A stretch of 64,000 nucleotides of DNA from Candidatus Marinacidobacterales bacterium (GCA_965247365.1 CBDFHB010000001.1:408739-472738), one strand, 5' to 3'. Positions 1-64,000 are shown, numbered from the stretch's first letter. Numbers and translations are program-made. The notes: generated from the sequence alone by a model not told the origin.

Positions 1-1
1 C

Positions 2-661
2 GGCCTGTTCGTTCACGGTCTCGGTCTTGCCCTCATCGCCCTCACCGCTCTATACGCCCCCATCGAGGAAACGCTACCTCATGTGGCGGCCGTCGCGCTC
101 GATCTGGCAGCGCCACCTCCACCCCCGCTTCGGCAGGGTAGCCCGGCGGGTGTCGAGAGCGCGACGCTCCTAGCGAGACCCGTGGCGGCGGCAACGGTAC
201 CCCACGTCGTTGTGCCGGGCCTATCCGCCGAGATTCTCTCCATGCGTTTCGAGCTCGGGGCAGGTGTCGAGCATGGGTTTCCGGGGGGTGACGACGACGG
301 AATGCAAGGTGGGATCCCGGGGGGGGTGGTCGGCGGCGTCCCCGGCGGCCTGGTCGGAGGCTCCATCGGCGGCACGGGAACGGCAGTCACCCCAGACGTG
401 GGTCCGCGCCCGATCCGCATGCCACAGCCGAGCTACACCCGGGAAGCGATTCGCGACAACGTTTCAGGGGTCGTCATGCTTCGCGTCGTGATCGATAAGC
501 AGGGCAAGGTGAAAGTACTCGAGGTCTTGCGCTCGATTCCGGCACTCGATGCCGAGGCCATTCGGGTCGTGGAGTCTGAGTGGCGGTTCCACCCCGCCAC
601 GAGACAAGGGCGCCCAGTCCCCGCTCTCAGCAACCTCATCGTCCGCTTCAATCTCTATTGA
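2..661 (+). CDS. tonB: TonB family energy transducer, 5'-truncated by the window edge. The frame is open from nt 2 and encodes a TM helix (GLFVHGLGLALIALTALYA) before the first start codon in the track (GTG at 83).
   Basis: Pro-rich segment, Gly-rich GGxxGG repeats and a TonB C-terminal domain (PQPSYTREAIRDNVSGVVMLRVVIDKQGKV...LIVRFNLY). There is no stop codon between nt 2 and 82 in frame, and the ORF-track protein lacks a TM helix unless extended upstream. Confidence 0.8.
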   Translation, partial: GLFVHGLGLALIALTALYAPIEETLPHVAAVALDLAAPPPPPLRQGSPAGVESATLLARPVAAATVPHVVVPGLSAEILSMRFELGAGVEHGFPGGDDDGMQGGIPGGVVGGVPGGLVGGSIGGTGTAVTPDVGPRPIRMPQPSYTREAIRDNVSGVVMLRVVIDKQGKVKVLEVLRSIPALDAEAIRVVESEWRFHPATRQGRPVPALSNLIVRFNLY

Positions 662-958
662 TGCGACGCGTGCTTGACACGGAGAGCGAGCACGTTTACC
701 ATGGCCCGCTCGAAAGGGGGTCTCAGACCACTCTGAGCTTGGTTTGACAAGGGGATACGTTACCAGATAGATATGCCCTTTTCCTGGATAAGGTATCTTG
801 TTCGCTGAGATCTGGACGGAACTTTTCCGGGTTCATGGTGTCTAAGAGTTTGACCAAGGTGAGTCCTCCCTCACGAGCCATCTTGGTCAGAGAACTATAG
901 CGGATAGTGCGATCTTCATAGTCAGAGTCGTTCGTACTTCTCCGGAAAGGAGCACGCC

Positions 959-1663
959 GTGCCCAAGGAACTGTTTGATCAAGCGCTGACATCCGGGGGG
1001 AATCCGACCGGCTCGTTGGGGAGTTTCTTGACATCCGTTCTAATCCAGTGTGGGATTCTCTTCGGCATGGTCATCGTTCCCCTCATGGCCACGGATAATC
1101 TCCCGACGCCGGAAGGCATCATGACCTTCATGGCGCCTCCGCCGCCTCCGCCGCCTCCGCCTCCTCCGCCGCCGCCGCCAAAGGCGGTGAGAGCCAAGCC
1201 GATGGCGCCGAGGCCGGTGGTAGCGGCCAACCAGTTCGTGGCACCCGTCGAGATTCCCGACAATATCGGTGAAGGCTTCGTGGACTTTGGGGGCGTCGAG
1301 GGCGGCGTGCCAGGCGGCGTCATCGGCGGCATCGTCGGCGGTCTTCCCGACGCCCCGCCGCCACCGCCCAGGGCAGAGCCGGTGCGCGTGGGCGGCAACA
1401 TCCGTCCTCCCAACAGGATCAAAGACCTGAGTCCGATCTACCCAGAGATCGCCAAACAGGCGCGCGTCCAAGGCATCGTGATCCTCGAAGCGATCATCGA
1501 TCCCTCGGGCAATGTCACCAACGTGCGTGTGCTGAGGTCGATCCCTTTGCTCGACCAGGCCGCCGTCGAGGCCGTGAAGCAGTGGAAGTACGAGCCGACT
1601 CTACTGAACAACGTTCCCGTTCCGATCGTGATGACGGTGACGGTGACCTTCTCGCTCAACTAG
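959..1663 (+). CDS. tonB: TonB family protein, second paralog, with an N-terminal TM helix, 15 consecutive Pro, a Gly-rich repeat and a TonB C-terminal domain.
   Basis: GTG start at 959 preceded by AAGGAG (947-952). TM helix SFLTSVLIQCGILFGMVIVPLMA, P15 run, C-terminal IYPEIAKQARVQGIVILEAIIDPSGNVTNVRVLRS...VTFSLN. Confidence 0.85.
   Translation: MPKELFDQALTSGGNPTGSLGSFLTSVLIQCGILFGMVIVPLMATDNLPTPEGIMTFMAPPPPPPPPPPPPPPPKAVRAKPMAPRPVVAANQFVAPVEIPDNIGEGFVDFGGVEGGVPGGVIGGIVGGLPDAPPPPPRAEPVRVGGNIRPPNRIKDLSPIYPEIAKQARVQGIVILEAIIDPSGNVTNVRVLRSIPLLDQAAVEAVKQWKYEPTLLNNVPVPIVMTVTVTFSLN
1136..1180 (+). repeat. Coding microsatellite: 15 consecutive proline codons (CCT/CCG/CCA) inside tonB2.
   Basis: Direct read, cct ccg ccg cct ccg ccg cct ccg cct cct ccg ccg ccg ccg cca. 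The antisense frames give poly-Gly/poly-Arg artefact ORFs. Confidence 0.9.
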
Positions 1664-1731
1664 ATTTCGTAAGATATTAGGGTTTTCATCGAGTCAGTGG
1701 CACCCAGCCCAAGGGCTATCAGGAGGAAATA

Positions 1732-2409
1732 ATGTCGTTTAGTTTGCTGGATATTTGGAATCACATGGGATTCACCTCGAAGTTCGTCAACCTTATAATG
1801 CTGGTCATGTCGATCTATTCGCTGAGCGTCATGATCGAGCGGTACATGACGTTCTTCAAAGCGAAGAAGCAGTCGCGTTTCTATGCTCCGAAGGTCGCTA
1901 AGCTCCTGAAGGACGGCAAGATTCAGGATGCCATCAGAATCAGCAGCAACAAGGACGTCAAGAACAGCCACTTGGCCAAGGTTCTTCTCGCCGGACTCCA
2001 GGAGTATCAATTCCAGAAGGAGAGCGGCGAGGGGTCCCGCGACGACATGATGGAGTCGGCCCACCGCGCCATCGAGCGGGCCACCGCCCTGAACCTCACC
2101 GATCTCAGGCGCGGCCTTTCCGGGCTGGGGACCGTGGGTGCCACGGCTCCTTTCGTGGGTCTTTTCGGTACCGTTGCCGGCATCATCAACGCGTTCCGTG
2201 GAATGGCACTCACCGGATCCGGTGGGATCGGTGCCGTATCCGCAGGTATCGCCGAGGCGCTTATCGCGACGGCTGTTGGTCTAGGCGTGGCCATTCCCGC
2301 GGTCTGGGCCTTCAACTACCTGACAACGCGCGTCGAGGGCTTTACGGTCGAGATGGACAATAGCGCCTCGGAGCTCATCGACTACATGGCGAAGAAGACG
2401 GTCAACTAA
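1732..2409 (+). CDS. exbB: MotA/TolQ/ExbB proton-channel protein.
   Basis: Three-TM topology and the conserved C-terminal region GTVGATAPFVGLFGTVAGIINAF, which is typical of ExbB/TolQ. Confidence 0.9.
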   Translation: MSFSLLDIWNHMGFTSKFVNLIMLVMSIYSLSVMIERYMTFFKAKKQSRFYAPKVAKLLKDGKIQDAIRISSNKDVKNSHLAKVLLAGLQEYQFQKESGEGSRDDMMESAHRAIERATALNLTDLRRGLSGLGTVGATAPFVGLFGTVAGIINAFRGMALTGSGGIGAVSAGIAEALIATAVGLGVAIPAVWAFNYLTTRVEGFTVEMDNSASELIDYMAKKTVN

Positions 2410-2443
2410 GGCTGACTTTTTCGAGCAGTAAGGAGAACGAACG

Positions 2444-2860
2444 ATGGGAATGAGCGGACTCGGTCAAAAAACCGTAATTGCCACCATCAATGTGACGCCC
2501 CTGGCTGACGTCATGCTCGTGTTGCTCATCATCTTCATGGTGATCACGCCAATGCTTCAGAAGGGTGTCGACGTGAATCTTCCGGCGGCGGAGTATCCCA
2601 CAGATCATGCGGACAACGAGGACGTCGTCACCGTGGCCGTAAAACTCGACAACACCTTGTATGTCAACATGATTCCGGTGGCGCAGTCCGAGATCGTGGC
2701 TCGCCTCACCGAGGAGTTCGAGGACAAGTCCGAAAAAATCCTCTTTCTCAAAGCGGACGAGGGCTTGGCCTATGGTGACGTCCTGCGGGTCATGGATCTC
2801 TGCCGCGACGCCGGGGCCGACGAGATCGGCCTCATCACGGAGGAAAAGACTCAAGGCTAG
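2444..2860 (+). CDS. exbD: ExbD/TolR biopolymer transport protein.
   Basis: INVTPLADVMLVLLIIFMV TM segment plus a periplasmic domain. An RBS precedes the start. Confidence 0.9.
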   Translation: MGMSGLGQKTVIATINVTPLADVMLVLLIIFMVITPMLQKGVDVNLPAAEYPTDHADNEDVVTVAVKLDNTLYVNMIPVAQSEIVARLTEEFEDKSEKILFLKADEGLAYGDVLRVMDLCRDAGADEIGLITEEKTQG

Positions 2861-2888
2861 GCCTTGGAGCTTCTCGGAGGAAAAGAAT

Positions 2889-3293
2889 ATGGGAATGTCA
2901 GGATCAGTTCGCGGCCGCGGCATGTCGGATATCAACGTGACGCCTCTTATCGACGTCATGTTGGTGCTGCTAATCATTTTCATGGTGGTCACGCCGCTGA
3001 CACAAAAGGGCCTGGACGTCGAGCTGCCTGAGTCGGCAGACAATACCGTGGAATCGGCGCCGGACCCCCACCAGCTGGTCCTCCATATAGACGAAACGGG
3101 TGAAATCACCATCAACAAGCAGCCCGTCAACATTGACGAGCTTCCCCTACGCATCCGTGACCTCTTCGAGACGCGTGCGGACAAAACCATCTTTCTGCAA
3201 GCAGCGCCGACGCTGAGATATGGACAAGTGGTCGAGGTTCTGGACGTCGCTCGAGGCAATGGTGTCGAGCGCGTCGGGATCGTGCCAGGCTAG
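2889..3293 (+). CDS. exbD: ExbD/TolR biopolymer transport protein, second tandem copy. The true start is probably the ATG at 2889, not the track start at 2772.
   Basis: INVTPLIDVMLVLLIIFMVVTP. Both copies begin MGMSG, which suggests a tandem duplication. Confidence 0.85.
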   Translation: MGMSGSVRGRGMSDINVTPLIDVMLVLLIIFMVVTPLTQKGLDVELPESADNTVESAPDPHQLVLHIDETGEITINKQPVNIDELPLRIRDLFETRADKTIFLQAAPTLRYGQVVEVLDVARGNGVERVGIVPG

Positions 3294-3324
3294 CAGCCTG
3301 GCGGCAAGGGTCTACGTTTTTGTC

Positions 3325-4635
3325 TTATACCTCTCCCCGATGGGGAGAGGTCGGTTCGCGAGGCGAACCGGGTGAGGGGTCAGCCGTTTCCTTCAAAGTC
3401 ACCTCGAAGACGGTTCCACCCCCTTCACGAGCGAGACACCGCACGTCCCCTCCATGCAGCCGGGCTATGCGACGCACGAGCGAGAGACCCAAACCCAAAC
3501 CCCGAGCGGACGCAAGAGACGCCGTGGACGCGCGGTAGAAGGGCTCGAAGACGAGCTGCCGTTCCGATTCCGGGATGCCGGGACCGCGATCCCTAATTCG
3601 TATCGAAGCGCCCCCTGGGGGCATCGGAGCGATCTCGACCTCGACGGGGCTTGAAGCTCCGTAGCGACGCGCGTTCTCGAGGAGGTTCCTAACCAGGCGC
3701 CGCACTAGCCGCGGCTCGACTCGAAGCTCCGTGGGCGTCCCGGTGGCCTCGGCGTCATAGCGCGCGGCCTCTTCGGCGGCAAGAATGAGAAGGTCCACCG
3801 TTTCCCCGCTTCCGGCGAGCTCCGTCGTATCGAGCCTGGACGCCAGCAGCAGCTCCTCGATGAGCGCGTCGAGCTCCGCGACGTCGCTCTCGATGCTCTT
3901 CTTGAGCTCTGGGCGGACGGTGTCCGGGAGAAGCTCCGCGGCGACGCGGATACGCGTGAGCGGCGTACGAAATTCGTGCGATGCCCCTGCCAGCAGAGTT
4001 TTCTGAGCCTCGACGAGACGCTCGATTTTGGCTGCGGCACGATTGAAGCTCTCCGCCAGAAAGGCCACCTCGTCACGTCCCTCCACCTCGACCCGAGCGT
4101 CGAGCTCACCCGAGCCGAGGGCGTCGACGCGGTCCCTGAGCCGCTCCAAACGTCTAGTGAGGCGTCGCACGAGAGGAGGATACGCGCCGACAGCAATGGC
4201 ACCGCCCAAGGCCCCAAGGAACAAGAGCATCCCTCCCGCGGTGCGACCTCGTCGATGGCGGACCACGACCCAGCGGCCGTCCGTGAGGGTCAGGGCGGCG
4301 GTGATCCCTGCCCCCCTCGAGTGGAGCCAGTGACTTTCCGCCGCGGTGTCTCGGGGGCCCGGCAAGTCTTCGCCGGATGCGGCAAGGAGTCGCCGTTCCG
4401 GATCGGAGACCGCGAGGCTCAACCCGAGACGTCGAGAAAGAGAGTCGACGGCTCGTTCGAGCTCTTCCGGCATGCGGTCGGCCGGGGGCAGGAGCTCTTC
4501 GGCGACCACGCCCATCGCTTCGAGTGGCTGATCGTTGTAGCCGCCGAGAGTGAGCCACGCGACCGACATGAGAACCGCGAACAAGAGCAGGATACTCAGG
4601 AAAGCGGCGTATATCTGAATATAGAGAGCTCTCAC
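3325..4635 (-). CDS. Sensor histidine kinase with N-terminal TM, HAMP, HisKA and HATPase domains.
   Basis: H-box region FLAESFNRAAAK...SHEFRTPLTRI, HATPase motif LLENARRYG...IRDRGPGIPESE...GLGLSL. It overlaps the regulator gene by 4 nt. Confidence 0.9.
   Translation of the reverse strand: MRALYIQIYAAFLSILLLFAVLMSVAWLTLGGYNDQPLEAMGVVAEELLPPADRMPEELERAVDSLSRRLGLSLAVSDPERRLLAASGEDLPGPRDTAAESHWLHSRGAGITAALTLTDGRWVVVRHRRGRTAGGMLLFLGALGGAIAVGAYPPLVRRLTRRLERLRDRVDALGSGELDARVEVEGRDEVAFLAESFNRAAAKIERLVEAQKTLLAGASHEFRTPLTRIRVAAELLPDTVRPELKKSIESDVAELDALIEELLLASRLDTTELAGSGETVDLLILAAEEAARYDAEATGTPTELRVEPRLVRRLVRNLLENARRYGASSPVEVEIAPMPPGGASIRIRDRGPGIPESERQLVFEPFYRASTASLASARGLGLGLSLVRRIARLHGGDVRCLAREGGGTVFEVTLKETADPSPGSPREPTSPHRGEV
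3330..3369. terminator. Two adjacent GC-rich hairpins at the convergent junction of exbD2 and the histidine kinase, a candidate bidirectional terminator. They overlap the 3' tail of the kinase ORF.
   Basis: CCTCTCCCC-gat-GGGGAGAGG (3330-3350) and GGTTCGC-gag-GCGAACC (3353-3369), both perfect stems. There is no clean U-tract. Confidence 0.3.
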
Positions 4636-5339
4636 TCTCTTCCCTCACCGTCGTAGGAGGCAGAAAAGAGATAGCCGACGGAGCGAATGGTCAGGATTCT
4701 CCGCGGGTGTTTCGGGTCGTCCTCCACGGCGGCCCGGATTCTCGAGATGTGAACGTCCACGCTGCGATCGAAGGGCTCGAGCTCGACGCCCCTCAAACGC
4801 TTCAGGAGCGCGTCGCGCGTCATTACCCGGCCCGCGTTCTCGGCAAGCGCGACGAGCAGATCGAACTGATAGCTCGTTAGCTCCCTCGTAGCACCGTTCA
4901 GCCGTACGAGACGCCGATCGCGGTCGATCTCGAGTGCTCCAAACGTAAACGTTCGAGGCGTCCCGGCAATCGCGCGCCGCTGACGCCGGGTCAGAGCGTG
5001 CAAGCGGGCGAGTAACTCACGCGGATTGAACGGTTTGGCTAGATAGTCATCGGCGCCGAGCTCGAGGCCGACGATGCGGTCCGTATCCTCTCCCCTCGCT
5101 GTCAACATTAGAACGGGAACGTCGTTTTGCCTGCGAAGTCGGCGCAAGATCTCGAAACCATCGGGTCCCGGAAGCATCACGTCGAGGATCACGAGATCTG
5201 AGGGATCCTCCTCGAGCGCGCGAAGCCCCTCCTCGCCATCTTTGGCGGAGCGAACTCGGAAACCCTTGGAGCCGAGATACTCGGCCAGCATCGACGCGAG
5301 GCTCTCGTCGTCCTCGATGACAAGAACTTTCTCCGCCAT
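4632..5339 (-). CDS. OmpR/PhoB-family response regulator (REC plus winged helix).
   Basis: VLVIEDDESLA...DLVILDVMLPGPDGFEIL...LMLTARGEDTDRIVGLELGADDYLAKPFNPRELLARL, with a winged-helix C-terminus. Confidence 0.9.
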   Translation of the reverse strand: MAEKVLVIEDDESLASMLAEYLGSKGFRVRSAKDGEEGLRALEEDPSDLVILDVMLPGPDGFEILRRLRRQNDVPVLMLTARGEDTDRIVGLELGADDYLAKPFNPRELLARLHALTRRQRRAIAGTPRTFTFGALEIDRDRRLVRLNGATRELTSYQFDLLVALAENAGRVMTRDALLKRLRGVELEPFDRSVDVHISRIRAAVEDDPKHPRRILTIRSVGYLFSASYDGEGRE

Positions 5340-5421
5340 CTATCGGAGAAGCAGTAAGGGCGAGACAGCCAGGAAGCTGTCTCGCCCGAATGAATTCGAG
5401 GCGGTTTCGAAATGCGTGCTC

Positions 5422-6471
5422 TTAGTGACCCGACTCGGCCTGCGCGCTTTCCTTCGCGGCGGCGGCGGCTTCTTTTTCGGCCGCTTCCGCCTGCTCTTGT
5501 AGCACGATGGCCCTGTCTCTCAATTCGTTAGCCAGCGCCAGGAGCTCCTCCTGTCGCCGCGGCTCGACTTTCGCCTGCTCCCGAAGCAAAAGATTCTTGT
5601 AGATAAGCGCATCGACGTATTCGTCGTTGATCTCGAGCGCCTGATCCAATTGATCGAGCCCGAGCTCGATGTAGTCCTTAATGTCGTTCGGGCCCAGAGC
5701 CGGGTCGCGATAGACCTTGTCCCAGTAGTGGACGGCGATGAGGTAATAGCCCTCGGGATTGCCCGCTTGAACGTCGCGGGCCTTGGCGAGCCACTCCATC
5801 GTCTCGTCGAAACGCCCATACTTGTTGAGGAGATTCGCGACCTGACGGTAGCTCATGGAATCATCGGGATTCATGTCCACGGGCTTCTTGTAGGACTCGA
5901 TCGCCTCTTCGATCAGGGGCATCTCCTCGGCGTCATGGAATCGTTCATAAACGTCGGCGAGCGCGTAGTACCGCTCGGGAGTCTCCTGGTCGATCTCGAT
6001 GAGCGCCTTGAAGTATTTCTCCGCGCTCTCGAAATCTTTCAGGTTGTCACGATAGATCGCCGCGAGCTGCTCCATCGAGTACTTCTGATAGGGCGCGAGC
6101 ATCTCGAACTCGGACGCGTGATCGGCGGCGAGCCCCTGCGCGATCCCGTAGTCCTCGATCGCTGCAGCCAGGTGCTTGTCGTTCTCCGCCTCATCTTCCG
6201 CCCCGTATGGACGGTAAATCAGATGGTGGCTGCTGCCTCGATAAAAAACTGAAGTGACGAGAACACGCGGGTCAGGATTCTCGTCCAGTGCGAGTGTTTG
6301 GTCGTAAAACTCGATCGCGCGCTCGTACTCCTTGGCCGCGTAGAAGGCGTTCGCCTGCTTGAAGGCACGGCGCGATTTCAGCATCTCCCACTTGCCCGCA
6401 ATATCGCATCCGCTGAGCGCAACGAGGGCGATCAGTATTATTCCTATTATGGTCCCGGGACGGGTACGCAT
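5422..6471 (-). CDS. TPR-repeat lipoprotein (signal peptide with lipobox Cys; BamD-like architecture but unassigned).
   Basis: N-terminus MRTRPGTIIGIILIALVALSGC followed by multiple TPR-like helices. Confidence 0.7.
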   Translation of the reverse strand: MRTRPGTIIGIILIALVALSGCDIAGKWEMLKSRRAFKQANAFYAAKEYERAIEFYDQTLALDENPDPRVLVTSVFYRGSSHHLIYRPYGAEDEAENDKHLAAAIEDYGIAQGLAADHASEFEMLAPYQKYSMEQLAAIYRDNLKDFESAEKYFKALIEIDQETPERYYALADVYERFHDAEEMPLIEEAIESYKKPVDMNPDDSMSYRQVANLLNKYGRFDETMEWLAKARDVQAGNPEGYYLIAVHYWDKVYRDPALGPNDIKDYIELGLDQLDQALEINDEYVDALIYKNLLLREQAKVEPRRQEELLALANELRDRAIVLQEQAEAAEKEAAAAAKESAQAESGH

Positions 6472-6634
6472 GGCGTGAAAACCCCCTCTTCAGTAGCGTT
6501 CAATAAACTGGGGAGCGAAGTATATTATGGGTCCCGAGTCCAGTCAACATTTCAAGAGCCGAGGCCTCCGCCTTGCTTGCGCGCAGGCGGGACGCCTATC
6601 ATGGAGCCGGGGCAAGTGCCTCTGATACTGGCAT

Positions 6635-8806
6635 TTGCTCCGTGAGATCATGATTCGTTTCGAGAATATCCTGGAGAAAGTCCGTGCTTATCAGCCAGAT
6701 GGAGACTTGGCGCTCCTCAGGCGGGCCTACGTTTTCTCCGCCAAGGAGCACCGAGGTCAGCTCAGGAAGTCGGGGGAGCCCTACCTAATCCACCCGCTCG
6801 AGGTCGCGAACATCCTCGCCGAACTGAAGCTCGACGTCGTTTGCGTCGTCTGCGGACTCCTGCACGACGTCGTGGAGGATACACTCACCGATATCGAGTC
6901 CGTTTCGGAGTACTTCGGCACTGAGGTCGCCCACATCATCGAAGGTCTCACCAAGATCAGCAAGATGAAGTTCTCGTCTCTCGAAGAGCATCAGGCGGAG
7001 AACTTCCGCAAGATGCTCATGGCCATGGTGGACGACATTCGGATCATACTGATCAAGCTCGCCGACCGTCTCCACAACATGCGCACGCTTCAACACCTCT
7101 CCGAAGAGAGGCGCCTCAGGATCGCGAACGAGACGCTCGAGATCTACGCGCCCCTGGCCGGTAGACTCGGTATCGGACGCATCAAGTCGGAGCTCGAGGA
7201 GCTGTGTTTGAAGAACGTGGAGCCGAAGGCTTTCGGGGTTCTCGCGGCCCGAGTGGAGGCGAAAAAGAAGTGGGCGCAGGAGTTCATCGCCGAGATCAAG
7301 GGTACGCTCGAGATCAACCTCGAGGAGAACGGGATTCCCGCGGAGATCAAGGGTCGCACCAAAAGCATCTACAGTATTCACCAGAAAATGAAGCGACAGA
7401 GGATCGAGCTCGATCAAGTCTACGATTTCATTGCCCTTCGCATCATCACGGACGATGTGAAGAACTGTTACGGCACGCTCGGCATCATTCACAACACCTG
7501 GCGACCCGTTCCGGGACGCATCAAGGACTTCATCGCCATGCCTCGGCCCAACGGCTACCGCGCGCTACACACGAGCGTCATCACGGATGTGGGTGTCCCC
7601 TTCGAGGTCCAGATCCGTAGCGAGGAAATGAACCGAGTGGCCGAGCAAGGGATCGCCGCGCATTGGAAATACAAAGAGGGACGGCCGTTCGAAGAGGATG
7701 ACGTCAAGAACTTCGCCTGGCTTCGGCAGATCATCGATTGGCAGCGAGAGGTCAAGGACCCTCATGAGTTCCTCAACAGCCTGAAAGTAGACCTCTACCC
7801 CGAAGACGTTTTCTGCTTCACACCGAAGGGCGATGTGAAATCCTTCCCGCGAGGGGCAACGCCCCTCGACTTCGCTTACTCGATTCACACCGACATCGGT
7901 CACCAGTGCGTTGGCGCCCGGGTGAGCGGAATGATGGTGCCTCTTCGCTACCATCTGAAGAACGGTGACATCGTCGAGATCGTCACCGCGAGAGGCCACC
8001 GTCCGAGTCGCGACTGGCTCTCCTTCGTCGCTACCTCCCGCGCTCGAAACAAGATCCGCACCTTCCTGAACGCTTCCGAGAAACGACGGAGCATCGAGAT
8101 CGGCAAGAAGCTCTTCGAGAAGGAGTCGGGCCGTATCGACGTCTCACTGAAGCAGGTACTGGATTCGAAGCGGTTTGAGGACGTCTTGAGGGAGTACGGC
8201 TTCTCGAAGCCGGAGGACCTCTACGCCGCGCTCGGCTACGGGAAGGTCTCCCCACGCAACGTCTTGTCGAAGCTCGTTCCGCCCGAAAAGCTCGAGGAGA
8301 AGCCCGGCGCTGGCGCCACCTTCGCTCGCGCGGTCCGCAACGTCTTTCGCGGATCCCAGGACAAGATCAAAGTCAATGGGATGGACGACTTGATGGTCTA
8401 TCGGGCGAAGTGTTGTAATCCTATTCCGGGTGAGGGCATCACGGGCTATATAACCCGCGGCAAGGGAGTGTCGGTTCACTCCGTTACTTGCCCGAACCTA
8501 CTCAACCTCATGGTCGACCCGGAACGTCGGGTCGACGTATCGTGGGAGGGCGAGAAAGACGCCAGATACGACATCACGCTCTCGGTGAACGTGGAGGATC
8601 GGAAGGGCATTTTGGCGGACATCACGGCGATCATCGCTGATATGAACACCGATATCCGGACCATCGAAGCGAAGACTTTCGAAGATCAGCTAGGAGCGAT
8701 CGACGTGACGGTCTCCATCGGCAACCTCAAGGAGCTCGAGCGTATCACCCGCTCGCTTCGCTCCGTCGATGGCGTTCTGGACGTAGGAAGGCCAGGATCG
8801 CGCTGA
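6635..8806 (+). CDS. rel: Bifunctional (p)ppGpp synthetase/hydrolase, RelA/SpoT family (HD, synthetase, TGS and ACT domains).
   Basis: HD motif HPLEVANILAE...HDVVEDT, synthetase region, TGS and C-terminal ACT. The start may instead be MIRFEN at 6650. Confidence 0.92.
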   Translation: MLREIMIRFENILEKVRAYQPDGDLALLRRAYVFSAKEHRGQLRKSGEPYLIHPLEVANILAELKLDVVCVVCGLLHDVVEDTLTDIESVSEYFGTEVAHIIEGLTKISKMKFSSLEEHQAENFRKMLMAMVDDIRIILIKLADRLHNMRTLQHLSEERRLRIANETLEIYAPLAGRLGIGRIKSELEELCLKNVEPKAFGVLAARVEAKKKWAQEFIAEIKGTLEINLEENGIPAEIKGRTKSIYSIHQKMKRQRIELDQVYDFIALRIITDDVKNCYGTLGIIHNTWRPVPGRIKDFIAMPRPNGYRALHTSVITDVGVPFEVQIRSEEMNRVAEQGIAAHWKYKEGRPFEEDDVKNFAWLRQIIDWQREVKDPHEFLNSLKVDLYPEDVFCFTPKGDVKSFPRGATPLDFAYSIHTDIGHQCVGARVSGMMVPLRYHLKNGDIVEIVTARGHRPSRDWLSFVATSRARNKIRTFLNASEKRRSIEIGKKLFEKESGRIDVSLKQVLDSKRFEDVLREYGFSKPEDLYAALGYGKVSPRNVLSKLVPPEKLEEKPGAGATFARAVRNVFRGSQDKIKVNGMDDLMVYRAKCCNPIPGEGITGYITRGKGVSVHSVTCPNLLNLMVDPERRVDVSWEGEKDARYDITLSVNVEDRKGILADITAIIADMNTDIRTIEAKTFEDQLGAIDVTVSIGNLKELERITRSLRSVDGVLDVGRPGSR

Positions 8807-8833
8807 GCTCGCCCAAGGTCGATGTCCCCGAAG

Positions 8834-10234
8834 TCAGTTCTTCTTCGCCGCGAGCTCTCCTTCGAGCTCACGTAGATACTTGAAGCTGTAGATCCCCGAG
8901 TTGTGGCCGTCGGACCAGGCCATTTGAACGGCATAATTGCCTACCGGCTCGACACTCATCGGGCGGAAGTTCGAGGGCAGGAGCAGAATCAAGCTCTTGC
9001 GCTCGCCGGTCCACTCGTCGACGCAAAGAGCACAGGGACAGTGATTCCGAAGGAAGTCGAAGGGGAGGAGCGAGGCGGATCCGTCGGTCCAGAGGATCTT
9101 GAGCTTGCCTTCCTCCTCGAGAATCTCCTTCGGCTGTTCCGCCGAGGCGCTCTCGAAGTTCGCGCGGGCGACCCCTGCCGCGACGCGCGCGGCAATATCC
9201 AAGTAGGCTCGAGAGGCGGGTGCATCGGGATTTCTCACCACGATCGGCTGCCCCTCGTCACCGCCGACGACGACCTCGGGATCGAGAGGGATCCCACCGA
9301 GAAACGGCAATCCGAGCTCCCTCGCGATCGCTTCGCCCCCTCCCTTGCTGAAAATGTGGGTTCGCTCGTCGCAGTGCGGGCAGACGAAGTAGCTCATGTT
9401 CTCGATGACGCCGAGCACCGGAACCCGGACGGGCTGAAACATGCGGAGCCCCTTTTCCGCGATGGTCCGCGCCACGTCCTGGGGGGTGGTGACGATCACC
9501 GCGCCGGTCAGAGGAACGCTTTGCGTCAAAGTGAGCTGCACGTCGCCGGTGCCGGGAGGCAGATCGATGACGAGGTAGTCCAACTCTCCCCAGGCGACCC
9601 CCGACATGAACTGCTGGATGAGCTTCGTCGCCATCGGCCCCCGCCAGATCACCGGCGTCTCCTTGGAAGTGAGAAGTCCCATCGACATGATGCGAATGCC
9701 GTGAGATTCGATGGGAATGAGCCGTTGGCGTTCATCGGCTTCGGGCCGGTCGTGGATTCCGAACATCGTCCCCTGTGATGGGCCGTAGACGTCGGCGTCA
9801 CACAGTCCCACCGAGGCCCCGGCCCGGTGGAGCGCGACAGCGAGGTTCGCCGCGACGGTCGACTTGCCGACGCCTCCCTTTCCCGAAGCGATGGCGATGA
9901 GGTTCTTGACCCCCTCTGGTTTCTGCGGCGCCGGAGCCACTTGCCCTCCCGGCAATACTCGTTTGACTCCCGCAGGTGAGGCGGAGACACGCCAAGTGAC
10001 CTGCACGTTGGCTTCGCTCACGTCGGCAAGCTCGAGGAGCGCCGCCTCGGCCTGCGCTCGGAGCTTTACCTTCGCTTGGCTCGCTGGATTGGCAAGCTCG
10101 ATGTCACAGCTCACGATGGGGGCGCAGATCCGGACGTTCTTCACGTATCCAAGAGAAACGATATCCCGGCCCAGGTCCGGATCTCTCACGCCAGAGAGCT
10201 TATCGAGGACGTCTCGTTCACTAATCGTCGACAT
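8834..10234 (-). CDS. mrp: Mrp/ApbC/NBP35 Fe-S cluster carrier ATPase fused to an N-terminal DUF59 (MIP18-like) and a C-terminal DUF971 domain. The likely start is the internal ATG at 10234; the track ORF runs on to 10441.
   Basis: P-loop IAIASGKGGVGKSTVAANLAVAL; N-terminal DVLDKLSGVRDPDLGRDIVSLGYV; a CxxC pair; C-terminal tail WTDGSASLLPFDFLRNHCPCALC. Confidence 0.85.
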   Translation of the reverse strand: MSTISERDVLDKLSGVRDPDLGRDIVSLGYVKNVRICAPIVSCDIELANPASQAKVKLRAQAEAALLELADVSEANVQVTWRVSASPAGVKRVLPGGQVAPAPQKPEGVKNLIAIASGKGGVGKSTVAANLAVALHRAGASVGLCDADVYGPSQGTMFGIHDRPEADERQRLIPIESHGIRIMSMGLLTSKETPVIWRGPMATKLIQQFMSGVAWGELDYLVIDLPPGTGDVQLTLTQSVPLTGAVIVTTPQDVARTIAEKGLRMFQPVRVPVLGVIENMSYFVCPHCDERTHIFSKGGGEAIARELGLPFLGGIPLDPEVVVGGDEGQPIVVRNPDAPASRAYLDIAARVAAGVARANFESASAEQPKEILEEEGKLKILWTDGSASLLPFDFLRNHCPCALCVDEWTGERKSLILLLPSNFRPMSVEPVGNYAVQMAWSDGHNSGIYSFKYLRELEGELAAKKN

Positions 10235-10370
10235 GGCGGGATTATAGGGTAATAGGGTCCATGGTGGGCGTTTCGCAAGCTGCGAAGTTGAAAACTCATG
10301 GGTTTTTGTGAAATAAGAGCCAAGCTCATCGACGGTGCCAATAACGCCCCAACGCCGCGAGGAGGTCCCC

Positions 10371-12536
10371 ATGAACAGGAAGCTTACCGGTGTTCTCGTC
10401 TTGTGCGTTCTTGTCACGTGCTCCGTGCTCAGCCTCGCCAACTCTCAGGACAGCCAAGAACAACCTCCCCAGGGAGAAGAGGAGGAGGAAGAGCTACTGG
10501 CCTATAGTGAGACGGTCGTCGTGACGGCTTCGAAGGTGGAGCAACTACTCATCAACGCTCCCGCGACCGTGAGCGTCGTGACCTCCGACATCATCGAGAG
10601 CTCGCCCGCACAAAACTACGGGGAGCTACTGCGGGCCGTGCCCGGGGTCAACGTTTCTCAGACCTCGGCCCGGGACATCAATATCACCGCGCGGGGCGCC
10701 ACCTCCACTCTCGAGACGTCGCAGCTCGCGCTTCTCGACGGGCGCAGCATTTACCAGGATTTCTTCGGTTTCGTCGCCTGGGACTTCCTCCCGGTCGATA
10801 CCAGCGAGATCGCCCAGATCGAGGTCATCCGCGGCCCCGCGTCGGCGGTCTGGGGAGCCAACGCGATGAAGGGGGTCGTCAACGTGATCAGCAAGACCCC
10901 CCGCCAGCTCGACGGCACCTCGGTGACGCTCGGCTACGGGGCGGTCAACCGCGACGCGGAAGGTAGCGACCTCGGCACCGGTTCGTCCTATCGAATCAAT
11001 GTGACCCACGCCGATGCGGTCAACGACCGCTGGGCCTACAAGATTTCCGCCGGCTTCAAGGACATGGATGCGCTCGCGCGGCCTAGCGGCACCGTTCCCA
11101 TTGACGTGGACCGCGGCACCGGAGGTGGGGCCTATCCCCCGTTCGAGAACTCGGGTACCAGCCAGCCCAAGCTCGACGTCCGCGTCGACTACGACTATCC
11201 CGACGGCCGCCAGAAGCTCATTGTCGCCGGTGGAGTCGCGGGAACCTCGGGCATCATGCATACCGGCATCGGACCTTTCGACATCCAGTCGGGCACCGTG
11301 CTCGGCTACGGCAAGGTGAACTACGAGCGGGACAACTGGAAGGTGAATTTCTTCGCCAATCTCCTAGACGGGGACGCGCCGGCCCTATTGGCGATCGGCC
11401 CCACCGGGCAACCGATCAACTTCCTGTTCGACAACAAGACCTACGACGTCGAAGTGGGCAATTCGAAGGTCCTCGGCACCCGGCACATCGTCACCTATGG
11501 CGGGAACTTCCGCTACAACAGCTTCGATCTCTCCATCGCGCCTCTCGGGAACAACCGTACCGAGGGGGGCTTTTACATCCAGGACGAGATCTTTCTCTCG
11601 GAGCACTTCCGCTGGCTCATCGGTGGACGGGCCGACGGCTTCAGTGTCATCGACAAGTTCGTCTTTTCACCTCGGACGACGTTCATGGTCAAGCCGACCC
11701 CATCGCAAGCGTTCCGGGTCTCGTTCAACCGTGCGTTCCGCGCGCCCTCTTTCGTCAACAGCTTTCTGGACGTCACGATCCTGCAGCAGATCGATTTGGG
11801 CGCGCTCGATCCTCGCCTGGCCGGACAAACCTACGTGTTTCCCGTCGTGGCGACGGGAAACATCGACCTCAACGAGGAGAGCCTCACTGCCTACGAGATC
11901 GGATATACCGGCACCTTTGCCAACCGCTACACTTTGAGCGCCGCCTGGTACTTGAACGAGACCAAGGACAATATTTTTTTCACGCAATCCGAGAACTACT
12001 CGAGCGCGAACCCTCCTCCGCGATGGCCCTTGCCGCCAGGAACCCTGGATTTTCTCACCAGCATCGGTCGGGGACTTCCGTCGAACTTCACCTATCTCAA
12101 CTTCAACGCCGTCACCGATACCGGTATAGAGCTCGGGCTCAACGCACAGCTGAACTCGGACGTCAGCATTTTCGCCAACTATTCCTGGCAGGACGAGCCC
12201 GACCCCGAAAACCCCGAGGAGTTCTCCGAGCTGAACATCCCTCCGGCGAATCGGTTCAACGCCGGTCTGAACTATTCGGGCGATCGCTTCTTCGGAAGTC
12301 TGTCGGTGAACTACACCGATACGGCGTTCTGGACGGACGTCCTCGAGGCGCGCTTCCACGGCGCGACCGAGTCCTACACGATGCTGAACGGAGGATTGGG
12401 CGTGCGTTTTGCGGAAGGAAAGGTCAGCGCTGGCGTGAAGTTCTCGAACCTGACCAACGCGAACGCGCAGCAGCATATCTTCGGCGACATCATCAAACGG
12501 CAGGTGCTCGGCGAGCTCAAGCTCAGCTTGAATTAG
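10371..12536 (+). CDS. TonB-dependent outer-membrane receptor (plug plus beta-barrel).
   Basis: Signal peptide MNRKLTGVLVLCVLVTCSVLSLA; plug region ETVVVTASKVEQLLINAPATVSVVTSDIIE...ALLDGRSIY; C-terminal Phe/aromatic residue. Confidence 0.88.
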   Translation: MNRKLTGVLVLCVLVTCSVLSLANSQDSQEQPPQGEEEEEELLAYSETVVVTASKVEQLLINAPATVSVVTSDIIESSPAQNYGELLRAVPGVNVSQTSARDINITARGATSTLETSQLALLDGRSIYQDFFGFVAWDFLPVDTSEIAQIEVIRGPASAVWGANAMKGVVNVISKTPRQLDGTSVTLGYGAVNRDAEGSDLGTGSSYRINVTHADAVNDRWAYKISAGFKDMDALARPSGTVPIDVDRGTGGGAYPPFENSGTSQPKLDVRVDYDYPDGRQKLIVAGGVAGTSGIMHTGIGPFDIQSGTVLGYGKVNYERDNWKVNFFANLLDGDAPALLAIGPTGQPINFLFDNKTYDVEVGNSKVLGTRHIVTYGGNFRYNSFDLSIAPLGNNRTEGGFYIQDEIFLSEHFRWLIGGRADGFSVIDKFVFSPRTTFMVKPTPSQAFRVSFNRAFRAPSFVNSFLDVTILQQIDLGALDPRLAGQTYVFPVVATGNIDLNEESLTAYEIGYTGTFANRYTLSAAWYLNETKDNIFFTQSENYSSANPPPRWPLPPGTLDFLTSIGRGLPSNFTYLNFNAVTDTGIELGLNAQLNSDVSIFANYSWQDEPDPENPEEFSELNIPPANRFNAGLNYSGDRFFGSLSVNYTDTAFWTDVLEARFHGATESYTMLNGGLGVRFAEGKVSAGVKFSNLTNANAQQHIFGDIIKRQVLGELKLSLN

Positions 12537-12538
12537 TG

Positions 12539-13603
12539 CTACTTCAGGGACTCCATCACTTCGTCGAGGGCCGACTTGGGTGGGCGGACCCTCGAGAGCG
12601 GAAGGGTCGCCAGAGGCTCGCCGACCATGTTCAATAGCTCGATCAAGTTCTTCTTCTTCGTATCGACGTAGATGAGCCCCGTGAGAAACTGCTGTTTCTC
12701 GTGGGAATCGAGGAGTAGCTCGAGCGCACGCCGACGATTGGTCGGATCGTAGTCGCGGTCGATCTTCTTCAGAAGGATGTGGGAGCCGTCATGAAGCTCG
12801 ACGTCCGCCGTCTGGCCCTCGTCGTAGTCCACGGCGATGTTCTCGAAGAAGGGAACGAAGTCGACTTCGTGAATGAGCTCTTCGTTGTCTTTCCCCCAGG
12901 TGTAGCTCTTGGTGGAGCCAGGATGATTGTTGAAGGTCACGCAGGGGCTGATGATGTCGAGGACCGCCGTGCCGTTGTGGCCGAAGGCACCTTTCACGAG
13001 CGCAACCACCTGTTTCGGATCCCCGGCGAAGGAACGGGCCACATAGGTCGCTCCGAGCTCGACCGCCAGCCCGCAGAGATCGATGGCGGGTAGGTCGTTG
13101 ACCACGCCCGTTTTGAGCTTGGAGCCGAGGTCGGCGGTCGCAGAGAACTGGCCCTTCGTGAGCCCGTAGACCCCGTTGTTCTCGATGATATAAACGACGG
13201 GGAGATTCCGGCGGAGAAGGTGGACGAACTGCCCGATCCCGATCGAAGCCGTGTCGCCGTCCCCCGATACGCCCACGGCAACTAGATTCCGGTTCGCGAG
13301 AACGCTACCGGTCGCGATCGAGGGCATGCGCCCGTGAACGGCGTTGAAGCCGTGGCTTTGACTCAGCCAGTAGGCCGGTGTCTTCGAGGAGCATCCAATC
13401 CCCGACAGCTTCGCGACACGGTGCGGCTCGATTCCATATTCATAGAAAGCCTTGATGAGCTGGCTGCTGATGGAATCGTGGCCACAACCCTTGCAGAGCG
13501 TGGAGGGCTTGCCCTTGTAGTCCGTCTGCGCGAGCCCGATGCGATTGACTTTCTTCTGTGGTGGCTCCTTGACCGTGGTTGCCATGTCGCTGTGTTCTCC
13601 CAA
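12539..13603 (-). CDS. korB: 2-oxoglutarate/2-oxoacid:ferredoxin oxidoreductase beta subunit (TPP-binding).
   Basis: CKGCGHDSISSQLIKAF...GIGCSS, with the TPP-binding fold GDGD. Confidence 0.88.
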   Translation of the reverse strand: MGEHSDMATTVKEPPQKKVNRIGLAQTDYKGKPSTLCKGCGHDSISSQLIKAFYEYGIEPHRVAKLSGIGCSSKTPAYWLSQSHGFNAVHGRMPSIATGSVLANRNLVAVGVSGDGDTASIGIGQFVHLLRRNLPVVYIIENNGVYGLTKGQFSATADLGSKLKTGVVNDLPAIDLCGLAVELGATYVARSFAGDPKQVVALVKGAFGHNGTAVLDIISPCVTFNNHPGSTKSYTWGKDNEELIHEVDFVPFFENIAVDYDEGQTADVELHDGSHILLKKIDRDYDPTNRRRALELLLDSHEKQQFLTGLIYVDTKKKNLIELLNMVGEPLATLPLSRVRPPKSALDEVMESLK

Positions 13604-13615
13604 TCTATAACTATG

Positions 13616-15460
13616 TTAGCGCAACGACTCTTGTTCGAGAATGCTATCGGTCACACTGCGGGCATCGATCGGATGTCCGTTGAAGTGAAGAACGCTCCTG
13701 AGCTTCGCGATGAGCTCGGGACGATCGGCCAGCTCGTTGCGCAGAAGCTCGCGCATCTGGGCGTCACGATTCTGCTCCACGACGTAGACGCGCTCGTGAC
13801 TTTCGACGAAGTCTTCCAGCTTCTTGTCTAATGGCAAAGCTCTGATTCTGAGATAGCTGGTCTTGTGGTCGCTCTCCTGGCGCAACTGGTCTCGAGACTC
13901 GACGACGGCCCAGTGGGTCGTTCCGAAAGCGATGAGTCCGATCTCGGCGCCTTCCTCGATCTCCGCGACGGGCCCCGGCACCTGCGCGCGCGCGGTCTCG
14001 AATTTCCGCGCCAGGCGCGTCATGGTGTTCTCGTACTTGTCGGGACGCTCGCTGTACTCCGCGTTCTCGTCGTGGCCGCTTCCGCGGTTGAAATAAGCCG
14101 CGCGTGCGTGCGGCGTCCCTGGAAGGGTTCGGTAGGGAATACCGTCGCCGTCCACGTCACGATAGCGCCCGAAGGACTCGACCTTGTCGAGCTCCTCGGC
14201 GGTCAATACCTTGCCGCGATCGGTGGGCTTGTCCGGATAGGGAAACGCGTCCGACATCCAGATATTCATGCCGAGGTCCAGGTCGGACATGACAAAGACG
14301 GGTGTCTGGAAGCGCTCGGCGAGGTCGAACGACGTGCCACCGAACTCGAAGCACTCCGAAACCGAGCACGGAAACAGCAGAATGTGCTTCGTATCGCCAT
14401 GAGAAAGGTAGTAAGTGCTCAGGATGTCGCCCTGGGCTGTACGGGTCGGGAGGCCCGTCGAAGGACCGACCCGCTGGATGTCCCAAATGACGACCGGTAT
14501 TTCCGAGAAGTAGGCGAGGCCGACGAACTCCGACATGAGCGAGATGCCTGGGCCGCTCGTCGAGGTCATGGAACGGGCCCCAGCCCAACCGGCGCCCACG
14601 ACCATACCGACGGCGGCGAGCTCGTCCTCCGCTTGAACGACGGCGAAAGTGGCCTTGCCGGTCTCCTCGTCGATGCGGTATTCGTTCAGGTAGTCGATCA
14701 GAGACTCGACCAAGCTCGAGGAAGGCGTGATGGGATACCACGTCACGACGGTCACACCATTGAACATCGAGCCGAGAGCTGCCGCGGCATTGCCATCGAT
14801 GAGAATCTTCCCCAAGGCCTCGTCCATGCGCTCGACGCGCAGCGGGTCTGACTTCGCCAGATTCTTTTTCGCGTAGTCGAACCCGATATCGATCGCTTTC
14901 ATGTTCAGCTCGATCGCCTTGGCTTTCGATTTGAACTGCTTTGCGATTGCGGTCTTGATCTCCTCCATGTCAATGGAGAGAAGCTGACCCACGACACCGA
15001 CGTAGATCATATTGGCGAGAAGCTTGCGAAGCCGCGCCTCTTCGATGACTTCCTTCGCTAGCTCGGCGAAAGGCACCGGATAAAAGACAAGGTCATTGCG
15101 GATCTTCTCGAGACCTAGCGTTTGCTCGAAAACGACCGCGGCCCCCGCCGCGAGAGACTCGACGTCTTCGCGCGCCGTTTGAGCGTTCATGGCGATGAGG
15201 AGATCCACTTCCCGCTTGCGCGCGACATAGCTCTTCTTGCTCGCCCGAATCGTAAACCAGGTGGGAAGCCCTTGAATGTTCGACGGGAAGAGGTTCTTTC
15301 CGGAGACGGGCACGCCCATCTGGAAGATGGCCCGCAACAGGACGTTGTTCGAGGACTGGCTTCCGGAACCGTTGACGGTCGCGACCTGGATCGAAAAATC
15401 GTTGACGAGGATCGGTTTGACGTCTTGTTTCGTCGCACCTACGAGGGTCTGTGTGGACAT
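13616..15460 (-). CDS. korA: 2-oxoglutarate/2-oxoacid:ferredoxin oxidoreductase alpha subunit.
   Basis: N-terminus MSTQTLVGATKQD...FSIQVATVNGSGSQSSNNVLLRAIFQMG and the transketolase-like domain, typical of OFOR alpha. It lies 12 nt upstream of korB. Confidence 0.88.
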   Translation of the reverse strand: MSTQTLVGATKQDVKPILVNDFSIQVATVNGSGSQSSNNVLLRAIFQMGVPVSGKNLFPSNIQGLPTWFTIRASKKSYVARKREVDLLIAMNAQTAREDVESLAAGAAVVFEQTLGLEKIRNDLVFYPVPFAELAKEVIEEARLRKLLANMIYVGVVGQLLSIDMEEIKTAIAKQFKSKAKAIELNMKAIDIGFDYAKKNLAKSDPLRVERMDEALGKILIDGNAAAALGSMFNGVTVVTWYPITPSSSLVESLIDYLNEYRIDEETGKATFAVVQAEDELAAVGMVVGAGWAGARSMTSTSGPGISLMSEFVGLAYFSEIPVVIWDIQRVGPSTGLPTRTAQGDILSTYYLSHGDTKHILLFPCSVSECFEFGGTSFDLAERFQTPVFVMSDLDLGMNIWMSDAFPYPDKPTDRGKVLTAEELDKVESFGRYRDVDGDGIPYRTLPGTPHARAAYFNRGSGHDENAEYSERPDKYENTMTRLARKFETARAQVPGPVAEIEEGAEIGLIAFGTTHWAVVESRDQLRQESDHKTSYLRIRALPLDKKLEDFVESHERVYVVEQNRDAQMRELLRNELADRPELIAKLRSVLHFNGHPIDARSVTDSILEQESLR

Positions 15461-15527
15461 TGTTATGGAGTCTCCCGTGGCGAGGGGCTTACGTTCGCGC
15501 TTTTACGTCAAGCGTCCTTATAGGAAA

Positions 15528-16937
15528 TCATACCAAATCAAGGAGGCGTTCAAAGAAAGGATGTGCGCTAAAACTGGTGCTTTTGGATGGTTCATAGGCT
15601 CTCAGGACGACGCCCCTTCTGGCCGGCCACCACCGGTCTCTTCCGGGGAACACCGTAGCGAGCAATCTTGTAATGCAGTGCACGCGGGCTGATTCCGAGA
15701 ATCCGAGCCGCTTTCTGGCGGTGGTCCGTGACCTCTTCCAGCGTGCGGCGGCGCCTGCGGTCGCAATCTCGGGGGGGAGATGCTGGGGTCGGATCGTCGA
15801 CTCCTCGATGGTGACGGTAAGTCGCTCGATGACGTTTCGGAGCTCGCGGACGTTCCCCGGCCAGTCGTAGTGTGCGAGAAGCTCCACCGCATCTCGAGAG
15901 ATCCGTTTGACGGCCTTGCGATTCGCAAGAGCGAACTCGTTCAGGAACCCACTAACGAGAAGCGGAATGTCCTCGCGGCGCTCTCGCAAGGACGGAAGGT
16001 GGATAGGAACGACCGCGAGCCGGTAGTAGAGATCCTGACGAAAACGTCCCTCCTCCACCTCGGTCAGCAGATCCTTGTTCGTCGCCGCGATGATACGCAC
16101 GTCGACGCGGATGATCTTCTCCCCCCCCAGCCTGCGAAACTCGCGCTCCTGTAGAACCCTCAGAAACTCGACCTGGGTCTTTCTGCTCATCTCGCCCACT
16201 TCGTCGAGAAACAAGGTGCCGCTGTCCGCCATCTCGATCCTGCCCTCTTTGGAATCGACGGCTCCCGTGAAGGCGCCCCGTTCGAATCCAAACAGCTCGC
16301 TCTCCAGGAGGCCCTCGGGTAGAGCGCCGCAGTTGATCGAAACGAAGGGCCGCGCTCGACGACCGCTTCGTTGGTGGATCGCTTTGGCGACGAGCTCCTT
16401 GCCGGTACCACTCTCGCCGGTCAGAAGCGTGGTCGCGGAGGTATTCGCCACCTGCTCGGCCACTTCGTAAACTTCGGTGATGCGTCGGCTCTTTCCCACG
16501 ATCTTGGCGTATTCGTCCTTCAGTGAGAGTCGTTCTCGCAGCGAGCGGTTCTCCTCGGAGAGGCGTCTCCGCTCGAGAGCCTTTTGGGCCAGGACCGGTA
16601 GGCGCGTCGGATCGAGGGGCTTGACGAGATAGTCGTAAGCGCCTTGTCGCATGGCCAAGACCGCCGTCGTCACCGACCCCTCACCGGACTGCGTGAGGAT
16701 GATCTCCGTCTCCGGCGCCACTTTCTTGAGCCGAAAGAGCTGGCTCGCCCAATCAGCCTCGAGAAGCTCGATGCTAACGATGGCCAATCCGTAGCGAGAC
16801 AGGTCCTCCTCTTGAAGCCGACCCCCGCCCGCCGCCGTCAAGCCGCGATCGGCGAGCCACGTCGAGATTTCCCTTCGCTCCGAGGGGACGGCATCGAGCA
16901 CGAGCACGCGCTCCGATCGTTCCAAAGTTTCAGCCAT
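15528..16937 (-). CDS. Sigma-54-dependent transcriptional activator (NtrC family) with an apparent frameshift at a G7/C7 homopolymer. The authentic Fis-type HTH C-terminus is in another frame and ends at 15592.
   Basis: AAA+ motifs TGESGTGKELVAKAIH...GAFTGA and ESELFGFERGAFTGA. After ...RPQHLPPEI the called frame degenerates, while the alternative frame reads LEEVTDHRQKAARILGISPRALHYKIARYG, a classic HTH_8. The N-terminal receiver-like domain lacks the phospho-acceptor Asp. Confidence 0.85.
   Translation of the reverse strand: MAETLERSERVLVLDAVPSERREISTWLADRGLTAAGGGRLQEEDLSRYGLAIVSIELLEADWASQLFRLKKVAPETEIILTQSGEGSVTTAVLAMRQGAYDYLVKPLDPTRLPVLAQKALERRRLSEENRSLRERLSLKDEYAKIVGKSRRITEVYEVAEQVANTSATTLLTGESGTGKELVAKAIHQRSGRRARPFVSINCGALPEGLLESELFGFERGAFTGAVDSKEGRIEMADSGTLFLDEVGEMSRKTQVEFLRVLQEREFRRLGGEKIIRVDVRIIAATNKDLLTEVEEGRFRQDLYYRLAVVPIHLPSLRERREDIPLLVSGFLNEFALANRKAVKRISRDAVELLAHYDWPGNVRELRNVIERLTVTIEESTIRPQHLPPEIATAGAAARWKRSRTTARKRLGFSESARVHCITRLLATVFPGRDRWWPARRGVVLRAYEPSKSTSFSAHPFFERLLDLV
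15771..15777. other. G7 homopolymer at the frameshift site of the sigma-54 activator.
   Basis: ctc ggggggg aga. A length change of one nucleotide (+1 or -2) restores one continuous REC-AAA-HTH reading frame. Confidence 0.7.
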
Positions 16938-17331
16938 CTATTCCGATCCAGGCCAGAGGTACTCATACTGCAAGAGATGTGCCACAAATCGAAGCTCGAT
17001 GAAGGGCCTTAGAATCAAGAGTTTGGAACGGTACTTCTAAGAGATGATCGCCGGGCCACATAATACTGCATATTTTGCTCACTTCTTGTGGCAGTGCTCG
17101 CCAACTTACGAGCCAGAGTCTCGAGAGCCCAAGAATTAAATTCCTCTAAACCTATTCAATCAATACACTTGTCAACCAGGACGGATGCTTTGCGGATGCA
17201 ATCCCTCGTAGTGCACATTGTGCGCAAACGTCTCCGTGCCCGCTCCCAATATGACACAGGCAGAGGACATTGACACGTCGAAATCCTCCATCTACACTGC
17301 GAACGAAACTCGTTTTGGGGAGGAGGCCTCG

Positions 17332-18159
17332 GTGAGACCAACGTGGAAGGGATTCCTCAAGCTTTCGCTCGTGAACATCCCTATCAGGATGTACCCGGCG
17401 GCGCGCTCCCAGGCGCTCTCCTTTAACCAGATTCACAAGCTTTGCAACAGCCGTGTCAAATACGACAAACGCTGTCCGAGCTGCGACCGAAGCGTATCGA
17501 GCGACGAGATCCTGAAGGGCTACCAATACGCAAAGGAACAGTACATCATCATGGACGAGGAGGACTTCACAAAAGTCACACTCGAATCCACCAAGTCGAT
17601 CAGTATCGTCCAATTCGTCGAGCAGGACGAAATCGATCCGCTCTACTACCACGGCTCGCACTACATCGTTCCCGATGGACCGGTCGCGATCGAGAGCTTC
17701 GCCACGATTCTCAAGGCGACCGAGGACAAGAAGCGCATCGCCCTCGCTCGCGTCGTGATGAACGGAAAGGAGCAGGTCGTCGCGATCCGTCCTCGTGATA
17801 AAGCTTTCGTCATGTCGGCGCTGTATTATGCTGACGAGGTGCGGGCTCTTTCAGGAATCGAGGAGCTCGAAGCGGAGCCGGAGGTCAATCCGGAGGAGCT
17901 AGCTCTCGCCTTACAGCTCATCGAGTCCATCACCAAGCCCTTCGACCCCGAGGCCTTCGAGGACAACTATCGAAAGGCACTACTCGAGATCATCAAGGCC
18001 AAGGAAGAAGGCAAGGAGATCGTCGCGCCGCCGGAGGTCGAAACTGGAAAGGTCATCAACCTCATGGAGGCCCTCAAGACGAGCCTCGAGCGGAGCGCCG
18101 TCGCTCCAGCCGAGACCCCAGCCGAGATCGGCGAGCAGAAGAAAGCTATTAACGAATAG
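17332..18159 (+). CDS. ku: Ku protein (NHEJ). GTG start at 17332 with GGAGG upstream; the track start 17218 is probably too far 5'.
   Basis: VRPTWKGFLKLSLVNIPIRMYPAARS matches the Ku N-terminus (AIWKGxISFGLVNIPV) and the protein has a Ku core. Confidence 0.9.
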   Translation: MRPTWKGFLKLSLVNIPIRMYPAARSQALSFNQIHKLCNSRVKYDKRCPSCDRSVSSDEILKGYQYAKEQYIIMDEEDFTKVTLESTKSISIVQFVEQDEIDPLYYHGSHYIVPDGPVAIESFATILKATEDKKRIALARVVMNGKEQVVAIRPRDKAFVMSALYYADEVRALSGIEELEAEPEVNPEELALALQLIESITKPFDPEAFEDNYRKALLEIIKAKEEGKEIVAPPEVETGKVINLMEALKTSLERSAVAPAETPAEIGEQKKAINE

Positions 18160-27650: not shown

Positions 27651-29348
27651 TCAATTTCCCCCCAGCCCGGCGGAAAGCTCGTAACTATTCCATAAAGCGT
27701 GGGTAAACGGACTCGGTTGCAAGTTCCGAACTCTCTCGTGAGCCCCCAGGAGCGCGTGCGGCACGACGAGATCGATGACGGGAAGCTGCTCCGCCACGAT
27801 GGTCTGGACCTCGTCGAAGCAAGCTTTCCGGTGCCCGGGATCGAGCGAGCGCATTTGCGCCGTCATGAGCTCGTCGATGCGGGCCTCCCACTCCGTTGCC
27901 GGCGCGGACTGAGATGGATGCCACAGGTGAAGAGACGCGTGGCTCATCCAAAACGCTATCTCGGCGGAAGGGTCCGGATCGGTCGGGGTGATGCCGAGCA
28001 GGGCTGCGTCGTAATCGAAGCTCCCGGTGAGCCGGGCGAGCAGGCTGCTCCCCTCGACGGGACGCGTATGCGCCTGGATTCCGAGGGCAAACAAGTCTTC
28101 CTGGATGAAAGCACCGACGCTTCGGGCGTGGTCCTGGGTCGCGCTGGTGATGATGTCGAAGCGCACGAGTGTTCCCGCCGAATCGACCAGGTGACCGTCT
28201 TCGTCCCAACGAAAGCCCGCCTCTACGAGAAGCTCCCGCGCGCGATCGACGTCGCGCTCGACTGGGGCGAGCGAGGCGTTCTTCCAGAAAGTATTTGCCG
28301 GAGACACCGGCCCCGCCGCAGGCGTCGCGAGCCCCGAATAGACGACGCGGGCCATTCCCGCGCGATCGATCGATAGCGAGACGGCGCGGCGAAACCGCAC
28401 GTCCGTGAACCATCGCTTCTTGTGCTCTTCGATCGGGCTCGCGGGATTCAAGTTGAACCATAGCCTCTCGGAGCGCATGCCGGGCCCGGCATCGATGAGA
28501 CGGAGGGCCTTGCTTTCGGCATGAGCGAGCGCCCCGAAGGCTTCGGCGGCCAAAGGCTCGAGGAGGTCGATGTCTCCCGAGCGAAGCCGGAGGACGCGAG
28601 CGCTACCATCGGGCACGACCTCGAAAACGATCGAGGACAATCTCGGGAAAACCTCCGCCCCGTCGCCAGTTCTCCAATAGAACGGGTTTCGCTCGAGGAC
28701 GATGCGCTGACCCGGCACGTGCTCCCGAAGTCGGAAAGGGCCGAGACCGACGACGTTCTCGGGGGGCGCACCGAGGCCGGTATCGGCGGCAAGTGTGCCC
28801 CGGTCGAGACTCGCCCGGAGTCGATGCTCGGGCAGAATGCGAATACTGTCGAAAACTCGCTCGACGGTCGCCGTCAGCCTCGGAAGCCGGAGGGCTACCG
28901 TCGCAGCATCGAGGACTTCAGGAACGAAAGGTTTGCCGTCGAGCTGCACCGTCTCCGTGAGTTGGCTCGCCGTGCTCTCGTCGTGGAGCACGCGAAAAGT
29001 GAAAGCGACGTCCTCCGCGGTGAAAGGCTCTCCGTCCGAGAACCTCAAACCCGCTCGCAAGTGAAACACGATGCGAGCGCCCGAATCGTCCTTTACGATC
29101 TCCCACGACTCGGCCAGCGCGGGCTCCATCTGCTGCGTCCGCGGATTCAGACGGATCAGGGGCGCGTGAAGCTGATCGGTGACGACGTGGGTCACGTGAT
29201 CGGAGGCGAGTAAACGATTCCAGGTCTGTGGCTCCATGGGGATTGCGACTCGGAGCACGCCTTCGGGCAAGGCCGAGCCCCGCTCTCCCGAACCGCAGCC
29301 CACGCCAGCGAAAAGACATACAGACAGAAGACAGAAGCGCCGCCGCAA
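27651..29348 (-). CDS. ABC transporter substrate-binding protein, family 5 (oligopeptide/dipeptide/nickel, DppA/OppA-like).
   Basis: Signal peptide MRRRFCLLSVCLFAGVGC and an SBP_bac_5 fold of about 565 aa. Confidence 0.85.
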   Translation of the reverse strand: MRRRFCLLSVCLFAGVGCGSGERGSALPEGVLRVAIPMEPQTWNRLLASDHVTHVVTDQLHAPLIRLNPRTQQMEPALAESWEIVKDDSGARIVFHLRAGLRFSDGEPFTAEDVAFTFRVLHDESTASQLTETVQLDGKPFVPEVLDAATVALRLPRLTATVERVFDSIRILPEHRLRASLDRGTLAADTGLGAPPENVVGLGPFRLREHVPGQRIVLERNPFYWRTGDGAEVFPRLSSIVFEVVPDGSARVLRLRSGDIDLLEPLAAEAFGALAHAESKALRLIDAGPGMRSERLWFNLNPASPIEEHKKRWFTDVRFRRAVSLSIDRAGMARVVYSGLATPAAGPVSPANTFWKNASLAPVERDVDRARELLVEAGFRWDEDGHLVDSAGTLVRFDIITSATQDHARSVGAFIQEDLFALGIQAHTRPVEGSSLLARLTGSFDYDAALLGITPTDPDPSAEIAFWMSHASLHLWHPSQSAPATEWEARIDELMTAQMRSLDPGHRKACFDEVQTIVAEQLPVIDLVVPHALLGAHERVRNLQPSPFTHALWNSYELSAGLGGN

Positions 29349-29437
29349 GGCTGTTTTCCTATTTCGTTTAGAAAGGTAACGTTGCGGGCCATGCTACCAC
29401 TCTTGTCAAGGATCGAGCGCGGTTCTATAGTGGTCTG

Positions 29438-30271
29438 TTGAGGACCATGGAAACCTTCATCAACGCACTCACGATCCTCCTGCCGAGCCTCTACGCGCTG
29501 CTATGGGCGGACTACGCCCTGCTCTTTTTCCGGAACGATCCTTTCGCGGAAAGGACGGCGCCCCACTTGCTGCGTTTGACGGTAGGACTCCACGCTCTGC
29601 TTCTCGTCCTCCGCACGATCGAGTATCACCACTTTCCGATTGCGACGCTCTTCGAAGCTTTCTCGGTGCTCGCGTTCTCGGTGATCGTCCTCTACCTCCT
29701 GATCGAGCTGCGCATCGGCGTCCGTACAACCGGGTTTTTCATCGTCGGCATCGTATTCGCCTTTCAGCTCATCTCATCCGCCGTGGTCGAGCCCTCGCGG
29801 GGCTTCAGCGATCTCTTGCGGGAGCCGATCTTCATGGTCCACGTTGCCACGGCGCTGCTCGGCTATTCTGGTATGGCGATTTCCGCCGTTTATGGCGTCC
29901 TCTACCTGATGCTCTTCTACGACATCAAGAAGCAGCGCTTCGGGCTCATTTACAAACAGCTCCCCTCGCTCGAGGTCATGGCGAGCTTCACGCATCGCTC
30001 CGCCACGCTCGGCCTCGCCTTTCTCACCGTCGCGATGGTCCTCGGGCTGCTGCTCTTGTGGAAGGTCTACGGAACGTACTGGAGCTGGGACCCGAAGCTC
30101 ATGATCACCTTCATCGCCTGGCTCATCTACGGCCTGGCCGTGGGAGCGAGTCGGTTCTGGGGCTGGTCCGCGAAACGGATCGCTTTCACCTCTATCGCCG
30201 GCTTCGCCGTCATTCTCTTCTCTCTCGTTGTCGTCAACCTCGTCTTCACCGGATTCCACGCCTTCGTCTGA
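29438..30271 (+). CDS. hemX: Cytochrome-c-assembly-family membrane protein (CcsA/ResC/HemX-like) at the head of the hemA operon.
   Basis: Eight TM helices and the motif YWSWDPK. At 277 aa and immediately upstream of hemA, it matches the Bacillus hemAXCDBL HemX. Confidence 0.7.
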   Translation: MRTMETFINALTILLPSLYALLWADYALLFFRNDPFAERTAPHLLRLTVGLHALLLVLRTIEYHHFPIATLFEAFSVLAFSVIVLYLLIELRIGVRTTGFFIVGIVFAFQLISSAVVEPSRGFSDLLREPIFMVHVATALLGYSGMAISAVYGVLYLMLFYDIKKQRFGLIYKQLPSLEVMASFTHRSATLGLAFLTVAMVLGLLLLWKVYGTYWSWDPKLMITFIAWLIYGLAVGASRFWGWSAKRIAFTSIAGFAVILFSLVVVNLVFTGFHAFV

Positions 30272-30278
30272 GCACGTC

Positions 30279-31571
30279 ATGGATCTGATCGTCGTCGGCA
30301 TGAATCATCGCACCGCACCGCTGGAAGTGCGTGAACGCGTCGCCTTCACCGAGGACGAGATTCGAGAGATCCTGGAGCGCGCGAAACACGGGGAGACCCT
30401 GGCCGAAGCGATCTTGCTCTCGACGTGCAACCGGACCGAGTTCTACGGGCTTTCCAACGACAATGGCGCCGCGGAGATGTACATCCGGGAGCTTATCGCC
30501 AAGAAGAAGGACATCGACCTCGCGGCGCACCCCGGCTACGCCTATACACTCACGCAGTACGAGTCAGTCCGCCACCTCCTCCGAGTGACGGCTGGGCTCG
30601 ATTCGCTCATTCTCGGAGAATCTCAAATTCTGGGCCAGGTGCGGCGCGCCCACGAGCTTTCGCTCGAGAGCCACGCATGCGGGCACGTCCTCGACCGGAT
30701 CCTGCGATCCGCGGTGACCGTGGGAAAGCGAGTGCGCAACGAGACCCAAATCGGCGCGGGCGCCGTTTCGGTCGCGAGCGCCGCCTCGGAGCTCGCCGGC
30801 AAGATTTTCGAGGATCTCGCCACGCATTCCGTGCTCCTCATCGGAGTCGGTGAGATGGGGGCCCTCACGGCACGCCACATGATCGAGCGTGGGGTCAAGA
30901 AGCTCACCATCGCGAATCGAACGTTCAGCAAGGCCGAGGAGCTCGCGCGCTCGCTCGGTGGAACAGCCTTGCCGCTCGATCGGATCGAGGAAGCTCTCGC
31001 CACCGCCGCCATCGTCATCAGCTCGACCGGAGCGACTTCGCCCATCGTCGACCAGAGGACGATGCAGTCGATTCTCGGCCGACGTGGCGGACGGCCGATA
31101 TACATCATCGATATCGCCGTACCTCGGGACTTCGAGGCGGCGATTGGAAAGCTCGATGGAGTGTTCCTCCACGTTATCGACGATCTGAACGTGCTCGTCG
31201 ACCGCAACATAGAGAAACGGCGCACCGAGATTCCCAAGGCCGAGACGATCGTCGAGCAGGAGCTCGAGCTTTTCATGAGTTGGAGGAGCTCACTCTCGGC
31301 GACCCCATTGATCAAGAAGATCCGCGAAAGGGTGGAGGAGCTCCGCGCTCAAGAGGTGTCCCGTCACCAGAAGCGCTTTTGCTCGGAGGATCGGGAACAA
31401 CTCGAGCTTCTGACCGAGAGTCTGGTCAAAAAGATACTCCATCCCTTGATGTCCCACGTCCGCGAGTGGAGCGACGAGGGCGATCTCGGCAGCCTGCGGA
31501 TCGACACCCTCTACAAAGCCTTCGACATCGAGCAGCCCGATGAGAACGATCCGCATCGGAAGCCGCGGTAG
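30279..31571 (+). CDS. hemA: Glutamyl-tRNA reductase.
   Basis: MDLIVVGMNHRTAPLEVRERVAF...LSTCNRTEFY (catalytic Cys) and an NADPH-binding Rossmann fold. Confidence 0.92.
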   Translation: MDLIVVGMNHRTAPLEVRERVAFTEDEIREILERAKHGETLAEAILLSTCNRTEFYGLSNDNGAAEMYIRELIAKKKDIDLAAHPGYAYTLTQYESVRHLLRVTAGLDSLILGESQILGQVRRAHELSLESHACGHVLDRILRSAVTVGKRVRNETQIGAGAVSVASAASELAGKIFEDLATHSVLLIGVGEMGALTARHMIERGVKKLTIANRTFSKAEELARSLGGTALPLDRIEEALATAAIVISSTGATSPIVDQRTMQSILGRRGGRPIYIIDIAVPRDFEAAIGKLDGVFLHVIDDLNVLVDRNIEKRRTEIPKAETIVEQELELFMSWRSSLSATPLIKKIRERVEELRAQEVSRHQKRFCSEDREQLELLTESLVKKILHPLMSHVREWSDEGDLGSLRIDTLYKAFDIEQPDENDPHRKPR

Positions 31572-32460
31572 TCGGCTCGCGCTCGTTCAGGCGCGAGGCG
31601 TCATGGAAGCTCTCGCTCCCCACGCGACCGTCGAGCTAGAGATCATTCAGACCCAGGGAGACCGGGTCACCGATCGGCCCTTGAGCCAGGTGGGTGGCTC
31701 GGGTCTGTTCATCAAAGAGATCGAAAAGGCGCTGTTAGAGGAGCGTATCGACCTGGCGGTACACAGCATGAAGGACGTGCCATCCGGCGTCGCCGAGGGC
31801 CTGATTCTCGCGGCGACGACCGAACGCAAAGACCCGAGGGACGCCTTCGTGAGCCTTCGGGCGGAGTCCATCGAAAGCTTGCCTCAGGGAGCAAGGCTCG
31901 CCACCGGGAGTCTAAGGCGCCGATCCCAGCTTCTCGCTGCGAGGCCCGATCTGCAGATCGAGGATCTGCGTGGCAACGTGCCCACCCGGCTCGAGAAGCT
32001 CGACGCATCCGACTGGGAAGGCATCGTGCTCGCCGCCGCGGGACTCGAGCGACTGGGCCTTGCCGACCGCATCAGTAGCCTCATCCCCGTCGAGACGATG
32101 CTTCCAGCCGTCGGACAAGGTGCCCTGGCGATCGAGATTCGGGAAGCGGACGAGACCCTCGGAAAGAGCCTGAAGCGTTTGAACCATTACGCGTCGGAGC
32201 GCGCTATCACTGCCGAGCGAGCCCTTGTCGCGCGGCTCGAGGGAGGGTGCCAAGTGCCAATCGGCGCCTATGCCGCGCTCCACGACGACGTGATTCGGCT
32301 GCGGGGGTTCGTGGGTTCCGTGGACGGCGCGAAGCATTTGAAACAGGAGGTCTCGGGAAGATCCGACCAGGCCGAGAATCTCGGTCTCGAGCTGGCAGGG
32401 CGGATGCTCGAGGCCGGTGCCGCCGAGATCATTCAAGAAGTCGAGGCCTCGCTTGGATGA
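31540..32460 (+). CDS. hemC: Hydroxymethylbilane synthase (porphobilinogen deaminase).
   Basis: MRTIRIGSRGSRLALVQA...GGCQVPIGAYA. Confidence 0.92.
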   Translation: MRTIRIGSRGSRLALVQARGVMEALAPHATVELEIIQTQGDRVTDRPLSQVGGSGLFIKEIEKALLEERIDLAVHSMKDVPSGVAEGLILAATTERKDPRDAFVSLRAESIESLPQGARLATGSLRRRSQLLAARPDLQIEDLRGNVPTRLEKLDASDWEGIVLAAAGLERLGLADRISSLIPVETMLPAVGQGALAIEIREADETLGKSLKRLNHYASERAITAERALVARLEGGCQVPIGAYAALHDDVIRLRGFVGSVDGAKHLKQEVSGRSDQAENLGLELAGRMLEAGAAEIIQEVEASLG

Positions 32461-33217
32461 TGTGCCGCTCAGTGGCAAGCTCATCGTCGTGACCCGACCA
32501 CGACATCAGGCTGGCTCGCTAGCGGAACGGCTCCGGGCGCTCGGGGCGCAAGTCGTCGAAGCTCCGGCGATCCGGATCGAGCCGCTCGAGGACTGGGGGC
32601 CGGTCGATGCCGCCCTCGGTCGTCTCGCGACCTACGATTGGATCGTCTTCACGAGCGTCAACGCCGTAGAAGCGTTTTTCGACCGCCTCGTGGCACTGCT
32701 TCCCACCGAGCTTCGCTTCGCAGCCATCGGACCGGCAACGGCGGAAGCTCTCGTCGGCCGAAGGGTCACACCAGAGGTCGTGCCCGAGCGTTACATCGCG
32801 GAAGACGTCTATCGCGCACTCTCCGAACGAGTCGATCTCGCAGGCAAGAAGTTTCTCCTTCCCCGAGCCGACATCGCTCGGGAGGCTTTGCCGCGACTGC
32901 TGAGAGAAGCGGGCGCTGACGTCGACGTCGTCGCCATCTACCGCACCGTTCCGGCGAAAGCGGAAATCGCGCAGGCCGCCGCACTCGTGGCGGAAGGCAA
33001 GGTGGACGTCGTGACGTTTACCTCGGGCTCGACCGTACGAGGCTTCTTCGAAGATGTCGACCCGACGACCTTGGGAGAAAAGCCGCTGCCAGCGAGCATC
33101 GGCCCGATCACGAGCGCTGCGCTCCGCGAGATCGGAGTCTTCCCCCGTATCGAGGCCACGCGCTTCACAACGGAAGGGCTCGTCGAAGCTATCGTCCGTC
33201 ATTTCTCTAAAAACTGA
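32453..33217 (+). CDS. hemD: Uroporphyrinogen-III synthase. Start uncertain: TTG at 32453 or GTG at 32462, just after the hemC stop.
   Basis: [40 protein letters not shown] and the HEM4 fold. Confidence 0.8.
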
Positions 33218-33218
33218 C

Positions 33219-34511
33219 ATGAGCCGAAGCGACGAACTCTACGAAGCATCGCGGCGCGTTCTGCCTGGTGGCGTCAACTCACCAGTGCGGGCGTTTCGCG
33301 GCATCGACGTCGCGCCTCGCTTCATCCGCGAAGCGCTCGGCTCACGAATGATCGACGAGGACGGACGCGAGTACATCGACTACATCGGTGCCTACGGGCC
33401 TCTCATCCTCGGTCACCGCCATCCCAATGTCGTCGAGGCCCTCGAAAGGGTCCTCGCTCGAGGTACGAGCTTCGGAGCCCCCACGGCGCTCGAGACCGAG
33501 TTGGCCGAGAAGGTCTGCGGGATGGTGCCCTCGGTCTCGATGGTGCGCATGGTGAGCTCGGGCACCGAGGCGACCCTCTCCGCCATCCGATTGGCTCGCG
33601 CTGCGACGAAGCGCGACGGCATCATCAAGTTCGAGGGCTGCTACCACGGTCACGGCGATTCGTTTCTCATCAAGGCCGGCTCGGGCGCACTCACCATGGG
33701 CATCCCCGACAGCCCTGGCGTCCCAGAGGCTCTCGCATCGCTGACCTCCGTCGCCCGCTTCAACGACAGCGAATCGGTGAGGCGGATCTTCGAAGCGAAG
33801 CCCGACACCATCGCGGCAGTCATCGTCGAGCCCGTCGCCGGGAATATGGGAGTGGTGCCTCCGATTGACGGTTTCCTCGACGCTCTCCGGGAGGTATGCA
33901 GCCGGGAGGGTGCCCTGCTCGTTTTCGACGAGGTCATGACCGGTTTCCGCGTCGCGAGGGGCGGTGCTCAAGGGCGCTACGATGTCACGCCGGATTTGAC
34001 AACTCTCGGAAAAGTGATCGGCGGGGGCCTGCCGGTCGGCGCTTACGGTGGCCGGCGCGATCTCATGGAGCAGATTGCACCCGAAGGAGCGGTCTATCAG
34101 GCCGGAACGCTCTCGGGTAACCCTCTCGCGATGGCGGCGGGACTCGCCCAGCTCGAGACTCTAGATGACGTCAACGCGTGGGAGCGGCTCGAGGAGCGCT
34201 CGGCGCAGCTCGAAAACGGCCTCTGCGGCATCCTCGATGAGATGGGCCTATCGCTCGCGCTTAACCGCGTCGGATCGATGCTGACACTCTTCTTCACGGA
34301 AGACCCCGTGACCGATTTCGAGAGCGCGACCCGATCCGACACCAAGCGCTACGCCCGTTTCTTCCGCAGCATGCTCGATCGCGGGGTGCACCTTCCGCCC
34401 TCGCAGTTCGAAGCCCTCTTCGTGTCGCTCGCCCACGACACCGAAGACCTCGACCGCACGCTCGAGGCAACGCGCCATAGCCTCAAGGCCGCCTTCGACA
34501 CTCAGGTTTAG
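33219..34511 (+). CDS. hemL: Glutamate-1-semialdehyde 2,1-aminomutase.
   Basis: [26 protein letters not shown]..., the PLP lysine region, and class-III aminotransferase architecture. ATG at 33219. Confidence 0.92.
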
Positions 34512-34539
34512 GTTTCGCCAAAAGAAGAAAACGGTCGAC

Positions 34540-34845
34540 CTAGACTTCGACTTCGATCCAGATTCCTCCGTCCTCGATCCGAAGAGGATAGGTCCGCACC
34601 TTGGACAGAGGATTTACGGGAGAACGTCCCGTCTCGAGCTCGAACTGCCATTGGTGCCAAGAACAGACAACGATGCCCCGATCGACACGACCCTCGTGCA
34701 AGGGGGCACCGCGATGAGGGCAGGTCTCGTCGAGCGCGTAGAAGTGGCCGTCGTAGTGGAAAATGGCGATGCGTTTCTCGCCGACGTCGACGGCGAGCGA
34801 CCCGCCCGCGGGGATGTCGCCTACGGAAGCGACTCTATGCTGCAT
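34540..34845 (-). CDS. Rieske [2Fe-2S] domain protein (NirD-like small ferredoxin subunit).
   Basis: CPHRGAPLHEG...CSWHQWQF Rieske CxH...CxxH motifs. Confidence 0.75.
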   Translation of the reverse strand: MQHRVASVGDIPAGGSLAVDVGEKRIAIFHYDGHFYALDETCPHRGAPLHEGRVDRGIVVCSWHQWQFELETGRSPVNPLSKVRTYPLRIEDGGIWIEVEV

Positions 34846-34876
34846 GTTTCCTGTTTTAGTGCTCGCTCCGCTCGCG

Positions 34877-35704
34877 TCAGCCGGCGGCGGTCCGGAGTGC
34901 TTCAAAGCGCTCCTCGGTGATCTCTCGACATCCCAGAGCCGCCGAGCCGGTGCGGTCAGGCCTGTGGAAGTCCGACCCTCCCGTCGCCAGGAGCCCTAGA
35001 TCGGCGGCCAACTTCGCGTATTCCTCGACTTTCGTCTTGGAGTGGTCCTTGTGATAGACCTCGATTGCCTGGAGACCCGTCGATACCATTTCAGGGATGA
35101 GCGCATCGTTGCCGTAGTGGACGGGATGAGCGAGGGACGCAACCCCTTTTGCGCGGCGAATGAGATCGCAAGCGTCCTCGAGGGTCACTTTGTCATAGCC
35201 GACATAGGCTGGTCGATCGTCGGCGAGGAAACGCTCGAAAGCTTCAGCAAGTGTCTTCACGACACCCTTCTCGACAAGCACTTCTGCGACGTGAGGGCGG
35301 CCCACGGTACCGTGGTGCGAGCGTGCGAACACGGCCTCGGGCTCGATTTCTACGCCTTCCCTCGCGAGCTTTGAGACGATCACGTGAATGCGATCGACCC
35401 GTCGCCGTCGCGCCCCGTCAAAGAAACGCTCGAGCCAAGGCTCTTTGTAGTCTACGAAGAGTCCGAGTACGTGAACCGCGGTGTCACCGAAATTGGCGCT
35501 GACTTCCACACCAGGGACGAGATGGATGCCGAGTGACTTCGATACGGACTCAGCCTCGGGGATGCCCTCCAAGGTGTCGTGATCGGTCACCGCAAACGCC
35601 TTGAGCCCCTGCGCTTTCGCCAGGCGCGTCAGCTCCGTCGGCGAGAGGGTGCCGTCCGAGCAGGTGGTGTGCAGGTGCAAGTCGTAGAGGGGCCGTCTTT
35701 CCAT
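34877..35704 (-). CDS. PHP-domain metal-dependent phosphoesterase (TrpH/YciV-like).
   Basis: MERRPLYDLHLHTTCSDGTLSP...FAVTDHDTLEG PHP motifs. Confidence 0.75.
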   Translation of the reverse strand: MERRPLYDLHLHTTCSDGTLSPTELTRLAKAQGLKAFAVTDHDTLEGIPEAESVSKSLGIHLVPGVEVSANFGDTAVHVLGLFVDYKEPWLERFFDGARRRRVDRIHVIVSKLAREGVEIEPEAVFARSHHGTVGRPHVAEVLVEKGVVKTLAEAFERFLADDRPAYVGYDKVTLEDACDLIRRAKGVASLAHPVHYGNDALIPEMVSTGLQAIEVYHKDHSKTKVEEYAKLAADLGLLATGGSDFHRPDRTGSAALGCREITEERFEALRTAAG

Positions 35705-35931
35705 GCTTTCCTTTCCTGAGACAGCGAGCCGTTCATGGTAGGAAACGCCGAGCAAGCTTGTCAACTCGGCGCCGCTTGACACGTCTTTCTCGCGCCGTCT
35801 ATACTTCATGATGTCTGAGTGTTTTGGTCAGGTTTCCCGAACCGTTCCAGTCAGTGGACTTACACCCGAACGGATTGACTCGGGAGTACCGGGCATCTGA
35901 AGCTCGAGAGAGATTTCATGGAGAAGGTCAC

Positions 35932-36255
35932 ATGCTTACACTGAGTCCGCTCGCCGCCACCAAGGTGCAGGAGTTCCTCGAGCAGAACGGACGCCCCGAC
36001 GCAGGTTTGCGCGTTCGGGTCGCCGGCGGAGGATGCTCCGGCTTCCAGTACCAACTTGCGCTCGACGACAATGCCTCGGAGGGCGACGAGGTCTTCGAGC
36101 ACGGTAGCATCAAGCTCTTCGTGGATCCGAGGAGCTACCTCTATCTCGACGGAACCGAGATCGACTACGTCGAGGACATCATGGGCTCGGGCTTCCGGTT
36201 CAACAACCCGAATGCGACCGGCAGCTGCGGCTGCGGTGAGTCGTTTCAAGTCTGA
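35932..36255 (+). CDS. iscA: A-type Fe-S cluster carrier (IscA/ErpA/HesB family). ATG at 35932 with a GGAGAAGG RBS.
   Basis: Three conserved cysteines: RVAGGGCSGFQY...GSCGCGESF. Confidence 0.85.
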   Translation: MLTLSPLAATKVQEFLEQNGRPDAGLRVRVAGGGCSGFQYQLALDDNASEGDEVFEHGSIKLFVDPRSYLYLDGTEIDYVEDIMGSGFRFNNPNATGSCGCGESFQV

Positions 36256-36280
36256 CACCTAGTCCGAAGTCTGAGGTCTG

Positions 36281-36613
36281 TTGCGGCACGGCCGGTATCC
36301 GGGTCGCGCCGCCGCCTACTTGAGCCCTTCCCAAGATCCCGAGGTCGTTTCCGTCACGATCGAGGACCGTCCTTTCCTCGTGCCTAGGGGCGAAGTGCTC
36401 CTCGCATGTATCCAAGATATAGTTAGCTCCAAGACGCCCGTGCTCGGGCGCTTTTGTTGGAGCAACGAGTGTGGCAATTGCGAGATGAGTGTGAGACGGG
36501 CGGAGGAGGTCATGTCGTCCCGGCTCCGAGGGTGCCAAACGCCGGTGGAGGATGGGATGGTGCTCTCGGAACTGACACCGGATCTCAGCTACTGGCTCGC
36601 GAAGATTCGCTAG
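36281..36613 (+). CDS. Small (2Fe-2S)-binding protein (Fer2_4/BFD-like C-x4-C-x2-C). Start uncertain.
   Basis: VSVTIEDRPFLV...GRFCWSNECGNCEM pattern, as in the HcnA/sarcosine-oxidase N-terminal 2Fe-2S domains. Confidence 0.55.
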   Translation: MRHGRYPGRAAAYLSPSQDPEVVSVTIEDRPFLVPRGEVLLACIQDIVSSKTPVLGRFCWSNECGNCEMSVRRAEEVMSSRLRGCQTPVEDGMVLSELTPDLSYWLAKIR

Positions 36614-36632
36614 CGGTCCCAGAAGGGACGCT

Positions 36633-37394
36633 GTGATCCGCGAAGTCACGTCTCTTCTGGCGGGCCACCTTGCCGCGGGCAGTCTTCTCGTGACGGCGGC
36701 GCTGGCTGCTTCGAACCGGCTGCCAATCGGTTTTCTTCGCCTCTGCACCGCGTCGATTGTGGGGGCAGCTCTCCTCGCCGTCGCTGCGGGTATGGATTCG
36801 GGTCGCTTCGCCTGGGCCGTCACGGCCGTCGCGGCGCTCGTTTGGTTCGGGGCGCTCGGGCGAGGACGCGGAGGCGCGGGCACTTTGACGTGGCTCTCGG
36901 CCGCCTGCGCCACAGCCTCGCCGGCTCTCTTCGCCCTACTCTCGGGCGGCCCGACACCATGGCTGAGCCTCGCCGGAAGTCTCAGCTCCGCCACCCTCAT
37001 GGGAGCGGTGACCGTGACAATGATCCTCGGTCATTGGTATCTCGTAGACACGAATCTTTCGATCGCACCCCTCCGAAACGGAGCGCTCTGGCTCTGGATT
37101 GGAGTCTTGGCGCGCTTCTCGGCGGTCCTCGCCGCGTTGTTGTTCGGCGGTTGGGAGATTCTTCATGTGAGCCGCTTCGCCGATATCGTCCTTTCGACCA
37201 ACGGGCTCTTTTTCTTCTTTCGGAGCCTCATGGGCCTCGGCGCCCCGCTTCTACTGGCGGGCTTGATCTGGCAAACGGTGAAAATCCGATCCACTCAGTC
37301 GGCCACCGGGCTGCTCTACGTAGCTCTCATCCTCGTCCTTTTCGGCGAGCTCGTTTCACAGTTTCTCTGGGTCGCGACCGGATACCCCCTATGA
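36633..37394 (+). CDS. Hypothetical polytopic integral membrane protein (about 7-8 TM).
   Basis: Hydrophobic segments throughout; no recognisable motif. Confidence 0.5.
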   Translation: MIREVTSLLAGHLAAGSLLVTAALAASNRLPIGFLRLCTASIVGAALLAVAAGMDSGRFAWAVTAVAALVWFGALGRGRGGAGTLTWLSAACATASPALFALLSGGPTPWLSLAGSLSSATLMGAVTVTMILGHWYLVDTNLSIAPLRNGALWLWIGVLARFSAVLAALLFGGWEILHVSRFADIVLSTNGLFFFFRSLMGLGAPLLLAGLIWQTVKIRSTQSATGLLYVALILVLFGELVSQFLWVATGYPL

Positions 37395-37849
37395 GCAGCA
37401 GCGATCTCGAAGTCGGCTATTTTTGTCGGGAGTGCTCCGACTACAACGTCTACGCAGCCCCTTCGGAATCGCCCGTGATCTGCTCCTATTGTGGAGCTCC
37501 GAACGAATCCTCACCGAGCGAGGCCCTCGCCGCCGGTGGACCCATCGACTCTTGCCCGCAGTGTGGCAATCTCTTCTTCTTTACGCGCAAGGATTTTCCT
37601 CAGCAGCTAGGCTGTGCCGCCGTTACGGCGACGATCGTCTTGTCCTCGCTCGCCTATGCTTTTTGGCACTTCCCAGCAGCGCTCGCCGTTCTCGTCGTGG
37701 CAAGCGCGGCCGACTTCACGCTCTATCACCGGTTAGGGGAAGTCACGGTCTGCTATCGATGCCATACCGAGCTCCGCGGCTTCGAGCTCAATCCGGAGCA
37801 CCGAGCCTTCGACATGCATCGTGCCGAAGAGTACGAACAGGGGACTTGA
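37391..37849 (+). CDS. Hypothetical double zinc-ribbon membrane protein (two CxxC...CxxC ribbons flanking a TM hairpin).
   Basis: CRECS...CSYCG, CPQCG...CYRCH. The ATG at 37391 overlaps the upstream stop (ATGA). Confidence 0.5.
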   Translation: MSSSDLEVGYFCRECSDYNVYAAPSESPVICSYCGAPNESSPSEALAAGGPIDSCPQCGNLFFFTRKDFPQQLGCAAVTATIVLSSLAYAFWHFPAALAVLVVASAADFTLYHRLGEVTVCYRCHTELRGFELNPEHRAFDMHRAEEYEQGT

Positions 37850-37854
37850 GAAAG

Positions 37855-38304
37855 TCAGGAGGTCTCGATGGCGACGGGACCACTTCCTGGATGGTGCGGC
37901 GCGCTGAGCATATCGGCCATGGTGACGCTGCGCAGAAAGCCGACCATCTGAGTCTGAGCCTGATTCCAGACGTAGTGCATTTCGCAGCTATCGAGAATCG
38001 TGCAATCGTCGTGCTGCCCCTCGACACACTTGTTCAAGCGAAGCGGTCCCTCGACGGACTCGATGACGTCGAGAAAGGAGATGGCCTCGGGCGGGCGCGC
38101 AAGCGTGTAGCCACCATGCGCGCCCTGTTGGGATTTTACGACGCCGCGATTCGCCAGGAGGGGAAGGATCTGCGCGAGAAAGGCCTGTGGAATGTCCTTC
38201 GCTTTGGCGATCTCGCTCACCCGACCGTAGCGCTCGGGAGCGATGCGTGCGAGGTAGATGACTGCCCTCAGCGCGTAATCACTCTTGCGGGAAAGCTCCA
38301 GCAT
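37855..38304 (-). CDS. Rrf2-family transcriptional regulator (IscR/NsrR-like) with three Cys cluster ligands.
   Basis: MLELSRKSDYALRAVIYLA wHTH plus CVEGQHDDCTILDSC. Confidence 0.85.
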   Translation of the reverse strand: MLELSRKSDYALRAVIYLARIAPERYGRVSEIAKAKDIPQAFLAQILPLLANRGVVKSQQGAHGGYTLARPPEAISFLDVIESVEGPLRLNKCVEGQHDDCTILDSCEMHYVWNQAQTQMVGFLRSVTMADMLSAPHHPGSGPVAIETS

Positions 38305-38505
38305 TCAAGTGTCATCCTATGTAACCGAAATTATATCTCACGCGCTCGGGCCAGCCAATGAGACGAGCTTGCTTGTGCCGCCCGACCGGCTCGCTGCGGA
38401 AGGCGGCTCGAAATATCCATATATCACCACGTCGGCAGGCCTCGCCAGTCCGTAAAATGGCATCGAGCCTTATGCAACGAACCACTGATACAGGACGCTA
38501 GCGTC

Positions 38506-39144
38506 TTGAAGCTCATTATCTTCGATTTGGACGGGACGCTCGTCGACTCCGGGTTGGACATCGCCCTGTCCGTGAACGAGCTCTTGGAGGTCATGGAGCG
38601 CGAAACCTTGCCGCTTCCCCGTGTCGTGGGCTTCATCGGCGACGGCGTGCGGAAGCTTCTCGATCGTTCGCTGGGGGGCGTGAGCGACGACGAGCTCGAT
38701 CGGGCCCATGCGCTCTACCTCCCCATTTACCGACGACGGCTCCTCGAGCATACGAGGGCCTACCCCGGCGTACGCGAGACGCTATCCGCGCTCGCGGCGC
38801 AGCGAGTGCTCGCCGTGCTGACCAACAAGCCCATCCGCGAAAGCCGACTTCTTCTCAAGGGACTCGGCCTCGATCGTTTCTTTCGTGCCGTCTACGGAGG
38901 AGACTCGTTCAAGGCTCGGAAACCCGATCCGGTCGGCGCACTCGAGCTCATGCGAGAGCTGGACGCGGAAGCCGGAGAAACGTTGTTCGTCGGTGACTCG
39001 GCGGTGGACTTCGAGACGGCGCGCCGCGCCTCGGTTCGCTTCTGCCTCGTCACCTACGGCATTGGCACCACCGAAACCCTGAAATCGGAGCCAGATTTCC
39101 GGCTGGATAACTTGCGGGAGCTGCTATCCATCGTCCATGCTTAG
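38506..39144 (+). CDS. HAD-IA hydrolase (phosphoglycolate phosphatase-like).
   Basis: MKLIIFDLDGTLVDS motif I, VLTNKP, GDS..D. Confidence 0.8.
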   Translation: MKLIIFDLDGTLVDSGLDIALSVNELLEVMERETLPLPRVVGFIGDGVRKLLDRSLGGVSDDELDRAHALYLPIYRRRLLEHTRAYPGVRETLSALAAQRVLAVLTNKPIRESRLLLKGLGLDRFFRAVYGGDSFKARKPDPVGALELMRELDAEAGETLFVGDSAVDFETARRASVRFCLVTYGIGTTETLKSEPDFRLDNLRELLSIVHA

Positions 39145-39147
39145 AGT

Positions 39148-39819
39148 ATGAGCCTCGTGCCCATCTTTCCGCTCCCGGAGACGGTATTTTTTCCGACAGA
39201 GCTTCTGCCTCTCCATCTCTTCGAGCCCCGATATCGGCAGATGGCGGAGGATGCGATTAGAGGAGACAGACGGCTCGTCGTCGTCCTGCTGCGACCGGGC
39301 TGGGAGCAGGATTACTACGGCAACCCTCCGGTGCACGAGATAGCTACACTCGGTCACATCGACGAGGACGAGAAGCTCCCGGATGGCGGCTTCAACATCA
39401 CTCTCAGAGGTCTAGAGCGAGTCCGGCTCGTCGATCCCGAGAGCGCATCCACTGATGAGCGGGTCGAAGGCAAGCTCTATCGCGCGCGAGACACCTGCGC
39501 ACTACCGGAGGTCCTTCCACCGACCGAGGTGAACGTCCACCCCATGGCTTTTCGGCTTCGCGAGCTCGAATCCGAGCTCGCGGCAACGACCGGCAGGAAG
39601 ACGGCCGAACGCCGCGAGGCCGCCGACTTTCGTGGGCTCGTCAATACCATGGCCGCAACCAGTGACATCCCCGCCACGATGAAGCAAGGCCTCCTCGAAG
39701 AGGGCAATCTCCTGAAGCGCGCCTCGAAACTCGAATCCCTCCTCCTCGAGAATCTGAAATTCTGGCGTTTGCTCGCCCATTATCGCGAAAGCTCCCCAGA
39801 AGACCCCACGGTCAATTGA
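39148..39819 (+). CDS. Stand-alone Lon N-terminal (LON substrate-binding) domain protein.
   Basis: LPIFPLPETVFFPTELLPLHLFEPRYRQM, typical of a Lon N-domain. There is no AAA or protease domain. Confidence 0.75.
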   Translation: MSLVPIFPLPETVFFPTELLPLHLFEPRYRQMAEDAIRGDRRLVVVLLRPGWEQDYYGNPPVHEIATLGHIDEDEKLPDGGFNITLRGLERVRLVDPESASTDERVEGKLYRARDTCALPEVLPPTEVNVHPMAFRLRELESELAATTGRKTAERREAADFRGLVNTMAATSDIPATMKQGLLEEGNLLKRASKLESLLLENLKFWRLLAHYRESSPEDPTVN

Positions 39820-39903
39820 CGGATTAGCAAACCCATCCCCTCGGAGCTACTTTTGCACCATTGGGTTCCGAAATGCTAATCTCAGTTTGACTATCCTTTC
39901 CTA

Positions 39904-41163
39904 GTGGTAGATTCCGTGCCATCAATTCTAATCGTCGACGACGAAGAAACGGTTCGCGCGACCTTCGCCGACGTGCTCGCGGCAGAGGGTCACGAGGTCG
40001 TTACTGCTTCGAGCTTCAGCGAAGCGAGATCCCTACTCCGAGAGCAACGCTTCGATGTCGCCCTGACCGACCTGATGCTGCCGCAGGAGAGCGGACTCTC
40101 GCTGCTGCGTTTCTCATCGGAACAGGATCCCGAAATGAGCGTCGTGATGGTCACGGGGCATCCGGATCTATCTACTGCGGTCGAGGCGCTGAAGGAAGGC
40201 GCCTACGACTACATAGGAAAACCCGTAACCCGACAGGCACTGCTCGCGGTCGTTGAGCGCGCTTGTGAGCGTAAAGCACTGCTTCGAGAGAAGCGACGGC
40301 TGGAAGCGGAGAACGCGGATTATCAACGTTCGTTGGAATTCAAAGTCCGAGAGCGTACCGCTCGCCTCCGTGAGTCAGAGAAACGCTACCGGGAGCAGTT
40401 TCAGGAAACGCGACGCGCCTACGAGGAGCTGAAGCACACCCAGGAGAAGCTCATTCGATCGGAAAGACTCGCAGCCGTGGGTGAGCTCGCAGCGCAGATC
40501 GCACACGAGATCCGGAATCCTCTGGGGGCCATCTCGAACTCCGTCGGTGTGCTCCGCCGCGATTTGGAGCTTCACGGAGACGATCGGCGCCTGCTCGACG
40601 TGGTGCATCAGGAATCACAGCGCCTCGAGAGCATTGTCGCGGATTTCCTCAGGTTCGCTCGCCCTCGTCCCATCCACAAGACTCCCCAGGAGGTAACGGC
40701 TGTCCTCGACGATCTGCTGCTCTTGATCTCGCAAGAGAAAGCCGTCGGACGGCCGATCCGTATCGTCAAGGAATATGAGGACGAGCTTCCGCCCGTGGGC
40801 CTGGATGCCGCGCAATCCCGGGAGGCGCTCTGGAACTTGCTCGTCAATGCCGTCGAAGCCATGCCGTCCGGCGGTGAGCTCCGGGTTATCGTGCAACGCT
40901 CCTCGCCGGGCGACGATTTTGTCGAGGTCGTGGTAAGAGACACCGGTAAGGGCATTGCACCCAGCGAGCGCGAAAAGATCTTTCAACCGTTCCATACGAC
41001 CAAAGCTGACGGCACCGGCCTCGGCCTCGCGATCGTACAACGCGTCGTGGAGGCTCATGCCGGCGAAGTCGAAGTCGAAAGCGAGGAGGGAGCCGGCAGC
41101 GCCTTCCGCCTCAGATTTCCTGTGAGCTCCGATGAGCGCCAACCAATCGAGACCCATCGCTGA
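39904..41163 (+). CDS. Hybrid signalling protein with an N-terminal receiver (REC) domain followed by HisKA-HATPase histidine kinase domains.
   Basis: ILIVDDEETVRATF...DVALTDLMLPQESG...VMVTGHPD; H-box AHEIRNPL; HATPase VRDTGKGIAPSEREKIFQPF...GTGLGLAIV. Confidence 0.85.
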   Translation: MVDSVPSILIVDDEETVRATFADVLAAEGHEVVTASSFSEARSLLREQRFDVALTDLMLPQESGLSLLRFSSEQDPEMSVVMVTGHPDLSTAVEALKEGAYDYIGKPVTRQALLAVVERACERKALLREKRRLEAENADYQRSLEFKVRERTARLRESEKRYREQFQETRRAYEELKHTQEKLIRSERLAAVGELAAQIAHEIRNPLGAISNSVGVLRRDLELHGDDRRLLDVVHQESQRLESIVADFLRFARPRPIHKTPQEVTAVLDDLLLLISQEKAVGRPIRIVKEYEDELPPVGLDAAQSREALWNLLVNAVEAMPSGGELRVIVQRSSPGDDFVEVVVRDTGKGIAPSEREKIFQPFHTTKADGTGLGLAIVQRVVEAHAGEVEVESEEGAGSAFRLRFPVSSDERQPIETHR

Positions 41164-42541
41164 AGAAGAAACGGAGATCGCTCCGGGCGTGTCGGTTCTG
41201 GTCGTCGACGACCAGGCCCCGATCCGGGAGTCGATGGTCATTACCTTCCGACGCGAGGGCTACGACGTTCAGTCCGCGAAGTCCGGCGAAGAGGCGATCG
41301 ATCTCCTCTTCAACCATCCCTTCGACCTGGTCGTGACGGACCTTCGACTCGGCGGAATCAGCGGAATCGAGGTCTTGAAGCGCGCGAAAGAGCTCTTCCC
41401 GGACACAGAGGTCGTCGTCATGACCGCCTATGGGACCATCGAAGGCGCAGTCGAGGCGATCAAGTCGGGGGCCTACGACTATCTGACCAAGCCCTTCCAG
41501 CCGCAAGAGCTCACGCTAGTGGCCCAGCGCGCCCTCGAGCGCAAGGGCTTGACGCAGAGGGTTCGATTGCTCGAGCAAGCGGTGAGGGACCAGGATCCCT
41601 TCGCCGACATCATCTCGGCATCACCAGTGATCGACGAAGTGCTCAAGATGGTCGACCAGGTCGCCCGACTCGACTCGACGGTTCTCATCACGGGTGAGAG
41701 CGGCACCGGCAAGGAACTGGTGGCAAGGGCACTGCACGCTCTTTCTCCACGAAAGGACAAACCTCTCGTCATCGTCAACTGCGGCGCAATTCCCGAGAAT
41801 CTCCAGGAGAGCGAGCTCTTCGGTCATTCGAAGGGCGCCTTTACGGGTGCGCACGCCGACAAGCGAGGTTTGTTCGACGAGGCACATGGTGGCACGGCTT
41901 TTCTGGACGAGGTTGGTGAGCTCACTCCGATGGCGCAGGTGAAGATGTTGCGCTTTCTCCAGGACGGAGAAGTCCGTAGGGTGGGGACGACGGCGAGCCG
42001 CAACCTCGACGTGCGAATCATTGCTGCGACGAATCGAAATCTCCACAAGGAGGTCGAGGGCGGCGCGTTTCGAGAAGACCTGTTCTATCGCCTCAACGTG
42101 ATCCCCATCGAGCTGCCTCCGCTCCGCGACCGACGGGAGGACATTCCCGCCTTGGCTCTGCACTTCATGAGGCGCATCGCTGAACGAATGGACATTCGGA
42201 ATCCACCTCCCATCTCTCCGCGAGCGATGGATCTGCTGCTCAAACAGCCCTGGCGTGGCAACGTCCGAGAGCTGGAGAACATCATGGAGCGGGCGTCAGC
42301 GCTCGATCGAGACGGCATTATCGGTATGGACGATCTCCCTTTCGGCGACTCGCACCGCAACGAAGACCGCATCATCGATCGCGCCCGAACAAGCGCTCTC
42401 ACGCTCGCGGAAATCGAGAAGGAGTACATCCTCGAAGTGCTGGCAGAGTGCGGCGGAAGCCGCAAGAACACTGCGAAACGCCTCGGAATCACGACGGCGA
42501 CGCTGTGGCGCAAGCTCAAGCTCTACGAGAAAGAAAGCTGA
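41132..42541 (+). CDS. Sigma-54-dependent response regulator (REC, AAA+ and Fis-type HTH; NtrC/AtoC family).
   Basis: VLVVDDQAPIRE...DLVVTDLRLGG; ITGESGTGKELVARALH; ESELFGHSKGAFTGA; C-terminal HTH. It overlaps the kinase gene by 32 nt. Confidence 0.9.
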   Translation: MSANQSRPIAEEETEIAPGVSVLVVDDQAPIRESMVITFRREGYDVQSAKSGEEAIDLLFNHPFDLVVTDLRLGGISGIEVLKRAKELFPDTEVVVMTAYGTIEGAVEAIKSGAYDYLTKPFQPQELTLVAQRALERKGLTQRVRLLEQAVRDQDPFADIISASPVIDEVLKMVDQVARLDSTVLITGESGTGKELVARALHALSPRKDKPLVIVNCGAIPENLQESELFGHSKGAFTGAHADKRGLFDEAHGGTAFLDEVGELTPMAQVKMLRFLQDGEVRRVGTTASRNLDVRIIAATNRNLHKEVEGGAFREDLFYRLNVIPIELPPLRDRREDIPALALHFMRRIAERMDIRNPPPISPRAMDLLLKQPWRGNVRELENIMERASALDRDGIIGMDDLPFGDSHRNEDRIIDRARTSALTLAEIEKEYILEVLAECGGSRKNTAKRLGITTATLWRKLKLYEKES

Positions 42542-42597
42542 GCTTCTTTCGGACAGCGGTCGGCGGAAGTTAGTCCTCGGGGATACTCGCGCCGGGA

Positions 42598-44046
42598 TCA
42601 ATCGCGCGGGCCTGCTCGAAGGTTTTGCTCGCCCTTAGATGAAGCCCCGCCTCCCGATAGAGCATCCCGAGCTCGATCAGATAGTCGGATTTCCACGGGT
42701 CCAGATTGGCCGCGATCTTGAGATTCTTCTCCGCGTCCTGGCGCCACTTTGGATTCTTCCTGAGCGCGAGGCCGAGAAAGTGATAGAGCTCGGCTCGATC
42801 CGGCGCCAGATCGATCGCCTGTTGGGTAAGCTGAATGGCCTGCCAAAAGTCTGACCGGTCGTGGGCCTCCCTGTGCGCGCCGGTACAGATCCTTGGCGGC
42901 GCCGAGGTCGCCCCGCTTGGTTGCCTGAGTGTCGTCCTTCGAGGGCTTCGAGGGAATGGAGCTTCGCTGACCCTCCTCGTATTGGGTCTCCTTGTCAGCC
43001 AGCGCTCGATAGCTCTGCGAGCTTTTCTCGGAAGACAAGGTCTCGAAAGCCTCGTTGATTCGACGAAAAACGAAGGAGAGCTTTTCCTGAAACTCGGGGT
43101 CGGTGTTGCGTCTGAAGCGGTCCGGATGAAACCGTTTGGCGCCGCGATGGAACGCCTTTTTGGCCTCCGCCGTGGAGGCTCCTCGCTGGATCTCCAACAC
43201 CTGCCAATGGTCTCGAAACTGAAACTCTTGATACAGCCTTTCCACCTCGGCATGCTCGCGGTCGCGCTCGTCCTCCGCCGAGACGCTCGAAGCGGTCGCT
43301 TGGAGAGCCTTTTGTGCCTTCTCCTCCGGGTCGTCTCCGGTGCCTTCTTCTCCCTCGGGCTCGATGACTCCGGCCGCAAGCAAACCGTGGAGTGTCCGCG
43401 CCGTCTGCTCTTCGGACAGGGGGCTGACGGAGAAGATGTCGTTCGCTGTCTGCGTACCGTCGATCCGTGACAGCACGAAGGCCTCTTCCGGCTTCAGGTT
43501 GACGTCCTGAAATCGCTTCAGCGGATCTTTCGGGAAGCCCAGTTTGGAGTCGTCGTTCCGGAGACGGGCGAGAATCTTATCCACCTTCGGGGTGCGGCGC
43601 GCCGCCTCCATTAGGATGTCGGCAACGGAAAGCGGCGCTTCGACGGAAGCATCGACGCTACTCAGTGGAGAGAAGGCGAGCCGCTTTGGTGGGCTAATGA
43701 GCTGCGTGCAGGTGACGTCGAGAAGCTGCAGCCGGACGAATGCCTCGATCTCCTCGTCACCGATGACGTTCAGCTCAGCGAGAATCTCGCCGAGCCTCCA
43801 GCCGCTCTTGATGAAGTGCGATGCGTCGGCGAACTCCTGCTTGGTGATACGACCGTGCCGCATCATCACTTCGCCGAGACGGTCCTCGTTCCGACTCGAC
43901 TGAGCACCTACGACGAACCCCGAGCGGAAATAGACCGCTCGCTGGGTCGAGCCCGCCTCGCCGGTCAGGACGCCGGTCCGCTTGCCGAAGAAGAGTTTTT
44001 TGAAAGTCTCAGTGACTTGCTGGTTCATAGGGCGACACCCCAGCAA
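42598..44046 (-). CDS. J-domain (DnaJ-like) protein with an N-terminal DUF4388-like domain. Its C-terminus is frameshifted: the authentic TPR-like C-terminus continues in another frame to 42570.
   Basis: J-domain HWQVLEIQRGASTAEAKKAFHRGAKRFHPDR with an HPD motif. The called frame ends in Ser/Gly/Arg low-complexity sequence. The overlapping ORF 42570-43379 gives TPR-like sequence QAIDLAPDRAELYHFLGLAL...LDPWKSDYLIELGMLY. Confidence 0.75.
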   Translation of the reverse strand: MLGCRPMNQQVTETFKKLFFGKRTGVLTGEAGSTQRAVYFRSGFVVGAQSSRNEDRLGEVMMRHGRITKQEFADASHFIKSGWRLGEILAELNVIGDEEIEAFVRLQLLDVTCTQLISPPKRLAFSPLSSVDASVEAPLSVADILMEAARRTPKVDKILARLRNDDSKLGFPKDPLKRFQDVNLKPEEAFVLSRIDGTQTANDIFSVSPLSEEQTARTLHGLLAAGVIEPEGEEGTGDDPEEKAQKALQATASSVSAEDERDREHAEVERLYQEFQFRDHWQVLEIQRGASTAEAKKAFHRGAKRFHPDRFRRNTDPEFQEKLSFVFRRINEAFETLSSEKSSQSYRALADKETQYEEGQRSSIPSKPSKDDTQATKRGDLGAAKDLYRRAQGGPRPVRLLAGHSAYPTGDRSGAGSSRALSLSRPRAQEESKVAPGRGEESQDRGQSGPVEIRLSDRARDALSGGGASSKGEQNLRAGPRD

Positions 44047-44420
44047 GGTCCTCTAGGGAGCGAAGCTCCGGTCCGTATATTGTCAATCAGGGTTTGCTAA
44101 GTGAGATTCTATCAAATCGGGCGCGAAAATGGTCGAAGCGCATGACGCTCGCACCTATGCGGGGAGCGCCCAGGGGCTCGAATCCCAAGGTGTCTGATAG
44201 CGAAGGACACGAGCCCGCGAGGCCGAAACATTTCAACATTAAATGCGGCGCCCCCAATTATGGATTTCGATATTAAACGTTCGCGCTTCCAGGGCCGAGG
44301 TGGAAAATACATAAACGGCCCACAAGCAATAGCTTACGAATATTACCTGCAAGTGGCACGGGCCTTGCTTTTGGTGTTGTCCGAGAACGCATTGGCGTCG
44401 CTCCCCAATCTCGGCGCCAA

Positions 44421-44466
44421 CCCCGGGAGGTGCCCCCCGCACCGCCTCCCGGGGTTAATTTTTTTT
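44421..44466 (+). terminator. Rho-independent terminator oriented for the plus strand: a perfect 10-bp GC stem and then a T-rich tail.
   Basis: CCCCGGGAGG-(14 nt)-CCTCCCGGGG ttaatttttttt. It abuts the clpB stop (44465-44467), but it is an A-tract followed by the hairpin as seen from the minus strand. Confidence 0.5.
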
Positions 44467-47080
44467 AGCTGGCCGCCGCGAAGACTGGGTCCCCGCTTTG
44501 AAACGTCAAGGCGGAATCCTCCACGCCGACGACCAATCTCTTGCCCTCTTGAATCTCGCCCGCGAGAAGCCGCCGTGCAACTTCGCTCTCGAGCGCTTTC
44601 TGGATCGTTCGCTTGATGGGTCTCGCTCCATAGACCGGGTCGTAGCCCGCATCCGCGATGAACGCCTTGGCTTCGTCGGTAACCTCGAGCTCGATCCGCC
44701 GGGAAGCCAGCCGCGCTGCAAGCCTCCGAAGCTGAAAGTCTACGATTGCGACAATCTGGTTCTTGTCCAACGAATGGAACACGACGACCTCGTCGACACG
44801 GTTGAGAAACTCGGGCCGAAAATGATGTCTCATCAATTCGAGCACTTGCTGGCTCATGGCTTCGTAGTCTTCGGACCCCGCTCCGCCTTGGAACGCCAGA
44901 ATCTCGGAGCTTCCGATGTTGGACGTCATGATGAGCACCGTATTCCGAAAGTCGATGGTCCGCCCGTGGGAGTCCGTCAGCCGTCCCTCGTCCAGGATTT
45001 GAAGCAATAGGTTGAAGACGTCGGGATGAGCCTTCTCGATCTCGTCGAATAGCACGACGGAGAACGGCCGACGCCGCACCGTCTCGGTGAGCTGACCGCC
45101 CTCTTCGTAACCGACGTAGCCCGGAGGCGCGCCGATGAGACGCGCGACGGCGTGCTTCTCCATGTACTCGCTCATGTCGATCCGCACGAGCGCCTTCTCG
45201 TCGTTGAAAAGATACTCCGCGAGTGTGCGCGCGAGCTCGGTCTTGCCGACGCCGGTCGGACCGAGAAAGATGAAGCTTCCGATGGGTCGGTCCGGATCTT
45301 GGATGCCGGCGCGAGCCCTGACGACTGCGTCCGCGACTGCGTCCACGGCCTCGTCCTGGCCCACGACCCTGTCGTGCAGGTGCTCTCCGAGGTGGAGTAG
45401 CTTCTCGACTTCGCCTCCGAGAAGCTTCGACAGGGGAATTCCGGTCCACCGCGCGACTACTTGAGCAATATCTTCGTCGTCGACTTCCTCTTTCAGCAAC
45501 ATGCTCTTCTTCTCGGCAAGCTCCTGTTCGGATTTTTCGAGCTTCTTGGTGAGCTCGTTCAGGCGCCCGTAGCGCAGCTCGGCCACCTTATCGAGCTCGT
45601 AGGTCCTTTCCCTCTTCTCGATCTCCTGTTTGGTGGACTCGATCTCTTCGCGTAGTTTGCGGACGGAAGAGAGGAGTTCTTTTTCCTCCTTCCATTGCGC
45701 CCGGACTACGTCGGCGAGCCCCTGATGGTCGACGAGCTGACGCTCGATCTCCTTCAAACGCTCCTTCGAAGCTCTGTCCTTTTCCTTCTTCAGCGCCTGG
45801 CGCTCGATCTCGAGCTGCATGAGACGGCGATCCACTTCATCGAGCTCGGTGGGAACGCTGTCGATCTCGGTGCGCAGTCGGGCCGCGGCCTCGTCCACGA
45901 GATCGATGGCCTTGTCGGGCATGAAACGATCGGAAATGTAGCGATTGGACAAGGTGGCCGCGGCCACGAGGGCGGCATCCTTGATACGAACCCCGTGGTG
46001 CACCTCGTAACGCTCGTTGAGGCCGCGAAGAATGGAAATCGTATCCTCCACGGAAGGCTCAGAGACGAGGATGGTCTGAAATCTGCGTTCTAGAGCGGCG
46101 TCCTTTTCGATGTATTTTCGGTATTCGTCGAGCGTCGTGGCTCCGATACAGTGGAGCTCGCCTCGTGCCAGCATCGGTTTGAGGAGGTTGCCGGCGTCCA
46201 TCGCGCCTTCGACTTTCCCGGCCCCAACGACGTTGTGGAGCTCGTCGATGAAGAGAACGACCCGACCCTCGGATTCCTGAACTGCTTTCAAGACGGCCTT
46301 CAGCCGCTCCTCGAACTCGCCACGATATTTAGCCCCCGCGATGAGCGCTCCCATATCGAGCGTCACGACGCGCTTGTCTTTGAGACCCTCGGGGACGTCG
46401 CCGCGAACGATGCGCTGTGCGAGCCCCTCCGCGATCGCCGTCTTTCCGACTCCAGGCTCACCGATGAGAACGGGGTTGTTCTTCGTTCGGCGGGAGAGAA
46501 TCTGGATCACACGACGGATCTCGTCGTCTCGGCCGATGACCGGATCGAGCTTGCCCTGAGTGGCGAGTTCCGTGAGATCTCGACCGTATTGGGTAAGCGG
46601 CTCGTAGGTCGCCTCGGGGTTCGGAGACGTAACCCGTTGGGAGCCGCGGACGTCTTTCAACACGCCGAGCACCGCCTCACGCGTGATGCCTCGGTCCTTC
46701 AGAAGCCTTCCGGAGAAACCCGAGTCGTCGGCAAGGGCGAGAAGAAAGTGCTCCACGCTGACGAAATCATCCTTGAGCTTGCCCGCGTCCTGGTCGGCCG
46801 CGTCCAGGAGTCGGCGCAACTGCTGCGAGAAGTACATCGGGCCCGCGCCCGGTCCCTGTACTGAGGGCAGGCGCTCGAGCTCCGTCTGGACGCGTGAGCC
46901 CAGTTCGCCCGCATCAGCGGCCAGCCGAGACAACACCTTGTTCGTCACGCCCTCGCCCTGCGACAGCAGGGCCAGGAAAAGGTGCTCAACATCCATCTGC
47001 TGATGTCCGTGACGCGTGGCTATGGCTTGAGCCTCACCCACGGCCGCCTGTGACTTTTCCGTCAGTCGATTGAAATCCAT
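44465..47080 (-). CDS. clpB: ClpB disaggregase (Hsp104/ClpB AAA+ chaperone).
   Basis: Clp_N repeats, two AAA+ modules ([15 protein letters not shown]; [12 protein letters not shown]), and the coiled-coil M-domain. Confidence 0.95.
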
Positions 47081-47163
47081 TCGAATCCTCCCTGTGACAG
47101 AGAAATCTTATAATAGTACAATCATAATATCAATATATATGTGTATTATAAACTAATATTATA

Positions 47164-47192
47164 TTGACTTTTATGAGTGTATATCTTATACT
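47164..47192 (+). promoter_or_regulatory. Candidate sigma-70 promoter for dnaK (TTGACT-N17-TATACT) in the AT-rich divergent clpB/dnaK region, overlapped by an imperfect inverted repeat.
   Basis: -35 at 47164-47169 and -10 at 47187-47192. The inverted repeat GAGTGTATA-tct-TATACTCTC lies at 47175-47195. RBS GGAGG lies 9 nt before the ATG at 47228. Confidence 0.4.
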
Positions 47193-47227
47193 CTCCTCTA
47201 AGAGCTTTGATGGAGGAGCAAGAGACT

Positions 47228-49111
47228 ATGGCTAAAGCAATTGGAATCGACCTCGGCACGACGAACTCCGTGGTTTCGATTATGGAGGCCGGTGAGCCGA
47301 AGGTCCTCGTCAACTCCGAGGGAGATCGCGTGACCCCGAGCGTCGTTGCCTTCAATAAGGATGGCCAGCGCCTCGTGGGACAAGTCGCTCGCCGACAAGC
47401 GATCACGAACCCGGAGAACACGGTTAATTCGATCAAGCGTTTCATGGGCCGACGATTCGACGAGGTTCAGGACGAGATCAGGATGGTGCCCTACGAGATC
47501 ACCGGCGGGAAGAACGGCGAAGTCCGCGTCAAGGCGGGCGGCAGGAGCTACTCGCCCCCCGAAATCTCCGCCCAGGTTCTTTCAAAGCTGAAACAGGCCG
47601 CGGAGGACTATCTCGGCGAGGCAGTTACGGACGCGGTCATCACCGTCCCAGCCTATTTCAACGACGCCCAGCGCCAGGCGACCAAAGACGCCGGCAAGAT
47701 CGCGGGCCTGAACGTAGCACGGATCATCAACGAGCCCACCGCGGCAGCACTCGCCTACGGGCTCGACAAGAAGAACGAGGAGACCATCGTCGTCTACGAT
47801 TTCGGTGGCGGTACGTTCGACATCTCCATCCTGGAAGTGGGAGACGGTGTCGTCGAAGTCAAAGCGACCAACGGCGATACCCACCTGGGTGGCGACGACC
47901 TCGATCAGCGCATCATCGAGTGGATGGTGAAGGAGTTCAAGAAAGAGCAAGGCATCGACCTCGGGGCGGACAAGATGGCGCTACAGCGCCTCAAGGAAGC
48001 TGCGGAGCGCGCGAAGATCGAGCTGTCCAGCTCGCTGGAGACGGATATCAACCTCCCGTTCATCACGGCCGATGGGTCCGGAGCGAAGCATCTTCAGATG
48101 AAGCTCGCGCGATCCAAGCTCGAACAGATCGTCCAAGATCTCGTCGAGCGGACTCTAGAACCGTGCCGACAGGCGCTGAAGGATGCCGGCCTTTCCGCCT
48201 CCGATATCGACGAGGTCGTTCTTGTCGGCGGCTCGACGCGTATCCCCCGCGTGCAGCAAGCTGTCACGAGCCTCTTCGAGCGCGACCCGCACAAAGGCGT
48301 CAACCCCGATGAAGTCGTGGCCGTCGGTGCGGCGATTCAAGCCGGCGTCCTCCAGGGAGACGTCAAAGACGTACTTCTCCTGGACGTGACACCGCTATCT
48401 CTCGGCATCGAGACCCTGGGCGGGGTTTTCACGAAGCTCATCGAAAGGAATACGACGATCCCTGTCAAAAAGAGCGAGATCTTCTCCACCGCCGCGGACA
48501 ATCAACCGAGCGTCGGGGTGCATGCGCTACAAGGTGAGCGCGAGCTTGCTCGTGACAATCGTACCCTCGGGCAGTTCCAGCTCGTAGGCTTGCCCTCGGC
48601 GCCTCGCGGTGTCCCGCAGATCGAGGTCAGCTTCGACATCGACGCGAATGGCATCGTCAACGTCTCGGCCAAAGACCTGGCCACTGGCAAGGAGCAGGCC
48701 ATCACCATCACGAGCTCGAGCGGCCTGGACCAGGCTGAAATCGACCGCATGGTGAAAGAAGCGGAGACGAATCGCGACCAGGACGAAGAAGAACGCGAGC
48801 ACATCGAGGCTCGAAATCACCTGGACACTGCCATCTTCACCGCGGAGCGCAGCTTGACCGAGAACCGTGGCGAGCTCCATTCCGAGATCGCCCGCGAAGT
48901 CGAGGCGGCCATCGAGGAGGCCAAGACCAAGCTCGACAGCGACGATCAGACAGCCATGAAAGCGGCGCAGGAGCGACTCACTCAGGCTTCACACCGGATG
49001 GCGGAACGGCTCTACGAGAAGACCCAAACCAAAGGCACGGCCGAGCCCGAGGCGTCCACCAACGACGAGGGTGAGGACGTCATCGACGCGGAGTATACGG
49101 AAGTCCATTAA
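47228..49111 (+). CDS. dnaK: Hsp70 chaperone DnaK. The real start is [14 protein letters not shown] at 47228; the track ORF begins at 47177.
   Basis: Canonical Hsp70 signature motifs [26 protein letters not shown]. Confidence 0.95.
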
Positions 49112-49114
49112 GGG

Positions 49115-50308
49115 TTAGCCGATCACTCCGTGACGTTTTCCAACGGCGGTGAAGGCCTCGATGGCACGCTCGACGTGCTCCGGTTCGTGAGCCGCGGAGA
49201 GCTGCACGCGGATTCGCGCCGAACCTTTCGGAACGACGGGAAAGCTGAATCCGACCACGTAGATCCCCTCCGACAGAAGGTCCTTGGCCATCCCCTGGGC
49301 TAGCTTTGCATCGCCCAACATGACCGGGACGATCGGGTGGGTGCCTTCGACGATTTCGAAGCCGCGCTCACCCATTTCCCGACGAAAGCGTTGGGTGTTC
49401 TCCATGAGACGCCGCCGATGATCGGAGCTCGTTACGAGCAGCTCGAGCGCCTGGAGCGCGGCCGAAACGATCACCGGCGCGAGCGAGTTCGAGAACAAGT
49501 AAGGGCGGGAACGTTGCCGCAGGAAATCGATTAACTCGCGACGGCCGGAGGTGAAGCCACCCGCGGCGCCGCCCAGGGCCTTGCCCAGGGTCGAGGTGAT
49601 GACATCGACCCTCTCGCGAACGCCGTGAAGCTCGGGAGTTCCCCGACCCGTCTCCCCGACGAATCCGGTGGCGTGGGAGTCGTCCACCATGACCATCGAG
49701 TCGTAGCGCTCGGCGAGGTCGCAGATCTCGGCAAGCGGCGCATAGGTACCGTCCATGCTAAAGACGCCGTCGGTGGCGACGAGACGGAACCGCGCGCTAC
49801 TCGCCTCCTTCAGCTTGGACTCGAGATCGCTCATGTCCCGGTTCTTGTAACGAAATCGTCTCGCTTTCGAGAGCCTAATCCCGTCGATGATGCTCGCGTG
49901 GTTCAGCACGTCGCTGATGACAGCGTCCTCCTCGGAAAGGAGCGTCTCGAAAAGCCCACCGTTCGCGTCGAAGCAGGAGCTGTAGAGGATGGTATCGTCG
50001 GTGCCCAGGAACGATGCGATGTTCCGCTCCAACTCCTTGTGGATATCCTGGGTGCCGCAGATGAAGCGAACCGAGGCTAGCCCGAACCCGCGTGCGTCGA
50101 GGCCACGGTGCGCCGCCTCGAGGATCTTGGGATCGCTGGAAAGCCCAAGGTAGTTGTTCGCGCAGAAATTCAATACCCCATCCGACCCGGACTCGACCTC
50201 GATCGAAGCTCCCTGGCGGGAGCAGATGACCCGCTCGCTCTTGTAGAGACCGGCTTCCTCGATCTCTTCGAGGGTGGATTTCAACACGTCGCGGGGGGTT
50301 TCGAACAT
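49115..50308 (-). CDS. kbl: 2-amino-3-ketobutyrate CoA ligase (glycine C-acetyltransferase).
   Basis: Closely resembles E. coli Kbl as I recall it: [54 protein letters not shown]. Confidence 0.9.
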
Positions 50309-50336
50309 TGTCCTCGAGGGGCGCTTCCCGGTTCCG

Positions 50337-51545
50337 TCAGGCAGAACGATGTTGGCGTCTGAGGCTGGCGATCAAATTTCCGGTCAATAGCAGGAAACCC
50401 TTGATGGGGTCTTCTGCTTCGCTCGTCGAGCTTCCGAGCTCGTACCGATCGAGCCTGACGATCGAGCGTAGGAACAAACCTCGATCCGATTCTCGGACCC
50501 CGGCGAACGAGAGGAACTGCTCGGGCCGGAATTGCTCGAGCAGAGTCTTTACCCGCGCGAGCTGTTCGGGGCGACGTTGCTCGTCGAACTCCTGCACCCG
50601 GTCGAAGAGGTTCGACAGGCCGTCCAGCAGATGCCCTATGTCGAGAACGTTCTCGAGGTCCCGGCGAAACAGGCGCTTCCGGGTGAGCGATGGGTCGAAA
50701 ATGACGACTTGCTCGAGCACCGTCGCGCTGAGAACTTCGTCGACCTCTCGAATGCGCAGCTCGAGCTCGTCCACGACGGCCTCCATCCGGCCAGCGAGCA
50801 TCTCTAGATCCACGCCGCCCTTGACGAAGTCTCGATTGAGCGGCACGAATCGGCGTACCCAGCGCGCCAGCTCCTGTCTCATGAAACGGACGCCGCCCGC
50901 CAGATCCCGGACTCGCTGACCGTAGCGGCCTCGAAGCTGCTCCCCGCTGCCCGACAGTGGACAACCGAACATGAACTGCTCGAGCTGATGCAGCCTACGG
51001 CCCAAGGCGAAGAAACATTGGCCGAGACGCTCGACCTTGCGGTCGTACTCGACCCTGGCGGCGTCTGGATTCTCTTTCGGAAGCTCGATCCTGAGCGCTT
51101 TGAGATCTTCGCGGATCTTCGCGACACTGCTGTAGGCCTCAGAAGAGAGCAGGGAGGCGGTAAGAAACACTTGCTCTAGGAGATACTCGGTGATTTGCTG
51201 GTCGGGGATGCGACGTACGCAATCGTTGATCACATCGAGCGACGTCTCGCGCGCGAGGTAGTCGAAGGCCGCCTGATCGCGACCACGGTTCAAGCGCTCG
51301 AGCAGCGGCTGGCACAGCTGGCCTTGGCGAAGGAGCTCCCCGGGTGTAGGCCCCGAATCGGAATTCCTCTCCGCCCCCGGGGACCCTGCCTCCGCAGGCG
51401 TCCGTTCTTGACTCGCTCTGCCCTGTGGGCCCTCTAGCGACAGTGGGACCGATTGATTCGGGAGTTGGAAAGCCATAAGCTTCGATTCCTGAAACGCGGT
51501 CGGGGCTGAGTGCAGAACTATACCAACATCAGGCGATCGGGTCAA
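50337..51545 (-). CDS. Hypothetical alpha-helical protein of about 380-402 aa. An alternative start is MAFQLPNQ at 51476.
   Basis: Long ORF with RBS context; no recognisable motif. Confidence 0.5.
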
Positions 51546-51822
51546 TCGAGCTTCTCCGGACGTGACCCAGCCTGCTGACGACGGTCTCCCTCAATCGGCG
51601 AAAGCTCTCAAGATCTCCCCTCGTCAGTGCAGTCTGACACTCGTCGATCTTCTGTACGAGCTCCGGCAGATCTCGACGGTCGAGCGCCTCCCGGACGGAG
51701 GCCAACTGGTCGGCTATCTTGTCAATGGAGCCAAGGCCGAGCTGATTCAAGGTCGCGATGACGGAGTCGATTGTCTCCAAGACGGTCCTTACCGGGCATT
51801 CTGCTCGTGCGGCATACCCCAA
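51529..51822 (-). CDS. Hypothetical small protein (97 aa, non-ATG start).
   Basis: ORF with TTG start, co-oriented with and 17 nt overlapping the downstream hypothetical gene. Weak evidence. Confidence 0.35.
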   Translation of the reverse strand: MGYAARAECPVRTVLETIDSVIATLNQLGLGSIDKIADQLASVREALDRRDLPELVQKIDECQTALTRGDLESFRRLRETVVSRLGHVRRSSIDPIA

Positions 51823-51852
51823 GTTCAGCTATTCTAACGCGAGGAAGCATCA

Positions 51853-52995
51853 TTGGAAGTCGACGAAGGCCGCGGCACGAAACTCCGCGACGCGATCATC
51901 TCCTATGCCGTGGACCTCGGCTTTTCCAAAGTCGGATTTGCGAAGGCCAGGCTCGACGAGGAGGCACCGCGCCTTTCGGAGTGGCTGCATCACGGCCATC
52001 ACGGAGAGATGGGGTGGATGGCGCAGGCGCCGGAAAGGCGTTGGGACGCTCGAGCCAGCCTTCCTGGAGCCGCGACCGTCATTTGCTGCGCGCTCAACTA
52101 CTACCAGGGGGCCCCGTTTCCGCCGGAAGGCTTATCGGGGGTGATCTCGAGCTATGCACGCGGCGACGACTACCATGGTCTCATGGAAAGCAAGTTGAGA
52201 GCGCTGGCAGCGTTCATCGAGTCCCGCTCCGAGGCAAAGACGAGGCTCTACGTCGACACCGGGCCCGTTCTCGAAAAATCCTTCGCGGCTGCGGCTGGCC
52301 TGGGTTGGGTGGGCAAGCACTCCAACCTGTTGTCAAGGGATGGAAGCTCGTGGTTCTTTCTCGGGGAGATCCTCGTGGACCTCTCGCTCCCCCTCGACGC
52401 CACAGCCAGCGACCACTGTGGAACCTGCACGCGCTGTATTCAGGCCTGCCCCACGAAGGCGATCGTCTCTCCCTACGTCGTCGACAGCCGGCTATGCATT
52501 TCCTACCTCACGATTGAGCTCCGTGGACCCATCCCTCGCGAGCTTCGTGCTCTCGTCGGAAACAGAATCTACGGCTGTGACGACTGCCAAGACGTATGCC
52601 CGTGGAATCGCTTTGCCCGAAAGAGCGAGGAGAAAGCCTTCTTCGCGCGAGAGTCACTCGCCTCGATGGATCTCATCGGCATGCTTCGAATGAGCCGTGC
52701 AGCCTTTCTCGACGCTACCCGGGGAAGTGCTATCCGACGCGCCCGCTACGCGGGGTTCCTGCGCAACGTCGCGGTAGCTCTAGGCAATAGCCAGGACGCG
52801 CGCGCCGTGCCAACACTCGTCGAGGCGCTGGACCACGAGGAAGATCTCGTACGCGGCCATTCTGCCTGGGCGTTGGGCGTCATCGGTTCAAACGACGCGA
52901 GCGGGCCATTGAAACTTCGATTGGAAGTCGAGGAAAAACCCTGGGTCCGAGAGGAGATCGAATGGGCACTCAATAACTTCTCCCCACCGAGCTAA
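51853..52995 (+). CDS. queG: Epoxyqueuosine reductase (tRNA queuosine biosynthesis) with C-terminal HEAT-like repeats.
   Basis: Two 4Fe-4S motifs CGTCTRCIQACP and CDDCQDVCP. The N-terminus aligns to QueG (LGFSKVGFA...HGEMGWMA). TTG start. Confidence 0.85.
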   Translation: MEVDEGRGTKLRDAIISYAVDLGFSKVGFAKARLDEEAPRLSEWLHHGHHGEMGWMAQAPERRWDARASLPGAATVICCALNYYQGAPFPPEGLSGVISSYARGDDYHGLMESKLRALAAFIESRSEAKTRLYVDTGPVLEKSFAAAAGLGWVGKHSNLLSRDGSSWFFLGEILVDLSLPLDATASDHCGTCTRCIQACPTKAIVSPYVVDSRLCISYLTIELRGPIPRELRALVGNRIYGCDDCQDVCPWNRFARKSEEKAFFARESLASMDLIGMLRMSRAAFLDATRGSAIRRARYAGFLRNVAVALGNSQDARAVPTLVEALDHEEDLVRGHSAWALGVIGSNDASGPLKLRLEVEEKPWVREEIEWALNNFSPPS

Positions 52996-53429
52996 AGGGG
53001 CTCGACGCCGATCTCGTGCAGCCACTCCTTGATGCGGTCGTCCCGCCGCGCCTCGGCAAACTCCCGCCACTCGCGACGCGTCGCCGGTAGCTCTTCGAGA
53101 GCTTCCTCGAATCTCTTGGTCCCACCATGTGGCTCGACCGTCGATCGCAGTCGTTTGCGTGCGCCATCTTCGTCGACGGAGGCGACGAAGTCCAGAATTT
53201 CATTGAGCGGCACAACGCGCCTGGCGTGTGGGATCTGGACGTAGCGCTCTTCGGACGTGATGGCCCGCTCGTCTTCGGTTTCCTCGTCGTTGTCCAGATA
53301 GGAGGAAAAGAAATGGACGGCACCCGTCTCCCGATCCAAGTAGTAGCGATGGTCCGACGAGGCATCCGCGAAAGCGTCTTCGAGTTCTTCCCAATCGACG
53401 CGAATGCGATTCCAGTCGAACGCGCTCAT
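52992..53429 (-). CDS. UPF0158-like hypothetical protein. Start MSAFDWNRI at 53429.
   Basis: ATGA overlap with the upstream lipoprotein gene. The family assignment is from memory of UPF0158-like sequences and is of moderate confidence. Confidence 0.5.
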   Translation of the reverse strand: MSAFDWNRIRVDWEELEDAFADASSDHRYYLDRETGAVHFFSSYLDNDEETEDERAITSEERYVQIPHARRVVPLNEILDFVASVDEDGARKRLRSTVEPHGGTKRFEEALEELPATRREWREFAEARRDDRIKEWLHEIGVEPL

Positions 53430-54511
53430 GGCTGCTCGTAGTCCAACGTGCTCACATCCCAATAGCTACGATAGGCCCCTCGATCGTAGAGCTCCAGGAA
53501 ACGTTCCGCTTTTTGTCGAACCAGCGTGCTCCGATGGCCGGGAAGAGCCTCAGGGTGAGGATAGCCGTAACTGAAGTAGGCGCGAATCAACTGGCTCGAT
53601 TCCGAGATTGGTAGCGTTTTGACGTTCGACACGAAGTCAGAGTAGACGCCGTTGCGCATCAAGTAGAACTCCACGTTCGAGAGGTAAAATACCGAGATGG
53701 TCTCACCGCGCTCTCGGACGAACCGACCGACGGCGCGGAGTGCGTGCTCGCCAGCGAAGTTCCCCACGATCGGCACGAGCCTTCCCTCCAAAGCCATGGT
53801 CCTGACGTGCTCGTAGTCGTGCTTTCGAGACAGGAAGTGGCTCGGCTGACCGTCCGGGCCTTCGGCCATCAACAGTCCACGGTAGCTGGGATGGTAGGGC
53901 ATCGGAGGACGACCGTAGCTCGAAAACCTCAAGCCGAGCTGCTCTTCGAAATAGGATCGATAGACGAATTCGATGGCGTCGCGTTCCTCGGACTCCAGGT
54001 CGAAGTGAAGTCTGCCCTCGATATGCTCGAAAATAGCGACGAGGTTCTCCGCGAAGAGCTCGCCGTCCGAACTGGCTCGCTCGAAGCCCGCGACGAGGCC
54101 GTCCCAATCTGCCGTATCCACCGGTCCTTCGCAACGCCGTGAGAACAGAAGACAGAGATACCGATAGGGTGCCTCCGATTGGACCAGAACGGCGTTCAGC
54201 AACAAATGGTGGAGCATGTTGTCGCGCCGAACGTCGAGGATGAACGCCCAGGTCGGTCGGATCCGCCCGATATAGTGGAAGTTCTGCTCGGGACCGACAC
54301 CGATATAGACGCCGCCCACGGGCTCTAGAGCGTGCACCACCTGCGTGTAAGCCGTCTCGTTCGAGATCAAGTTGTCGGTATCGAAATAGCCGCCGGGCTC
54401 GGAAAGACTCTCGACCAGCTCTTTGAGCTCGGGGACCGGTTCCGGGGCACGCCAGCAGGCCGCGACCAGCAGGACGGCGAAGCAGGCTATTCGTATCGAC
54501 GTCCGAGACAA
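53426..54511 (-). CDS. Hypothetical secreted protein or lipoprotein (signal peptide, LVAAC lipobox-like).
   Basis: MSRTSIRIACFAVLLVAAC; no recognisable catalytic motif. Confidence 0.55.
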   Translation of the reverse strand: MSRTSIRIACFAVLLVAACWRAPEPVPELKELVESLSEPGGYFDTDNLISNETAYTQVVHALEPVGGVYIGVGPEQNFHYIGRIRPTWAFILDVRRDNMLHHLLLNAVLVQSEAPYRYLCLLFSRRCEGPVDTADWDGLVAGFERASSDGELFAENLVAIFEHIEGRLHFDLESEERDAIEFVYRSYFEEQLGLRFSSYGRPPMPYHPSYRGLLMAEGPDGQPSHFLSRKHDYEHVRTMALEGRLVPIVGNFAGEHALRAVGRFVRERGETISVFYLSNVEFYLMRNGVYSDFVSNVKTLPISESSQLIRAYFSYGYPHPEALPGHRSTLVRQKAERFLELYDRGAYRSYWDVSTLDYEQP

Positions 54512-54536
54512 GAAACCCTCATGTTTCAGCGCCCTG

Positions 54537-55943
54537 TTAGCAGCCGAGCGCCGACTGCATCTCCTCGACCGTCGTGTACTTCAGTCGCGGCCTCTCCGTA
54601 CCCTCGGCGTTCTCGATCTCCAGGGCGTCCAGCTTCTTCCAATCTTCATAGGAGAAGAAATGCGGTTTGCGCTCCGAGACGAGCTTTCGAGCCGCATCGG
54701 CCGACGGCCGGTCGGGATTCCAATTTAAACCCTTCGCGACGTCTTCGAGCAGGCACTGGACGGTTTCCAGCGCATCGGGCTTGTTTGTCCCGATGACACC
54801 CGAAGGGCCACGTTTGATCCAGCCAGCGCAGTACTGGCCCCGTACTGGCTCTTTCGTTTCGAGCTCGACGACGCGTCCCTTCTCGTTCGGAATCACACCC
54901 CAATCGTCGCGGAACGGCACACCGGGTAGTGCGACCCCGTAATAGCCGACTGAACGGAACACGAGGCTCGCGTCGATCTCTTCGTAACGCTCCGTCGCTC
55001 GTGGACGGATCGTTCCCCTCTCGTTCAAGTGGAGCTCGTTGCTCACGAGCTTCACTTTGGTGACCCCGCGATCCTCGCCGCCGATGAGCTCGACGGGCGA
55101 AACGCAAAAACGGAGCACGAGGGTCTTCGGCTTTCCCGAACGCTTCTCCGCGGCGTAGTTCTGCATGATCTCGACCTTGCGATCTGTCGACTTATCGGGA
55201 TTGTCGGCCATGAAAGTCTTCGTCGCTTCGTCGATTACCATATCGTCTTCGGGTATCCGGATGTCGGCGATCTCCATTGCCCCGAGCTCCTTGATCTCGG
55301 GGTTGGTGAAGGCCGCCTGGGCGGGTCCCCGACGTCCGAGCATATAGACGGTCTTGACCTTGCTGTTCGCGATCGCCTCCAAAGCATAGTCGGCGACGTC
55401 GGTTCGCTCGAGCTCCTCGCGACTGCGGCAGAGAATCCGGCATACGTCGACGGCAACGTTGCCCACGCCCACGACTGCCACGGACTCCTGCGACAGGTCG
55501 AATTTTCGGTCGCGGTAGTCGGGGTGTCCGTTGTACCAGGCGACGAACTCGGTAGCGGCGTGGCTTCGCTCGAGCTCCTCGCCAGGAATGCCCATGCTCC
55601 TGTCGATCTGGGCCCCGACCGTGAAAACGACTTGATGGTAGTGCCGCTTCAAGTCATCGAGCGTAATGTCGCTACCGAACTCGACGTAGCCGTAGTAACG
55701 GAAGCGCGGATTAGAGGCGATTCGGTCGTAGGCTTTCGTTACGGACTTGATTTTCTGATGGTCCGGCGCCACGCCACCGCGAACGAGTCCGAAGGGCGTC
55801 GGCAGTCGCTCGAACATGTCGACTTCGACGACGTAGTCTTTTTGCTTGAATAGGTGCTCAGCCGCGTAGAAGCCGGTAGGACCCGATCCTACGATGGCTA
55901 CTCTCAGTGGGTTTGTTTCCGTTCCGATTCCGTTTTCGGCCAT
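54537..55943 (-). CDS. fprA: Adrenodoxin-reductase-type ferredoxin-NADP+ reductase (FprA-like).
   Basis: VAIVGSGPTGFYAAEHL FAD dinucleotide motif, a second NADP-binding Rossmann fold, and a size of about 468 aa. Confidence 0.8.
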   Translation of the reverse strand: MAENGIGTETNPLRVAIVGSGPTGFYAAEHLFKQKDYVVEVDMFERLPTPFGLVRGGVAPDHQKIKSVTKAYDRIASNPRFRYYGYVEFGSDITLDDLKRHYHQVVFTVGAQIDRSMGIPGEELERSHAATEFVAWYNGHPDYRDRKFDLSQESVAVVGVGNVAVDVCRILCRSREELERTDVADYALEAIANSKVKTVYMLGRRGPAQAAFTNPEIKELGAMEIADIRIPEDDMVIDEATKTFMADNPDKSTDRKVEIMQNYAAEKRSGKPKTLVLRFCVSPVELIGGEDRGVTKVKLVSNELHLNERGTIRPRATERYEEIDASLVFRSVGYYGVALPGVPFRDDWGVIPNEKGRVVELETKEPVRGQYCAGWIKRGPSGVIGTNKPDALETVQCLLEDVAKGLNWNPDRPSADAARKLVSERKPHFFSYEDWKKLDALEIENAEGTERPRLKYTTVEEMQSALGC

Positions 55944-56016
55944 GTTCCGATTCCATCTCCTTCTGCCCTCCGCGTTGACTTTGATTTATCAGACAACTCT
56001 TTATTATACAGATGGG

Positions 56017-59000
56017 TCAGGCGCTCGGGTCGAGGATCGAATAGACGGCGGGGATGATGAGGAGCGTGAGCGCCGTCGATGCCAGCAGGCCACCGATGAC
56101 CGTGATCGCCATCGGTGCCCGAAGCTCGCTCCCCTCACCGAGTCCGACAGCCATGGGCAGGAGTCCCAGAACGGTCGTCGAGGTGGTCATGAGAATCGGT
56201 CGAAGTCTGAGCTCGCCCGCTTGCTTGAGCGCGTCGATCTTTCGCGCTCCCTCACGCCTCAGACGATTCGTCGTATCCACGAGGATGATCGCGTTGTTGA
56301 CGACGATACCCGCCAGCATGATGACACCGATGAGCACGACGACGCTGACCGTGACGTCGAAGAGGTAGAGGGTCCAAAGCACGCCGATGAGAGAAAAGGG
56401 AACGCTGAAAAGGATCACGAAGGGGTGCAGGAGAGACTCGAACTGCGACGCCATGACGAGATAGACCATGAAGACGGCGAGGATGATCGCGAAGCGCATG
56501 CTAGCGAAGGAGGTTTCCATCTCCTGTTGTTGTCCCCCCATGCGCCAGTCGAAACCCATCGGCAGCGTCATCTCCCCGATCTGGGCCTCGATATCGGCCG
56601 AAGCGGAGGCCAGGTCGCGCCCCGCGAGGTTCGCGGTGATGAGGGCGACGCGTTCGCCATCCGAGCGCCGGATCTCCGCCGGACCTTCCATCTCCACGAC
56701 GGAGGCTACCGAGGAGAGCGGGATCGGGATCGTGCCACCACGGGCTATGTTCAGATTCCTCAAGTCCCGCGCACTGTCGCGGTATTGCTCCTCTGCGCGG
56801 ATGCGGATGTCGATGGTTCGGTCTTCGCGGGTGATGTCCGTTGCGACGTCGCCGAGTATCTTCGATCGCACGATTGCCGCTGCTTCGCCCAGGTTGTATC
56901 CGAGAGAGGCCAGTCGGTCCCGGTCGAAACGGATCTGAAGCTCCGGATTTCCCCCCTCGGTCGAGGACTTGATATCGACGAGACCTGGTTTGCGCTCCAT
57001 CCGCGACACCAGCTCGTCCGCGAGACGCGTGAGCAGGTTCAAGTTGAACCCGCGCACCTCAACCTCTATGGGGGTCTTGAAGCTGAAGTAGGACGGACGT
57101 CCGAAGCGGTAGAGCATGTTCTCTTCGGCCTCGAGCGCGGGTCTCAAGGCGTCCATCAAAGCTTCCTCTTTCTCTGCGCTCGTGGGCGGCGCGACAGTGA
57201 AGGAAATCTGGCCGATGTTCTCGCGAAGCTCCCCCGCAATGCCACCCTGCTCGTTGCTCGTCCCCACCACGGCGTAGATCGACGAGATGCCGTCGATGTC
57301 GGCGGCCGCATGCTCCAGGAGCTCGATCTGCTTCGAGTTGAGCTCGAGATGGGTTCCAGGGGGAAGCTCGGTGTCCACGTAGAACTCTCCCTGGACGAGC
57401 TGCGGTACGAGCTCGCTTCCGAGCTGGCCGACGAGCAAGAGCGACGCCGCCAGAATCAGGAGAGTCCCCGCGATGACCGCAACGGGTCGCTTCAAGACCA
57501 CCGCCTGCACCTGCGGATAGCCTCGCGTCAATCCTCCGTAGACGAGGTTGAACAGCTTCGAGGGAAGAAAGAGCACCGCCAGGATGAGTAGAGCCAGGCC
57601 CTTGGCGGTCCACTTTACGAGTCGCGCCATCCAGAGCCCGATGAAGCTTGCGACCGCGATGGCGGCAAGGCCGATCCGCGAGCGCTCGTGCTCGGCAACA
57701 TCGTCACGCGGAGTTTTTCCGAACTCGCGGGAGGCGAGCATGGGAATGAGAGTCAGTGCCACGAGAAGCGAGACTGTGAGCGAGAAGGTAACGGTCAGGG
57801 CTTGGTCGCCGAAGAGCTGCCCCGCGATGCCCTCCACGAAGACGATGGGCACGAAGACGCAGACGGTTGTTACCGTGCTCGCGATCACCGCTTGTCCCAC
57901 CTCGCCCGGCCCCTGGCGCGCCGCCTCCACAATCCCGAGACCTTCCTCACGCTTCCGCTGGATCGACTCGAGCACCACAATCGAGTTGTCGACGAGGAGA
58001 CCAATTCCAAGCGTGATACCACCAAGCGACATGATGTTGAGCGAAACGTCGAACACGTACATCATGAAGAACGTGGCCACGACGGAGACGGGGATCGAGA
58101 TGCCGATAATGACGGTGGCTTTGATATCCCTCAGAAAGAGCATCAAAACAAGGATGGCGAGTGTGCCTCCGATGAAAGCCGTTTGGAGGACTTCGGAGAC
58201 CGACTGGCGAATGTAGCGCGATTGGTCGGCGACCACCTCGAGCTCGAGCCCTTCTCCGATACGCTCGAGTCTCTCCGCGAGAGTGTCGAGCCGGTCCCGT
58301 ACCGCCTGGGCCACCGTCACGGTGTTCGTGCCGCCTTCCTTATAGACGGCGATTTCAACCGACTCCCGCCCATTGATGCGACTAATAACTTCACGTTCCT
58401 TGTGCCCACGGGTGATACGAGCCACGTCTTCCAGCCGAATGTCGGGTCTCGCGGCGTCGAGGACGATCCGGCGCATGTCCGCCGGCCGCTCGAACTCGTT
58501 GATGGTGCGGACGAGGTACTCGGTGGAGCCCTCCTGCAAACGGCCGCCCGTCAAGTTCACGTTCTCCTGCGCGAGCCGATTCACCACTTGTGAAATGCTC
58601 AGTCCTAGACTGGATAGACGCCGCTCGTCGATCTCGATCTGGATCTCTTCCTCCAGACCACCGCTGACGAGAACGGCGGCGACACCCTCGACTCGCTCCA
58701 GTTGGCGACGGACTTCCTGCTCACCGATGAGGCGCAGTCGGATCAGATCTTCGTCACCGTAGAGTCCCAGACGCATGATCGGGTCGAGTGACGGGTCGTA
58801 TCGCAAAAGTACCGGTCGGTCAGCATCCTCGGGAAGCACGATCAAATCCAAGCGCTCGCGTACGTCGAGGGCCGCCATGTCCATGTTGGTATCCCAACCG
58901 AACTCCAACGTGACGTCGCTCGTATCGGACCGCGAGCTCGAGATGACTCGAACGACGTTATTGACGACGCCGACGGCATTCTCGATGGGTTTCGTGATGA

Positions 59001-64000: not shown

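Follow-up and report, generated by a model that had tools for sequence, protein, structure and literature searches.

Which transcript ends in the gap between clpB and the neighbouring J-domain gene? The DNA examined here, a stretch of 64,000 nt referred to below as the window and numbered from its first letter, belongs to a metagenome-assembled genome (MAG) of Candidatus Marinacidobacterales, class Vicinamibacteria, phylum Acidobacteriota. An earlier reading of this sequence proposed that a plus-strand intrinsic terminator with no plus-strand gene upstream closes an unannotated transcript, either a small RNA (sRNA) or a leader, and suggested that a promoter be sought and that conservation be checked in related genomes. 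Having done both, we conclude that a stand-alone, sigma-54-driven small RNA gene very probably lies on the plus strand at about 44380-44466. The predicted gene has not previously been described, and its product appears to represent a new RNA family whose kind of regulation is already known.

Results

An intrinsic terminator faces the plus strand

The plus strand reads CCCCGGGAGG-TGCCCCCCGCACCG-CCTCCCGGGG at 44421-44454, with complementary arms at 44421-44430 and 44445-44454, and continues into the U-tract TTAATTTTTTTT (44455-44466), the last 2 nt of which are shared with the clpB stop codon. The original prediction described a 10-bp GC stem and a T-tract at 44421-44466, and both are there; its 14-nt loop gave way on folding, which adds one G.U and one G-C pair to yield a 12-bp GC stem (44421-44432/44443-44454) closed by the 10-nt loop CCCCCCGCAC (44433-44442). 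We refer to this structure as hairpin 2. On the plus strand it has the make-up of an intrinsic terminator, a GC-rich hairpin followed by a U-tract. Read from the minus strand, an A-run precedes the hairpin and just UUGG follows it, so that clpB lacks such a signal and the hairpin is, as was claimed at the outset, a poor clpB terminator. Across both strands of the 64 kb, it is the sole hairpin in which a perfect stem of 10 bp or more is followed by 8 or more T within 12 nt, and the equivalent count in 100 first-order Markov simulations was 0. The built-in terminator scan accepts loops of 3-8 nt and therefore missed it.

Both flanking genes lie on the minus strand, as had been stated. The stop codon of clpB (TAA, the reverse complement of 44465-44467) abuts the hairpin and overlaps the last two T's of the tract. 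The J-domain gene, thought to begin at about 44046, has an MNQQ N-terminus, conserved in homologues, that most likely places its start at the ATG at 44028.

A sigma-54 promoter and two dyad boxes lie upstream of the hairpin

The promoter search returned an exact sigma-54 promoter, TGGCACGGGCCTTGCT, on the plus strand at 44354-44369, 52 nt 5' of hairpin 2. It is one of two exact matches to TGGCAC-N5-TTGCW in the 64 kb; the GG at 44355-44356 corresponds to the -24 element and the GC at 44367-44368 to the -12 element. A sigma-70 promoter scan of 43000-45500 found no sites. Taking C44368 as -12, transcription is predicted to start at about 44380. The start given by the promoter (+/- 2 nt) and the end given by the U-tract define a predicted small RNA of ~87 nt at 44380-44466, and the extent of 44047-44466 first proposed for the transcript has to be shortened accordingly. 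Within 44047-44353 lie the predicted activator-binding boxes, together with the region controlling the divergent J-domain gene.

When the spacers between the RNA promoter and the J-domain gene are aligned, the only conserved blocks apart from the promoter are two boxes, each an imperfect dyad and each a candidate upstream activator sequence. In the window, the distal box, ATTTCAACATTAAAT, occupies 44230-44244 on the plus strand (centre about -143), and the proximal box, ATTTCGATATTAAAC, occupies 44264-44278 on the same strand (centre about -109). The distal box takes the form ATTTCA-N3-TTAAAT at -141 +/- 2 in nearly all loci that carry the RNA, and the proximal box, ~34 bp away from it, the form ATTTCA-N3/4-TTGAAT at -107 +/- 2. 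The box motif occurs at these two sites only in the 64-kb window. Sigma-54 promoters are served by activator sites ~80-150 bp upstream and by an enhancer-binding protein (bEBP) with a GAFTGA motif; the candidate boxes and a linked gene, described below, supply both. We infer that the two boxes form a classical enhancer-site layout for an NtrC-family activator.

The RNA is near-invariant in about 20 Vicinamibacteria loci

Loci for comparison were gathered using the J-domain protein as an anchor, and consisted of a near-identical genome (L001), 80 metagenome loci and a dozen loci from individual homologues. In ~20 Vicinamibacteria loci, from genomes and metagenomes and from soil and marine sources, promoter, RNA body and T-rich tail occur together in one orientation, whichever gene lies downstream. 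The conservation check thus came out in favour of the sRNA option of the original prediction. The T-rich tail follows either hairpin 2 or, in some loci, a third hairpin, and is always in the orientation of the RNA.

Two types of locus can be distinguished. In type A (L001, L003-L015, L083/84, L087, L090 and L095), TGGCAC-N5-TTGCW, with at most one mismatch, lies on the strand opposite the J-domain gene; a variable 10-15 nt follow the promoter, and then the near-invariant GAGAACGCA-UUGGCGUCGCUCCCCAAUCUCGACGCCAG-CCCCGGGAGGUGCCCCCCGCACCGCCUCCCGGGG. The distance from the -12 element to the first hairpin is 24-27 nt in all type-A loci. Conservation sets in at the predicted +1 to +5, and the promoter spacer and the first transcribed bases vary freely. 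Type B (L018, from the same species as L093, and L092) differs in having the promoter form TGGTAYGTASTTTGCT, an extra ~65-nt 5' hairpin, a separate downstream terminator, and a gene for a bEBP without a REC domain as the next gene.

We built a covariance model, R1, from 16 copies of the RNA. It scores the window copy at 111 bits, type-A copies at 98-116 bits and type-B copies at 85-87 bits; over the window and about 0.6 Mb of loci together, the best unrelated match stays below 24 bits, and the window contains a single copy. The 72-nt core of the RNA is 94-97% identical to that of the window. The corresponding identities for flanking coding DNA are 76-77% for the activator gene, 66-71% for the J-domain gene, 74-75% for clpB and 76-81% for dnaK, and the rest of the spacer gives no blastn alignment. 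No other stretch of the locus comes close to the RNA in conservation. It is near-invariant across genomes with 50-60% identity in the J protein and ~78% in DnaK, and, overall, the DnaK, ClpB and J proteins are just 50-80% identical among genomes that share its near-invariant stems and loops. Conservation to this degree, with 72 nt, stems included, nearly unchanged across a bacterial class, resembles that of a tRNA. The RNA, the sigma-54 promoter and the boxes are all absent from the J-gene orthologous loci L016, L017, L019-L021, L023, L085, L088, L089, L091 and L094, and the viral contigs that were searched contain no copy of the RNA.

Conservation also bears on the role of hairpin 2. In five distinct loci (L004, L011, L014, L083 and L087), a separate third terminator hairpin with its own U-run is present (for example, GGGGGACAGGC...GCCUGUCCCCC-UUUUU) and hairpin 2 is not followed by a U-tract; hairpin 2 is nonetheless unchanged. 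Since it is invariant where the third hairpin terminates, we regard hairpin 2 as a conserved element of the RNA body that is, in the window genome, a terminator too, which is more than the original prediction had assigned to it. It may also share a role in ending clpB transcription in the window and in the five other loci with a convergent clpB, although such a role would not account for its conservation at the remaining loci.

The RNA is predicted to fold into two hairpins

In the consensus fold, the RNA begins with an unpaired 5' segment of ~12-13 nt, UCCGAGAACGCA (44380-44391, plus strand), which includes a conserved GAGAACGC block that is nearly invariant among type-A loci. Hairpin 1 (44392-44420) follows, with a 9-bp stem, UUGGCGUCG/CGGCGCCAA, and the 11-nt loop CUCCCCAAUCU (44401-44411), and then hairpin 2. 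This two-hairpin fold is the minimum-energy (and centroid) structure of the ~87-nt RNA, with z-scores of -3.9 to -5.4, and RNAalifold and single-sequence folds agree on it. We also considered the 421-nt interval as a single structured RNA, and rejected this; its z-score is -1.96, and conservation is confined to the 87-nt RNA and the boxes.

Across 20 distinct copies, 420 of 420 stem cells form standard pairs. Every pair of hairpin 1 is kept in 20/20 sequences, with a U.G pair in the window being U-A elsewhere, and its loop is invariant but for one U>C change in type B. In hairpin 2, a single double change (G-C to A-U) and three substitutions compatible with wobble pairing leave the stem paired. 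Altogether, six pair types vary with pairing always preserved (U-A/U.G, G-C/G.U, A-U/G.U, U.G/C-G, G-C to A-U), and the G-C to A-U double change, which distinguishes type A from type B, is the only two-sided pair change. Of 500 column shuffles, 16 reached the observed covariation score. Support for the fold thus comes from thermodynamics and from the lack of substitutions that disrupt pairing; support from covariation is weak, because the RNA sequence hardly varies. A pseudoknot between GAGA in the 5' segment and UCUC in loop 1 is possible.

A histidine kinase and an NtrC-type activator are encoded nearby

The plus-strand gene at 41132-42541 encodes an NtrC-type enhancer-binding protein with, by Pfam, a REC domain, a sigma-54 AAA+ domain with GAFTGA, and a Fis-type HTH (HTH_8). 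All RNA-positive loci whose flanks reach far enough have it, convergent to the J-domain gene, and its product shows 73-85% amino-acid identity between loci, compared with 48-65% for the J protein. Immediately before it, at 39904-41163 on the plus strand, lies a gene for a cytoplasmic REC-HisKA-HATPase histidine kinase (Pfam). The two genes overlap by 32 nt and belong to one operon. The kinase gene adjoins the activator gene in RNA-positive loci with enough flank, and is absent from the RNA-negative orthologous loci L016, L021, L023, L085, L088, L091 and L094. This co-occurrence is suggestive; the loci are not phylogenetically independent, and shared ancestry may account for it.

The J-domain gene itself, a PATAN(DUF4388)-J-domain-TPR gene identified from Pfam and homologues, runs on the minus strand at 42570-44028, divergent from the RNA gene, which is found 230-350 nt upstream of it, in the same divergent arrangement, in most loci. 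In the window, the J-domain gene is frameshifted near 42871.

On the other side, clpB (44465-47080, minus strand; Pfam ClpB domains) is convergent with the RNA gene and lies outside the RNA unit. The gene beyond the 3' end of the RNA is a convergent clpB in the window and in L003, L006, L015, L087 and L095, a co-directional dnaK in L007-L010, L012, L013 and L090, and other genes in the remaining loci. Because the downstream neighbour varies, the element does not belong to clpB. In L001, the clpB stop and the hairpin are separated by a 3-kb IS1595/restriction-modification insertion, which is located precisely within the A/T run that joins them and encodes a transposase (IS1595), a methyltransferase (D12) and a nuclease (PD-(D/E)XK); the RNA gene is intact. 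The chaperone-type genes linked to the RNA are those for ClpB, DnaK, the J-domain protein and a Lon-N-domain protein.

Searches for known families and for target mRNAs

No Rfam 15 family was reached at gathering thresholds in the whole window. Searches of the RNA region at E <= 10 and of representatives of type A and type B likewise gave no match at threshold, Qrr (RF00378) included; the best sub-threshold matches on the RNA were to ErsA (18.7 bits, threshold 50) and ctRNA_pGA1 (21.2 bits, threshold 45). We discarded the matches to ErsA, ctRNA_pGA1 and tfoR (14-21 bits), all of which rest on the terminator hairpin alone. The type-B copy from L093 scored 30.9 bits against F6/SfdS (RF01791), for which the gathering threshold is 46, through a match to hairpin 2 only, and the window copy did not match F6/SfdS at E <= 10. 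There was no covariance-model match to 6C (RF01066), and a tRNA/tmRNA scan found none. Full-text literature searches returned nothing on Vicinamibacteria sRNAs or on Acidobacteria sigma-54-dependent sRNAs.

The RNA has three conserved unpaired segments that are candidate accessible seeds. Duplex folding of these segments against the start regions of 49 ORFs of the window was noisy and returned generic G-rich or SD-type matches only. Inspection by eye of the start regions of dnaK, clpB and the bEBP, HK and LonN genes across loci likewise gave just generic G-rich matches. A G-rich site upstream of the bEBP start was set aside as a target, as it falls inside the coding sequence of the kinase, where a protein motif accounts for it.

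Discussion

A proposed phosphorelay-controlled RNA that probably acts in trans

By comparison across loci, the RNA gene is an independent unit, non-coding and with its own promoter and terminator. We consider it likely, given the arrangement of genes and sites, that the kinase and activator control the sigma-54 RNA gene and that its product acts in trans, with pairing as the favoured mode. In such a scheme, the REC-histidine kinase would phosphorylate the NtrC-type activator, as their linkage suggests. The activator would presumably bind the boxes at 44230-44244 and 44264-44278 and drive the sigma-54 polymerase from the promoter at 44354-44369. Transcription would start near 44380 and stop at hairpin 2 and its U-tract, giving an RNA of ~87 nt that would expose its 5' tail (with GAGAACGC), loop 1 (CUCCCCAAUCU) and loop 2 (CCCCCCGCAC). 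Action in trans is the most likely mode that we infer for this RNA. More tentatively, at somewhat less than an even chance, and by analogy with other sRNAs, the C-rich loops, and possibly the 5' GAGAACGC block too, would pair with mRNAs at G-rich ribosome-binding regions. A function connected to protein quality control is suggested by the genes conserved nearby, namely clpB, dnaK, the J-domain gene and the Lon-N-domain gene.

The alternative that survives best accepts the sigma-54-driven RNA as real and has it act by binding protein, or within a ribonucleoprotein, for instance by sequestering a regulator or contacting a chaperone or the J-domain protein, rather than by pairing with mRNA. The near-invariance of stems as well as loops is a pattern more typical of RNAs that are contacted along their full length, and it fits a simple seed-pairing sRNA poorly, since the stems of such RNAs usually drift; the target scans, moreover, gave no convincing mRNA partner among the window genes and conserved neighbours. 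Yet the RNA is devoid of repeated GGA-type or other known protein-binding motifs, the locus offers no candidate partner with an RNA-binding domain, and C-rich loops are a recurrent base-pairing device (PMC6486639). On balance we judge protein binding unlikely, while taking it seriously. A more specific proposal, which we hold to be improbable, is that the RNA is a structured partner of protein quality control (the PATAN-J-domain protein, DnaK, ClpB) or of another conserved machine; it could then be the sole output of a dedicated pair of phosphorelay and sigma-54 activator within a chaperone cluster. If true, this would amount to a new functional class, a chaperone-linked regulatory RNA in Acidobacteriota.

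The remaining alternatives deny the RNA an independent role in trans. The leader option of the original prediction, in which the RNA would be a cis-acting leader or attenuator that controls a co-directional downstream gene through regulated read-through of the hairpin, draws on the loci where dnaK lies co-directionally ~240-700 nt downstream (L007-L010, L012, L013 and L090) and on L092 and L093, where the gene for the REC-less bEBP is downstream. However, in the window and in L003, L006, L015, L087 and L095 the next gene is the convergent clpB, and there is nothing to read into; the terminator is strong, with 12 GC-rich bp and U7-8; and dnaK has its own upstream elements. The sequences thus disfavour a leader, which we find very unlikely.

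The convergent, overlapping geometry of the window and five other loci could instead make the RNA a cis-antisense regulator of the 3' end of the clpB mRNA, with full complementarity if clpB transcription reads through a hairpin that lacks U's on that strand, and the poor terminator signature of the minus strand suits this idea. The geometry is, however, absent from most RNA-positive loci, where the RNA sequence is the same, so that antisense action cannot explain the conservation, and we rate it as highly improbable.

Extremely improbable, in our view, is that the hairpin merely terminates the convergent clpB, or terminates in both directions, with no functional plus-strand RNA. The clpB stop abuts the hairpin in the window and lies no more than about 15 nt away in L003, L006, L015, L087 and L095, and hairpin terminators without U's have been proposed for GC-rich bacteria. 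Against this, the same invariant sequence stands beside dnaK or other genes in most loci, and in L001 a distance of 3 kb separates the hairpin from clpB. In every case the RNA strand is the one that carries the U-tract, with the conserved sigma-54 promoter and boxes at a fixed distance upstream, and the tail available to clpB on the minus strand is just UUGG. Finally, that the region encodes a small protein, either in the frame of the ORF at 44260-44616, which does span the region in the window, or as a short TTG-initiated peptide, is next to impossible, because 1-nt indels between or before the hairpins (L006, L004, L008, L011, L013 and L095) break any common frame, no start or stop codon is conserved and the three codon positions are equally invariant, in agreement with the earlier statement that there is no convincing plus-strand coding sequence here.

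We therefore return to a sigma-54-dependent RNA that probably acts in trans. Acidobacteriota are among the most abundant soil phyla, and their RNA regulators are hardly known. The locus presents a complete predicted module consisting of a kinase, an NtrC-type activator, two enhancer boxes, a sigma-54 promoter and an 87-nt RNA. The extreme conservation of the RNA and its constant link to dnaK, clpB and J-domain genes suggest an important function, possibly one connected to stress or proteostasis. At the least, the RNA represents a new family, of use to Rfam and to genome annotation, and the R1 covariance model is ready for that purpose.

Relation to known systems

The Qrr sRNAs of Vibrio are ~90-110 nt long, end at an intrinsic terminator, and are transcribed from sigma-54 promoters with upstream dyad sites for a regulator fed by a phosphorelay. 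Their genes adjoin the regulator locus, and the RNAs have a long invariant block and four stem-loops. The RNA described here is similar in being short, in having an intrinsic terminator, a sigma-54 promoter with dyad sites, a regulator gene nearby and an invariant block, and in that its activator appears to be dedicated to the sRNA promoter. The Vibrio regulator, LuxO, is an NtrC-type response regulator of a sigma-54 system (PMC4878744). The two RNAs differ in that they share no sequence or covariance-model similarity, and in that ours is found in Acidobacteriota, has one copy per locus, and is predicted to fold into two hairpins with C-rich loops, against four stem-loops in Qrr.

Other sigma-54/bEBP-dependent sRNAs include GlmY, controlled by GlrK/GlrR, and NrsZ, controlled by NtrB/NtrC. 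CrcZ and CrcY, which depend on CbrA/CbrB, belong to the same group (reviewed in PMC8871633). In each, as would be the case here, the main output of a two-component system with an NtrC-type activator is a small RNA. These RNAs differ from ours in acting largely through protein sequestration or mimicry by means of repeated motifs, which are absent from the window RNA; they are also known only from Proteobacteria and unrelated to it in sequence. If our reading of the locus is correct, the Qrr, GlmY and CrcZ design, a two-component system whose output is a small RNA, would extend beyond the Proteobacteria.

With regard to mode of action, the 6C sRNA of Actinobacteria binds several mRNAs via C-rich loops (PMC6486639). 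It resembles the RNA described here in being small, highly conserved and GC-rich, with C-rich hairpin loops (CCCCCCGCAC and CUCCCCAAUCU in the window), and differs in phylum and promoter type; loop 2 of the window RNA has six C's, and loop 1 just four consecutive ones. F6/SfdS of mycobacteria is an alternative-sigma-factor-dependent sRNA that affects GroEL2 and GroES (PMC8557902). It shares with our RNA a GC-clamped hairpin (AGCCCCG...CGGGGC) with a GACCCCCG-type loop (ACCCCCG), but it depends on SigF rather than sigma-54, and the resemblance is limited to one hairpin and is more likely convergence. By analogy, we propose that the closest systems in regulatory logic are Qrr/LuxO, GlmY/GlrR and CrcZ/CbrB, and that the closest in likely action are sRNAs with C-rich loops such as 6C.

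Sigma-54 sites and activator genes in the window

Besides the promoter of the predicted small RNA, the 64 kb window contains only one exact match to the sigma-54 consensus, TGGCACATCTCTTGCA (16969-16984, minus strand). It precedes, by ~30 nt, a further gene for a sigma-54 activator (15528-16937, minus strand), whose product has an AAA+ domain and a weak REC match. The position of the site suggests, from sequence, that this bEBP gene is itself sigma-54-dependent, and it may be auto-regulated. Upstream of the kinase-activator operon are genes for a HAD hydrolase (38506-39144, plus strand) and a protein made up of a Lon substrate-binding (LonN) domain on its own (39148-39819, plus strand), both of which were found again in related loci.

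Variation in the genes flanking the RNA

Comparison with L001, the locus of a near-identical genome, revealed a frameshift around position 42871 in the window J-domain gene (42570-44028, minus strand). A G-run in this gene has one extra G, CAGGGAGG rather than the CAGGAGG of L001, such that the reading frame is shifted past residue ~386, and an overlapping ORF (42570-43379) then encodes the conserved TPR region at the C-terminus of the protein. Either the extra G is an error of the assembly, or the gene is a pseudogene. Relative to the window, L001 has a ~3-kb insertion (L001 574-3575) that separates the clpB stop from the RNA terminator. The insertion encodes an IS1595-family transposase, a D12 N6-adenine methyltransferase and a PD-(D/E)XK nuclease, and also contains transposase-like fragments; its site is an A/T run, with an AAAAT-like duplication at each of the two junctions.

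In many related loci (L003, L006-L009, L012 and also L090), the dnaK leader contains a conserved inverted repeat, TGGCRCC-N11-GGYGCCA, followed by AAAYTATTG, ~45 nt before the ATG start codon. This repeat did not match CIRCE or HAIR. Unlike these leaders, the region upstream of the window dnaK (47081-47227) is very AT-rich, and it includes a promoter-like site, TTGACT-N17-TATACT.

Type-B RNAs and comparison with F6/SfdS

The second form of the RNA, type B, has an additional 5' hairpin and its own terminator. Downstream of it, in the same orientation, is a gene for a sigma-54 activator that lacks REC and has only AAA+ and HTH_8 domains (L093 3506-4486 and L092 2-967, both minus strand). Hairpin 2 of the L093 RNA (4578-4624, minus strand) scored 30.9 bits against Rfam F6/SfdS, below the gathering score of 46. 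This is a sub-threshold match to the hairpin of F6/SfdS, a mycobacterial sRNA; F6 reportedly affects the chaperonins GroEL2 and GroES (PMC8557902).
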